From the UHGV virus genome UHGV-1508137: a DNA stretch of 28,536 nucleotides. The stretch is one strand, 5' to 3'. The position numbers and the translations under genes are program-made. The stretch comes from a virus. The notes under the pieces are model-generated. The model had not been told where the DNA came from, made no database searches, and saw only the letters and a list, made by a program, of their open reading frames with translations. Shown here piece by piece: positions 1 through 28,536 of the stretch. The first letter of the stretch is position 1. Each line of letters opens with the position of its first letter.

Positions 1-46
1 AGGTTGCTCCGGGCTATGAAATAGAAAAATGAATCCGTTGAAGCCT
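1..46. other. host chromosomal flank (bacterial B arm of attB)
   Basis: Sequence left of the 15-bp core (ccgttgaagcct) matches the E. coli attB left arm as I recall it, not the phage P arm; phage P' arm follows the core. Confidence 0.6.
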
Positions 47-150
47 GCTTTTTTATACTAAGTTGGCATTATAAAAAAGCATTGCTTATCAATTTGTTGC
101 AACGAACAGGTCACTATCAGTCAAAATAAAATCATTATTTGATTTCAATT
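47..150 (+). other. attL: attL (B-O-P'): 15-bp common core gcttttttatactaa at 47-61 followed by P' arm with Int arm-type sites (aggtcactat, cagtcaaaat)
   Basis: Exact lambda core sequence read directly; P' arm sequence continues into the int 3' end as in lambda. Confidence 0.85.
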
Positions 151-1205
151 TTGTCCCACTCCCTGCCTCTGTCATCACGATACTGTGATGCCATGGTGTC
201 CGACTTATGCCCGAGAAGATGTTGAGCAAACTTATCGCTTATCTGCTTCTCATAGAGTCTTGCAGACAAACTGCGCAACTCGTGAAAGGTAGGCGGATCC
301 CCTTCGAAGGAAAGACCTGATGCTTTTCGTGCGCGCATAAAATACCTTGATACTGTGCCGGATGAAAGCGGTTCGCGACGAGTAGATGCAATTATGGTTT
401 CTCCGCCAAGAATCTCTTTGCATTTATCAAGTGTTTCCTTCATTGATATTCCGAGAGCATCAACATGCAATGCTGTTGGGATGGCAATTTTTACGCCTGT
501 TTTGCTTTGCTCGACATAAAGATATCCATCTACGATATCAGACCACTTCATTTCGCATAAATCACCAACTCGTTGCCCGGTAACAACAGCCAGTTCCATT
601 GCAAGTCTGAGCCAACATGGTGATGATTCTGCTGCTTGATAAATTTTCAGGTATTCGTCAGCCGTAAGTCTTGATCTCCTTACCTCTGATTTTGCTGCGC
701 GAGTGGCAGCGACAGGGTTTGTTGTTATATGGCCTTCAGCTATTGCCTCTCGGAATGCATCGCTCAGTGTTGATCTGATTAACTTGGCTGACGCCGCCTT
801 GCCCTCGTCTATGTATCCATTGAGCATTGCCGCAATTTCTTTTGTGGTGATGTCTTCAAGTGGAGCATCAGGCAGACCCCTCCTTATTGCTTTAATTTTG
901 CTCATGTAATTTATGAGTGTCTTCTGCTTGATTCCTCTGCTGGCCAGGATTTTTTCGTAGCGATCAAGCCATGAATGTAACGTAACGGAATTATCACTGT
1001 TGATTCTCGCTGTCAGAGGCTTGTGTTTGTGTCCTGAAAATAACTCAATGTTGGCCTGTATAGCTTCAGTGATTGCGATTCGCCTGTCTCGGCCTAATCC
1101 AAACTCTTTACCCGTCCTTGGGTCCCTGTAGCAGTAATATCCATTGTTTCTTATATAAAGGTTAGGGGGTAAATCCCGGCGCTCATGACTTCGCCTTCTT
1201 CCCAT
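135..1205 (-). CDS. int: integrase (tyrosine recombinase), 356 aa
   Basis: ORF translation matches lambda Int over its full length (MGRRRSHERRDLPPNLYIRNNGYYCYRDPRTGKEF...), same length as lambda Int. Confidence 0.97.
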   Translation of the reverse strand: MGRRRSHERRDLPPNLYIRNNGYYCYRDPRTGKEFGLGRDRRIAITEAIQANIELFSGHKHKPLTARINSDNSVTLHSWLDRYEKILASRGIKQKTLINYMSKIKAIRRGLPDAPLEDITTKEIAAMLNGYIDEGKAASAKLIRSTLSDAFREAIAEGHITTNPVAATRAAKSEVRRSRLTADEYLKIYQAAESSPCWLRLAMELAVVTGQRVGDLCEMKWSDIVDGYLYVEQSKTGVKIAIPTALHVDALGISMKETLDKCKEILGGETIIASTRREPLSSGTVSRYFMRARKASGLSFEGDPPTFHELRSLSARLYEKQISDKFAQHLLGHKSDTMASQYRDDRGREWDKIEIK

Positions 1206-1401
1206 TTCTGATCCTCTTCAAAAGGCTACCTGTTACTGGTCGATTTAAGTCAACCTTTACCGCTGATTCGTGGAACAGATACTCTCTTCCATCCTTAACC
1301 GGAGGAGGGAATATCCTGCACTCGCGTACCCATCGACGAACTGTTTCAAGGCTTCTTGGGCGTCGCTGGCGTGCGTTCCACTCCTGAAGTGTCAAGTACA
1401 T
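1183..1401 (-). CDS. xis: excisionase, 72 aa
   Basis: MYLTLQEWNARQRRPRSLETVRRWVRECRIFPPPVKDGREYLFHESAVKVDLNRPV... matches lambda Xis; overlaps int 3' end as in lambda. Confidence 0.95.
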   Translation of the reverse strand: MYLTLQEWNARQRRPRSLETVRRWVRECRIFPPPVKDGREYLFHESAVKVDLNRPVTGSLLKRIRNGKKAKS

Positions 1402-1430
1402 CGCAAAGTCTCCGCAATTACACGCAAGAA
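1395..1430 (-). promoter_or_regulatory. pI promoter region with CII-type TTGC-N6-TTGC motif (ttgcgtgtaattgc on minus strand) overlapping xis start
   Basis: Reverse complement of 1414-1427 reads ttgcgtgtaattgc immediately upstream of the xis ATG, as in lambda pI. Confidence 0.6.
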
Positions 1431-1499
1431 AAAACTGCCATCAGGCGGCTTGGTGTTCTTTCAGTTCTTCAATTCGAATATTGGTTACGTCTGCATGTG

Positions 1500-1700
1500 C
1501 TATCTGCGCCCACAGCATCCAGTGGTCATAGCAGTCGCTGATGTTCTCGGCTTCGATAACTCTGTTGAATGGTTCTCCATTCCATTCACCTGTGACTCGG
1601 AAGTGCATTTATCATCTCCATAAAACAAAACCCGCCGTAGCGAGTTCAGATAAAAGAAATCCTCGTCAGTGCGAGGATGCTGTTCATTGCTGCTATACAC
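1500..1700 (-). CDS. hypothetical small protein (66 codons, GTG start)
   Basis: Open frame only; start codon is GTG with a gagag motif upstream; no recognisable motif. Weak call. Confidence 0.3.
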   Translation of the reverse strand: MYSSNEQHPRTDEDFFYLNSLRRVLFYGDDKCTSESQVNGMENHSTELSKPRTSATAMTTGCCGRR

Positions 1701-1850
1701 TTTTTTGCTCTCAACGTAAGCGGTAGCCCATTCTGTTGGGTTGGTGCAGTTGCTTTTAGGAAATGCTATTTACCCCTTAAATGTCGGCTGAAAGAGCTAA
1801 AATCCATGCAAAAAATTTACGCAATTTTGTGTATTATTGTGCAGTAAGTA

Positions 1851-2453
1851 ATGAGCTATTTTCTGCGCAAAAAATGGATGGTAAATTTGTCCGGGTCAGG
1901 AAAAATTTTATGGGCGCTAAACATGAAAAAAGATTCGTATCCTTATTTGATTTGCATGACAGTTTCAGGGCTGATCTTTATTTTCCTTTTCTTCTGGTGG
2001 CGGGCAGATATCTACAGGGTCACGTTTCTTAATCAGAGTATATCCCACTATTACATTCTGTTTAGCATGGGAATAGCTTTTCTGTTATCTCTGTTTTGGG
2101 TTAAGAAGGGGATAGTAAAACAAAGCGGCTGGAAGAGTCTGTCAGCATACCTTAAGGTTTATGCAGGGATGTGCATATTTGCTGGATTTTTTCTGATTAT
2201 ACCCCTTACGACACTAACTTATTTTTTGCCTGGAGAGACATCGTCTTATGTTGCACCGTATCGGTATACTTCCGGTAGTTCAAAAAGTTGTTCTGGAGCT
2301 GAGGTGGATGACCCCGATCTACATGAGAATATTCGCATTTGCTATCCGTATGGCAATTATGAGTACGATAATATTATCTATGTTGAAAAGAAAATTAATA
2401 TATTAGGTGCGGTAGTGACATATGCACAGACCGCGCGTGATGATACTGAATGA
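1851..2453 (+). CDS. hypothetical integral membrane protein, 200 aa (alternative starts at 1878 or 1923), 3 predicted TM helices plus ~80-aa C-terminal soluble region
   Basis: ORF on the strand opposite to int/xis/exo; visibly AT-rich; hydrophobic segments LICMTVSGLIFIFLFFWW, YYILFSMGIAFLLSLFWV, VYAGMCIFAGFFLIIPLTTL. Confidence 0.6.
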   Translation: MSYFLRKKWMVNLSGSGKILWALNMKKDSYPYLICMTVSGLIFIFLFFWWRADIYRVTFLNQSISHYYILFSMGIAFLLSLFWVKKGIVKQSGWKSLSAYLKVYAGMCIFAGFFLIIPLTTLTYFLPGETSSYVAPYRYTSGSSKSCSGAEVDDPDLHENIRICYPYGNYEYDNIIYVEKKINILGAVVTYAQTARDDTE

Positions 2454-2487
2454 TATAGTATATAGCGGGCAAGTTTTAGTTAATTTA

Positions 2488-2525
2488 TCGAGGTAATATA
2501 ATTTACCTCGACTCGTTTGTTCTGG
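2488..2525 (+). terminator. hairpin (9-bp perfect stem tcgaggtaa/ttacctcga) followed by U-rich tract; putative terminator after the membrane-protein gene
   Basis: Inverted repeat read directly from sequence; downstream ctcgtttgttct. Confidence 0.4.
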
Positions 2526-2663
2526 TATTAATATTTCGCTTTACGACCGATTTTTATCTGATGATATCATGCGGTTTTCATATACTGACTTACTGTCTTT
2601 TCTCCGTTAGCGATTTTCTCCTGCTCAGCGATGATTTTATCTTTGGCTTCTAGTTAATTTCGC

Positions 2664-2885
2664 TCACTTCGAACCTCTCTGTTTACTGATAAGCTCCAGA
2701 TCTTCCTGGCAACTTGCACAAGTCCGACAACCCTGAACGACTAGGTGTCTTCGTTCATCTATCGGATCGCCACACTCACAACAATGAGTGGCAGATATAG
2801 CCTGGTGGTTCAGGCGGCGCATTTTTATTGCTGTGTTGCGCTGTAATTCTTCAATTTCTGATGCTGAATCAATGATGTCTGCCAT
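2664..2885 (-). CDS. TraR/DksA-family C4 zinc-finger protein, 73 aa (same family and size as the TraR-like Orf73 reported for lambda)
   Basis: C-x2-C-x17-C-x2-C motif (CCECGDPIDERRHLVVQGCRTCASC), size and position in early-left operon. Confidence 0.8.
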   Translation of the reverse strand: MADIIDSASEIEELQRNTAIKMRRLNHQAISATHCCECGDPIDERRHLVVQGCRTCASCQEDLELISKQRGSK

Positions 2886-2934
2886 CTTCCATTAATCCCT
2901 GAATTGTTGGTTAATACGCTTGAGGGTGAATGCG

Positions 2935-2961
2935 AATAATAAAAAAGGAGCCTGTAGCTCC
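2935..2961 (-). terminator. intrinsic terminator-like hairpin (ggagc/gctcc) followed on the minus strand by ttttttatt
   Basis: Inverted repeat plus U-tract read on the minus strand between two early-left ORFs. Confidence 0.45.
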
Positions 2962-2983
2962 CTGATGATTTTGCTTTTCATGT

Positions 2984-3265
2984 TCATCGTTCCTTAAAGA
3001 CGCCGTTTAACATGCCGATTGCCAGGCTTAAATGAGTCGGTGTGAATCCCATCAGCGTTACCGTTTCGCGGTGCTTCTTCAGTACGCTACGGCAAATGTC
3101 ATCGACGTTTTTATCCGGAAACTGCTGTCTGGCTTTTTTGATTTCAGAATTAGCCTGACGGGCAATGCTGCGAAGGGCGTTTTCCTGCTGAGGTGTCATT
3201 GAACAAGTCCCATGTCGGCAAGCATAAGCACACAGAATATGAAGCCCGCTGCCAGAAAAATGCAT
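2984..3265 (-). CDS. hypothetical early-left protein, 93 aa (possible alternative start giving 71 aa from MTPQQENALR)
   Basis: Open frame in operon orientation; in-frame stop immediately upstream of the first ATG; weak RBS for either start. Confidence 0.5.
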   Translation of the reverse strand: MHFSGSGLHILCAYACRHGTCSMTPQQENALRSIARQANSEIKKARQQFPDKNVDDICRSVLKKHRETVTLMGFTPTHLSLAIGMLNGVFKER

Positions 3266-3275
3266 TCAGTGGTTG

Positions 3276-3629
3276 TCATACCTGGTCTCTCTCATCTGCT
3301 TCTGCTTTCGCCACCATCATTTCCAGCTTTTGTGAAAGGGATGCGGCTAACGTGTGAAATTCTTCGTCTGTTTCTACTGGTATTGGCACAAACCTGACTC
3401 CAATTTGAGCGAGGCTATGTGCCATCTCGATACTCGTTCTTAACTCAACGGTAGATGCTTTGTGCATACAGCCCCCCCATTTATTATTTATCTCCTCAGC
3501 CAGCCGCTGTGCTTTCAGGGGATTTCGGATTACAGAAAGGCCGGGAAATACCCAGCCTCGCTTTGTAACGGAGTAGACGAAAGTGATTGCGCCTACCCGG
3601 ATATTATCGTGAGGATGCGTCATCGCCAT
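3276..3629 (-). CDS. small early protein, 117 aa; appears to be lambda orf60a and orf63 in one continuous frame (internal Met gives the 63-aa [10 protein letters not shown]... product)
   Basis: C-terminal 63 residues from an internal Met; N-terminal part abuts/overlaps the exo 3' end as lambda orf60a does. Confidence 0.6.
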
Positions 3630-4300
3630 TGCTCCCCAAATACAAAACCAATTTCAGCCAGTGCCTCGTCCATTTTTTCGATGAACTCCGGCACCATCTC
3701 GTCAAAACTCGCCATGTACTTTTCATTCCGCTCAATCACGACATAATGCAGGCCTTCACGCTTCATGCGCGGGTCATAGTTGGCAAAGTACCAGGCATCT
3801 TTTCGCGTCACCCACATGCTGTACTGCACCTGGGCCATGTAAGCCGACTTTATGGCCTCGAAACCACCGAGCCGGAACTTCATGAAATCCCGGGAGGTAA
3901 ACGGGCATTTCAGCTCAAGGCCATTGCCGTCACTGCATAAACCATCGGGAGAGCAGGCGGTGCGCATACTTTCGTCGCGATAGATGATCGGGGATTCAGT
4001 AACATTCACGCCGGAAGTGAACTCAAAGAGGGCTCTGGCGTCGTTCTCGTACTGTTTTCCCCAGGCCAGCGCCTTAGCGTTAACTTCCGGAGCCACACCG
4101 GTGCAAACCTCGGCAAGCAGGGTGTGTAAGTAGGACATTTTCATGTCAGGCCATTTCTTTCCGGAGCGGGGTTTTGCTATCACATTGTGAACTTCTGAAG
4201 CGGTGATGACGCCGAGCCGTAATTTGTGCCACGCATCATCCCCCTGTTCGACAGCTCTCACGTCGATCCCGGTACGCTGCAGGATAATGTCCGGTGTCAT
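3620..4300 (-). CDS. exo: lambda exonuclease (Red-alpha), 226 aa
   Basis: [43 protein letters not shown]... matches lambda Exo; 4-nt overlap with bet. Confidence 0.97.
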
Positions 4301-5082
4301 GCTGCCACCTTCTGCTCAGTGGCTTTCTGTTTCAGGAATCCAAGAGCTTTCACTGCTTCGGCCTGTGTCAGTTCTGACGATGCTCGAATGTCGCGGCGAA
4401 ATATCTGGGAACAGAGCGGCAATAAGTCGTCATCCCATGTTTTATCCAGGGCGATCAGCAGAGTGTTAATCTCCTGCATGGTTTCATCGTTAACCGGAGT
4501 GATGTCGCGTTCCGGCTGACGTTCTGCAGTGTATGCGGTATTTTCGACAATGCGCTCGGCTTCATCCTTGTCATAGATACCCGCAAATCCGAAGGCCAGA
4601 CGGGCACACTGAATCATGGCTTTATGCCGTAACATCCGTTTGGGATGCGACTGCCACGGCCCCGTGATTTCTCTGCCTTCGCGGGTTTTGAATGGTTCGC
4701 GGCGGCATTCATCCATCCATTCGGTAACGCAGATCGGATGATTGCGGTCCTTGCGGTAAATCCGGCATGTACAGGATTCATTGTCCTGCTCAAAGTCCAT
4801 GCCATCAAACTGCTGGTTTTCATTGATGATGCGGGACCAGCCATCAACGCCCACCACCGGAACGATGCCGTTCTGCTTGTCAGGAAAGGCGTAAATTTCT
4901 TTCGTCCACGGATTAAGGCCGTACTGGTTGGCGACGATCAGCAATGCGATGAACTGCGCATCGCTGGCATCGCCTTTAAATGCCGTCTGGCGAAGAGTGG
5001 TGATCAGTTCCTGTGGGTCGACAGAATCCATGCCGACTCGTTCAGCCAGCTTCCCAGCCAGCGTTGCGAGTGCTGTACTCAT
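4297..5082 (-). CDS. bet: Red-beta single-strand annealing protein, 261 aa
   Basis: [66 protein letters not shown]... matches lambda Bet. Confidence 0.97.
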
Positions 5083-5087
5083 CCGTT

Positions 5088-5504
5088 TTATACCTCTGAA
5101 TCAATATCAACCTGGTGGTGAGCAATGGTTTCAACCATGTACCGGATGTGTTCTGCCATGCGCTCCTGAAACTCAACATCGTCATCAAACGCACGGGTAA
5201 TGGCTTTTTTGCTGGCCCCGTGGCGTTGCAAATGATCGATGCATAGCGATTCAAACAGGTGCTGGGGCAGGCCTTTTTCCATGTCGTCTGCCAGTTCTGC
5301 CTCTTTCTCTTCACGGGCGATCTGCTGGTAGTGACGCGCCCAGCTCTGAGCCTCAAGACGATCCTGAATGTAATAAGCGTTCATGGCTGAACTCCTGAAA
5401 TAGCTGTGAAAATATCGCCCGCGAAATGCCAGGCTGATTAGGAAAACAGGAAAGGGGGTTAGTGAATGCTTTTGCTTGATCTCAGTTTCAGCATTAATAT
5501 CCAT
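5088..5504 (-). CDS. gam: Gam, RecBCD inhibitor, 138 aa
   Basis: [24 protein letters not shown]...[21 protein letters not shown] matches lambda Gam including internal Met of the short form. Confidence 0.95.
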
Positions 5505-5602
5505 TTTTTATAAGCGTCGACGGCTTCACGAAACATCTTTTCATCGCCAATAAAAGTGGCGATAGTGAATTTAGTCTGGATAGCCATAAGTGTTTGATCC
5601 AT
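5459..5602 (-). CDS. kil: Kil (FtsZ-targeting host killing protein), 47 aa
   Basis: [47 protein letters not shown] equals lambda Kil; the 89-codon frame in the ORF track is an upstream extension. Confidence 0.85.
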
Positions 5603-5735
5603 TCTTTGGGACTCCTGGCTGATTAAGTATGTCGATAAGGCGTTTCCATCCGTCACGTAATTTACGGGTGATTCGTTCAAGTAAAGATTCGGAAGGGCAG
5701 CCAGCAACAGGCCACCCTGCAATGGCATATTGCAT
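5571..5735 (-). CDS. cIII: CIII (FtsH/HflB inhibitor), 54 aa
   Basis: Hand translation of minus strand: [54 protein letters not shown]; overlaps kil by 32 nt as in lambda. Not in ORF track (below its length cut-off). Confidence 0.9.
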   Translation of the reverse strand: MQYAIAGWPVAGCPSESLLERITRKLRDGWKRLIDILNQPGVPKNGSNTYGYPD

Positions 5736-5807
5736 GGTGTGCTCCTTATTTATACATAACGAAAAACGCCTCGAGTGAAGCGTTATTGGTATGCGGTAAC
5801 GCCGCGC

Positions 5808-6176
5808 TCAGGCGGCTTTGATAGTCATATCATCTGGATCAAATATTCCTGATGTATCGATATCGGTAATTCTTATTCCTTCGCTACCATCCATTGGAGG
5901 CCATCCTTCCTGACCATTTCCATCATTCCAGTCGAACTCACACACAACACCATATGCATTTAAGTCGCTTGAAATTGCTATAAGCAGAGCATGTTGCGCC
6001 AGCATGATTAATACAGCATTTAATACAGAGCCGTGTTTATTGAGTCGGTATTCAGAGTCTGACCAGAAATTATTAATCTGGTGAAGTTTTTCCTCTGTCA
6101 TTACGTCATGGTCGATTTCAATTTCTATTGATGCTTTCCAGTCGTAATCAATGATGTATTTTTTGATGTTTGACAT
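5808..6176 (-). CDS. ea10: Ea10 (single-strand DNA binding protein), 122 aa
   Basis: MSNIKKYIIDYDWKASIEIEIDHDVMTEEKLHQINNFWSDSEYRLNKHGSVLNAV... matches lambda Ea10. Confidence 0.9.
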   Translation of the reverse strand: MSNIKKYIIDYDWKASIEIEIDHDVMTEEKLHQINNFWSDSEYRLNKHGSVLNAVLIMLAQHALLIAISSDLNAYGVVCEFDWNDGNGQEGWPPMDGSEGIRITDIDTSGIFDPDDMTIKAA

Positions 6177-6191
6177 CTATTCATATCCTCA

Positions 6192-6222
6192 TAGATAAAA
6201 AATCGCCCTCACACTGGAGGGC
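6192..6222 (-). terminator. intrinsic terminator (tL2-like): stem gccctc/gagggc then gattttttatc on the minus strand, just upstream of the ea10 RBS
   Basis: Hairpin plus U-tract read directly on the minus strand. Confidence 0.6.
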
Positions 6223-6358
6223 AAAGAAGATTTCCAATAATCAGAACAAGTCGGCTCCTGTTTAGTTACGAGCGACATTGCTCCGTGTATTCACTCGTTG
6301 GAATGAATACACAGTGCAGTGTTTATTCTGTTATTTATGCCAAAAATAAAGGCCACTA

Positions 6359-6456
6359 TCAGGCAGCTTTGTTGTTCTGTTTACCAAGTTCTCTGGCAAT
6401 CATTGCCGTCGTTCGTATTGCCCACACCATTGATTCTTATCAATAGTCGCAGTCAT
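6359..6456 (-). pseudogene. ral: ral remnant: N-terminal 12 codons (MTATIDKNQWCG) and C-terminal 21 codons (WAIRTTAMIARELGKQNNKAA) joined out of frame; ~100 bp internal deletion relative to 66-codon lambda ral
   Basis: Both ends translate to Ral termini in different frames; ATG frame stops after 18 codons; junction at a tgggca microhomology. Confidence 0.65.
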
Positions 6457-6578
6457 ACGGATAGTCCTGGTATTGTTCCATCACATCCTGAGGATGCTCT
6501 TCGAACTCTTCAAATTCTTCTTCCATATATCACCTTAAATAGTGGATTGCGGTAGTAAAGATTGTGCCTGTCTTTTAA

Positions 6579-7476
<898 letters not shown>

Positions 7477-7586
7477 CTGGATTCTCCTGTCAGTTAGCTT
7501 TGAGTAACGCGCCGTGATGCTTATCCCCACGGTTGCTGTCTTGCAGCTGCATTTCGCGCTACTCAAAGCTTTCTGCTTTGAATGCT

Positions 7587-7618
7587 GCCCTTCTTCAGGG
7601 CTAAATTTTTAAGAGCCT
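7587..7618 (-). promoter_or_regulatory. nutL: nutL (boxB gccctgaagaagggc and boxA-like gctcttaa on the minus strand)
   Basis: Reverse complement of 7587-7601 is the lambda boxB hairpin; boxA-like motif adjacent with one difference from the cgctctta consensus. Confidence 0.8.
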
Positions 7619-7649
7619 CACCTTCAATGGTGGTTAGTGCGTCCTGCTG

Positions 7650-7719
7650 ACGGGCTAAGTATCACCGCTAGTGGTATTTGTGTCAACACCGCTAGAGATA
7701 TTTTATCACCGCAAATGGT
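7650..7719 (-). promoter_or_regulatory. pL promoter with operators OL1 (7660-7676), OL2 (7684-7700), OL3 (7703-7719)
   Basis: Three 17-bp lambda-type operators (tatcaccgctagtggta, caacaccgctagagata, tatcaccgcaaatggtt); -35 ttgaca and -10 gatact on the minus strand. Confidence 0.9.
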
Positions 7720-7870
7720 TATCTGTATGTTTTTTATATGGATTTATTTTTTCGAGTGAGTGTATTGCCTCGGCGATGTAAGGAGAGATCAGAATTGCGT
7801 TGTTTAGTGAGTTGTATCTATTTATTTTCCAATAAATACAATTGGTTATGTGTTTTGGGGTGGGGCGATC

Positions 7871-7903
7871 GTGAGGCAAAGAAAAACCGGCGCTGAGGCC
7901 GGG
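7871..7903 (-). terminator. intrinsic terminator ending the cI operon (hairpin ccggcctcagcgccgg then tttttcttt on the minus strand), analogous in position to lambda tIMM
   Basis: Inverted repeat immediately after the stop of the 206-aa gene, followed by a U-tract. Confidence 0.65.
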
Positions 7904-8524
7904 TTAATGCTGGGGAGTGATTTTTTTGTTGTCTGTTGGCTGGGTATTTTGTGGCGGCGCTTGCAAAGTGGAAGGCTGTTGCAAAGGTGCGTGGTCTGAC
8001 TTTAAAGCTGATACCAGCCCGGGAATCGCAACTATTACAGCGATAATGACACTAAAAATGGCTAATCGTATAGAAATACCCGACTGAACACCACTAATTG
8101 CGGTATTAACCCCTGTTATTTGTCCTTGAATTCCTTCGAATCTCCCATTAATTGCTTTTAAATCGCCAGCAGCGCTATCCATTTTTCCATCGATCTTGGA
8201 CGATAGAGAGCTTATGGCCGCATTAAGTGATGCAAATTGGACATTAACGCTTTCACGAGATAGAGCCATGTCAGCCCTAATGGAAGAAGCAATAGACTCC
8301 ATCTCTGCTTTATTAGCAGCTAAGCGAGCATCAAGTTCCTCTCTGCTGATCGTTCCCACTTCTTCCTCCGTTTGTGGCGGTTTTATGTAATTATTTTGCA
8401 CCTTGGTGGGAGAATTATCAAATTCAGCCTCAAAATCGGAACCGCCAACAACCTTCAACCTCCGGCTTTCAGATATGTTGGTGTCTTGCTTTCCATGATT
8501 ATTTAAATTGCTGTCGTCACTCAT
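7904..8524 (-). CDS. hypothetical tail-anchored membrane protein, 206 aa (acidic N-terminus, long amphipathic/coiled-coil region, single C-terminal TM helix LAIFSVIIAVIVAIPGLVSAL, Pro/Gln-rich tail); second gene of the cI operon at the rexB position
   Basis: ATGA start/stop overlap with the upstream gene; AT-rich; not related to RexB as I recall it. Confidence 0.75.
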   Translation of the reverse strand: MSDDSNLNNHGKQDTNISESRRLKVVGGSDFEAEFDNSPTKVQNNYIKPPQTEEEVGTISREELDARLAANKAEMESIASSIRADMALSRESVNVQFASLNAAISSLSSKIDGKMDSAAGDLKAINGRFEGIQGQITGVNTAISGVQSGISIRLAIFSVIIAVIVAIPGLVSALKSDHAPLQQPSTLQAPPQNTQPTDNKKITPQH

Positions 8525-9005
8525 AATAGCTCTACGGTGAAAAATGATTCATTTTTATGAAGTTCATTTTTAGGGTCTTCATTATCTTGCAATCTCCCTA
8601 TAACACTATACAGCCCTTTAGCTGGGACCCTAATTTCTTTCAATGTTACTATTACCTGTCCGCCAACCCCTGTTTCAAAATGGCTATCTTTCGTATCGAT
8701 GAAAAGTGAAACTGATTCCGAAGATCCGTCAGGGAATTGAATTTCCTCACCTTTTTTTATAATTAGGTGCGCGGGGATTACCATAATACCCAAATTATAT
8801 CTTGAATTTGGTTTCAACCCGATCATACCAACCCTGAAATCAATTGATAGCCGCGCAGGAAATTCATTGCATGTAAAATTAAGCGTCGGTTGGTTGGGTT
8901 CTTCGCTGCTATCAAATGGGGTTATAAAAGATATTCTTTCTAAATTAAGTGCCATAAATTCTCCTGCATCGCTGTATGCTCTACGAGCATCTCGGCGACT
9001 TATCA

Positions 9006-9006
<1 letters not shown>
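8521..9006 (-). CDS. hypothetical soluble protein, 161 aa; first gene downstream of cI at the rexA position
   Basis: ATG overlaps the cI stop (tgATGa); AT-rich relative to cI; no TM segment; not related to RexA as I recall it. Confidence 0.75.
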
Positions 9007-9722
<716 letters not shown>

Positions 9723-9729
9723 TTAAATC

Positions 9730-9795
9730 TATCACCGCAAGGGATAAATATCTAACACCGTGCGTGTTGACTGTTTTACCTCTAGCGGTGATAAT
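9730..9795. promoter_or_regulatory. OR3 (9730-9746), OR2 (9753-9769), OR1 (9777-9793) with divergent promoters pRM and pR
   Basis: tatcaccgcaagggata, taacaccgtgcgtgttg, tacctctagcggtgata; pR -35 ttgact, -10 gataat. Confidence 0.9.
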
Positions 9796-9810
9796 AATTG
9801 CATGTACTAA

Positions 9811-10020
<210 letters not shown>

Positions 10021-10027
10021 ATAACAC

Positions 10028-10059
10028 CGCTCTTACACATCACAGCCCTGAAAAAGGGC
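10028..10059 (+). promoter_or_regulatory. nutR: nutR (boxA cgctctta, boxB gccctgaaaaagggc)
   Basis: Both lambda motifs read directly downstream of cro. Confidence 0.85.
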
Positions 10060-10124
10060 ATCCAATTAAACCACACCTATGGTGTATGCATTTATTTGCA
10101 TACATTCAATCAATTGTTATCTAA

Positions 10125-10165
10125 GGAAATACTTACATATGGTTCGTGCAAACAAACGCAACGAG
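10125..10165 (-). promoter_or_regulatory. pRE with CII binding repeats ttgcgtttgtttgc (minus strand) overlapping the cII start
   Basis: Reverse complement of 10148-10161 is TTGC-N6-TTGC; -10-like aagtat upstream of it on the minus strand. Confidence 0.65.
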
Positions 10166-10432
10166 GCACTACGAATCGAGAGTGCGTTGCTTAACAAAAT
10201 CGCAATGCTTGGAACTGAGAAGACAGCGGAAGCTGTGGGAGTTGATAAGTCGCAGATCAGCAGGTGGAAGAGAGACTGGATTCCCAAGTTCTCAATGCTG
10301 CTTGCTGTTCTTGAATGGGGGGTCGTTGACGACGACATGGCTCGATTGGCGCGACAAGTTGCTGCGATTCTCACCAATAAAAAACGCCCGGCGGCAACCG
10401 AGCGTTCTGAACAAATCCAGATGGAGTTCTGA
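10139..10432 (+). CDS. cII: CII transcriptional activator, 97 aa
   Basis: MVRANKRNEALRIESALLNKIAMLGTEKTAEAVGVDKSQISRWKRDWIPKFSMLLAVLEWGVVDDDMARLARQVAAILTNKKRPAATERSEQIQMEF matches lambda CII. Confidence 0.95.
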   Translation: MVRANKRNEALRIESALLNKIAMLGTEKTAEAVGVDKSQISRWKRDWIPKFSMLLAVLEWGVVDDDMARLARQVAAILTNKKRPAATERSEQIQMEF

Positions 10433-10454
10433 GGTCATTACTGGATCTATCAAC
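10376..10454 (-). ncRNA. oop: oop antisense RNA (about 77 nt) overlapping the cII 3' end, with pO promoter just upstream at about 10455-10490
   Basis: Minus strand reads guugauagauccaguaaugaccucagaacuccaucuggauuuguucagaacgcucgguugccgccgggcguuuuuuauu, the lambda oop sequence with its terminator. Confidence 0.85.
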
Positions 10455-10464
10455 AGGAGTCATT

Positions 10465-11364
10465 ATGACAAATACAGCAAAAATACTCAACTTCGGCAGA
10501 GGTAACTTTGCCGGACAGGAGCGTAATGTGGCAGATCTCGATGATGGTTACGCCAGACTATCAAATATGCTGCTTGAGGCTTATTCGGGCGCAGATCTGA
10601 CCAAGCGACAGTTTAAAGTGCTGCTTGCCATTCTGCGTAAAACCTATGGGTGGAATAAACCAATGGACAGAATCACCGATTCTCAACTTAGCGAGATTAC
10701 AAAGTTACCTGTCAAACGGTGCAATGAAGCCAAGTTAGAACTCGTCAGAATGAATATTATCAAGCAGCAAGGCGGCATGTTTGGACCAAATAAAAACATC
10801 TCAGAATGGTGCATCCCTCAAAACGAGGGAAAATCCCCTAAAACGAGGGATAAAACATCCCTCAAATTGGGGGATTGCTATCCCTCAAAACAGGGGGACA
10901 CAAAAGACACTATTACAAAAGAAAAAAGAAAAGATTATTCGTCAGAGAATTCTGGCGAATCCTCTGACCAGCCAGAAAACGACCTTTCTGTGGTGAAACC
11001 GGATGCTGCAATTCAGAGCGGCAGCAAGTGGGGGACAGCAGAAGACCTGACCGCCGCAGAGTGGATGTTTGACATGGTGAAGACTATCGCACCATCAGCC
11101 AGAAAACCGAATTTTGCTGGGTGGGCTAACGATATCCGCCTGATGCGTGAACGTGACGGACGTAACCACCGCGATATGTGTGTGCTGTTCCGCTGGGCAT
11201 GCCAGGACAACTTCTGGTCCGGTAACGTGCTGAGCCCGGCCAAACTCCGCGATAAGTGGACCCAACTCGAAATCAACCGTAACAAGCAACAGGCAGGCGT
11301 GACAGCCAGCAAACCAAAACTCGACCTGACAAACACAGACTGGATTTACGGGGTGGATCTATGA
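10465..11364 (+). CDS. O: replication initiator O, 299 aa
   Basis: MTNTAKILNFGRGNFAGQERNVADLDDGYARLSNMLLEAYSGADLTKRQFKVLLAILRKTYGWNKPMDRITD... matches lambda O. Confidence 0.97.
   Translation: MTNTAKILNFGRGNFAGQERNVADLDDGYARLSNMLLEAYSGADLTKRQFKVLLAILRKTYGWNKPMDRITDSQLSEITKLPVKRCNEAKLELVRMNIIKQQGGMFGPNKNISEWCIPQNEGKSPKTRDKTSLKLGDCYPSKQGDTKDTITKEKRKDYSSENSGESSDQPENDLSVVKPDAAIQSGSKWGTAEDLTAAEWMFDMVKTIAPSARKPNFAGWANDIRLMRERDGRNHRDMCVLFRWACQDNFWSGNVLSPAKLRDKWTQLEINRNKQQAGVTASKPKLDLTNTDWIYGVDL
10813..10940 (+). repeat. ori: ori-lambda: four iterons (tccctcaaaacgaggga-type) followed by an A/T-rich region, inside O
   Basis: Four tandem ~18-bp iterons read directly, then an A/T-rich stretch. Confidence 0.85.
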
Positions 11365-12062
11365 AAAACATCGCCGCACAGATGGTTAACTTTGACCGTG
11401 AGCAGATGCGTCGGATCGCCAACAACATGCCGGAACAGTACGACGAAAAGCCGCAGGTACAGCAGGTAGCGCAGATCATCAACGGTGTGTTCAGCCAGTT
11501 ACTGGCAACTTTCCCGGCGAGCCTGGCTAACCGTGACCAGAACGAAGTGAACGAAATCCGTCGCCAGTGGGTTCTGGCTTTTCGGGAAAACGGGATCACC
11601 ACGATGGAACAGGTTAACGCAGGAATGCGCGTAGCCCGTCGGCAGAATCGACCATTTCTGCCATCACCCGGGCAGTTTGTTGCATGGTGCCGGGAAGAAG
11701 CATCCGTTACCGCCGGACTGCCAAACGTCAGCGAGCTGGTTGATATGGTTTACGAGTATTGCCGGAAGCGAGGCCTGTATCCGGATGCGGAGTCTTATCC
11801 GTGGAAATCAAACGCGCACTACTGGCTGATTACCAACCTGTATCAGAACATGCGGGCCAATGCGCTTACTGATGCGGAATTACGCCGTAAGGCCGCAGAT
11901 GAGCTTGTCCATATGACTGCGAGAATTAACCGTGGTGAGGCGATCCCTGAACCAGTAAAACAACTTCCTGTCATGGGCGGTAGACCTCTAAATCGTGCAC
12001 AGGCTCTGGCGAAGATCGCAGAAATCAAAGCTAAGTTCGGACTGAAAGGAGCAAGTGTATGA
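11361..12062 (+). CDS. P: replication protein P (DnaB helicase loader), 233 aa
   Basis: MKNIAAQMVNFDREQMRRIANNMPEQYDEKPQVQQVAQIINGVFSQLLATFPASLANRDQNEVNEIRRQWVLAF... matches lambda P. Confidence 0.97.
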   Translation: MKNIAAQMVNFDREQMRRIANNMPEQYDEKPQVQQVAQIINGVFSQLLATFPASLANRDQNEVNEIRRQWVLAFRENGITTMEQVNAGMRVARRQNRPFLPSPGQFVAWCREEASVTAGLPNVSELVDMVYEYCRKRGLYPDAESYPWKSNAHYWLITNLYQNMRANALTDAELRRKAADELVHMTARINRGEAIPEPVKQLPVMGGRPLNRAQALAKIAEIKAKFGLKGASV

Positions 12063-12349
12063 CGGGCAAAGAGGCAATTATTCATTACCTGGGGACGCAT
12101 AATAGCTTCTGTGCGCCGGACGTTGCCGCGCTAACAGGCGCAACAGTAACCAGCATAAATCAGGCCGCGGCTAAAATGGCACGGGCAGGTCTTCTGGTTA
12201 TCGAAGGTAAGGTCTGGCGAACGGTGTATTACCGGTTTGCTACCAGGGAAGAACGGGAAGGAAAGATGAGCACGAACCTGATTTTTAAGGAGTGTCGCCA
12301 GAGTGCCGCGATGAAACGGGTATTGGCAGTATATGGAGTTAAAAGATGA
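12059..12349 (+). CDS. ren: Ren, 96 aa
   Basis: MTGKEAIIHYLGTHNSFCAPDVAALTGATVTSINQAAAKMARAGLLVIEGKVWRTVYYRF... matches lambda Ren; ATGA overlap with P. Confidence 0.9.
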   Translation: MTGKEAIIHYLGTHNSFCAPDVAALTGATVTSINQAAAKMARAGLLVIEGKVWRTVYYRFATREEREGKMSTNLIFKECRQSAAMKRVLAVYGVKR

Positions 12350-12374
12350 CCATCTACATCACTGAGCTAATAAC

Positions 12375-12407
12375 AGGCCTGCTGGTAATCGCAGGCCTTT
12401 TTATTTG
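12375..12407 (+). terminator. tR2 intrinsic terminator (8-bp stem aggcctgc/gcaggcct then ttttattt)
   Basis: Hairpin and U-tract read directly between ren and ninB. Confidence 0.8.
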
Positions 12408-12422
12408 GGGGAGAGGGAAGTC

Positions 12423-12863
12423 ATGAAAAAACTAACCTTTGAAATTCGATCTCCAGCACATCAGCAAAACGCTATTCACGCGGTACAGCAAATTCTTCCA
12501 GACCCAACCAAACCAATCGTAGTAACCATTCAGGAACGCAACCGCAGCTTAGACCAGAATCGAAAGCTTTGGGCTTGCCTTGGTGACGTCTCTCGTCAGG
12601 TTGAATGGCATGGTCGCTGGCTGGATGCAGAAAGCTGGAAGTGTGTGTTTACCGCAGCATTAAAGCAGCAGGATGTTGTTCCTAACCTTGCCGGGAATGG
12701 CTTTGTGGTAATAGGCCAGTCAACCAGCAGGATGCGTGTAAACGAATTTGCGGAGCTATTAGAGCTTATACAGGCATTCGGTACAGAGCGTGGCGTTAAG
12801 TGGTCAGACGAAGCGCGACTGGCTCTCGAATGGAAAGCGCGATGGGGAGATCGGGCTGCATGA
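12423..12863 (+). CDS. ninB: NinB (Orf-family recombination mediator), 146 aa
   Basis: MKKLTFEIRSPAHQQNAIHAVQQILPDPTKPIVVTIQERNRSLDQNRKLWACLGDVSRQVEWHGRW... matches lambda NinB. Confidence 0.9.
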   Translation: MKKLTFEIRSPAHQQNAIHAVQQILPDPTKPIVVTIQERNRSLDQNRKLWACLGDVSRQVEWHGRWLDAESWKCVFTAALKQQDVVPNLAGNGFVVIGQSTSRMRVNEFAELLELIQAFGTERGVKWSDEARLALEWKARWGDRAA

Positions 12864-13387
12864 CTATCAAATCAAATACGCCAGCACACGACAAGGACTG
12901 CTGGCAAACGCCGCTTTGGCTTTTTGATGCACTGGATATTGAGTTTGGATTCTGGCTGGATTCGGCAGCGAGCGACAAAAATGCTCTGTGTGCTCACTGG
13001 CTAACTGAGGCCGACGACGCGCTCAATTCTGAGTGGGTAAGCCACGGTGCAATCTGGAATAACCCACCGTACAGCAATATCAGGCCGTGGGTGGAAAAAG
13101 CCGCTGAGCAGTGCATACAACAGCGACAGACGGTAGTTATGCTTGTGCCAGAGGATATGTCAGTCGGATGGTTCAGCAAGGCTCTGGAGAGTGTCGACGA
13201 AGTTCGCATTATCACTGATGGACGGATTAATTTTATCGAACCATCGACAGGGTTGGAGAAGAAGGGAAACAGCAAAGGCTCCATGCTGCTGATTTGGCGA
13301 CCGTTCATCAGTCCTCGACGGATGTTTACTACCGTATCCAAAGCGGCATTGATGGCGATCGGGCAGGGCGTCAGGAGGGCGGCATGA
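12860..13387 (+). CDS. phage-type DNA N6-adenine methyltransferase (Dam-like, orphan), 175 aa
   Basis: NPPY catalytic motif ([11 protein letters not shown]) and [13 protein letters not shown]-terminal motif; ATGA coupling to ninB; occupies the position of lambda ninC/ninD. Confidence 0.8.
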
Positions 13388-13560
13388 GGCGACAGCGACG
13401 AAGTTTCACCGAAATCATCTGCGAAAACTGCAAATACCTTCCAACGAAACGCTCCAGAAATAAACGCAAGCCAATCCCAAAAGAATCTGACGTAAAAACC
13501 TTCAATTACACAGCTCACCTGTGGGATATCCGGTGGCTAAGATATCGTGCGAGGAAATGA
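13384..13560 (+). CDS. ninE: NinE, 58 aa
   Basis: [58 protein letters not shown]; ATGA coupling to the methyltransferase gene. Confidence 0.8.
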
Positions 13561-13904
13561 CAATGGATTATTCACAGTTAAGTGATTTTGAAATTAACAG
13601 AATGGTAGGAGACATAATTTTTAAAGGCCTTTGGGCAAGTAAACCGGAAACATCAGGGAATAACACCAACAAATGGTATTACGGAAATGCTGATACAACT
13701 TTTGAGCCATTAAATCATTTGCCTGACTACTGCAATGATCCGAGCGCTTCATGGCCGATTATTGAGAAATACAGGATTTCTATCTTAGACCAGTTAACTG
13801 AATGGTGTGTGGATGCAAAAGGCGTAAGCCCAATATTTGATACCAGACCTCTCCGCGCCGCCATGATTGTCTTTCTCCTGATGCAGGAGGCCAATAATGC
13901 TTAG
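13557..13904 (+). CDS. hypothetical nin-region protein, 115 aa
   Basis: Translationally coupled ORF (ATGA with ninE); AT-rich; no motif recognised. Confidence 0.6.
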
Positions 13905-14091
13905 CCCATCTCAATCCCTTCAATACCTGAAAGGAAGCATAGAGCGGGCTTCAATGTGCACAGAGTGGATTCTATCTAGGTTTAGCGCATACAGAAGATT
14001 GCCGGTAAAGGGCATGCCAAGCAAGTCGATGCTGCATATGCAAAAGAATGCGCGCTGGAAGGTATGGCGAGAACACAGGTTATCTGGCTGA
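13897..14091 (+). CDS. NinF-like small protein, 64 aa (N-terminal 10 residues [10 protein letters not shown] as lambda NinF, remainder divergent)
   Basis: Open frame with ATG at 13897 overlapping the upstream stop by 8 nt; identity to lambda NinF limited to the first ~10 codons as I recall NinF. Confidence 0.5.
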
Positions 14092-14110
14092 AAGAGGGGG
14101 TTATTAAGGC

Positions 14111-14473
14111 GTGAATACCTACAGCATCACATTACCCTGGCCTCCGAGCAATAATCGCTATTACCGCCATAATCGCGGGCGCACGCACGTCAGCGCAGAG
14201 GGGCAGGCATACCGCGATAACGTCGCCCGAATCATTAAAAACGCAATGCTGGATATCGGCCTGGCTATGCCTGTGAAAATCCGCATTGAGTGCCACATGC
14301 CGGATCGCCGTCGCCGTGACCTGGATAATCTGCAAAAAGCCGCTTTTGACGCACTCACTAAAGCAGGTTTCTGGCTGGATGATGCTCAGGTCGTTGATTA
14401 CCGCGTTGTGAAGATGCCTGTTACCAAAGGTGGGAGGCTGGAACTGACCATCACCGAAATGGGGAATGAATGA
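14111..14473 (+). CDS. rusA: RusA Holliday-junction resolvase, 120 aa (GTG start)
   Basis: [100 protein letters not shown]... matches E. coli DLP12 RusA. Confidence 0.92.
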
Positions 14474-14610
14474 TGTTTGAGTTTAATATGGCAGAACGTC
14501 TTCGCCACCGCTGGGGGCGTCTGCGCTTATATCGTTTCCCCGGTTCTGTTTTGACCGATTACCGAATACTGAAGAATTACGCCAAAACCCTGACAGGAGC
14601 AGGAGTATGA
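14470..14610 (+). CDS. ylcG: YlcG-like small protein, 46 aa
   Basis: Hand translation [46 protein letters not shown]; ATGA coupled to rusA, as in DLP12. Confidence 0.7.
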
Positions 14611-14695
14611 AGTCAGAGATAACAATCAACTAATACTGTTTCGTTGATTTTTGCTTGTAATTGGCGTTCTGGTCTGATTTTTGTGGAGTAAGTTG

Positions 14696-15079
14696 ATGCG
14701 TGATATTCAGATGGTTCTTGAGCGTTGGGGAGCGTGGGCGGCTAATAATCATGAAGATGTGACCTGGTCGTCCATTGCCGCCGGTTTTAAGGGATTAATT
14801 ACTTCAAAAGTAAAATCTCGCCCGCAATGTTGTGACGATGACGCGATGATCATTTGCGGGTGCATGGCCCGTCTGAAAAAGAACAACAGCGATTTGCACG
14901 ATTTATTAGTAGATTATTATGTAGTCGGTATGACATTCATGTCACTGGCAGGTAAGCATTGCTGCTCTGATGGTTATATCGGGAAAAGGTTACAGAAGGC
15001 TGAGGGCATAATTGAAGGGATGTTAATGGCATTAGATATCCGGTTAGAGATGGATATCGTTGTTAATAACTCTAATTAA
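14696..15079 (+). CDS. Q: late antiterminator Q, phage 82 / DLP12 QuuD type, 127 aa
   Basis: [71 protein letters not shown]... ; Cys-rich zinc-binding region; unlike lambda Q. Confidence 0.85.
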
Positions 15080-15099
15080 TACGCCAATTATTTACTAAA

Positions 15100-15258
15100 A
15101 GTTATTAAAAATGGGGCGTTGAAACGCCCCCAAAAATAAAGGGTAATATATAACAGAAGGTTTGTATAGTTAGAAGCAAGGTTGTGCTTCTAAAGGAAGT
15201 GGCTTGAGGGAGCCACTTATATGTTGGGGAGGCAAAGCCTCCCACAACATATCTTTTA
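15100..15258. terminator. cluster of four stable hairpins (15114-15132, 15173-15192, 15200-15217, 15222-15251): 3' structures/terminator of the minus-strand porin gene and probable pR'/tR' region of Q
   Basis: Inverted repeats read directly; hairpin 1 has a U-tract on the minus strand; hairpin 4 is followed by tcttttag on the plus strand. Confidence 0.5.
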
Positions 15259-15267
15259 GTAATCAAA

Positions 15268-16350
15268 TTAGAACTGGTAAACCATACCTACAGCAACGAT
15301 ATCATCGGTAGCAACGCCAGATGCTTTCGTGAAATCGCTCTTATCAATCAGGTTGATTTTGTAGTCAACAAAAGTGGACATATTTTTGTTGAAGTAATAG
15401 GTTGCACCTACATCAACATATTCAACCAGGTCCTGATCACCCCAAACACCCAAGTCTTTTCCTTTAGAATGCAGGTAAGCAACGGATGGACGCAGGCCGA
15501 AGTCGAACTGATATTGTGCAACAGCTTCGAAGTTTTGTGCTTTGTTGGCAATATGGTTATTACCAAAAACAGTCATGTTCTGGGTTTCAGAATAGGTGGT
15601 GGCCAGATAGATGTTGTTCGCATCATATTTCAGACCAGCTGCCCATACTTCAGCATTTTGACCAGAAGCATTCAGACCGTTGTTACCGTAGATAACCTGA
15701 TTATTAGTGCGATCAGATTTAGCATAGGTTGCACCCACGCCGAATCCTTCATACTCATAAGTAGTTGAGAAACCGAAACCATCGCCATTAGCTTCAGTTA
15801 CTTCATTTCGGTCATTTTTGCCCTGATACTGAGCTGCAAAGTTCAGGCCATCAACCAGACCAAAGAAGTCGTTGTTACGATAAGTTGCAACACCTGTGGT
15901 GCGACCAGTCATGAATACATCTGTTTGGGTCCAGGTATCGCCACCGAATTCTGGCAGAACGTCAGTCCACGCACCGATGTCGTATGCTACACCGTAGTTA
16001 CGGCCGTAATCGATTGAGCCGTAGTCACCGAATTTCAGGCCTGCAAATGCAAGACGGGTTTTGTCTTTGGAGGAACCTTGAGATTCAGCGCGGTTGCCTT
16101 TGAATTCATATTCCCACTGACCGAAACCAGTCAGTTGATCGTTGATTTGGGTTTCACCTTTGAAGCCAAGACGGGCATAAGTAGTATCACCATCATCTGC
16201 ATCATTAGAGGAGAAGTAGTGCTTAGCATTAACTTTCCCGTACAGATCCAGCTTGTTACTGTCTTTATTATAAATTTCAGCTGCCTGAGCAGACATCGCC
16301 ATCAGTACTGATGCAGCTACAGCAGAAATTGCCACTGTTAATTTTTTCAT
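15268..16350 (-). CDS. nmpC: general outer-membrane porin (OmpC/OmpF/NmpC/Lc family), 360 aa with signal peptide
   Basis: [23 protein letters not shown] signal peptide, C-terminal ...VGMVYQF beta-barrel terminal Phe; synteny with DLP12 quuD-nmpC-essD. Symbol assigned by synteny only. Confidence 0.85.
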
Positions 16351-16938
16351 CGTGAGCCCTTTTTTTTGAACTATTATTAAAAAATGATGTCACTGCGCGA
16401 TAAATATTCATCTAATCAATGTGATTATTTCAAGATGTAAGTTTTAGTTTCTCATTTAATTTGTGAAGTAGATCTCTATTTTTATCTGAACTTTTTCTAT
16501 CGAAACCTATTTATGGCTCTTATTTGAACAAAAATAAACCTATTAGCTAATTTATATTAATGGCTGTTATTTATGGTGGTTCTATAATTCGGCAGTTTAA
16601 TTTAAATCAACTAAAAATAACCTCTGAAATTATTTATTGGTTATTTGTTGAGGTTTTCTTATGTATTTGTGGTGGTGTTTTGAACACTCGGTAGCATTCT
16701 CATAAATATCATTCAGTGGTTTACGTACGTAAAAAATTGGTTATGCTGTTAAGAGTGGTTACTTCGTCACACAGCTTAAACCCGCCGTCGAGCTGGTTTT
16801 TCCATTTTTTGAGTCTCGATATTAGCTGATAACTCAATACCTGAGTTATTCACTGACTCCGAGTCTGTTACGTTTCTGCTTTTTTGCGATACGTTGTATT
16901 CCCTCAATTTACACCCGCTTTGTCTGCGAGGTGGGGTT

Positions 16939-17154
16939 ATGAAATCCATGGATAAGTTAACAACGGGTGTCGCCTATGGCACCTCAGCAGGTAGTGCCGG
17001 TTACTGGTTTTTACAGCTGCTCGATAAAGTCACGCCCTCACAGTGGGCAGCAATAGGTGTGCTGGGTAGCCTGGTATTTGGCCTGCTGACGTACCTGACA
17101 AACCTTTATTTCAAGATTAAAGAAGATAAGCGCAAGGCTGCGAGAGGTGAATAA
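16939..17154 (+). CDS. S: holin, phage 21 S-type pinholin (dual start MKSM), 71 aa
   Basis: [71 protein letters not shown] resembles S21 pinholin / DLP12 EssD. Confidence 0.9.
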
Positions 17155-17651
17155 TGCCTCCATCATTACGAAAAGCCGTTGCTGCTGCTATTGGTGGCGG
17201 AGCAATTGCTATAGCATCAGTGTTAATTACTGGCCCAAGTGGTAACGATGGTCTGGAAGGTGTCAGCTACATACCATACAAAGATATTGTTGGTGTATGG
17301 ACTGTATGTCACGGGCATACAGGAAAAGACATCATGCTCGGTAAAACGTATACCAAAGCAGAATGCAAAGCCCTCCTGAATAAAGACCTTGCCACGGTCG
17401 CCAGACAAATTAACCCGTACATCAAAGTCGATATACCGGAAACAATGCGCGGCGCTCTTTACTCATTCGTTTACAACGTGGGTGCTGGCAATTTCAGAAC
17501 ATCGACGCTTCTTCGCAAAATAAACCAGGGCGATATCAAAGGCGCATGTGATCAGCTACGTCGCTGGACATATGCTGGCGGTAAGCAATGGAAAGGTCTC
17601 ATGACTCGTCGTGAGATTGAGCGTGAAATCTGTTTGTGGGGTCAGCAATGA
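17154..17651 (+). CDS. R: SAR endolysin (T4-lysozyme-like muramidase, phage 21 R type), 165 aa
   Basis: N-terminal signal-anchor-release segment [18 protein letters not shown]; E...D...T catalytic spacing ([17 protein letters not shown]); TAATG overlap with holin. Confidence 0.9.
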
Positions 17652-18085
17652 ACAGAGTAACCGCGATTATCTCCGCTCTGGTTATCTGCATCATCGTCTG
17701 CCTGTCATGGGCTGTTAATCATTACCGTGATAACGCCATGACCTACAAAGAACAGCGCGACAAAGCTACATCCATCATCGCTGACATGCAGAAGCGTCAA
17801 CGTGACGTAGCAGAACTCGATGCCAGATATACAAAGGAGCTTGCTGATGCTAACGCGACTATCGAAAGTCTCCGTGATGATGTTTCTGCTGGGCGTAAGC
17901 GGCTGCAAGTCGCCGCCTCCTGTGCAAAGTCAAAGACCGGAGCCAGCAGCATGGGCGATGGAGAAAGCCCAAGACTTACAGCAGATGCTGAACTCAATTA
18001 TTACCGTCTCCGAAGTGGAATCGACAGGATAACCGCGCAGGTTAACTACCTGCAGGAGTACATCAGGACGCAATGTCTGAAATAA
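17648..18085 (+). CDS. Rz: Rz i-spanin, 145 aa
   Basis: N-terminal TM helix [16 protein letters not shown] then coiled-coil periplasmic domain; ATGA overlap with R. Confidence 0.85.
17847..18032 (+). CDS. Rz1: Rz1 o-spanin lipoprotein, 61 aa, embedded in the +1 frame of Rz
   Basis: Signal peptide with lipobox GVSGC, proline-rich mature region [12 protein letters not shown]; wholly inside Rz. Confidence 0.8.
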
Positions 18086-18116
18086 TTTTTTTGCAAATCA
18101 CAAAGTCCATTTAATG

Positions 18117-18174
18117 AGCCTCGCGATGCGGGGCTTTTTTGCAATAAATGCGTACCGCAACGCATGTTTTTTTT
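18117..18174 (+). terminator. two tandem intrinsic terminators after Rz (18117-18141 and 18148-18174)
   Basis: agcctcgcgatgcggggct + tttttt; atgcgt-accgca-acgcat + gtttttttt. Confidence 0.7.
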
Positions 18175-18289
18175 ACACCGAACCTGCCCCTTTGGAATGG
18201 GCCTTTGAGGATACCAGTTAGTGCTGGCGAGCCTCGGTGGGCTGGTTTCCTGTGCGGCAAAGGTTCATTTCAAATGGTAGGTAAACGTT

Positions 18290-18811
18290 ATGAATATCGT
18301 GCCACTTAATTACAAAGGTGAAATTGTCAGTTTCAACACTGATGGTTGGATCAACGTCACAGGTGTTGCTGAGAGATTTGGGAAACGCATTGATAACTGG
18401 ATGCGTTTGGCAGAAACGCTTGAATACGTTCGTGCTTTAGACGAAGCGTTGACCGGGAAAGAATCTCAAATTTTACATCCCTCACAATCGAGGTATGTAA
18501 AAACCAGCAAGGCACGAAAGGACAGGGGTGGTGGTACGTGGCTACATCCAAAACTTTCAGTTGCATTTGCCCGTTGGTGTGATGCTCGTTTTGCTGTGTG
18601 GTGCGACCTGCACATTGATAGTCTGCTTCGCGGTGAACTGACTGAGCAGCAGAAATATGAGCAAGCATGTCGCATTCGCGATGACCGGAAATCAAAAGCC
18701 AGCCATGGGGCAAGAGAGATGGCTCGCTGGCGATGGGATAAGCCGGTTATTGAAGCAAATGTTGAGTACTGGCGCGAGCAACTGCAGTTGACTCTCGATA
18801 TCGCGTGCTGA
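18290..18811 (+). CDS. KilA-N domain protein, 173 aa
   Basis: N-terminal region (FNTDGWINVTGVAERFGKRIDNWMRLAETLEYV) fits the KilA-N/APSES-like fold pattern; good RBS ggtaggtaaa. Confidence 0.7.
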   Translation: MNIVPLNYKGEIVSFNTDGWINVTGVAERFGKRIDNWMRLAETLEYVRALDEALTGKESQILHPSQSRYVKTSKARKDRGGGTWLHPKLSVAFARWCDARFAVWCDLHIDSLLRGELTEQQKYEQACRIRDDRKSKASHGAREMARWRWDKPVIEANVEYWREQLQLTLDIAC

Positions 18812-19160
18812 TGGCAAACGCAAAACTGCGTTATCGAAAAAATCAAAGCATTACTAGAACTGAGCAACGGCTATCCATTACAAAGCCCATCTACGGGTGG
18901 GCTTGATAATGGCTTATACCCTGCACGGGATAACTTAACTGATATCCCTTTTAACGGATAAAGGCATTCAAGCCTGACACATCATGCGCTGTATCGTCGC
19001 CGTATTCCCGTATTAACAGAGACCGTAGCCCGACGGGGAACTCCTTCTGCGCGAGTGTGCGGGAATAATCAAAAACGATGCACACCGGGGTTACCGGGTA
19101 CACATATTTCATCATGCCAGCGAGTCCGGTTCTGGCACGGAAGAAACCGGACGTTATGAT

Positions 19161-19571
19161 TTAGTGCGGAAATATTTGTGTAGTGTTCTGAATGTTCTCA
19201 GTAAAGAGTAATGAATTATCAAAGGTATAGTAATACCTTTTGTTTTCGTGGATATTTGTAATCCATCTGAAAACCCCTGCTGTAGCAAGATTTTTCCTGT
19301 ATTCGTAAAATGATAACTCTCCTGATTTGAATCCTTTTAAGGTGGCTTCTATAAGGCATTTATTTTTTGAAAATCTTACATTTACAACCTTACCCTGTCC
19401 TTTTATTAAAACCGTATTATCGTTTTCAAGAACAAGATGAATATTCTCTGTAGCTAAATAGTAAATGTAATGTGAGACATTGTGACGTTTTAGTTCAGAA
19501 TAAAACCAGTGATAGTTTAAATTATTTCGCACTTTATCGAATATTTGTTTAAAAATGGCAACCTGAGCCAT
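19161..19571 (-). CDS. hypothetical protein, 136 aa from Met-6 (141 from first ATG); resembles DLP12 YbcV (DUF1398) by size and context
   Basis: AT-rich ORF; GGAAGG RBS precedes the second ATG; family assignment from memory only. Confidence 0.6.
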
Positions 19572-19627
19572 TGTAGTACCTTCCATGTGATATGAGGGGC
19601 GTAGTCTGCACGATTATCTAAATTGCT

Positions 19628-19861
19628 TCAATCTGGTCTGATCTGTTTTCTGAGCAATTCAGTAATGTCACTCTTTTCTTTGTTTGCTTCAGGAGAAACT
19701 CTTTTTTCTGAGCACAGTCTCCGGCGGCAGGCTTCAATGACCCAGGCTGAGAAATTCCCGGACCCTTTTTGATCAAGAGCGATGTTAATTTGTTCAATCA
19801 TTTGGTTAGGAAAGCGGATGTTGCGGATTGTTGTTCTGCGGGTTCTGTTCTTCGTTGACAT
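19628..19861 (-). CDS. ribbon-helix-helix (Arc/MetJ/CopG-like) DNA-binding protein, 77 aa
   Basis: N-terminal basic strand TTIRNIRFP followed by two helices separated by a G-x-S/N turn (QKGSGNFSAWVIEACRRRL). Confidence 0.6.
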   Translation of the reverse strand: MSTKNRTRRTTIRNIRFPNQMIEQINIALDQKGSGNFSAWVIEACRRRLCSEKRVSPEANKEKSDITELLRKQIRPD

Positions 19862-20019
19862 GAGGTTGTCCCGTATTTAGTGTCGCTGATTTGTATTGTC
19901 TGAAGTTGTTTTTACGTTAAGTTGATGCAGATCAATTAATATGATACCTGCGTCATAATTGATTATTTGACGTGGTTTGATGGCGTAGATGCACGTTGTG
20001 ACATGCAGATGATAATTAT

Positions 20020-20250
20020 TATCATTTTGCGGGTCCTTTCCGGCGATCCGACAGGTTACGGGGCGGCGACCTCGCGGGTTTTCGCTATTTATGAAAATTT
20101 TCCGGTTTAAGGCGTTTCCGTTCTTCTTCGTCGTAACTTAATGTTTCTATTTAAAATACCCCCTAAAAAGAAAGGAAACGACAGGTGCTGAAAACGAACT
20201 TTTGGGCCTTTGTCGTTTCCTTTCTCTGTTTTTGGCCGTGGAATGAACAA
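20020..20250 (+). other. cos: cos region: cosN with 12-nt cohesive end gggcggcgacct at 20061-20072, cosB (terminase/IHF sites) downstream
   Basis: ...acaggttacg|gggcggcgacctcgcgggttttcgctatttatgaaaattttccggtttaaggcgtttccgttcttcttcg matches lambda cos. Confidence 0.9.
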
Positions 20251-20769
20251 TGGAAGTCAACAAAAAGCAGCTGGCTGACATTTTCGGTGCGAGTATCCGT
20301 ACCATTCAGAACTGGCAGGAACAGGGAATGCCCGTTCTGCGAGGCGGTGGCAAGGGTAATGAGGTGCTTTATGACTCTGCCGCCGTTATAAAATGGTATG
20401 CCGAAAGGGATGCTGAAATTGAGAACGAAAAGCTGCGCCGGGAGGTTGAAGAACTGCGCCAGGCCAGCGAGGCAGATCTCCAGCCAGGGACTATTGAGTA
20501 CGAACGCCATCGACTTACGCGTGCGCAGGCCGACGCACAGGAACTGAAGAATGCCAGAGACTCAGCTGAAGTGGTGGAAACCGCATTCTGTACTTTCGTG
20601 CTGTCGCGGATCGCAGGTGAAATTGCCAGTATTCTCGACGGGATCCCCCTGTCGGTGCAGCGGCGTTTTCCGGAACTGGAAAACCGACATGTTGATTTCC
20701 TGAAACGGGATATCATCAAAGCCATGAACAAAGCAGCCGCGCTGGATGAACTGATACCGGGGTTGCTGA

Positions 20770-20795
<26 letters not shown>
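20250..20795 (+). CDS. nu1: terminase small subunit Nu1, 181 aa
   Basis: MEVNKKQLADIFGASIRTIQNWQEQGMPVLRGGGKGNEVLYDSAAVIKWYAERDAEIENEKLRREVEEL... matches lambda Nu1. Confidence 0.97.
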
Positions 20796-24476
<3,681 letters not shown>

Positions 24477-24496
<20 letters not shown>

Positions 24497-25796
24497 TCTC
24501 CCGCATATTGCCAGTATGGCCTTTAATGAGCCGCTGATGCTTGAACCCGCCTATGCGCGGGTTTTCTTTTGTGCGCTTGCAGGCCAGCTTGGGATCAGCC
24601 GCCTGACGGATGCGGTATCCGGCGACAGCCTGACTGCCGGAGAGGCACCCGCGGCGCTGGCGTTATCCGTTGATGATGACGGACCACGACAGGCCCGCAG
24701 TTATCAGGTCATGAACGGCATCGCCGTGCTGCCGGTGTCCGGCACGCTGGTCAGCCGGACGCGAGCGCTGCAGCCGTATTCGGGGATGACCGGTTACAAC
24801 GGCATTATCGCCCGTCTGCAACAGGCTGCCAGCGACCCGATGGTGGACGGCATTCTGCTCGATATGGATACGCCAGGCGGGATGGTGGCAGGGGCATTTG
24901 ACTGCGCTGACATCATCGCCCGTGTGCGTGACATAAAGCCGGTATGGGCGCTGGCCAACGACATGAACTGCAGTGCAGGTCAGTTGCTTGCCAGCGCCGC
25001 CTCCCGACGTCTGGTCACGCAGACCGCCCGGACAGGCTCCATCGGCGTCATGATGGCTCACAGTAATTACGGTGCTGCGCTGGAGAAACAGGGCGTGGAA
25101 ATCACGCTGATTTACAGCGGCAGCCATAAGGTGGATGGCAACCCCTACAGCCATCTACCGGATGATGTCCGGGAAACACTGCAGTCCCGGATGGATGCAA
25201 CCCGCCGGATGTTTGCACAGAAGGTGTCGGCATATACCGGCCTGTCCGTGCAGGCTGTGCTGGATACCGAGGCTGCAGTGTACAGCGGTCAGGAGGCCAT
25301 TGATGCCGGACTGGCTGATGAACTTGTTAACAGCACCGATGCGATCACCGTCATGCGTGATGCACTGGATGCGCGTAAATCCCGTCTCTCAGGAGGGCGA
25401 ATGACCAAAGAGACTCAATCAACAACTGTTTCAGCCACTGCTTCGCAGACTGACGTTACTGACGTGGTGCCAGCGACGGAGGGCGAAAACGCCAGCGCGG
25501 CGCAGCCGGACGTGAACGCGCAGATCACCGCTGCGGTTGCGGCAGAAAACAGCCGCATTATGGGGATCCTCAACTGTGAGGAGGCTCACGGACGCGAAGA
25601 ACAGGCCCGCGTGCTGGCAGAAACCCCCGGTATGACCGTGGAAACGGCCCGCCGCATTCTGGCAGCTGCACCACAGAGTGCACAGGCGCGCAGTGACACT
25701 GCGCTGGATCGTCTGATGCAGGGGGCACCGGCACCGCTGGCTGCAGGTAACCCGGCATCTGATGCCGTTAACGATTTGCTGAACACACCAGTGTAA
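24477..25796 (+). CDS. C: prohead protease / scaffold C, 439 aa (GTG start overlapping B 3' end)
   Basis: From GTG 24477: (M)TAELRNLPHIASMAFNEPLMLEPAYARVFFCALAGQLGIS... matches lambda gpC; RBS gaggaggag upstream. Confidence 0.9.
25191..25796 (+). CDS. nu3: scaffolding protein Nu3, in-frame internal start within C
   Basis: In-frame ATG at 25191 (MDATRRMFAQKV...) at the position expected from the lambda C/Nu3 arrangement as I recall it. Confidence 0.55.
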   Translation: MDATRRMFAQKVSAYTGLSVQAVLDTEAAVYSGQEAIDAGLADELVNSTDAITVMRDALDARKSRLSGGRMTKETQSTTVSATASQTDVTDVVPATEGENASAAQPDVNAQITAAVAAENSRIMGILNCEEAHGREEQARVLAETPGMTVETARRILAAAPQSAQARSDTALDRLMQGAPAPLAAGNPASDAVNDLLNTPV

Positions 25797-25805
25797 GGGA
25801 TGTTT

Positions 25806-26138
25806 ATGACGAGCAAAGAAACCTTTACCCATTACCAGCCGCTGGGCAACAGTGACCCGGCACATACGGCAACCGCGCCCGGCGGATTGAGTGCGAAAGC
25901 GCCTGCAATGACCCCGCTGATGCTGGATACCTCCACCCGTAAGCTGGTTGCGTGGGATGGCACCACCGACGGTGCTGCCGTTGGCATTCTGGCGGTTGAT
26001 GCTGACCAGACCAGCACCACGCTGACGTTCTACAAGTCCGGCACGTTCCGTTATGAGGATGTGCTCTGGCCGGAGGCTGCCAGCGACGAGACGAAAAAAC
26101 GGACCGCGTTTGCCGGAACGGCAATCAGCATCGTTTAA
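25806..26138 (+). CDS. D: head decoration protein D, 110 aa
   Basis: [64 protein letters not shown]... matches lambda gpD. Confidence 0.95.
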
Positions 26139-26158
26139 CCTGACCCTTCATCACTAAA

Positions 26159-26181
26159 GGCCGCATGTGCGGCTTTTTTTA
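26159..26181 (+). terminator. terminator-like hairpin (gccgc-atgt-gcggc) followed by ttttttt between D and E
   Basis: Inverted repeat and U-tract read directly; 13 nt upstream of the E start codon. Confidence 0.45.
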
Positions 26182-26193
26182 CGGGATTTTTTT

Positions 26194-27219
26194 ATGTCGA
26201 TGTACACAACCGCCCAGCTGCTGGCGGCAAATGAGCAGAAATTTAAGTTTGATCCGCTGTTTCTGCGTCTCTTTTTCCGTGAGAGCTATCCCTTCACTAC
26301 GGAGAAAGTCTATCTCTCACAAATTCCGGGACTGGTAAACATGGCGCTGTACGTTTCGCCGATTGTTTCCGGTGAGGTTATCCGTTCCCGTGGCGGCTCC
26401 ACCTCTGAATTTACGCCGGGATATGTCAAACCCAAGCATGAAGTGAATCCGCAGATGACCCTGCGTCGCCTGCCGGATGAAGATCCGCAGAATCTGGCGG
26501 ACCCGGCTTACCGCCGCCGTCGCATCATCCTGCAGAACATGCGTGACGAAGAGCTGGCCATTGCTCAGGTCGAAGAGATGCAGGCAGTTTCTGCCGTGCT
26601 CAAGGGCAAATACACCATGACCGGTGAAGCCTTCGATCCGGTTGAGGTGGATATGGGCCGCAGTGCGGCGAACAACATCACGCAGTCCGGTGGTACGGAG
26701 TGGAGCAAGCGTGACAAGTCCACGTATGACCCGACCGACGATATCGAAGCCTATGCGCTGAACGCCAGCGGCGTGGTGAATATCATCGTGTTTGACCCGA
26801 AAGGCTGGGCGCTGTTCCGTTCCTTCAAAGCCGTCAAGGAGAAGCTGGATACCCGTCGCGGCTCTCATTCCGAACTGGAGACAGCGGTAAAAGACCTGGG
26901 CGAAGCGGTGTCCTATAAGGGGATGTATGGCGATACGGCGATCGTCGTGTATTCCGGACAGTACGTGGAAAACGACGTCAAAAAGAACTTCCTGCCGGAC
27001 AACACGATGGTGCTGGGGAACACTCAGGCACGCGGTCTGCGCACCTATGGCTGCATTCAGGATGCGGACGCACAGCGCGAAGGTATTAACGCCTCTGCCC
27101 GCTACCCGAAAAACTGGGTGACCACCGGCGATCCGGCGCGTGAGTTCACCATGATTCAGTCAGCACCGCTGATGCTGCTGGCTGACCCTGATGCGTTCGT
27201 GTCCGTACAACTGGCGTAA
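26194..27219 (+). CDS. E: major capsid protein E, 341 aa
   Basis: MSMYTTAQLLAANEQKFKFDPLFLRLFFRESYPFTTEKVYLSQIPGLVNMALYVSPIVSGEVIRSRGG... matches lambda gpE; ORF-track frame extends 9 codons upstream. Confidence 0.97.
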   Translation: MSMYTTAQLLAANEQKFKFDPLFLRLFFRESYPFTTEKVYLSQIPGLVNMALYVSPIVSGEVIRSRGGSTSEFTPGYVKPKHEVNPQMTLRRLPDEDPQNLADPAYRRRRIILQNMRDEELAIAQVEEMQAVSAVLKGKYTMTGEAFDPVEVDMGRSAANNITQSGGTEWSKRDKSTYDPTDDIEAYALNASGVVNIIVFDPKGWALFRSFKAVKEKLDTRRGSHSELETAVKDLGEAVSYKGMYGDTAIVVYSGQYVENDVKKNFLPDNTMVLGNTQARGLRTYGCIQDADAQREGINASARYPKNWVTTGDPAREFTMIQSAPLMLLADPDAFVSVQLA

Positions 27220-27260
27220 TCATGGCCCTTCGGGGCCATTTTCTCTCTGTGGAGGAGTCC

Positions 27261-27656
27261 ATGACGAAAGATGAACTGATTGCCCGTCTTCAGGTGCTGG
27301 GTGAGCAACTGAACCGTGATGTCAGCCTGACGGGGACGAAAGAAGAACTGGCACTCCGTGTGGCAGAGCTGGAAGAGGAGCTTGATGACACGGATGACGC
27401 TGCTGGTCAGGACACATCTGTCAGCCCGGAAAATGCGCTGACCGGACATGAAAATGAGGTTGTATCAGCGCAGCCGGATACCGTGACTGATACGGCTGAT
27501 CTGGTCACGGTTGTGGCACTGGTGACGCTGCATACTGATGCACTTCACGCCACGCGGGATGAGGCTGTGGCATTTGTGCTGCCGGGAACGGCGTTCCGTG
27601 TCTCTGCCGGTGTGGCAGCTGAAATGACAGAGCGCGGCCTGGCCAGAATGCAATAA
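27261..27656 (+). CDS. FI: DNA packaging/head assembly protein FI, 131 aa
   Basis: MTKDELIARLQVLGEQLNRDVSLTGTKEELALRVAELEEELDDTDDAAGQD... lambda gpFI-like; ggaggag RBS. Confidence 0.9.
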   Translation: MTKDELIARLQVLGEQLNRDVSLTGTKEELALRVAELEEELDDTDDAAGQDTSVSPENALTGHENEVVSAQPDTVTDTADLVTVVALVTLHTDALHATRDEAVAFVLPGTAFRVSAGVAAEMTERGLARMQ

Positions 27657-27667
27657 CGGGAGGCGCT

Positions 27668-28021
27668 GTGGCTGATTTCGATAACCTGTTCGATGCTGCC
27701 ATTGCCCGCGCCGATGAAACGATACGCGGGTACATGGGAACGTCAGCCACCATGACATCCGGTGAGCAGTCCGGTGCTGTGATACGTGGTGTTTTTGATG
27801 ACCCTGAAAATATCAGCTATGCCGGACAGGGCGTGCGCGTTGAAGGCTCCAGCCCGTCCCTGTTTGTCCGGACTGATGATGTGCGGCAGCTGCGGCGCGG
27901 CGACACGCTGACCATCGGTGAGGAAAACTTCTGGATAGACCGGATTTCGCCGGATGATGGCGGAAGCTGTCATCTCTGGCTTGGGCGGGGCGTACCGCCT
28001 GCCGTTAACCGTCGCCGCTGA
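27668..28021 (+). CDS. FII: head-tail connector protein FII, 117 aa (GTG start)
   Basis: (M)ADFDNLFDAAIARADETIRGYMGTSATMTSGEQSGAVIRGVFDDPENISYAGQGVRVEGSSPSLFVRTDD... matches lambda gpFII. Confidence 0.95.
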   Translation: MADFDNLFDAAIARADETIRGYMGTSATMTSGEQSGAVIRGVFDDPENISYAGQGVRVEGSSPSLFVRTDDVRQLRRGDTLTIGEENFWIDRISPDDGGSCHLWLGRGVPPAVNRRR

Positions 28022-28032
28022 AAGGGGGATGT

Positions 28033-28503
28033 ATGGCCATAAAAGGTCTTGAGCAGGCCGTTGAAAACCTCAGCCGTATCAGCAGAACGGCGGTGCCCGG
28101 TGCCGCCGCAATGGCCATTAACCGCGTTGCTTCATCCGCGATATCGCAGTCGGCGTCACAGGTTGCCCGTGAGACAAAGGTACGCCGGAAACTGGTAAAG
28201 GAAAGGGCCAGGCTGAAAAGGGCCACGGTCAAAAATCCGCAGGCCAGAATCAAAGTTAACCGGGGGGATTTGCCCGTAATCAAGCTGGGTAATGCGCGGG
28301 TTGTCCTTTCGCGCCGCAGGCGTCGTAAAAAGGGGCAGCGTTCATCCCTGAAAGGTGGCGGCAGCGTGCTTGTGGTGGGAAACCGTCGTATTCCCGGCGC
28401 GTTTATTCAGCAACTGAAAAATGGCCGGTGGCATGTCATGCAGCGTGTGGCCGGGAAAAACCGTTACCCCATTGATGTAGTGAAAATCCCGATGGCGTCG
28501 TGA
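28033..28503 (+). CDS. Z: tail completion protein Z, 156 codons here (lambda gpZ is longer, about 192 aa as I recall)
   Basis: MAIKGLEQAVENLSRISRTAVPGAAAMAINRVASSAISQSASQVARETKVRRKLVKERARLKR... matches lambda gpZ up to ...VVKIPMA, then an in-frame TGA at 28501. Confidence 0.8.
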   Translation: MAIKGLEQAVENLSRISRTAVPGAAAMAINRVASSAISQSASQVARETKVRRKLVKERARLKRATVKNPQARIKVNRGDLPVIKLGNARVVLSRRRRRKKGQRSSLKGGGSVLVVGNRRIPGAFIQQLKNGRWHVMQRVAGKNRYPIDVVKIPMAS

Positions 28504-28536
28504 GCAGCCATCTTGATCAGCTTGCCGACACCGATC

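Follow-up and report, generated by a model that had tools for sequence, protein, structure and literature searches.

A self-contained accessory cassette in place of lambda ea8.5/ea22 encodes a candidate envelope protection factor of an unnamed membrane-protein family

The virus genome UHGV-1508137, analysed here as one stretch of 28,536 nucleotides (the window), is a lambda-like prophage integrated at att-lambda in which positions 1679-2651 constitute a self-contained accessory ("moron") cassette. The cassette gene encodes a 176-aa membrane protein that is a good candidate for a prophage-encoded envelope protection factor. This is a gene of the classical phage 434, of about one sixth of complete Escherichia coli genomes, including O157:H7, and of P2-like prophages of Salmonella and Klebsiella, and it belongs to no described family. 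It connects two accessory hotspots, the lambdoid exo-xis region and the gpA-gpQ interval of P2.

The substituted segment and its borders

The segment and its immediate neighbours are arranged as follows.
1441-1608, minus strand: orf55 (phrog_676, E = 5.5e-40)
1628-1678, minus strand: two tandem leftward intrinsic terminators (tL4-type) at the left border of the substitution, within the lambda-homologous flank
1679-2651: substituted AT-rich segment, 973 bp, GC ~0.38, in place of lambda 29356-30379 (ea8.5 + ea22)
2664-2885, minus strand: TraR/DksA-type zinc-finger gene, the right-hand neighbour (PF01258, E = 2.5e-8)

Alignment to lambda by blastn yields a 98.7% match for window positions 47-1678, a 97.6% match for 2652-4372 and zero match in between. 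Lambda homology thus ends at 1678 and restarts at 2652, just before the stop codon of the TraR/DksA-type gene, and 973 bp stand for the 1024 bp that hold ea8.5 and ea22 in lambda. The GC content is 0.38-0.39 in 1677-2530, against 0.45-0.49 in the flanks. The original prediction of an AT-rich, compositionally foreign and independently organised insert that replaced ea8.5/ea22 amid near-lambda flanks is borne out by these exact breakpoints, by the base composition and by the locus alignment. The low GC content is a property of the gene in every prophage or mobile-element copy examined (0.38-0.44), while the carrier flanks range from 0.43 to 0.54.

At the left border, the tandem terminators fold with a dG of -20.5 kcal/mol (z = -3.6), and the record M60848 marks t-L4 at the same site. 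The adjoining orf55 is annotated in lambda, 434, mEp332 and O157 and was absent from the original prediction. A divergent 66-codon ORF with a GTG start (1500-1700, minus strand), which had been proposed there, is spurious: it overlaps orf55 out of frame, crosses the two leftward terminators and has no family match.

The conserved reading frame and its start

Two parts of the plus-strand open reading frame can be distinguished.
1851-1922, plus strand: first 24 codons of the 200-codon ORF, a non-coding 5' extension (in-frame stops in relatives)
1923-2453, plus strand: conserved CDS, inner-membrane protein of an unnamed family, 176 aa plus stop

A plus-strand ORF that runs against the int/xis/exo operon at 1851-2453 had been predicted, and its presence holds up, since the open run of 201 codons is longer than that in any of 2000 shuffles matched for composition, for which the mean is 78 and the maximum 181. 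Its predicted length of 200 codons has to be corrected. The first residue of all homologues corresponds to Met25 of the 200-codon ORF (ATG 1923) and the extension contains in-frame stops in strain E2 (L005) and in P2-like copies (L020/L030); the gene therefore comprises 176 codons, 1923-2453. Between the window and phage 434, the extension shows two nonsynonymous and no synonymous changes, and the predicted -10 element falls inside it. Besides the 200-codon start at 1851, a 188-codon start (TTG 1887) is ruled out by stops or frameshifts in relatives, and a 56-codon plus-strand ORF annotated by others at 1677-1847 is likewise interrupted in relatives and lacks conservation as a coding frame. 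ATG 1923 is preceded by a weak Shine-Dalgarno sequence (-2.4 kcal/mol).

The reading frame is unbroken in all loci examined. Across homologue pairs, dN/dS amounts to 0.06-0.16 with dS values of up to ~2 and, judged by this substitution pattern, the cassette gene is under purifying selection.

Control region and terminator

The following signals flank the coding sequence.
1789-1922, plus strand: conserved upstream (regulatory) region of ~135 nt, from the locus alignment
1816-1843, plus strand: three TTGTGCA-like repeats with 10-bp spacing, degenerate in the window and perfect in the Salmonella P2-like copy
1858-1875, plus strand: near-perfect palindrome ATTTTCTGCGCAAAAAAT, a candidate operator that overlaps a -35-like TTTTCT (1859-1864)
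1879-1887, plus strand: TGgTAAATT, a predicted extended -10 element that lies 17 nt 3' of TTTTCT
2488-2511, plus strand: terminator-like hairpin with a 9-bp stem and a 6-nt loop, followed by CUCGUUUGUU

In the last 115 nt upstream of the gene, identity reaches 78% with the E. coli P2-like copy and 70.5% with the Salmonella copy, while third-codon positions stand at only 61% and 48%, respectively; this stretch is thus better conserved than synonymous sites. The motif TGnTAA(A/T/G)TT of the extended -10 element is kept in eight of nine aligned prophage or chromosomal-islet loci, as read from the alignment. From this element, transcription is predicted to begin near 1894, which would give a 5' UTR of ~28 nt; this putative 5' UTR folds no better than shuffled sequences.

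Further upstream, the three repeats are found with their 10-bp spacing in the Salmonella P2-like copy (L007 4894-4926), one exact copy of the repeat is present in the window (1836-1843) and another TTGTGCA-like copy lies upstream of the gene in locus L045. The repeats at 1816-1843 take in a TTGT-N6-TTGT sequence, annotated as a CII site in the record of phage 434. Sites of the pI, pRE and paQ type present TTGC-N6-TTGC straddling the -35 element in a phage that encodes a lambda-type CII, whereas the sequence found here is TTGT-N6-TTGT. The degenerate pattern is seen seven times across the window, where 7.2 occurrences are expected by chance. Conservation of the 10-bp repeat is strongest in P2-like prophages, which are not known to carry a lambda CII. 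Because of this conservation, the wrong bases and the chance frequency, a CII-dependent promoter is rejected.

The palindrome was detected by a repeat search in the window and in L020, and its T-run/A-run dyad is kept in other loci. Operators of Mlc/NagC (ROK) regulators are described as quasi-palindromes in which the arms are A/T-rich and TT/AA occupies positions +/-5,6 (PMC4288165). The palindrome at 1858-1875 agrees with this rule, which carries little information, and is similar in its left half to the operator of ptsG; it is no more than a lead towards a possible ROK-type site.

Downstream of the gene, the predicted perfect 9-bp-stem hairpin is indeed present, with a stem at 2488-2496/2503-2511, a dG of -12.9 kcal/mol (z = -3.0) and a T-rich tail. 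Strain E2 retains this hairpin with a G-U change, and the E. coli P2-like copy retains part of it.

Following the definition of Hendrix and colleagues, a moron is said to be an autonomous accessory cassette of a temperate phage. The segment is absent with sharp edges from a near-identical relative (lambda) and deviates in nucleotide composition (GC 0.38 vs 0.487 for the entire window). A terminator of its own is provided by the hairpin at 2488-2511, the U tract of which is interrupted and the strength of which is uncertain. For a putative promoter of its own, the evidence consists of the conserved extended -10 element, of the upstream conservation and of a hint from one transcriptome by way of a putative locus-tag match; a generic promoter scan does not call the element at 1879-1887.

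Topology and fold of the protein

Four parts of the protein are recognised from hydropathy and an AF2 model.
1944-2000, plus strand: TM1, aa 8-26 (hydropathy 2.09; helix in the AF2 model)
2040-2102, plus strand: TM2, aa 40-60 (hydropathy and AF2 model)
2172-2228, plus strand: TM3, aa 84-102 (hydropathy and AF2 model), preceded by a K-rich loop
2229-2450, plus strand: C-terminal domain of ~70-74 aa, modelled as a five-stranded OB-like beta-barrel and predicted to be periplasmic

The three hydrophobic helices and the ~80-aa soluble tail of the original prediction are both recovered, the tail at ~74 aa. The AF2 model has a pLDDT of 81 for the entire protein and of 91 for the C-terminal domain, next to which a strand from loop 1 is placed. 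Loop 2, ahead of TM3, contains five lysines and no acidic residue and is predicted to be cytoplasmic, the C-terminal part has a net charge of -6, and this positive-inside pattern yields an N-in/C-out prediction. In the resulting topology model, the N terminus is predicted to be cytoplasmic, and loop 1 and the OB-like barrel to face the periplasm. The only residues that are invariant in 27 diverse members are two cysteines of the C-terminal domain (codons 2289-2291 and 2340-2342), and one disulfide probably locks the barrel. As conserved residues of a catalytic type are missing, the protein should function by binding a partner on the periplasmic side of the inner membrane. A bacterial lipoprotein was considered and rejected: a search for [LVI][ASTVI][GAS]C near the N terminus found no lipobox, and Cys11 is preceded by L-I and becomes S, P or T in homologues.

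Homology and literature searches

For the 176-aa protein, profiles of Pfam, NCBIfam, PADLOC and PDB sequences returned nothing above noise, and the remote-homology and fold searches that the original prediction had suggested as a check found no characterised relative. Among the defence-protein models of PADLOC-DB v2, no family matched at E <= 1, and the sole match in PHROGs is the unannotated phrog_1416. A search of 1.84e9 proteins yielded 61 representatives of the family, and all homologue annotations read "hypothetical" or "transmembrane protein", with no experimental function. The phage 434 genome paper is silent on the cassette gene, and no paper in the literature names ECs0804. A search of Rfam over 1400-2800 gave no structured RNA at E <= 1.

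Two candidate relationships within phages were discarded. Comparison with the SieA family (types A-C) gave a BLASTP E value of 12 and an hhalign probability of 0.3%, and the family alignment lacks the motif FxRYPxEAxxFNK; nor is there similarity between the cassette protein and the sieB-position ORF of the window.

Where the gene occurs

The same gene, with DNA identities of 98.5-99.8%, is found in phage 434 (CPT_434_36), mEp332 (XSB40999), phage 2B8 and O157:H7 Sakai (ECs_0804), likewise between orf55 and the TraR-like gene, and the partial "ORF-22+" of M60848 (1990) is this gene as well. These four records call it a "putative membrane protein" or "hypothetical protein" and state no function. 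In phage 434, xis and orf55 are separated by an additional ORF114 of 440 bp. These records carry versions of 188 or 200 aa and the 56-aa upstream ORF, neither of which is supported by other copies. Overall, the gene is present in 916 of 5426 complete E. coli genomes (~17%).

Homologues with 55-78% identity are located in P2-like prophages of E. coli, Salmonella and K. michiganensis between gpA and the portal gene gpQ, convergent with gpA (P0039, P0043, P0048 and P0054), while the window copy belongs to a lambdoid prophage. The gpA-gpQ locus of P2 is an experimentally defined defence hotspot (PMC9122126, PMC9519451). Two family members, WP_000711112 and WP_000711113, appear as "hypothetical" in Rousset Table S5, and the family accessions in PMC9122126 are confined to the locus-list file and absent from the table of evaluated systems. 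An NB-ARC STAND NTPase is one of the neighbours in the P2 hotspot. In one P2-like hotspot the gene is adjoined by an ead/Ea22-like pseudogene, and Ead_Ea22 is common cargo there; since Ea22-like genes travel with the cassette gene, the two hotspots appear to share a cargo pool.

The gene is intact in degraded prophages, namely O157 Sp3/CP-933K (int frameshifted, bet truncated) and a KplE1-like remnant, and a further copy resides on a plasmid- or ICE-like element. Prophage carriers include both siphovirus and myovirus types. Chromosomal copies are found in six Enterobacter species (E. cloacae complex), where the locus is syntenic, has a host-like GC content of 0.52 and is ordered as LysR, the gene, and then a convergent gene for a HAMP-GGDEF protein and a gene for an AI-2E transporter. 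Chromosomal islets carry the gene in Cedecea, Klebsiella and Citrobacter, in the last of these between rstA and rstB, and it is also found directly downstream of ptsG; two chromosomal copies adjoin ptsG-type and bglF-type genes. Across ~12 contexts, no consistent partner gene is observed. ParM/StbB neighbours appear to be resident in one P2 subtype and are also seen on one plasmid-like element.

The recurrence in the P2 hotspot, in degraded prophages and on the plasmid- or ICE-like element, together with purifying selection, agrees with the typical-cargo character that had been proposed for the gene. Distribution and selection fit accessory cargo rather than a lytic-cycle gene.

Possible functions

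The reading that is tentatively preferred is that of a lysogen-expressed accessory gene that would benefit its host at the envelope, most likely via superinfection exclusion. Here, the gene's own sigma-70 promoter (extended -10 element, 1879-1887) would drive its expression in the lysogen, and antisense early transcription would lower this expression upon induction. The protein would interfere with incoming phage DNA or ejection proteins as they cross from the periplasm through the inner membrane, a transit that is blocked by the unrelated proteins P22 SieA, T4 Imm and HK97 gp15. Strong exclusion of lambda-type entry is unlikely because lambda and 434 are classically heteroimmune and cross-plate; much of this work used lambda imm434, which is without the cassette. 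The mixture of phage types and the chromosomal copies in Enterobacter would not be the pattern expected of an exclusion factor aimed at the carrier's relatives, and the syntenic branch in six Enterobacter species counts against a purely anti-phage role.

This chromosomal branch, which is inherited vertically, is among the arguments for a factor that serves lysogenic conversion or host physiology and has nothing to do with phage entry, an alternative that is considered rather unlikely but deserves attention. Such a factor could possibly protect against periplasmic toxins (orphan immunity to a colicin, bacteriocin or T6SS effector), confer stress tolerance or modulate a PTS permease, sensor kinase or diguanylate cyclase. 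The chromosomal islets in Citrobacter, Cedecea and Klebsiella, the copy downstream of ptsG and the carriage by unrelated phage types and by a plasmid- or ICE-like element point in the same direction. As a small polytopic protein with a predicted periplasmic disulfide-bonded domain, the cassette protein would resemble known bacteriocin immunity proteins. However, no toxin gene adjoins the gene in the ~12 contexts examined, these contexts have no partner gene in common and the prophage copies lie in loci dominated by anti-phage cargo. An abortive-infection membrane effector of the RexB or SieB kind, which would depolarise or permeabilise the cell upon phage sensing, is improbable. As an opposite-strand membrane gene within the leftward early operon, the cassette gene has a placement like that of sieB in lambda and P22. 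Defence systems often use single transmembrane effectors (PMC9122126). Yet neither a sensor partner nor a conserved second gene accompanies it, its conserved part is a periplasmic globular domain and not of the pore type, neither a PADLOC model nor the ORF at the sieB position in the window resembles it, and a toxic protein would be odd as an Enterobacter core gene.

The occupation of the exact ea8.5/ea22 slot could point to a replacement for exo-xis functions that biases the lysis-lysogeny decision, as has been reported for Ea8.5 and the exo-xis region; the latter affects lysogenisation and induction (PMC10789677). This is judged slightly more improbable still, given that the gene lies on the strand opposite to the early operon with promoter-like and terminator-like signals of its own, that its product is a membrane protein, unlike those of lambda exo-xis, and that the same gene occurs in P2-like prophages, in degraded prophages incapable of development and in chromosomes. 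Least probable is a hitch-hiking or decaying ORF without current function. The O157 copy sits in a prophage remnant retained for the effectors nleC, nleH1 and nleD, and expression is at best low in one transcriptome (by a putative locus-tag match), but a dN/dS of ~0.1 over deep divergence, the intact frame and the conservation of the start codon, the two cysteines and the upstream region speak against decay.

A bolder version of the envelope hypothesis, regarded as a long shot, is that of a new exclusion/immunity family coupled to glucose-family PTS permeases, in which the promoter palindrome would serve as a ROK-type (Mlc/NagC) operator and the periplasmic OB-like domain would cap or alter a PTS EIIC-type inner-membrane port through which phage DNA enters. 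If true, the blocker would be co-regulated with the port that it guards, and the mixed-morphotype carriage, the ptsG- and bglF-type neighbours and the status as an Enterobacter core gene would be accounted for. If a role as an exclusion or immunity factor is correct, the gene would represent an envelope defence that is compact, needs one gene only and has a periplasmic domain amenable to structure solution, and it could partly account for the resistance of common lysogens to phages or bacteriocins; if there is no such role, it is one further conserved prophage membrane protein without assigned function.

Comparison with known systems

A small beta-barrel on a membrane anchor is not unique to this family. 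Proteins of DUF1093 (B. subtilis BSU39620, PDB 3npp; B. cereus BcR97A, PDB 2k5q) likewise present a five-stranded small barrel, and NfeD-type proteins are built similarly from TM segments and a C-terminal OB domain, with an NfeD-like protein among the weak BFVD matches. For the OB domains of both groups, there is no significant sequence or profile match and no strong structural match. Ea8.5 and Ea22 of lambda share the genomic slot with the cassette protein, but they are not homologous to it, are encoded on the opposite strand and are cytoplasmic rather than membrane proteins (PMC10789677). With the cargo of the P2 hotspot, which includes old, tin and many newer defence systems (PMC9122126, PMC9519451), homologues in three genera share the exact locus; in contrast to those systems, the cassette encodes one small membrane protein that lacks an enzymatic domain and matches no defence model, and it is not one of the systems assayed in the two studies. 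A functional parallel to the preferred exclusion reading is SieA of P22, a prophage-encoded inner-membrane superinfection-exclusion protein that has its own promoter in the lysogen (PMC10883804). Exclusion by the SieA family is characterised by a block of DNA injection that leaves adsorption unaffected. Both are prophage-encoded inner-membrane proteins with three predicted TM helices, with a length of ~165 aa for SieA. They differ in that the conserved motif FxRYPxEAxxFNK of SieA is predicted to be cytoplasmic, whereas the conserved domain of the cassette protein is predicted to be periplasmic, and in that SieA sits between genes 16 and 9 in P22-like phages only, whereas the cassette gene lies between xis/orf55 and exo.

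Cassette borders and prophage context

The window is a lambda-like prophage whose genes stand in the order of the integrated state. Bases 1-46 are non-lambda and lambda homology begins at the att core (blastn; window 47 corresponds to lambda 27724), which places the left end at attL of a prophage at att-lambda and not in a free phage genome. The genes and signals around the membrane gene are listed below; small exo-xis ORFs lie between the TraR/DksA-like gene and exo.

135-1205, minus strand, int
1183-1401, minus strand, xis
1441-1608, minus strand, orf55 (phrog_676, E = 5.5e-40)
1628-1647 and 1659-1678, minus strand, two tandem leftward terminators adjoining the left breakpoint
1923-2453, plus strand, membrane gene (176 aa)
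2664-2885, minus strand, TraR/DksA-like gene
3620-4300, minus strand, exo

Identity to lambda is 98.7% over 47-1678 and 97.6% over 2652-4372 (blastn), and the exact breakpoints at 1678 and 2652 delimit 973 bp (1679-2651, the cassette) where lambda has 1024 bp with ea8.5 and ea22. This bears out the replacement of ea8.5/ea22 proposed in the original prediction. The AT-richness that it described is also borne out: GC content is 0.35-0.41 over 1700-2650, whereas the flanks have 0.45-0.55 and the whole window 0.487. The tandem terminators are named t-L4 in a 1990 phage 434 record, and the 9-bp-stem hairpin (2488-2511) proved real (dG -12.9 kcal/mol, z = -3.0), followed by a T-rich tail on the plus strand. 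The cassette is organised as an autonomous unit with a predicted promoter. Over 1400-2700, identity is 99.8% with phage mEp332 and 98.5% with phages 434 and 2B8; the remainder of the window is that of a mosaic mEp332 relative (86% covered at 97.4%).

Several further differences and accessory genes were observed in this prophage. At ~1427, between xis and orf55, phage 434 holds an additional 440 bp encoding ORF114 (114 aa), absent from the window, mEp332 and lambda, which makes this position, next to the cassette, another small site of indel-type cargo. At 3276-3629 (minus), one 117-codon ORF combines DUF1317 (orf60a-type, aa 3-57) and DUF1382 (orf63-type, aa 55-114), whereas lambda, 434, mEp332 and O157 encode them in two distinct genes that overlap; the ORF seems to be a fusion through a frame change. 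A second opposite-strand ORF of the leftward early operon (6657-7160, plus; 167 aa, phrog_1244, function unannotated) lies directly upstream of the N gene (7153-7566, minus; Pfam N36 match), at the sieB position of lambda, and has no relationship to the 176-aa membrane protein. Immediately downstream of the cI repressor gene (9006-9719), at the rexAB position of lambda, overlapping ORFs of 206 and 162 aa (7904-9009, minus; phrog_5820 and phrog_5893, both function unannotated) are probably lysogen-expressed cargo; mEp332 instead has a single 345-aa 'T2SS GspM containing protein' there. A complete NmpC/OmpD-like porin gene (15268-16350, minus; Porin_1, E = 3.6e-152), on the opposite strand downstream of a gene annotated as antitermination protein in mEp332, is a classic lysogenic-conversion accessory gene. 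After the lysis genes, a KilA-N domain ORF (18290-18811, plus; 173 aa, phrog_129) has no annotated counterpart at that place in mEp332, the closest phage, and the window is longer there.

Coding sequence

The plus-strand ORF 1851-2453 is present as claimed, and its open run of 201 codons exceeds that of every one of 2000 shuffles (mean 78, maximum 181), so it is not due to chance in DNA of such composition. Its proposed start at 1851 did not hold: all 16 aligned homologues start at query Met25, within a shared MKKxSYP motif, and in-frame stops interrupt the 24 codons before this Met in strain E2 as well as in the P2-like E. coli copies. Between the window and phage 434, these 24 codons show two nonsynonymous and no synonymous changes, against one and four in the 176-codon core. 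The gene is therefore 1923-2453 (176 aa). The same upstream stops exclude the TTG 1887 start of the phage 434 record. Values of dN/dS of 0.06-0.16 (Nei-Gojobori; window copy against copies from E. coli, Salmonella and others, dS to ~2) indicate a real gene under selection. The 66-codon GTG ORF (1500-1700, minus), which had been read as a divergent ORF, overlaps orf55 out of frame, spans both terminators and matches no family; orf55 is the real gene there. The 56-codon plus-strand ORF 1677-1847, annotated in phages 434 and mEp332, is probably not a gene: its start and frame are lost in E2 and it is broken in P2-like copies.

Topology, fold and family

The three predicted hydrophobic helices correspond to TM segments at aa 8-26, 40-60 and 84-102 (hydropathy). 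The TM2-TM3 loop carries five Lys and no acidic residues, and net charge over the last 74 residues is -6, so that the positive-inside rule predicts a cytoplasmic N terminus and a periplasmic C-terminal domain. AlphaFold2, run with the family alignment, gave an overall pLDDT of 81 (blocks 75-94 past residue 30) and a model that combines three long helices with a short loop-1 strand and a five-stranded beta domain; the domain reached 91 when modelled alone. Among 27 members, down to 17% identity, only C123 and C140 are invariant (176-aa numbering), which fits a putative structural disulfide in the periplasm; W26, G104, G125 and G162 are near-invariant, and no conserved polar catalytic-type residue was found in this alignment. 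Pfam, NCBIfam, PADLOC and PDB sequence profiles yielded no match, and PHROGs yielded phrog_1416, an unannotated family covering just the C-terminal 88 residues. When 1.84 billion representatives were searched exhaustively with a profile, just 61 clusters were returned. Complete members measure ~165-200 aa and share this architecture; the others are fragments, with the exception of one 3074-aa protein with ten separate matches to the Cys-containing stretch. Membership in the SieA family was rejected after direct comparison with SieA.

Upstream signals

Over the 115 nt that precede ATG 1923, identity is 78% with the E. coli P2-like copy and 70.5% with that of Salmonella, above the values at third-codon positions (61% and 48%), and this stretch is therefore under constraint. 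The elements found here are:

1816-1843, three TTGTGCA-like units at 10-bp spacing, degenerate in the window and perfect in one Salmonella copy
1858-1875, near-perfect palindrome ATTTTCTGCGCAAAAAAT, overlapping the putative -35 region
1859-1864, TTTTCT, 17 nt upstream of TGgTAAATT
1879-1887, plus strand, TGgTAAATT, the window form of TGnTAA(A/T/G)TT

The TGnTAA(A/T/G)TT element is kept in eight of nine aligned prophage or chromosomal-islet loci, and from this alignment TGgTAAATT and TTTTCT can be read as a putative extended -10 sigma-70 promoter with a transcription start near 1894; a generic promoter scan did not list the element at 1879-1887. The T-run/A-run dyad of the palindrome is retained in other loci with differing centres. 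The CII site labelled in the phage 434 record was rejected, as the window holds 7 TTGY-N6-TTGY matches against 7.2 expected and the pI/pRE sites are TTGC. It is further disfavoured by the 10-bp-spaced repeat being best kept in P2-like phages, which are not known to carry lambda CII. The weak Shine-Dalgarno sequence at ATG 1923 suggests low expression. In lambdoid copies the gene runs against the leftward early transcripts, and in P2-like copies it converges with gene A, so that lytic transcription would be expected to oppose it.

Occurrence and genomic contexts

The cassette travels among accessory hotspots of temperate phages that are unrelated to one another, and among other elements. It occurs in 916 of 5426 complete E. 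coli genomes (95-100% identity), chromosomal in all. The O157:H7 copy is ECs_0804 of prophage Sp3 (CP-933K, O-island 36), an element at att-lambda that lacks an immunity region and in which int is frameshifted and bet truncated, and in strain E2 the gene persists in a KplE1-like remnant adjoining torI. More diverged homologues come from E. coli (78%), Salmonella (71% and 59%) and Klebsiella michiganensis (55%). Each belongs to a P2-like prophage, where it sits between portal gene Q and replication gene A and converges with A. Experiments have defined this locus as the P2 defence hotspot, occupied in P2 by old and tin (PMC9122126, PMC9519451). The hotspot neighbour of the Klebsiella copy is an NB-ARC STAND NTPase, and a YafO toxin gene adjoins the copy in one Salmonella locus. 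Rousset et al. labelled WP_000711113 and WP_000711112 at the P2 hotspot as 'hypothetical', with StbA, Plasmid_stab_B and Ead_Ea22 genes as usual companions, and the two are absent from the table of tested systems (PMC9122126). [quoted passage not shown]

Outside these phages, 14 nt separate the remote member P0153 from a preceding integrase gene (L043 429-11541, JGI 3300011538) in an element whose further cargo (ParM/StbB, ArdC, CbtA toxin, a phospholipase-like gene, ProQ/FinO) is of plasmid or ICE type. A 42-45% identical branch with a host-like GC of 0.52 belongs to the chromosome of six Enterobacter species, in a syntenic arrangement (LysR, the gene, then convergent HAMP-GGDEF and AI-2E transporter genes), and further copies occupy chromosomal islets of Klebsiella sp., Cedecea and Citrobacter. 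Whatever the carrier, a GC of 0.38-0.44 is kept in every examined prophage copy and in the Cedecea islet copy. A 3.5-kb contig (JARKOR010000073.1) with a 100% identical gene copy and a lambda-type exo is filed under a 'Candidatus Nanosynbacter' metagenome-assembled genome, almost certainly as a binning contaminant.

Possible functions

The cassette DNA has been in records for decades, as ORF-22+ in 1990 and as 'putative membrane protein' in 2022, and the literature and annotations give no function, family name or experiment for the 176-aa protein. Our best guess, a tentative one, is that it may be a superinfection-exclusion protein acting on DNA entry. The vertically inherited Enterobacter branch, the occurrence in both siphovirus-type and myovirus-type prophages and the classical cross-plating of lambda and 434 all count against a narrow anti-phage role, and because of them a role in the host envelope or in immunity, although somewhat less likely, stays a serious rival. 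Lower in likelihood are abortive infection, the absence of any function and a part in phage development of the Ea8.5/Ea22 kind (PMC10789677).

A speculative link to PTS permeases, very improbable in our view, comes from an adjacency noticed post hoc. Two chromosomal homologues adjoin glucose-family PTS EIIC genes, one directly downstream of ptsG on a gut-metagenome contig (L045 5333-7510), where one copy of the ATTGTGCA motif remains upstream of the homologue, and one divergent from a bglF-like EIIBCA gene (L014 2882-5543). PTS permeases are inner-membrane entry ports for some siphophages. DicB is reported to shield E. coli through inhibition of inner-membrane receptor proteins (PMC6832061). 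The palindrome 1858-1875 follows the sole invariant rule of Mlc/NagC operators, TT/AA at positions +/-5,6 (PMC4288165), a rule low in information, and its left half resembles the ptsG operator (PMC13482132).

The 176-aa protein is a reasonable candidate for a defence or exclusion screen. Prophage proteins of known function with a like build and genomic behaviour are mostly superinfection-exclusion proteins acting on DNA entry. T4 Imm and HK97 gp15 are further superinfection-exclusion proteins. Another example is P22 SieA (PMC10883804). The 176-aa protein represents a new, unnamed family in a familiar kind of element.

Follow-up and report, generated by a model that had tools for sequence, protein, structure and literature searches.

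The stretch of DNA analysed here, in the following referred to as the window, comprises 28,536 nucleotides of the UHGV virus genome UHGV-1508137. At positions 6359-6456, on its minus strand, it carries what we consider, with a probability of roughly 93%, to be a dead copy of the lambda gene ral, which suffered an internal deletion between direct repeats and represents a common, annotated pseudogene of lambdoid prophages. By alignment with lambda (J02459), the 98 bp of this remnant correspond to the 201 bp of ral minus 103 bp. An initial annotation, made from the sequence alone, had likewise proposed that ral is inactivated here by an internal deletion and not replaced by another gene; this is borne out by the two halves of Ral, which lie in two different frames, and by the PGAP annotation of the same allele as a frameshifted pseudogene in other genomes.

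The remnant is found in its normal place within a lambda-type pL operon (4297-7566, minus strand), which includes bet (4297-5082), gam (5088-5504), kil/cIII (5459-5735), ea10 (5808-6176) and N (7153-7566). The order of this operon is N, a gene in the position of sieB, orf28, ral, ea10, cIII, kil, gam and bet. On the upstream side, the minus-strand orf28 (6440-6526; phrog_16060, E=3.6e-18) is an intact, acidic 28-aa ORF that overlaps the start of ral, as it does in lambda. At all loci inspected, this very acidic ORF (MEEEFEEFEEHPQDVMEQYQDYPYDCDY) is conserved alongside the ral cassette, and in one of them (L023) a 6-bp deletion in the orf28/ral overlap leaves orf28 in frame. On the downstream side, ea10 follows on the same strand; its distance to ral had been described as otherwise lambda-like, correctly so, because the stretch from the ral stop codon to ea10 is colinear with lambda. 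An Rfam scan of positions 5500-7800 (E<=0.1) had the lambda cIII thermoregulator (5690-5748, minus strand; RF01804, 88.5 bits), which is intact, as its sole match, and no known RNA element was detected at ral.

Some neighbouring features deserve a mention in their own right. Between ral/orf28 and N, the opposite strand encodes a 167-aa ORF (6657-7160, plus strand; PGAP WP_001278766.1, hypothetical), which occupies the position of sieB in lambda and many of its relatives. It matches phrog_1244 (unknown function; E=5e-53), displays a C-terminal CxxC...CxxC pattern and has no match in Pfam or PADLOC; we regard it as a candidate replacement superinfection-exclusion or defence gene. Immediately downstream of a cI-like repressor (9006-9719), two overlapping minus-strand ORFs of 206 and 162 aa (7904-8524 and 8521-9009; phrog_5820 and phrog_5893, unknown function) reside at the lambda rexA/rexB position. 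They have no PADLOC match and only a weak, sub-threshold Pfam match, and they may constitute a prophage-expressed exclusion module. Lastly, just downstream of the Q antiterminator (14681-15079), the minus strand carries a gene for a 360-aa Gram-negative porin (15268-16350; PF00267, E=4e-152), which is an nmpC/ompC-like lysogenic-conversion gene.

Read from position 6456, the minus strand of the remnant starts with ATG ACT GCG ACT ATT GAT AAG AAT CAA TGG TGT GGG CAA TAC GAA CGA CGG CAA TGA. As the initial annotation had stated, the frame set by this ATG ends after 18 codons (MTATIDKNQWCGQYERRQ), with a TGA stop at 6402-6400; this N-terminal frame (6400-6456) is composed of Ral codons 1-12 (MTATIDKNQWCG), six out-of-frame codons (QYERRQ) and the stop. 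The C-terminal fragment (6359-6424, minus strand), which appears in a different frame of the ORF list, encodes Ral residues 46-66 (WAIRTTAMIARELGKQNNKAA) and a stop codon at 6361-6359; an incidental ATG at 6430 makes a 23-aa ORF possible in this second frame, which reads (MV)WAIRTTAMIARELGKQNNKAA. The same two parts, already noticed in different minus-strand frames on first inspection, were recovered by tblastn of the window with lambda Ral (translated from J02459 34087-34287: MTTTIDKNQWCGQFKRCNGCKLQSECMVKPEEMFPVMEDGKYVDKWAIRTTAMIARELGKQNNKAA): residues 1-16 match in frame -1 and residues 46-66 in frame -3, the latter with 100% identity over 21 aa, and there is no second ral copy in the window. 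With the Pfam profile of the Ral family (PF11058), lambda Ral aligns over the whole profile (positions 1-66, E=1.6e-48), whereas the window is matched at positions 1-16 and 46-66 only, again in separate frames (E=2e-10 for 46-66).

A functional Ral should present itself as a single unbroken ORF of about 64-66 aa, covering all 66 positions of the profile, and it should possess the cysteines C11, C17, C20 and C26, which are invariant among lambda-type and diverged ral alleles. The remnant contains no such ORF, and C11 is the only one of these cysteines left in it. Compared with lambda ral, it retains the same place in the pL operon and recognisable codons 1-12 and 46-66, but it lacks the central 103 bp (residues ~13-45, with C17, C20 and C26) and its frame is broken; for these reasons, no 66-aa product is possible. 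It further has the attributes of a pseudogene, namely ral nucleotide homology on both sides of the lesion, synteny between orf28 and ea10, a disrupted frame and, in relatives with the same lesion, signs of relaxed constraint. A different, intact gene at 6359-6456 was considered and is ruled out by the Ral halves in different frames, with no further ral copy found. A PDB relative of Ral, sought to gauge what the deletion removes, was not found at E<=1.

The DNA alignment with lambda, by which the initial annotation had proposed to check its reading, reveals a single gap of exactly 103 bp, from ral nt 33/41 to 135/143, and no intact gene; the remainder of the 400-bp alignment is almost identical. 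Both flanks of the gap, from a point upstream of orf28 as far as the beginning of ea10, are colinear with lambda at an identity of about 98-99%. Only two substitutions distinguish the ral part from lambda, and both are SNPs linked to the deletion: at 6450 (minus strand), codon 3 is changed from ACG to GCG (T3A), which among the sampled alleles occurs in deletion alleles only, and at 6436 (minus strand), codon 7 is changed from AAA to AAG, a synonymous change that also segregates in full-length alleles. The SNP at 6450 also turns Tyr26 of orf28 into Cys.

At the junction itself (6417-6424, minus strand), comparison with lambda and with full-length alleles identifies one retained copy of the direct repeat TGGGCAAT. 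In lambda, its two copies are TGGACAAT at ral nt 33-40 and TGGGCAAT at nt 136-143, which agree in 7/8 positions at a spacing of 103 bp; the consensus is the 8-bp TGGRCAAT (window 6424-6417). Some full-length alleles from IMG/VR (L045/L121 and L043) have GGG at Gly12 and therefore an exact 8-bp repeat at ral nt 33 and 136, which in L045 and L043 is the longest exact direct repeat within the CDS, with a spacing of 103. The lesion had originally been described as an approximately 100-bp deletion at a 6-bp microhomology (tgggca). The deletion and the short shared repeat hold, while the exact size is 103 bp and the six letters fall short of the actual homology, which is 8 bp (or 7/8), given that the repeat is perfect in some full-length alleles and matches at 7/8 in lambda.

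Thus the repeat is present at both parental end-points, one copy remains in the product and the lost length equals the spacing of 103 bp. From this footprint we infer a slipped-strand or short-homology deletion, since one repeat copy was kept and the deleted length is that of the repeat spacing. In such an event, the 103-bp segment between the two TGGRCAAT copies (nt 33-40 and 136-143) would be lost and a single copy would stay behind. The loss takes away Ral residues ~13-45, including three of the four cysteines (C17, C20 and C26), and the frame shift, 103 not being a multiple of three, puts the conserved C-terminal 21 residues out of frame, so that translation from the ral ATG ends after 18 codons.

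The same junction is widespread. A 40-mer centred on it, which cannot align over the full-length allele at the E-value applied, picks up 109 places distributed over 101 of 5426 complete E. coli genomes. With a 121-bp ral probe, ral-like DNA was detected at 986 places in 875 of these 5426 genomes; the junction therefore accounts for ~11% of the ral loci in complete E. coli genomes. In IMG/VR, 33 contigs carry it, 14 with the TGGGCAAT-ACG and 19 with the TRGACAAT-ACG junction, set against 404 stretches coding for a Ral relative; exact-pattern matches that a check of the flanks exposed as chance 17-mers in unrelated contigs (4/18, 17/23 and 6/25) were dropped. Among sequenced phage isolates, the junction was found in ECP1 only, that is, in one phage (2 records) among 390 ral-matching records, and the best 40 ral matches listed are all full length.

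This distribution bears on the possibility, raised in the initial annotation, that the remnant is an assembly or sequencing artefact and that the true ral is full-length, 103 bp having dropped out through a collapse at the repeat. Local mis-assembly at short direct repeats is possible in principle, but 8 bp is much too short a repeat for an assembly to collapse on it. Furthermore, 101 independently finished E. coli genomes, ECP1 and 33 IMG/VR contigs all show the identical junction, and these copies bear linked SNPs of their own and additional decay mutations. Given the same junction in so many independent assemblies, an artefact appears extraordinarily improbable, and the matter can be settled without recourse to reads.

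The genuine deletion allele is already known, and it is real but ordinary: it is contained in RefSeq, where it is flagged as frameshifted. PGAP labels it 'antirestriction Ral family protein, frameshifted' in E. coli 5CRE51 (CA593_RS28865), O55:H7 CB9615 (G2583_RS32440) and MDR_56 (B1200_RS31290), and a frameshifted hypothetical protein in S51, while in two genomes the 23-aa C-terminal ORF is called as a protein (WP_231793225.1). In a full-text literature search, we found no paper on a recurrent ral deletion or a ral pseudogene. The backbones that harbor the allele are unrelated, with Rad52/SSB, ERF or Bet/Exo recombination modules and different repressors, and the homology among the deletion loci is confined to a cassette that extends from just upstream of orf28 to ~30-170 bp past the ral stop codon.

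Individual members of this group differ in their closeness to the window. The closest relative is the prophage of E. coli MDR_56, with 99.9% identity over 4.1 kb; its pseudogene is the identical 98-bp deletion allele, without any difference. The 5CRE51 pseudogene shares an identical 121-bp junction region, but resides in an unrelated prophage, and CB9615 and its relatives, unlike the window, exhibit the junction variant TAGACAAT and further substitutions. Escherichia phage ECP1 (KY979108 / NC_049926) matches the junction 40-mer at 100%, as in the window, but it has a different backbone and a further decayed remnant (stop codons at K60 and Q61; via IMG/VR contig L014). As ECP1 was isolated as a plaque-forming phage, the allele is compatible with a viable phage.

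For the history of the allele in this lineage, a sister prophage in Z1323CEC0018 is instructive, which carries a full-length ral (WP_000213977.1) and shows ~99.2% identity to the window along the same 4.1 kb. Between 6214 and 7064, its sole differences from the window are the 103-bp indel and the SNPs at 6436 and 6450, which sit 12 and 26 bp from the junction; the next 3.7 kb contain five SNPs only. The same SNP-plus-deletion haplotype recurs in the unrelated 5CRE51 prophage. Because in this interval the sister differs only at the indel and the two SNPs next to it, and because this haplotype is shared with 5CRE51, it is at least as probable that recombination imported a null allele already in existence as that the deletion occurred anew. 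In this lineage, the allele most likely arrived, or persisted, within a small orf28-ral cassette that is exchanged by homologous recombination.

In the ea10 region (5800-6214), 18 SNPs within 415 bp separate the window from the sister prophage, which is otherwise 99.9% identical. This cluster marks a mosaic boundary beside the remnant and would fit a recombination tract by which ea10 and the deleted ral were introduced together. The sister prophage (L130/L132; NZ_CP148405.1 765500-775500) is itself a defective remnant, in which cII is directly followed by a truncated ninG, the lysis and head genes are truncated and the whole O-P-nin region is absent. Hence, an intact ral is found in a dead prophage and a dead ral in the apparently complete prophage of the window.

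Among the deletion alleles, at least six flank haplotypes can be told apart, as can two junction types, with G or A at the polymorphic position of the repeat. Both types are the expected products of two crossover points (within TGG or within CAAT) in a lambda-type parent, while TAGACAAT and TGGGCATT are obvious post-deletion variants of the junction. Two synonymous flank polymorphisms, K7 AAA/AAG, which lies 12 bp left of the junction, and T50 ACG/ACT, 5 bp right of it, segregate in full-length as well as in deleted alleles, in all four combinations, and no substitution is common to all deletion alleles. The two junction types, the four SNP combinations and the lack of a common substitution favour recurrent deletion at the repeat, which is likely but unproven; TGGRCAAT is probably a hot spot at which this deletion recurs. 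Short-patch recombination, or a mutation of the junction (A/G) after the deletion, could give the same picture. Taken together, the junction variants and the shuffled flank polymorphisms suggest a recurrent hot spot, a spread by recombination, or both. Prophage ral is also inactivated by other routes, as seen in a diverged full-length ral on an IMG/VR contig (L048; IMGVR_UViG_2924362350_000002), where codon 9 is a nonsense codon (Q9 to stop).

One may go further and view the deletion as a selected, recurrent off-switch, with the TGGRCAAT repeat making the loss of ral frequent and this loss being favoured in prophages, e.g. if Ral brings no benefit, or a cost, where the host lacks type IA systems, or if a host defence senses it. 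In line with this idea, the two junction types, TGGGCAAT and TGGACAAT, correspond to two resolution points of a lambda-type parent, the K7 and T50 polymorphisms occur in all four combinations with the deletion, and the deletion haplotype is found here in a backbone whose sister keeps an intact ral; moreover, the ~11% of ral loci in E. coli chromosomes stand against 1 phage (2 records) in 390 isolate records. This last comparison, however, involves a collection of phage isolates that consists mostly of laboratory lambda and Stx phages. Likewise, the two junction types (A/G) may differ through point mutation after the deletion, the way in which TAGACAAT and TGGGCATT clearly arose, and the same overall pattern is expected for a neutral pseudogene in freely recombining mosaic prophages. 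We therefore consider selection for the loss of ral unlikely. Slightly less likely still is the wider proposal that the repeat pair is a natural hot spot that repeatedly disables restriction alleviation, the resulting null allele being favoured and spread by recombination; if it were true, about one in ten E. coli ral loci would be this 98-bp remnant by selection and not by drift.

What remains of the gene appears to be decaying, as other copies with the same deletion hold additional stop and missense changes. Within the surviving codons of 21 deletion alleles, we counted 14 distinct nonsynonymous changes (2 of them nonsense) versus 6 synonymous ones. The nonsynonymous changes include T3A, K7T, T50A, T51A, A52T, A55V, L58P, G59S and N63Y, and in the ECP1-type allele, read on IMG/VR contig L014, both K60 and Q61 are converted to stop codons. 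Conversely, 82 full-length loci with 27 DNA haplotypes encode an identical 66-aa protein, although this contrast between synonymous and nonsynonymous changes is indicative only, the full-length sample being the best 80 protein matches, picked by protein identity.

These changes also speak to the idea that the remnant is still functional through one or more micro-peptides, either the 18-aa N-terminal one or the 23-aa MVWAIRTTAMIARELGKQNNKAA, which would explain its persistence and spread. The C-terminal 21 residues are indeed 100% conserved in the window, two genomes have the 23-aa ORF annotated as a protein by PGAP, and the allele is frequent at ~11% of ral loci. But the ECP1-type stops at codons 60 and 61 and the missense changes T50A, T51A, A52T, A55V, L58P, G59S and N63Y fall into just this segment, three of the four conserved cysteines are absent, and the incidental ATG at 6430 is not preceded by a Shine-Dalgarno-like sequence (...actattgataagaatcaATG). 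Considering the decay of the remnant and the missing Shine-Dalgarno-like motif of the 23-aa ORF, a functional micro-peptide seems very unlikely to us. A residual peptide is formally possible, since PGAP annotates WP_231793225.1 in some genomes.

As for the physiological consequence, Ral speeds first-strand methylation by type IA restriction-modification enzymes (EcoKI family), which allows more unmodified phage to survive (review PMC12707154), while type IB and IC enzymes do not respond to it (PMC12707154, citing Zabeau 1980; Loenen & Murray 1986). With half of the protein removed, Ral should no longer be made by the phage of the window prophage, and both the alleviation of type IA (EcoKI/EcoBI-type) restriction and the stimulated de novo methylation would be lost. 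Unmodified phage released from this prophage should be somewhat more sensitive to EcoKI/EcoBI-type restriction. The gene itself is non-essential. A second small prophage protein reported to alleviate EcoKI restriction, RalR/Lar of the Rac prophage, is only ~24% identical to lambda Ral, is regarded as unrelated to it and is described as a DNase toxin with an sRNA antitoxin (PMC4041452); it is not relevant to the locus at 6359-6456.

The initial annotation had deemed the loss of ral notable in view of an orphan adenine methyltransferase elsewhere in the prophage. This enzyme is present, as an ORF of 195 aa (12800-13387, plus strand; phrog_111) that overlaps NinB (12405-12863) and matches the Dam family PF05869 at E=9e-65. 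It is a Dam-family N6-adenine methyltransferase of the nin region, as encoded by phages, and no partner endonuclease was seen among the ORFs scanned. The suggested connection gained no support, as we found no functional tie between the loss of ral and this methyltransferase; the sister prophage, the one close backbone to keep an intact ral, is uninformative in this respect, because the whole O-P-nin region is absent there.

For the prophage in the window, the lesion consequently means that an accessory anti-restriction function would be gone and nothing more, with the phage otherwise unaffected. Its wider interest lies at the level of the population, where the same 103-bp deletion is found at ~11% of ral loci of finished E. 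coli genomes, in many unrelated backbones and with two junction variants. In this sense, ral may serve as a natural example of a repeat-mediated deletion hot spot, or of a null allele that spreads by mosaic recombination.

Follow-up and report, generated by a model that had tools for sequence, protein, structure and literature searches.

A small gene in the nin region of a lambda-immunity prophage very probably encodes an active, stand-alone, AdoMet-dependent N6-adenine methyltransferase that targets GATC; its product belongs to a minimal phage family and is identical to that of VT2-Sakai orf32. The gene, called dam below, lies in the virus genome UHGV-1508137, and this whole 28,536-nucleotide stretch of DNA is referred to as the window. 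It is a gene that was already known: a standard module of lambdoid nin regions that is correctly named by annotation pipelines.

The dam gene and its product

The gene, its catalytic motifs and its immediate surroundings map to the window as follows.

12375–12408, plus strand: intrinsic terminator in the gap between ren and ninB, with an 8-bp GC-rich stem (stem 12375–12398) followed by TTTTATTT, in a block 98% identical to lambda
12423–12863, plus strand: ninB (Orf recombination mediator), upstream of dam; PF05772, 1.2e-54; DNA 98% identical to lambda
12860–12863, plus strand: ATGA overlap between the dam start and the ninB stop (12861–12863)
12860–13387, plus strand: dam, 175 uninterrupted codons from the ATG at 12860 to the TGA at 13385–13387; PF05869/TIGR01712
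12864–13390, plus strand: mosaic module in place of lambda ninC and ninD (lambda 41085–42096), by blastn against lambda
12950–12973, plus strand: codons F31-W-L-D34-S-A-A-S38, containing the L-D-x-x-A segment
13061–13072, plus strand: NPPY codons N68-P69-P70-Y71
13384–13387, plus strand: ATGA overlap between the ninE start and the dam stop, preceded by an AGGAGG Shine-Dalgarno sequence
13384–13560, plus strand: ninE, downstream of dam; PF05322, 1.9e-41

Although in-frame ATGs occur further upstream, the start at 12860 is supported by the family profiles, which begin at residues 2–4 of the resulting 175-residue protein. This protein matched the Pfam family PF05869, "DNA N-6-adenine-methyltransferase (Dam)", with E=6.4e-65 and 218.4 bits over profile positions 1–167 of 169 (curated cut-off, 28.1 bits), and the NCBIfam equivalog TIGR01712, "phage N-6-adenine-methyltransferase", with E=9.7e-80 and 265.9 bits over positions 1–165 of 165 (curated cut-off, 97.05 bits). 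Because both profiles are matched over their full length, a chance open reading frame is excluded. The protein was also assigned to phrog_111 ("DNA methyltransferase", 8.6e-88) in PHROGs, and in PADLOC its best match was to the orphan-methyltransferase models (3.6e-19). Coordinates, length and motif all agree with the first-pass annotation, which had described a 175-residue protein with an NPPY motif at 12860–13387.

The NPPY tetrapeptide, which was read from the sequence, is catalytic motif IV of amino-methyltransferases. In alignments it is invariant in 35 family members as well as in the Dam enzymes of Haemophilus phage HP1 (orf13) and coliphage T1 (gp20). In PamA, a relative encoded by the S. 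aureus prophage mPhi11, the P65T substitution abolishes activity (PMC12435837); a comparison of residue numbering places P65 at the first proline of the PamA NPPY, and the dam protein has the equivalent site. Within the F31–S38 segment, L33, D34 and A37 are invariant relative to HP1 Dam and T1 Dam, and the order of the motifs suggests that L-D-x-x-A may be the equivalent of AdoMet-binding motif I. The residues invariant among these three proteins also include D13, W15, T17, P18 and N68-P-P-Y-S72. Alignment to phage Dam-family enzymes had been proposed as a check for the loss of catalytic residues; NPPY was retained, as were all 44 of the columns that are invariant across 35 homologues.

HP1 Dam and T1 Dam are members of PF05869 that are 36% and 30% identical to the dam protein, respectively, and they share with it an N-terminal D-x-W-x-T-P motif, L-D-x-x-A and NPPYS, all of them invariant. 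Each is an orphan whose gene closes a block of early or replication genes, but their genomic contexts are unrelated to the nin region, and T1 Dam differs further by a 44-residue N-terminal extension and a 14-residue insertion. PamA likewise matches PF05869 (5.6e-30), contains NPPY and is encoded by an orphan gene just after replication genes, but it is only 141 residues long and about 34% identical over 131 residues. PamA makes host DNA sensitive to DpnI, and by this digestion it is GATC-specific (PMC12435837). With E. coli Dam, T4 Dam and DpnM (PF02086, alpha-class), the dam protein shares the reaction, the reported G(m6A)TC target and a Rossmann-type core. However, it has no match to the PF02086 profile and none of the DPPY motif, the FxGxG motif or the inserted recognition domain of the canonical enzymes. 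The original description of the protein as "Dam-like" therefore holds for its function (GATC, from the literature) but not for its family, which is the minimal group of HP1 Dam, T1 Dam and PamA rather than that of E. coli Dam.

The dam protein is a small single-domain enzyme in a family that ranges from about 140 to 240 residues, and it carries no separate target-recognition domain. Its predicted structure has a methyltransferase core fold, with low confidence at residues 34–51. A Foldseek search with this model returned no match at E≤0.001, and no relative in the PDB was detected by sequence or profile, which indicates that the PF05869 family is without a solved structure. As modeled, the protein would be a very reduced amino-methyltransferase core in which L-D-x-x-A is followed by NPPY. 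The variable loops at residues 34–60 and 121–140 are candidates for the elements that read GATC.

A mosaic module between ninB and ninE

The prophage in the window is of the Lambdavirus type with lambda immunity, and its int, xis, exo, bet, gam, N, cI, cro, cII, O, P and ren genes are about 97–98% identical to their lambda counterparts. Overall, the window is matched best by phage mEp332 (86% coverage, 97.6% identity). In a blastn comparison with lambda, positions 9005–12863 correspond to lambda 37226–41084 (98.3%) and positions 13391–13557 to lambda 42097–42263 (94.6%), with no lambda alignment between 12863 and 13391. Homology continues without interruption from cI up to the final base of ninB (12863, equal to lambda 41084) and resumes 7 nt into ninE, such that a 527-bp segment containing dam substitutes for lambda ninC and ninD exactly at gene boundaries. 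The location of dam between ninB and ninE in the ninC/ninD slot, as given in the first-pass annotation, is borne out by these breakpoints. The genes that occupy the slot are unrelated, lambda ninC being annotated as PAPS-reductase-like. With its position between P/ren and Q, its ATGA-packed surroundings and its breakpoints at gene boundaries, the dam segment is a standard mosaic alternative, that is, one of the interchangeable, non-essential modules of the lambdoid nin region.

The sequence at the upstream junction is shared among phages with different modules. The 11-nt stretch that closes ninB, GGGCTGCATGA, does not differ between the window (12853–12863), the ninB/dam junction of VT2-Sakai (L001 16427–16437) and the ninB/ninC junction of lambda (L003 14075–14085). 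This identity holds despite the difference in the downstream gene (dam or ninC) and despite the fact that the 3' end of ninB in VT2-Sakai is a different allele from that in the window. Conservation across differing flanks would be expected if modules are exchanged at conserved gene junctions, and GGGCTGCATGA is a possible recombination joint for such exchange. A GATC in the ribosome-binding region of dam (12849–12852) was considered as an autoregulatory site and rejected, as it is absent from the VT2-Sakai and lambda junctions.

Coupling of dam to both of its neighbors through ATGA overlaps had been singled out in the first-pass annotation. The overlaps are present but not special: the same arrangement is found at six junctions in the early-right operon of the window and at seven in that of lambda, so the double coupling of dam is generic. 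Indeed, ATGA overlaps have been described as characteristic of lambdoid nin regions in general (PMC8022706). No restriction endonuclease was found among the products of the flanking genes (ren, ninB, ninE, NinX, a 64-residue ORF, the junction resolvase RusA, YlcG and Q), in agreement with the earlier statement that no nuclease gene is adjacent. With no cognate nuclease gene beside it, dam does not form part of a type II restriction-modification system.

The terminator at 12375–12408 sits at what we take to be the position of lambda tR2. In lambda, genes behind tR2 on the pR transcript are delayed-early and need N antitermination, and dam is likewise expected to be an N-dependent delayed-early gene of the pR operon. 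Expression of the 528-nt dam gene of phage Phi24B has been observed in cultures of lysogens (PMC3342100).

Several other parts of the window depart from lambda. Downstream of ninE, positions 13557–15079 (plus strand) carry NinX, the 64-residue ORF, rusA, ylcG and a 132-residue Q (Phage_antitermQ, PF06530) in place of lambda ninF–ninI and Q, an arrangement that is presumably that of the cryptic prophage DLP12 of E. coli K-12. Q is followed closely, on the opposite strand, by a full-length general porin gene (15268–16350, minus strand; Porin_1, E=3.5e-152), which is named OmpD in related phage records and is common to mEp332-, PhiR11_1- and ev099-like phages; it is a cargo gene of the lysogenic-conversion type. 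Between the ral/orf28 block and N, a 167-residue ORF (6657–7160, plus strand) sits precisely where lambda has sieB, with lambda homology stopping at 6650 and resuming at 7153. Its product has a C-terminal CxxC...CxxC arrangement and no Pfam or PADLOC match, and it is a candidate for an alternative exclusion or defense gene. Lambda rexB and rexA, between cI and pL, are replaced by two overlapping ORFs of 206 and 162 residues (7904–8524 and 8521–9009, both minus strand) that gave no significant Pfam or PADLOC match and are a candidate prophage-expressed exclusion pair. Finally, a seemingly hydrophobic, membrane-like ORF of 200 residues with no family match lies beside xis (1851–2453, plus strand), on the strand opposite to int and xis and within a segment (1679–2651) that does not align to lambda.

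Identity with VT2-Sakai orf32 and distribution of the gene

The dam protein is identical at 175 of 175 residues to the product of VT2-Sakai orf32 (BAA84315; AP000363 16434–16961), which is located between the homologues of nin146 (ninB) and nin60 (ninE) and goes by the name dam in Phi24B and other related Stx phages. The two genes also have in common their 528-nt length, the position between ninB and ninE, and the ATGA junction. Their phages differ, however: VT2-Sakai is a short-tailed Stx phage, whereas the backbone of the window is that of a Lambdavirus with lambda immunity and is closest to mEp332. A passage of PMC6602927 citing Radlinska & Bujnicki (Acta Microbiol Pol 2001) lists M.EcoVT2Dam, an orphan methyltransferase of the E. 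coli prophage VT2-Sa, as targeting GATC. By annotation, orf32 is the only methylase-like gene in VT2-Sakai. Two other genes considered as M.EcoVT2Dam were ruled out: orf4 is a DUF551 gene, and orf71, with a product of 2806 residues, has LPD/MuF domains only. From this elimination among the VT2-Sakai genes we infer that orf32 is the cloned M.EcoVT2Dam, in which case the exact protein encoded in the window was cloned in 2001. HP1 Dam, T1 Dam and PamA are described in the literature as GATC-specific relatives (for PamA, PMC12435837). As for orf71 itself (L002 22067–30487), its product contains the "large polyvalent protein" domains LPD38, LPD5, LPD1 and MuF_C, and no methylase domain was detected in this 2806-residue Stx-phage protein at E≤0.01.

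The gene is widespread. By megablast it was found in 1566 of 5426 complete E. coli genomes (∼29%), with 505 records at ≥99% identity. Among the matches listed, all 15 E. coli entries were annotated as "phage N-6-adenine-methyltransferase" and had NinB and NinE on either side. Searching phages by DNA recovered 422 records, with Sf101, mEp332, HK544, HK140 and many Stx phages among them, and most of the phage entries among the matches listed also have the NinB and NinE flanks. At the protein level, relatives extend to 2134 phage records, some from T1-like phages of Escherichia and Klebsiella, and the protein cluster to which dam belongs has thousands of identically named member sequences.

The proposed role of a phage GATC methyltransferase in E. 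coli

As a delayed-early gene, dam would depend on N antitermination for its expression, which would confine it to lytic growth or induction, and it would be translated together with ninB and ninE. The phage enzyme would then most likely top up the GATC methylation of fast-replicating phage DNA, since host Dam alone leaves the virion DNA of lambda and P22 undermethylated (PMC8022706), and it would make phage GATC methylation independent of the host Dam level. One pay-off could be protection from nucleases of the MboI/DpnII type, which are blocked by GATC methylation; an alternative would be normal handling of the phage DNA by host proteins that read methylation, such as MutH and SeqA. Anti-restriction by this route is plausible but narrow, with few restriction enzymes being blocked by the modification. 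Against such a benefit, the host already has Dam, and its chromosomal GATC sites are nearly all methylated (41658 of 41686, or ∼99.9%, in an E. coli strain carrying such prophages; PMC6602927). Site usage proved uninformative as a footprint of the gene. The observed/expected ratio for GATC is 0.59 in lambda, which lacks dam, 0.61 in the window and 0.60 in VT2-Sakai, and this equal depletion with and without dam indicates that the gene has left no visible mark on site usage.

An anti-restriction role was suggested in the first-pass annotation, in which the phage was thought to have lost Ral and taken up the methyltransferase as a replacement strategy against host restriction. The ral gene is indeed inactivated, but it has not been deleted outright as that annotation implied: a remnant persists at 6359–6456 (minus strand), in which the 201 nt of lambda ral are cut to 98 nt by a 103-bp internal deletion. 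The deletion lies between short GGRCAAT direct repeats and causes a frameshift, with translation stopping after 18 codons. Phage E212 (MZ043897) pairs the same 98-bp remnant with the dam module, and orphan phage methyltransferases are widely seen as anti-restriction devices, both of which would fit such a swap. Full-length ral and ninB-dam-ninE are nevertheless found together in at least nine phages (Sf101, Chlobot, mEp332, ev243, 2G7b, PhiR11_1, PhiR11_1_star, HK544 and HK140), among them the closest relative of the window, mEp332. Because these nine phages have both genes, ral and dam are not alternatives. Moreover, Ral acts on type I systems by stimulating their methyltransferases (PMC3620542), and type I sites are not protected by GATC methylation. 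The dam module is also carried by about 29% of complete E. coli genomes independently of ral. A swap of strategies is therefore very improbable, and the ral lesion and the dam module are independent.

Three further readings concern what the protein itself does. It could be an epigenetic regulator of the lysogenic-conversion type that methylates host GATC sites as PamA does, although this is distinctly unlikely. S. aureus is not known to have Dam, whereas E. coli already has it, and the change in host gene expression brought about by PamA is not expected in Dam-positive E. coli. In favor of this reading stands PamA itself, a GATC methyltransferase of the same family that increases both virulence and the expression of fnbA (PMC12435837). 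With 41658 of 41686 host sites already methylated in E. coli (PMC6602927), however, there is almost nothing to add, and dam lies behind a terminator in the cI-repressed pR operon. The expression of Phi24B dam in lysogen cultures would favor a role in the prophage state, but such a signal can stem from spontaneously induced cells. In addition, the related phage 933W is reported, in a summary given in PMC3342100, to require host Dam for stable lysogeny, which argues that prophage dam does not substitute for host Dam. A relaxed or non-specific enzyme of the Hia5, Hin1523 or M.EcoGII type, which would give broad protection from many restriction enzymes, is suggested by the very small size of the dam protein, by its lack of a recognizable target-recognition domain, and by the existence of non-specific adenine methyltransferases in other prophages (PMC3299994). 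This too is highly improbable. Enzymes of the Hia5 type are members of the canonical Dam-related group and have DPPY and FxGxG, with the Hia5/Hin1523/Nma1821 family being homologous to EcoDam, DpnM and T4 Dam (PMC3299994). The dam protein has NPPY, lacks FxGxG, falls in another Pfam family, and is not a homologue of EcoDam, DpnM or T4 Dam; Hia5-type enzymes were accordingly ruled out as its relatives. Furthermore, GATC specificity is reported in PMC6602927 and PMC12435837 for the identical protein and for three relatives. M.EcoGIX was also set aside as a prophage relative because it is plasmid-borne in the literature. Lastly, the frameshift in ral shows that decay has occurred in this prophage, and dam might on that account be taken for an inactive remnant. 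This is almost certainly not the case: the reading frame is full length with an end-to-end profile match, 44 of 44 invariant columns are kept, and the protein is identical to that of a functional phage.

An active, GATC-specific enzyme that tops up the methylation of phage DNA thus remains the preferred reading of dam. A more far-reaching version of it, which we consider unlikely, is that full GATC methylation of rapidly replicating and recombining phage DNA would shield undermethylated concatemers and the heteroduplexes formed by Red and NinB from cleavage by MutH and binding by SeqA, in which case adjacency to ninB would be functional. If so, the constant position next to ninB would be no accident, and anti-restriction would not be the real job of the enzyme in Dam-positive hosts. 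Separately, and with the same degree of doubt, the way in which an enzyme of 141–175 residues, lacking both a recognition domain and a relative of solved structure, reads GATC might represent a new mode of sequence recognition. For the window itself, the analysis is mainly useful for removing the suggested link between dam and ral. The wider interest lies with the family as a whole, in the advantage that a GATC methyltransferase may give a phage in a host that already has Dam, and in how so minimal an enzyme achieves its specificity.

Follow-up and report, generated by a model that had tools for sequence, protein, structure and literature searches.

The window, a 28,536-nt stretch of viral DNA (UHGV-1508137), represents a lambda-like prophage and, like many such prophages of E. 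coli, carries an uninterrupted porin gene between the gene for its Q antiterminator and its lysis genes. We propose that this gene, its own promoter and a structured 3' UTR equated with the small RNA IpeX very probably constitute a self-contained lysogenic-conversion cassette, which is inserted between Q and the late promoter pR' and is transcribed independently of the late operon. The genes concerned are as follows.

14696-15079, plus strand: Q antiterminator, QuuD type, of the Q21/Q933W family (PF06530, E 4e-53)
15268-16350, minus strand: porin ORF, ATG start, uninterrupted, 360 aa, an NmpC/Lc/OmpD-type general porin
16282-16350, minus strand: signal peptide of the porin (aa 1-23)
16939-17154, plus strand: holin, S21-type (EssD), dual start MKSM, first gene of the late operon (PF04971, E 3.5e-35)

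The porin matches Pfam Porin_1 (PF00267) over profile positions 1-337 of 337 with 507 bits (cut-off 23.7; E 3.6e-152) and the NCBIfam OmpC-subfamily model with 515 bits (cut-off 484), and falls under the cut-offs of the NCBIfam PhoE and OmpF equivalog models (504.7 < 599 and 480.3 < 583, respectively). Solved OmpK37, OmpC, PhoE and OmpF chains align with it end to end (E 1e-135 to 1e-115). Specifically, residues 24-360 cover the whole solved chains, with residue 24 corresponding to mature chain residue 1. The N-terminus is a standard signal peptide, and the L3 motif PEFGGD and the C-terminal VYQF, with its terminal Phe, are both present. We therefore assign the product, from its sequence, as an intact general porin of the OmpC/OmpF/PhoE family that is predicted to form an outer-membrane pore, and the gene as an uninterrupted allele of K-12 DLP12 nmpC. 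In the identical DNA of strain SCU-104, RefSeq likewise records an intact CDS (WP_000737263.1), under the name "porin OmpC", and another name given by one source to the exact window protein is "outer membrane porin protein LC". An orthologue of the chromosomal OmpC, as the RefSeq name would suggest, was rejected, because the gene lies in a prophage between Q and S rather than at the ompC locus and the match to OmpC is at the subfamily level only.

Pfam-assigned neighbours place the porin between Q and the holin, and the lysozyme and Rz genes follow the holin on the plus strand. This order of Q (plus), porin (minus) and holin (plus) is the same as in DLP12 and as in 36 phage records. The earlier note had described a complete 360-aa porin with a signal peptide on the minus strand, uninterrupted and in the slot of DLP12 nmpC, and each of these points is confirmed: the frame 15268-16350 is open throughout, the ORF, Pfam, NCBIfam and solved-chain alignments agree, the flanks are 95-97% identical to those of DLP12, and the alignment to K-12 NmpC, which that note had suggested, gives 330 identical residues out of 360. 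Its limits need a small adjustment: position 15100 is slightly within the tail of the terminator, and 16893 marks where a TTG-extended holin ORF begins, the true start codon of the holin being the ATG at 16939; RefSeq puts essD at the same coordinates in the identical SCU-104 DNA. The window Q protein is 100% identical to K-12 QuuD, and it shares 77% identity with the Q of the Stx2 phage and 46% with that of phiP27. Its match to the solved Q21 is distant (E 7e-7), and a transfer of the Q21 QBE/SDPE elements to the window was rejected on account of this distant relationship. The identity with SCU-104 is 100% over 14600-17200, whereas the nin and post-Rz regions of that strain are unlike those of the window, and phage mEp332 matches the window better overall than SCU-104 does.

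An intact copy of this porin is the norm. Of 5426 complete E. coli genomes, 2501 (~46%) contain a full-length homologue, as do 36 phage records, and the exact window protein is found in at least 1000 public contigs; the truncated nmpC form is confined to the K-12 lineage among the matches listed. The suggestion that the intact copy is noteworthy in itself is thus not upheld. Few accessory genes of E. coli are commoner than this porin allele, which is nothing unusual, and the locus is already known, prophage NmpC/Lc porins and IpeX having been known for decades. One or more extra prophage porins are carried by roughly half of E. coli genomes, and the RefSeq "ompC" label on such porins may mislead analyses of porin loss and antibiotic permeability.

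Downstream of the porin lies a structured block with the following elements.

15104-15267, minus strand: porin 3' UTR, equated with the IpeX sRNA locus from its fold and K-12 homology
15219-15252, minus strand: hairpin
15197-15218, minus strand: hairpin
15170-15193, minus strand: hairpin
15113-15130, minus strand: fourth hairpin, the terminator
15107-15111, minus strand: T-run of the terminator, after hairpin 15113-15130

Where three or four stable hairpins had been reported before, we find four. On the minus strand, the block has an MFE of −67.5 kcal/mol (z −8.9), and none of 200 shuffles folds as well; stable hairpins also form on the plus strand of 15080-15267 (z −7.9). The terminator at 15113-15130 was found by a consensus scan on the minus strand and was the only useful result of that scan. 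The hairpin block shows 97% mean column identity with the quuD-nmpC spacer of K-12 DLP12 over 222 columns, and the K-12 record is without a listed ipeX feature. According to a review (PMC12197685), IpeX is a 167-nt product of processing of the DLP12 porin transcript; in the window, the porin stop codon and the T-run are 161 nt apart. This RNA represses ompC and ompF (PMC12197685; PMC5069750; PMC3333887), and ipeX RNA has been quantified in clinical isolates (PMC7177473). Taken together, we equate the hairpin block with a putative IpeX locus plus the porin terminator, a point overlooked by the earlier note.

The other flank of the porin contains its predicted promoter.

16351-16549, minus strand: porin promoter region and 5' UTR, homologous to K-12 PnmpC
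~16404-16409, minus strand: candidate porin −10 element GAATAT, read from the sequence, with a G start near 16396-16398
16462-16477: CRP-like site, 8 of 10 positions matching
16500-16718: variable, very AT-rich spacer that separates the divergent porin and late promoters; no other non-coding part of the module is conserved as little (0.70-0.84 invariant across 7 copies)

The AT-rich upstream sequence, put earlier at about 540 bp, indeed spans 543 bp (16351-16893) at 31.9% GC, compared with 48.7% for the whole window, and the GC content is 27.7% in the porin-proximal 16351-16718 and 26.2% in 16400-16700. The region 16351-16549 is ~93% identical to the 199-bp K-12 region needed for PnmpC, and 16350-16499 is 0.88-0.96 invariant across the 7 copies. 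In K-12, PnmpC is active, its TSS was located by 5'-RACE, deletion of −199 to −1 abolishes promoter activity, and the only detectable read-through ins5A mRNA comes from this promoter (PMC11677980). In the uropathogenic strain CFT073, two copies of nmpC show raised RNA and protein levels at 37 °C; nmpC is thermoregulated, being higher at 37 °C than at 23 °C, and NmpC is reported to be highly expressed in strain AW1.7 (PMC12890032). The claim that the intact porin could be expressed is therefore plausible in view of PnmpC activity in K-12 and expression in CFT073.

Late transcription is placed by a second promoter element, which lies on the holin side of the porin.

16720-16754, plus strand: pR' homologue, −35 TTTACG (16720-16725), 16-nt spacer, −10 TATGCT (16742-16747), predicted TSS A16754
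16755-16938, plus strand: late-operon leader, 185 nt, with a small hairpin (+2 to +17) and the holin ribosome-binding site sequestered in a 3' hairpin
~16778-16812, plus strand: candidate tR', a hairpin with a T-run, conserved in K-12, Stx2, phiP27 and SfII

Positions 16719-16801 are 76% identical to the annotated-pR' segment (701-782) of Stx2 phage 06-3462, 90% to phiP27 and 88% to SfII. In the Stx2 phage segment, the annotated pR' (702-729) directly follows Q, and the distance from the TSS at ~734-736 to the tR' T-run at 988-993 fits the published value, the TSS of the Stx-phage pR' having been mapped by dRNA-seq 258 nt upstream of the tR' 3' end (PMC7547250). The −10 element keeps the form TATNNT in four phage types, reading TATCAT, TATCCT or TATCGT in the relatives, and TATGCT of the window agrees with the consensus at 4 of 6 positions. 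Both PnmpC and the pR' homologue stay under the threshold of a consensus promoter scan. The core motif is unique in the window, and the homologue stands out as a conservation island, 0.92-0.98 invariant across the 7 copies. Instead of following Q immediately, it is separated from the Q stop codon by 1.64 kb that include the porin/IpeX block. The order of Q and then pR' is collinear in Stx2, phiP27, SfII and the window, and the intervening cargo differs. By homology, we infer that 16720-16754 is a candidate promoter responsive to Q.

Within the leader, a G to T change at 16793 weakens the candidate tR' in the window and in phage Turner (−8.4 versus −14.1 kcal/mol). It is uncertain whether hairpin 16778-16812 acts as tR', because the homologous Stx leader hairpin is read through to the terminator 258 nt downstream. 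The SfII homology runs on to the holin ribosome-binding site. In line with a pR' at this site, an active reporter fragment of the DLP12 lysis operon spans just the porin-holin spacer (PMC7918800); only this span is used here, as the published numbering of the fragment, "−121 to +650", is at odds with its forward primer, which maps at 16278. Phage 1H12, whose Q is 84% identical, was set aside as a guide to pR'. It shares no common block past 15055 and has no pR' cassette, and it carries its own hairpin with a T-run right after Q plus a minus-strand blc gene, so the layout of the window is not general to all relatives of its Q.

Since the porin/IpeX block lies between Q and pR', transcripts from pR' would not cross the porin. 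The earlier note had Q-antiterminated late transcripts read antisense through the gene; this part of its interpretation, like the implied significance of the intact copy, is not supported, the sole pR'-like element of the window being at 16720-16754 between porin and holin. The porin type, its slot, its intactness and the plausibility of its expression are supported.

For pR' to lie directly after Q as in lambda, with late antisense transcripts silencing the porin on induction, would conform to the canonical lambda and Stx layout (10.1101/651190; PMC7547250), and the plus-strand hairpins of 15080-15267 could pass for a tR' cluster. However, the consensus scan found no promoter-like site on the plus strand of this segment, which is 97% identical to the DLP12 spacer equated with the IpeX locus; the only homologue of the mapped pR' of this Q family is the one upstream of the holin, and SfII and phiP27 likewise have cargo between Q and their pR' cassettes. 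Additionally, a terminator added in the K-12 quuD-nmpC spacer made no change, so that without induction no rightward transcription entering nmpC is detectable (PMC11677980). These observations make a pR' next to Q very improbable in the window. The only transcript that could cross the porin is early pR read-through past Q. Upon induction, N-antiterminated Q transcripts might run beyond the Q stop codon and through the hairpins, and we regard antisense transcription of this origin as quite possible, while leaning slightly against it. The early organisation of the window is lambda-type (cI-cro-cII-O-P-ren-nin-Q), no good plus-strand T-run follows any of the four hairpins (the best is CTTTTAG after 15252), and established lambda biology leads us to expect that an antiterminated polymerase would pass them. 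On the other hand, an N gene and nut sites were not found in the window, early transcription is far weaker than pR'-driven late transcription, and porin output would be little affected in the course of a single lytic cycle.

The two ends of the proposed cassette also allow readings in which it does less. The hairpins may be a mere terminator stack that insulates convergent Q and porin, with no functional sRNA made from the window copy. In line with this, an Rfam scan of 14400-17300 (E <= 1) gave no match over the hairpin block or the late leader, and across 7 copies, which are too alike for covariation to show, the four hairpins have 0 compensatory pairs and a few terminal pairs that are broken; the last hairpin is a textbook minus-strand terminator, and in K-12 the absence of read-through from quuD has been put down to intrinsic terminators in the spacer (PMC11677980). 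Nevertheless, the block is nearly the same as the DLP12 spacer (97% identity) in which secondary sources place the porin-derived IpeX, ipeX RNA is measurable in clinical isolates (PMC7177473), and the roles of sRNA and terminator are compatible, so that a terminator without an sRNA appears distinctly unlikely. The porin, for its part, could be intact but effectively silent cargo, for example through H-NS silencing at the 26-28% GC upstream region. The strong AT-richness of this region would suit such silencing, and nmpC of E. coli B is reportedly "quiescent", as the title of a 1998 paper by Prilipov has it. The higher expression of nmpC at 37 °C than at 23 °C (PMC12890032) would also resemble that of an H-NS target. 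We nonetheless consider silence unlikely, given that K-12 PnmpC is the source of the only detectable read-through ins5A mRNA (PMC11677980), that CFT073 expresses the protein and AW1.7 has high NmpC (PMC12890032), and that the gene is intact in ~46% of genomes with variation focused on loops, a pattern that speaks for selection on a protein that is expressed and exposed.

We therefore return to the independent lysogenic-conversion cassette, for which the following working can be proposed. The cassette (~15080-16718) would sit between Q and its cognate pR' (16720-16754) and be transcribed toward Q, from the porin's own sigma-70 promoter, which would lie in the AT-rich sequence at most ~200 bp from the ATG. 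The host would transcribe the porin in the lysogen under activation by Crp and repression by OmpR and IHF, as predicted by homology to K-12 PnmpC. The porin would be exported and assembled as an extra trimeric pore, while its structured 3' UTR of ~160 nt would be processed to IpeX, lowering OmpC and OmpF synthesis. The resulting shift in the outer-membrane porin set may alter permeability and the display of phage and colicin receptors. Upon induction, Q would act at pR', downstream of the cassette, and late transcripts would proceed into S-R-Rz and the head genes, leaving the porin uncrossed. Gene identity and intactness, the DLP12 homology of the flanks, prevalence and the location of the pR' homologue come from the present analysis. 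PnmpC activity and regulation, IpeX function, the finding that intact copies are expressed and the TSS of the Stx-phage pR' come from the literature, and we infer that these published properties carry over to the window copy.

In a wider sense, it is reasonably probable that the gap between Q and pR' in QuuD/Q933W-type phages is used time and again as a slot for cargo that is insulated from late-operon transcription, namely conversion genes expressed purely in the lysogen, with the IpeX stack serving as both sRNA and insulator. The window and DLP12 carry the porin and IpeX in this slot, SfII has two genes on the minus strand there, and phiP27 has a GIY-YIG gene. If this reading is true, the IpeX hairpins insulate the convergent Q and porin transcripts as well as giving rise to the sRNA. 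From a position upstream of pR', porin and IpeX would be expected to serve the lysogen phase under host signals and, unlike Shiga toxin, not to be coupled to induction. Cargo of the stx type differs from that of this slot in lying downstream of pR' and being co-induced with lysis.

Among known systems, DLP12 (qsr') of K-12 is the most directly comparable. It shares with the window an identical Q, the arrangement of quuD, minus-strand porin and essD, and the same pR' cassette upstream of the holin; the 3' and 5' spacers are 97% and 95% identical, and the 330 shared porin residues include all of the first 148. However, the K-12 gene is split by IS5 after codon 346, whereas that of the window is uninterrupted. 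The two coding sequences are ~88% identical in DNA, with the changes in three loop-sized patches, and the window differs in a 16-nt insertion in the late leader and the G to T change in the leader hairpin. As with IpeX of DLP12, the hairpin segment follows the porin stop codon directly, on the same strand as the gene, and ends at an intrinsic terminator. In K-12, IS5 parts the promoter and most of nmpC from the IpeX segment; in the window the porin transcript would be continuous, and IpeX should therefore be co-expressed with the porin.

The Lc porin of phage PA-2 is similar by description, as the classical lysogenic-conversion porin in the slot between Q and lysis genes. This porin (protein 2), in work by Schnaitman in 1975 and Blasband in 1986, is said to lie between Q and the lysis genes and to be expressed with reduced OmpC/OmpF. 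It is also cited as a prophage-encoded OmpC-like porin (PMC8065619). OmpC, OmpF, PhoE and Klebsiella OmpK37 belong to the same fold family, with full-length alignments at E 1e-120 to 1e-135, but the window porin is a prophage-borne paralogue outside the ompC locus. Stx phages with a 144-aa Q (933W/Sakai type) resemble the window in the pR'-leader segment (StxS), namely TTTACG-N16-TATNNT, the conserved initial transcribed sequence TAAGAGTGGTTAC and the hairpin with its T-run, and their Q proteins, also of PF06530, are 77% identical to that of the window. The Stx leader homology stops after the first hairpin. In these phages, the pR' cassette adjoins or overlaps Q at its 3' end, and a 258-nt leader (StxS), tRNAs and stx come after it; in the window, it lies 1.64 kb past Q and precedes a 185-nt leader and the holin.

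The porin gene of the window is a real feature whose family and position the earlier note identified correctly, and it is already known. The window itself is a lambda-like prophage of ordinary make-up, with int, exo-bet-gam, cI-cro-cII, O-P-ren, nin, Q, porin, S-R-Rz and Nu1-A-W-B, and phage mEp332 is its best overall match. The features around the porin are as follows.

14696-15079, plus strand: Q antiterminator (PF06530)
15268-16350, minus strand: porin ORF, intact, 360 aa, ATG start
[quoted passage not shown]
ATG at 16939, plus strand: S21-type holin, then lysozyme and Rz spanin, both plus strand

The porin covers the entire Pfam Porin_1 profile (E 3.6e-152) and passes the NCBIfam OmpC-subfamily cut-off (515 bits vs 484), while the NCBIfam equivalog cut-offs for PhoE and OmpF are not reached. 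Specifically, residues 1-23 form a signal peptide of standard type, residues 24-360 align with the complete solved chains of OmpK37, OmpC, PhoE and OmpF (E ~1e-135), and the protein carries the L3 motif PEFGGD and a C-terminal ...VYQF. These matches bear out the claim of a complete, signal-peptide-bearing 360-aa porin on the minus strand, and its placement between Q and the holin stands with the plus-strand PF06530 Q and S21-type holin. The AT-rich upstream sequence described earlier is likewise found, with 31.9% GC over the spacer 16351-16893 and 27.7% over its porin-proximal 368 bp, against 48.7% for the window. The real holin start is the ATG at 16939 (MKSMDK..., dual-start S21 type, 71 aa), as in RefSeq and the phage 434B annotation; a mechanical ORF list has the holin run from a TTG at 16894 (16894-17154, 86 aa). 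After Rz, the window carries a KilA-N-domain ORF (PF04383; 18290-18811, plus strand), whereas K-12, 434B and SCU-104 have a minus-strand bor/iss lipoprotein gene in its place, and a 141-aa ORF (19161-19586, minus strand) comes next.

The proposal that Q-antiterminated late transcripts read antisense through the porin is unsupported, as the pR' homologue lies at 16720-16747 and not directly after Q. Phages with the same holin and no porin are homologous to the window only from ~16923, and phages with a related Q and other cargo diverge at 15055, so pR' must fall within the porin-associated block. A sensitive spacer search finds homologues of window 16719-16801 directly downstream of Q in Stx phages (hundreds of records), and others in phiP27 and SfII. 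The annotation of Stx2 phage 06-3462 (segment L004) calls this segment pR' (TTTACG-N16-TATCAT, L004 702-729), with a 'possible terminator' after it. In Sakai Stx phages, dRNA-seq in the StxS study locates the pR' TSS 258 nt ahead of the 3' end of tR' (PMC7547250). The second annotated terminator of L004 has its T-run at 988-993, 258 nt from a start at A734-A736 just past TATCAT; the annotated pR' therefore agrees with experimental mapping. The predicted TSS in the window is A16754, 185 nt ahead of the holin ATG. All four phage types keep TATNNT in the -10, and the initial transcribed sequence TAAGAGTGGTTAC, invariant across them, occurs once in the window. Additionally, the window Q shares 77% identity with its Stx-phage counterpart, the pR' element stands out as conserved across porin-bearing phages (0.92-0.98 invariant), and the order from Q to the element is collinear in 4/4 phage types.

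Content of the interval from Q to the pR' element
Stx2 phage 06-3462: nothing, the two are adjacent
phiP27 (segment L005, 539-1768): GIY-YIG nuclease gene, plus strand
SfII (segment L008, 1782-3396): two hypothetical genes, minus strand
This window: porin and the putative IpeX locus

Work on DLP12, the cryptic prophage of E. coli K-12 in which nmpC lies between the Q gene quuD and essD, agrees with this placement of pR'. An active lysis-operon reporter carried the porin-holin spacer alone, starting at 16278 and reaching into rrrD (PMC7918800), and a strong terminator inserted in the quuD-nmpC spacer was without effect (PMC11677980), so there is no detectable rightward transcription into nmpC in uninduced K-12. 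The '-121 to +650' lysis-promoter fragment of the former study begins in porin signal-peptide codons (window 16278-16297), and its +1, taken literally, would fall at ~16399, beside the porin TSS region and not near the pR' homologue; allowing 2-3 mismatches, the printed reverse primer matches neither K-12 nor the window. Taken together, the homology boundaries, the Stx pR' homology, the window element and the gene order indicate that the porin/IpeX cassette (~15080-16718) probably sits between Q and pR', with late transcripts that do not cross the porin. Antisense reads over the porin could plausibly come only from early pR transcripts that run on past Q once the prophage is induced, and this transcription would be weaker than the late one. 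The recurrence of the Q-cargo-pR' layout in relatives is a modestly interesting by-product.

The three or four stable hairpins announced downstream of the porin are indeed present. Four follow the stop codon (-67.5 kcal/mol, z = -8.9 vs shuffles), and the last, with its T-run, has the textbook form of a terminator for the porin strand, 161 nt from stop codon to T-run in sequence 97% that of K-12. In secondary descriptions, IpeX is a 167-nt DLP12 sRNA that is processed from the transcript of the porin promoter and represses OmpC and OmpF (PMC12197685; PMC5069750; PMC3333887; PMC7177473). Given this distance and identity, we read the hairpins as a putative IpeX locus plus the porin terminator. 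The K-12 DLP12 record lists no ipeX feature, no Rfam model matches the block, and the seven copies compared, too alike for covariation to show, hold 0 compensatory pairs. A perfect 10-bp inverted repeat, TTACTAAAAG / CTTTTAGTAA (15092-15101 and 15253-15262), imperfect in K-12, brackets all four hairpins, with pairing predicted on either strand; on the porin strand the 3' arm comes after the terminator T-run, so the repeat would play a part only in transcripts that read through, or as DNA.

That the porin could be expressed is right and already documented for the NmpC family (PMC11677980; PMC12890032). The K-12 nmpC TSS is a G by 5' RACE, and the promoter, which loses activity on deletion of -199 to -1, is described as activated by Crp and repressed by OmpR, IHF and MprA (PMC11677980). 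The window counterpart of these 199 bp is ~93% identical; 16350-16499 is a conservation island in the seven copies, a CRP-like site at 16462-16477 matches 8/10 positions, and GAATAT is a possible porin -10, for a putative start at a G around 16396-16398. In UPEC CFT073, two nmpC copies are higher at 37 °C than at 23 °C in RNA and protein, and NmpC is highly expressed in strain AW1.7, as cited in the same paper (PMC12890032).

We propose that the porin/IpeX block may act as an autonomous lysogenic-conversion cassette. By homology, host RNA polymerase would transcribe the porin leftwards from PnmpC; going by the DLP12 literature, the transcript would stop at the terminator, just short of the Q stop codon, its 3' UTR would yield IpeX, and the lysogen would gain an NmpC-type pore and lose some OmpC and OmpF. 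After induction, again by homology, Q would act at pR', right of the cassette.

The conserved hairpin and T-run of the late leader (16778-16812, plus strand) carry G->T at 16793 (CGGG->CTGG) in the window and phage Turner, at a position where K-12, 434B, ev017, 4C10, mEp332 and PhiR70_1 keep G; predicted stability of the first 62 nt drops from -14.1 to -8.4 kcal/mol, and higher basal read-through into the lysis genes might result. Relative to K-12 DLP12, the leader has a 16-nt insertion, TGCTTTTTTGCGATAC (plus strand, ~16877-16892), and 16850-16899 is its least conserved stretch in the seven copies. In Stx2 phage 06-3462, a first hairpin with a 7-T run (L004 760-786), annotated 'possible terminator', lies ~25-50 nt past the pR' start. 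Full-length StxS is 258 nt (PMC7547250), so this strong-looking first terminator of Stx phages is evidently read through, which bears on whether the window homologue is tR'.

Few accessory loci of E. coli are commoner than this porin locus. The 2.6-kb Q-porin-holin module (>=80% coverage) occurs in 2394/5426 complete E. coli genomes and 36 phage records, with identities of 99.6% in phage ev099 and 100% in strain SCU-104, and a full-length homologue of the porin CDS alone in 2501 of the 5426. Among homologues sampled at even intervals along the ranking, the annotation is that of an intact gene, 'porin OmpC' or 'porin', and the truncated matches (93-95% coverage) are K-12-lineage strains. At least 1000 contigs carry the identical 360-aa sequence, under the names 'porin OmpD', 'porin OmpC' and 'outer membrane porin protein LC'.

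Phage 1H12 (segment L007, NC_049947.1 40900-45300) fills the same slot differently: its Q is 84% identical with a differing C-terminus, its own hairpin and 8-T run come next, then a minus-strand lipocalin (blc) gene, two plus-strand genes and the holin, and the TAAGAGTGGTTAC cassette is absent from the segment. In the DLP12 region of K-12 MG1655, window 15070-15290 has a 97% identical counterpart in the quuD-nmpC spacer and 16330-16960 a 95% identical one in the nmpC-essD spacer, and QuuD is 100% identical to the window Q. With IS5 removed, NmpC matches the window protein at 330/360 residues; residues 1-148 are all the same and the differences cluster at ~181-187, 219-231 and 268-272. The porin CDS, at ~88% DNA identity to K-12, falls below its non-coding flanks (95-97%). 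Across the seven copies it is a mosaic (15268-15800 vs 15800-16350), with a nearly invariant 5' half and a 3' half more variable than any other part of the module, the usual pattern for porin surface loops. The shared slot with DLP12 nmpC is thus confirmed: on its flanks, Q and protein, the window copy is an uninterrupted nmpC allele, and the IS5-split gene of K-12 and phage 434B is the exception.

Follow-up and report, generated by a model that had tools for sequence, protein, structure and literature searches.

Three named but uncharacterised gene families in a mosaic accessory segment between the lysis genes and cos of a lambda-like phage

The window is a stretch of 28,536 nucleotides from a lambda-like E. 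coli phage (UHGV-1508137), and all positions refer to it. We analyzed the accessory stretch between the lysis genes and cos; phage ev099 is 99.9% identical over the whole stretch. The three open reading frames are found where the initial annotation had placed them, at 18290-18811 (plus strand, 173 aa), 19628-19861 (minus strand, 77 aa) and 19161-19586 (minus strand, 141 aa), the last being listed here in its 136-aa reading. The region has the following features.

17636-18085, plus strand: Rz spanin gene, context (Pfam Phage_lysis, E = 9e-36)
18116-18175, plus strand: two intrinsic-terminator-like hairpins in tandem, with T-runs, separating Rz from KilA-N (terminator scan, RNA fold)
18290-18811, plus strand: KilA-N / ORF11CD3 gene, 173 aa (Pfam KilA-N, E = 8e-22; PHROG 129 and 518)
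18951-19115, minus strand: 'orf54' block, conserved DNA homologous to the lambda bor-upstream (Pbor) region (no family match)
19124-19152, no strand assigned: hairpin GTCCGGTT-N13-AACCGGAC, 8 nt downstream of the DUF1398 stop
19161-19571, minus strand: DUF1398 gene, 136 aa, AT-rich (Pfam DUF1398, PF07166, E = 3e-43)
19628-19861, minus strand: YlcI/YnfO (DUF3950) gene, 77 aa, candidate ribbon-helix-helix (RHH) protein (Pfam E = 5e-21; NCBIfam NF041551)
19630-19647, no strand assigned: PdhR-box-like sequence AATCTGGTCTGATCTGTT, read from the sequence by analogy with DLP12 only
19931-19963, no strand assigned: inverted repeat ATCAATTA-N17-TAATTGAT (arms 19931-19938 and 19956-19963), a candidate operator in the initial annotation
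20009-20025, no strand assigned: almost perfect palindrome ATGATAAT-T-ATTATCAT, directly to the left of cosQ (lambda counterpart GATAATCATTATC)
20031-20037, plus strand: putative cosQ (GGGTCCT), identical to lambda
20061-20072, plus strand: cosN cohesive-end sequence GGGCGGCGACCT, identical in lambda, DLP12 and Qin
20250-20795, plus strand: Nu1 small terminase gene, context (Pfam Phage_Nu1, E = 9e-101)

All three genes belong to families that are already named and functionally uncharacterised, and the mosaic accessory region itself is already known. The full 2.16-kb arrangement is present in 66 of 5426 complete E. coli genomes and a partial match in 4903. As the families occur in lambda and in about 90% of complete E. 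coli genomes, we give the region little weight as a discovery. Rfam returned no match across the region at gathering or at permissive thresholds and thus the region contains no known small RNA.

The plus-strand gene carries a KilA-N domain (PF04383) at residues 7-114, with 77.5 bits against a gathering cut-off of 23.8. Its C-terminal part is matched by PHROG 518 over residues 118-170 (E = 1e-8), and ORF11CD3 (PF10549) scores 16.5 bits there, below the gathering cut-off of 25. The KilA-N domains of HK97 (gp73), HK022 and D3 orf11 are 44-47% identical to that of the window. With HK97 and HK022 the alignment ends after the first 117 residues and the C-terminal part is not common, whereas D3 orf11 aligns over its full length (44% identity) and shares the C-terminal ORF11CD3 domain. 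None of these three proteins has a demonstrated function. The initial annotation had proposed that a KilA-N gene stands where lambda carries bor, and comparison with lambda agrees. Other lambdoid phages, HK97 and HK022 among them, have KilA-N genes close to their right genome end, and in the Stx phages 2851 and JLK-2012 such a gene comes immediately behind Rz. The gene of the window is 99.4% identical in ev099, HK544 and Emek, and just 14 of the 80 closest IMG/VR loci have a KilA-N gene. The adjoining 'orf54' block, in which the lambda Pbor hexamers are degraded, is probably non-coding as judged from its sequence. A 54-aa open reading frame within it was rejected as a gene: it belongs to no family, its start and stop are unconserved, there is no third-codon-position bias and the gaps are non-triplet.

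The 136-aa protein is a DUF1398 member (YdfO/YbcV/YcgX/lambdap78) both by the profile match and by its YdfO fold, being 76% identical to E. coli YdfO (PDB 2HH8). The initial annotation had called it DUF1398-like and AT-rich; the gene has indeed 30-32% GC, and its flanks about 50%. The frame can be read as 141 aa (19161-19586) or as 136 aa from the ATG at 19571. The latter start is the one annotated in RefSeq and has a GGAAGG Shine-Dalgarno sequence 7 nt upstream. The distance of 41 bp given for the two minus-strand genes is correct for the longer reading, but for the 136-aa reading the gap is 56 bp. The hairpin noted behind the gene is present (GTCCGGTT/AACCGGAC) and is kept in lambda and DLP12 as well as in Qin, where one pair shows a compensatory change. 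Its folding energy as RNA is ordinary for the window (z = -1.15), and on the minus strand, which is that of the gene, it has no U-tract. The PdhR-box-like sequence AATCTGGTCTGATCTGTT lies about 60 bp upstream of the DUF1398 start, within the 3' end of ylcI/ynfO. Its DLP12 counterpart ATCTGGTCTGACCTCTT, upstream of ybcV, is bound by PdhR, and in a pdhR mutant the ybcV mRNA is down 10-fold (PMC7660256). Neither by sequence nor by fold did DUF1398 match known toxin and defence families. A published statement that YdfO overexpression increases resistance to oxidative stress (PMC4077768) was not used because its source, Wang et al. 2010, concerns YfdO of CPS-53, not YdfO.

The 77-aa protein is assigned to YlcI/YnfO by NF041551 (35.7 bits, cut-off 30) and PF13132 (74.7 bits, cut-off 25). 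Residues 1-50 are nearly invariant in the lambda/Qin/DLP12-type set and show few substitutions in the Stx type; the C-terminal tails vary between members. A strand followed by two helices is predicted, as in the RHH regulators and antitoxins Arc, Mnt, CopG, ParD, RelB and MazE6. The motif IRNIRFPNQMIEQ aligns with QFNLRWPREVLDL of Arc, and many of the weak structural matches of the YnfO model are RHH proteins. YnfO differs from these proteins, however, in that it has no significant sequence or structure match to them and no evident partner toxin. PDB searches with the single sequence and with an 18-sequence profile returned nothing relevant, hhalign against CopG gave nothing, and a Pfam scan at E values up to 10 found no RHH family. 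An RHH fold for YlcI/YnfO is plausible. The mentions of ylcI mutations in the literature carry no functional information.

Upstream of ylcI lies a spacer of 199 bp. We found no convincing minus-strand sigma-70 promoter in front of the gene, the best candidates matching 8 of 12 positions. The inverted repeat proposed as operator exists, but it is weak: its perfect arms are just 8 bp, and such a repeat is found in about 6% of Markov resamples of the spacer. Nor does conservation single it out as an operator. In lambda, DLP12, Qin and PhiR49_1 the whole block that begins at the ylcI start and ends near 19984, roughly 75 bp before cosN, is invariant, and nothing related occurs upstream of the Stx-type ylcI. 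A search for an operator motif shared by the lambda-type and Stx-type upstream regions gave only chance 7-8-mers. That the DNA between ylcI and cos is so strongly conserved might be due to cos function and not to regulation. The site itself is of the lambda type: the 12-nt cohesive end and its flanks equal those of lambda, it lies beside the Nu1 gene, and the DE3 record has a cos annotation at the corresponding position. The GGGTCCT at 20031-20037 is a putative cosQ, which in lambda is reported at 48473-48479 (Wieczorek and Feiss 2001).

The initial annotation regarded the segment as non-lambda cargo. This is correct for KilA-N only, as lambda, DLP12 and Qin all carry both the DUF1398 and the YlcI gene. 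Using the DE3 record as lambda reference, the alignment runs from 18985 through to cos. Of Rz only the 5' part is lambda-like (17648-17907, 78% identity to lambda Rz), and the non-lambda part is limited to about 17908-18984, that is, the 3' part of Rz, KilA-N and the KilA-N flanks. The right end of lambda reads bor, lambdap78, lambdap79 (ybcW), an unannotated ylcI and then cos. Order and orientation of DUF1398 and YlcI relative to cos and Nu1 equal those of the window, with a nucleotide identity of 82% over DUF1398 and of 95% from ylcI to cos. Unlike the window, lambda has bor in place of KilA-N, ybcW between the two genes and a YlcI of 64 instead of 77 aa. DLP12, proposed as a comparison in the initial annotation, has borD-ybcV-ybcW-ylcI-nohD: both families adjoin a Nu1-type gene and ybcV has its upstream PdhR site, but the arrangement with bor and ybcW is that of lambda. 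The adjacent layout of the window is that of nohA-ynfO-ydfO of the K-12 prophage Qin, where a 77-aa YnfO is followed, 57 bp further, by a 136-aa YdfO; Qin has decayed, however, and continues behind ydfO with other DNA (gnsB, cold-shock genes). In the Radostvirus ev099, gp69-gp72 are KilA-N, the 54-aa open reading frame, DUF1398 (labelled 'head protein') and YlcI/YnfO, with no difference from the window, whereas PhiR49_1 has another KilA-N allele and an extra 85-aa open reading frame. The Stx-converting phages 2851 and JLK-2012 (Rz-KilA-...-YlcI-HNH-TerS-TerL) share with the window a KilA-N gene after Rz and a YlcI divergent from the packaging genes, but have no DUF1398 gene, another terminase type and other DNA upstream of ylcI.

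The genes occur independently of each other. In 79 of the 80 closest IMG/VR loci the RHH-DUF1398 pair is adjacent, the 80th having lost it through an IS5 insertion, and Nu1 follows in divergent orientation wherever the contig extends upstream. More distant loci were scanned with a 5-sequence alignment of DUF1398. DUF1398 lacks a nearby YlcI in about 35 diverged loci from Enterobacteriaceae and Epilithonimonas (Escherichia/Shigella with the YcgX type, Citrobacter, Klebsiella, Kluyvera, Pseudocitrobacter, Raoultella, Salmonella diarizonae and Epilithonimonas), and none of 45 open reading frames flanking them belongs to an RHH family. One further case is a prophage. Conversely, YlcI occurs without DUF1398 in 2851, JLK-2012 and all 80 Stx-type IMG/VR loci, where it is divergent and adjoins HNH-TerS. 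Matches in unrelated taxa were in many cases contamination with lambda control DNA and were discarded.

We suggest, with a probability of roughly 60%, that the region is a mosaic accessory ('moron') segment of the kind ordinarily found where lambda-like genomes end on the right, reaching from the lysis cassette to cos and made up of three separable genes. The KilA-N/ORF11CD3 protein would be a DNA-binding protein encoded on the strand of the late transcript and filling the bor slot of lambda. Since two intrinsic terminators precede the gene and no sigma-70-like promoter was detected in our search, it would be made only upon read-through of Q-modified polymerase from pR'. YlcI/YnfO would be a small, probably RHH, DNA-binding protein whose gene is presumably transcribed leftward out of the cos-proximal spacer, against the late transcript, and it may regulate leftward transcription at the boundary next to cos. 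DUF1398 would be an AT-rich optional passenger, lying downstream of ylcI whenever present here; by analogy with ybcV of DLP12 it may also have its own PdhR-responsive promoter, and any regulation by YlcI would be presumptive. It is dispensable for lytic growth of lambda, where lambdap78 is non-essential (PMC10695390). As a tentative extension, which we consider rather doubtful, YlcI/YnfO might be a conserved RHH regulator tied to the boundary between the lysis/accessory region and the packaging operon of lambdoid phages. Its position is the same in phages with Nu1-cos and in those with HNH-TerS, although these terminase systems are unrelated. It could then control leftward (antisense) transcription across cos/pac or the prophage-state expression of a downstream accessory gene, DUF1398 being one of several interchangeable passengers.

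In the Qin/ev099-type arrangement the two minus-strand genes might instead form a dedicated operon, in which YnfO controls its own ynfO-ydfO transcript, with promoter and operator located in the spacer, and DUF1398 is the specific output. The genes are adjacent on one strand and no terminator intervenes, DUF1398 is the immediate neighbour wherever the 77-aa tail variant occurs, and the spacer holds two 8-bp inverted repeats. We nevertheless regard such an operon as unlikely: the N-terminal region of YlcI is almost unchanged in phages which lack DUF1398 and have different upstream DNA with no shared motif, ybcV of DLP12 is under its own PdhR-dependent control, and the spacer is invariant outside the repeat as well.

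It is also conceivable, though improbable, that YlcI/YnfO binds DNA by cos/pac or keeps opposing transcription out of the beginning of the packaging operon, with DUF1398 being unrelated. The gene is always divergent beside the first packaging gene, be it Nu1 or HNH-TerS, and conservation from the 5' end of ylcI up to and including cos greatly exceeds that of the adjoining genes. Packaging of lambda, however, requires just about 200 bp of cos in cis, terminase and IHF, and nothing in the stretch between Rz and cos is known to be essential. Moreover, accessory genes may just insert preferentially at this position, and DNA binding by YlcI is only predicted.

The initial annotation had seen in the pair the classic layout of type II toxin-antitoxin or regulator-effector modules. 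As a toxin-antitoxin module, YnfO would be an RHH antitoxin which neutralises a DUF1398 toxin and represses the operon via the inverted repeat. A small RHH-like gene indeed lies upstream of a gene of roughly 130 aa on the same strand, all 79 intact close relatives have the two genes side by side, and the weak structural matches of the YnfO model are for the most part RHH antitoxins (such as MazE6, ParD, RelB and TacA); antitoxins, however, dominate among the small RHH proteins of the PDB, and thus these matches are not specific for antitoxin function. In addition, ydfO was scored 'essential only by TraDIS' (PMC5821084), which shows only few transposon insertions. Against this, the genes do not co-occur as a unit: DUF1398 is found without a YlcI or RHH neighbour, hundreds of Stx-phage YlcI loci are without DUF1398, and in lambda and DLP12 ybcW separates the two on the opposite strand. 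DUF1398 matches no known toxin family or fold. The 56-bp gap with a separate Shine-Dalgarno sequence is not that of a tight operon, and therefore translational coupling is not expected. YdfO could be produced alone for the NMR structure, which would argue against strong toxicity. Our literature search found no experiment on DUF1398 toxicity or its neutralisation by YlcI. Thus, in our view a toxin-antitoxin pair is very unlikely, and a small RHH gene ahead of an uncharacterised gene is an unreliable signature of such modules. A functional link may exist in the 77-aa YnfO subtype, for example via its subtype-specific C-terminal tail, because the genes are adjacent in every close relative, and a looser version of the initial reading, with a regulator beside an accessory gene, may hold.

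Finally, prophage-expressed cargo for anti-phage defence or superinfection exclusion would fit the AT-rich DNA, the typical accessory-gene position and a weak match in PADLOC-DB 2.0 that assigns KilA-N to the candidate family PDC-S22 (E = 1e-5). It is hardly to be expected, however: the only other match there, DUF1398 to Csx23 (E = 0.02), is weak too, none is credible for DUF1398 or YlcI, and a search for a literature link found none.

The constant position of YlcI/YnfO beside the packaging genes of two phage lineages makes it a cheap experimental target, because both minus-strand proteins are without known function even in the best-studied phage. The comparison also bears on lambda itself, as its GenBank-derived records have no annotation for the YlcI homologue and make lambdap78 too long, at 177 aa.

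The window represents a lambda-like phage or prophage of E. coli. An RNA element at 5690-5748 (minus strand), the lambda cIII thermoregulator (Rfam RF01804, 88.5 bits), confirms that its early left operon is lambda-like, and the accessory region 18090-20250 is flanked by Rz, Nu1 and terminase A. This region matches the right end of Escherichia phage ev099 at 99.9% identity and prophages of 66 complete E. coli genomes at 99.5-99.8%; partial matches occur in 4903 of 5426 E. coli genomes. The three ORFs exist as described in the initial annotation, and the domain labels KilA-N and DUF1398 were right. All three are accessory genes of the lambda right end that are already known and widespread, with functions yet uncharacterised; two of them also occur in lambda itself. 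The region contains the following features.

18116-18175, plus strand: two tandem canonical intrinsic terminators between Rz and KilA-N, within the expected late transcript
18290-18811, plus strand: KilA-N gene, 173 aa (Pfam KilA-N, E=8e-22)
18951-19115, minus strand: block of ~160 bp, annotated as a 53-54-aa ORF in ev099 and PhiR49_1
19161-19571, minus strand: DUF1398 gene, 136 aa (Pfam, E=3e-43)
19628-19861, minus strand: YlcI/YnfO gene, 77 aa (Pfam DUF3950; NCBIfam YlcI/YnfO family)
19630-19647: PdhR-box-like AATCTGGTCTGATCTGTT in the 3′ end of ylcI/ynfO, ~60 bp upstream of DUF1398
20061-20072: cohesive-end sequence GGGCGGCGACCT, 200 bp beyond the ylcI start

All three genes had been regarded as non-lambda cargo. 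This holds for KilA-N, which replaces bor of lambda, but not for the DUF1398/YlcI pair, which is found in lambda, DLP12 and Qin. Lambda (DE3 record, L001) aligns with the window from 18985 to past Nu1, with 82% identity in the DUF1398 gene and 95% in the stretch that runs from the 5′ half of ylcI through cos. The non-lambda DNA is limited to about 17908-18984, that is, the 3′ part of Rz, the two terminators, KilA-N and some flank. In lambda the 68-aa ybcW (lambdap79) sits on the opposite strand between the DUF1398 and YlcI genes, and DLP12, which the initial annotation proposed for comparison, has the lambda-type order borD-ybcV-ybcW-ylcI-nohD. Qin is arranged exactly as the window, nohA-ynfO (77 aa)-57 bp-ydfO. 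The lambda DUF1398 gene is named "lambdap78, putative envelope protein" and is annotated with 177 aa from a GTG (L001 1675-2208, minus strand), 41 codons upstream of the conserved 136-aa start. The 64-aa YlcI/YnfO homologue of lambda (L001 2742-2936, minus strand) is unannotated in both the DE3 and the HK629 record. We note that assemblies filed under Kitasatospora, Brevibacillus, Flavobacterium, Pedobacter, Arcanobacterium ("plasmid") and other names also contain lambda right-end DNA, as ~3.5-kb contigs or whole 48-kb genomes (L097-L133; many ENA proteins P0025-P0119). This is almost certainly contamination by lambda DNA used as sequencing control.

For the C-terminal ORF11CD3-like part of the KilA-N protein, the Pfam score is under the cut-off; support comes from PHROG 518 and from phage D3 orf11, to which the protein is 44% identical over its full length. 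The allele is common to ev099, HK544 and Salmonella phage Emek at 99.4% identity. HK97 (gp73) and HK022 have related genes near the right genome end, and in the Stx phages 2851 and JLK-2012 one follows Rz directly; KilA-N is a frequent occupant of the post-lysis slot. In the 77-aa type, only 14 of the 80 closest IMG/VR relatives carry it. The boundary of the replacement falls within the lambda bor-promoter region, and what the window retains of the bor promoter hexamers, annotated in HK629 as TGGACA-N15-TACAAT, is degraded. As two terminators precede KilA-N and no plus-strand promoter was detected for it, we infer that the protein would be made late in infection through Q-antiterminated read-through. 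The terminators would shield KilA-N and all downstream DNA from polymerase that is not antiterminated.

The ~160-bp block, which in lambda holds the bor promoter, is kept between ylcI and Rz in lambda-type and Stx-type phages, whether DUF1398 is present or absent (counterparts at 2974-3111 and 3362-3517 in the Stx-type loci L159 and L160, respectively). Its 54-aa ORF has no family match, no conserved start or stop and no coding-type substitution pattern. We therefore rejected it as a gene and treat the block, judged by its sequence, as putative non-coding remnant DNA.

The layout of the pair had been likened to a type II toxin-antitoxin module. The pair occurs in 79 of the 80 closest IMG/VR relatives, with Nu1 upstream and divergent wherever the contig extends far enough. 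The sole exception (L035) is an IS5 insertion with deletion; at 438-1454 of this contig the transposase directly follows ynfO, DUF1398 through Rz is lost and ynfO abuts the endolysin gene. Outside the 77-aa clade, either gene occurs without the other. When one genome per species was scanned, ~35 diverged DUF1398 loci (24-53% identity) came up; these include genes of the YcgX type in Escherichia and Shigella and loci in Citrobacter, Klebsiella, Kluyvera, Pseudocitrobacter, Raoultella, Salmonella diarizonae and Epilithonimonas. No homologue of YlcI, Nu1 or Rz lies within 3 kb of any of them. For 27 of the loci, the 45 flanking ORFs matched heterogeneous chromosomal families and no ribbon-helix-helix family; K-12 ycgX adjoins bluR. 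One prophage contig carries an intact DUF1398 gene and ybcW without ylcI. Conversely, DUF1398 is absent from phages 2851 and JLK-2012 (tblastn, nothing at E<1) and from all 80 Stx-type IMG/VR loci, and in 2851 and JLK-2012 YlcI lies divergently beside HNH-TerS-TerL. The distance to the HNH endonuclease gene is 41 bp in the Stx-type phages (L159, L160 and L161-L240). YlcI thus keeps its packaging-side place with a terminase unrelated to Nu1/A, and it is the first packaging gene, not DUF1398, that stays next to ylcI throughout. DUF1398 also matches no toxin or defence profile. The toxin-antitoxin reading fails every test that could be run in this analysis; a looser one, a small regulator plus an optional passenger, is possible. 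Only the constancy of YlcI/YnfO beside packaging genes of two terminase types retains mild interest.

The DUF1398 protein shares 76% identity with E. coli YdfO (PDB 2HH8), and its gene is AT-rich as noted before (GC 30-32%). A GGAAGG Shine-Dalgarno 7 nt upstream of the start at 19571, which is also the RefSeq start, sets the gap to ylcI/ynfO at 56 bp; the 41 bp given initially apply only to an alternative 141-aa reading. The hairpin behind the gene is present (19124-19152); lambda, DLP12 and Qin share it, Qin with one compensatory base pair. Its stability is unremarkable in the window (z = -1.15), and the DUF1398 strand has no U-tract. The box at 19630-19647 resembles the site upstream of DLP12 ybcV that is bound by PdhR, where ybcV mRNA is down 10-fold in a pdhR mutant (PMC7660256). 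By analogy, this suggests that DUF1398 may have a promoter of its own. In the literature we found no function assigned to either YlcI/YnfO or DUF1398. Lambda can do without lambdap78, which is non-essential (PMC10695390). ydfO is listed as "essential only by TraDIS", that is, with few transposon insertions (PMC5821084); in a prophage gene of 30% GC, protection or silencing of the region, or multi-copy read mapping, may be the cause rather than true essentiality. The claim that overexpressed YdfO raises resistance to oxidative stress (PMC4077768) was discarded, as it cites Wang et al. 2010, who report on YfdO of CPS-53 (PMC3105296); it looks like a mix-up of gene names with YdfO of Qin.

Among the YlcI/YnfO variants, the first 50 residues hardly change, and the C-terminal tails vary by subtype. 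An AF2 monomer of low confidence (pLDDT 64) has an unstructured basic N-terminus followed by two helices, at 19-32 and 34-52, and hhalign aligns IRNIRFPNQMIEQ with QFNLRWPREVLDL of Arc at negligible probability. A ribbon-helix-helix fold is plausible for YlcI/YnfO. The inverted repeat proposed as its operator exists, with perfect 8-bp arms at 19931-19938 and 19956-19963, but a specific operator role found no support, and a comparable repeat turns up in ~6% of spacer sequences resampled with a Markov model. Between the ylcI start and ~19984 (~75 bp short of cosN), the DNA is invariant in lambda, DLP12, Qin, PhiR49_1 and the window, with minor variation nearer cos; since the whole block is invariant, conservation is not specific to the repeat. 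Stx-type ylcI encodes nearly the same N-terminal region with few substitutions, its upstream DNA is unrelated, and we found no motif common to this DNA and the window, nor a good sigma-70 promoter on the minus strand. At 20009-20025, 5 bp left of cosQ, there is a 17-bp palindrome that is nearly perfect, ATGATAAT-T-ATTATCAT. It resembles the Fur box (GATAATNATTATC); lambda has GATAATCATTATC at the matching position.
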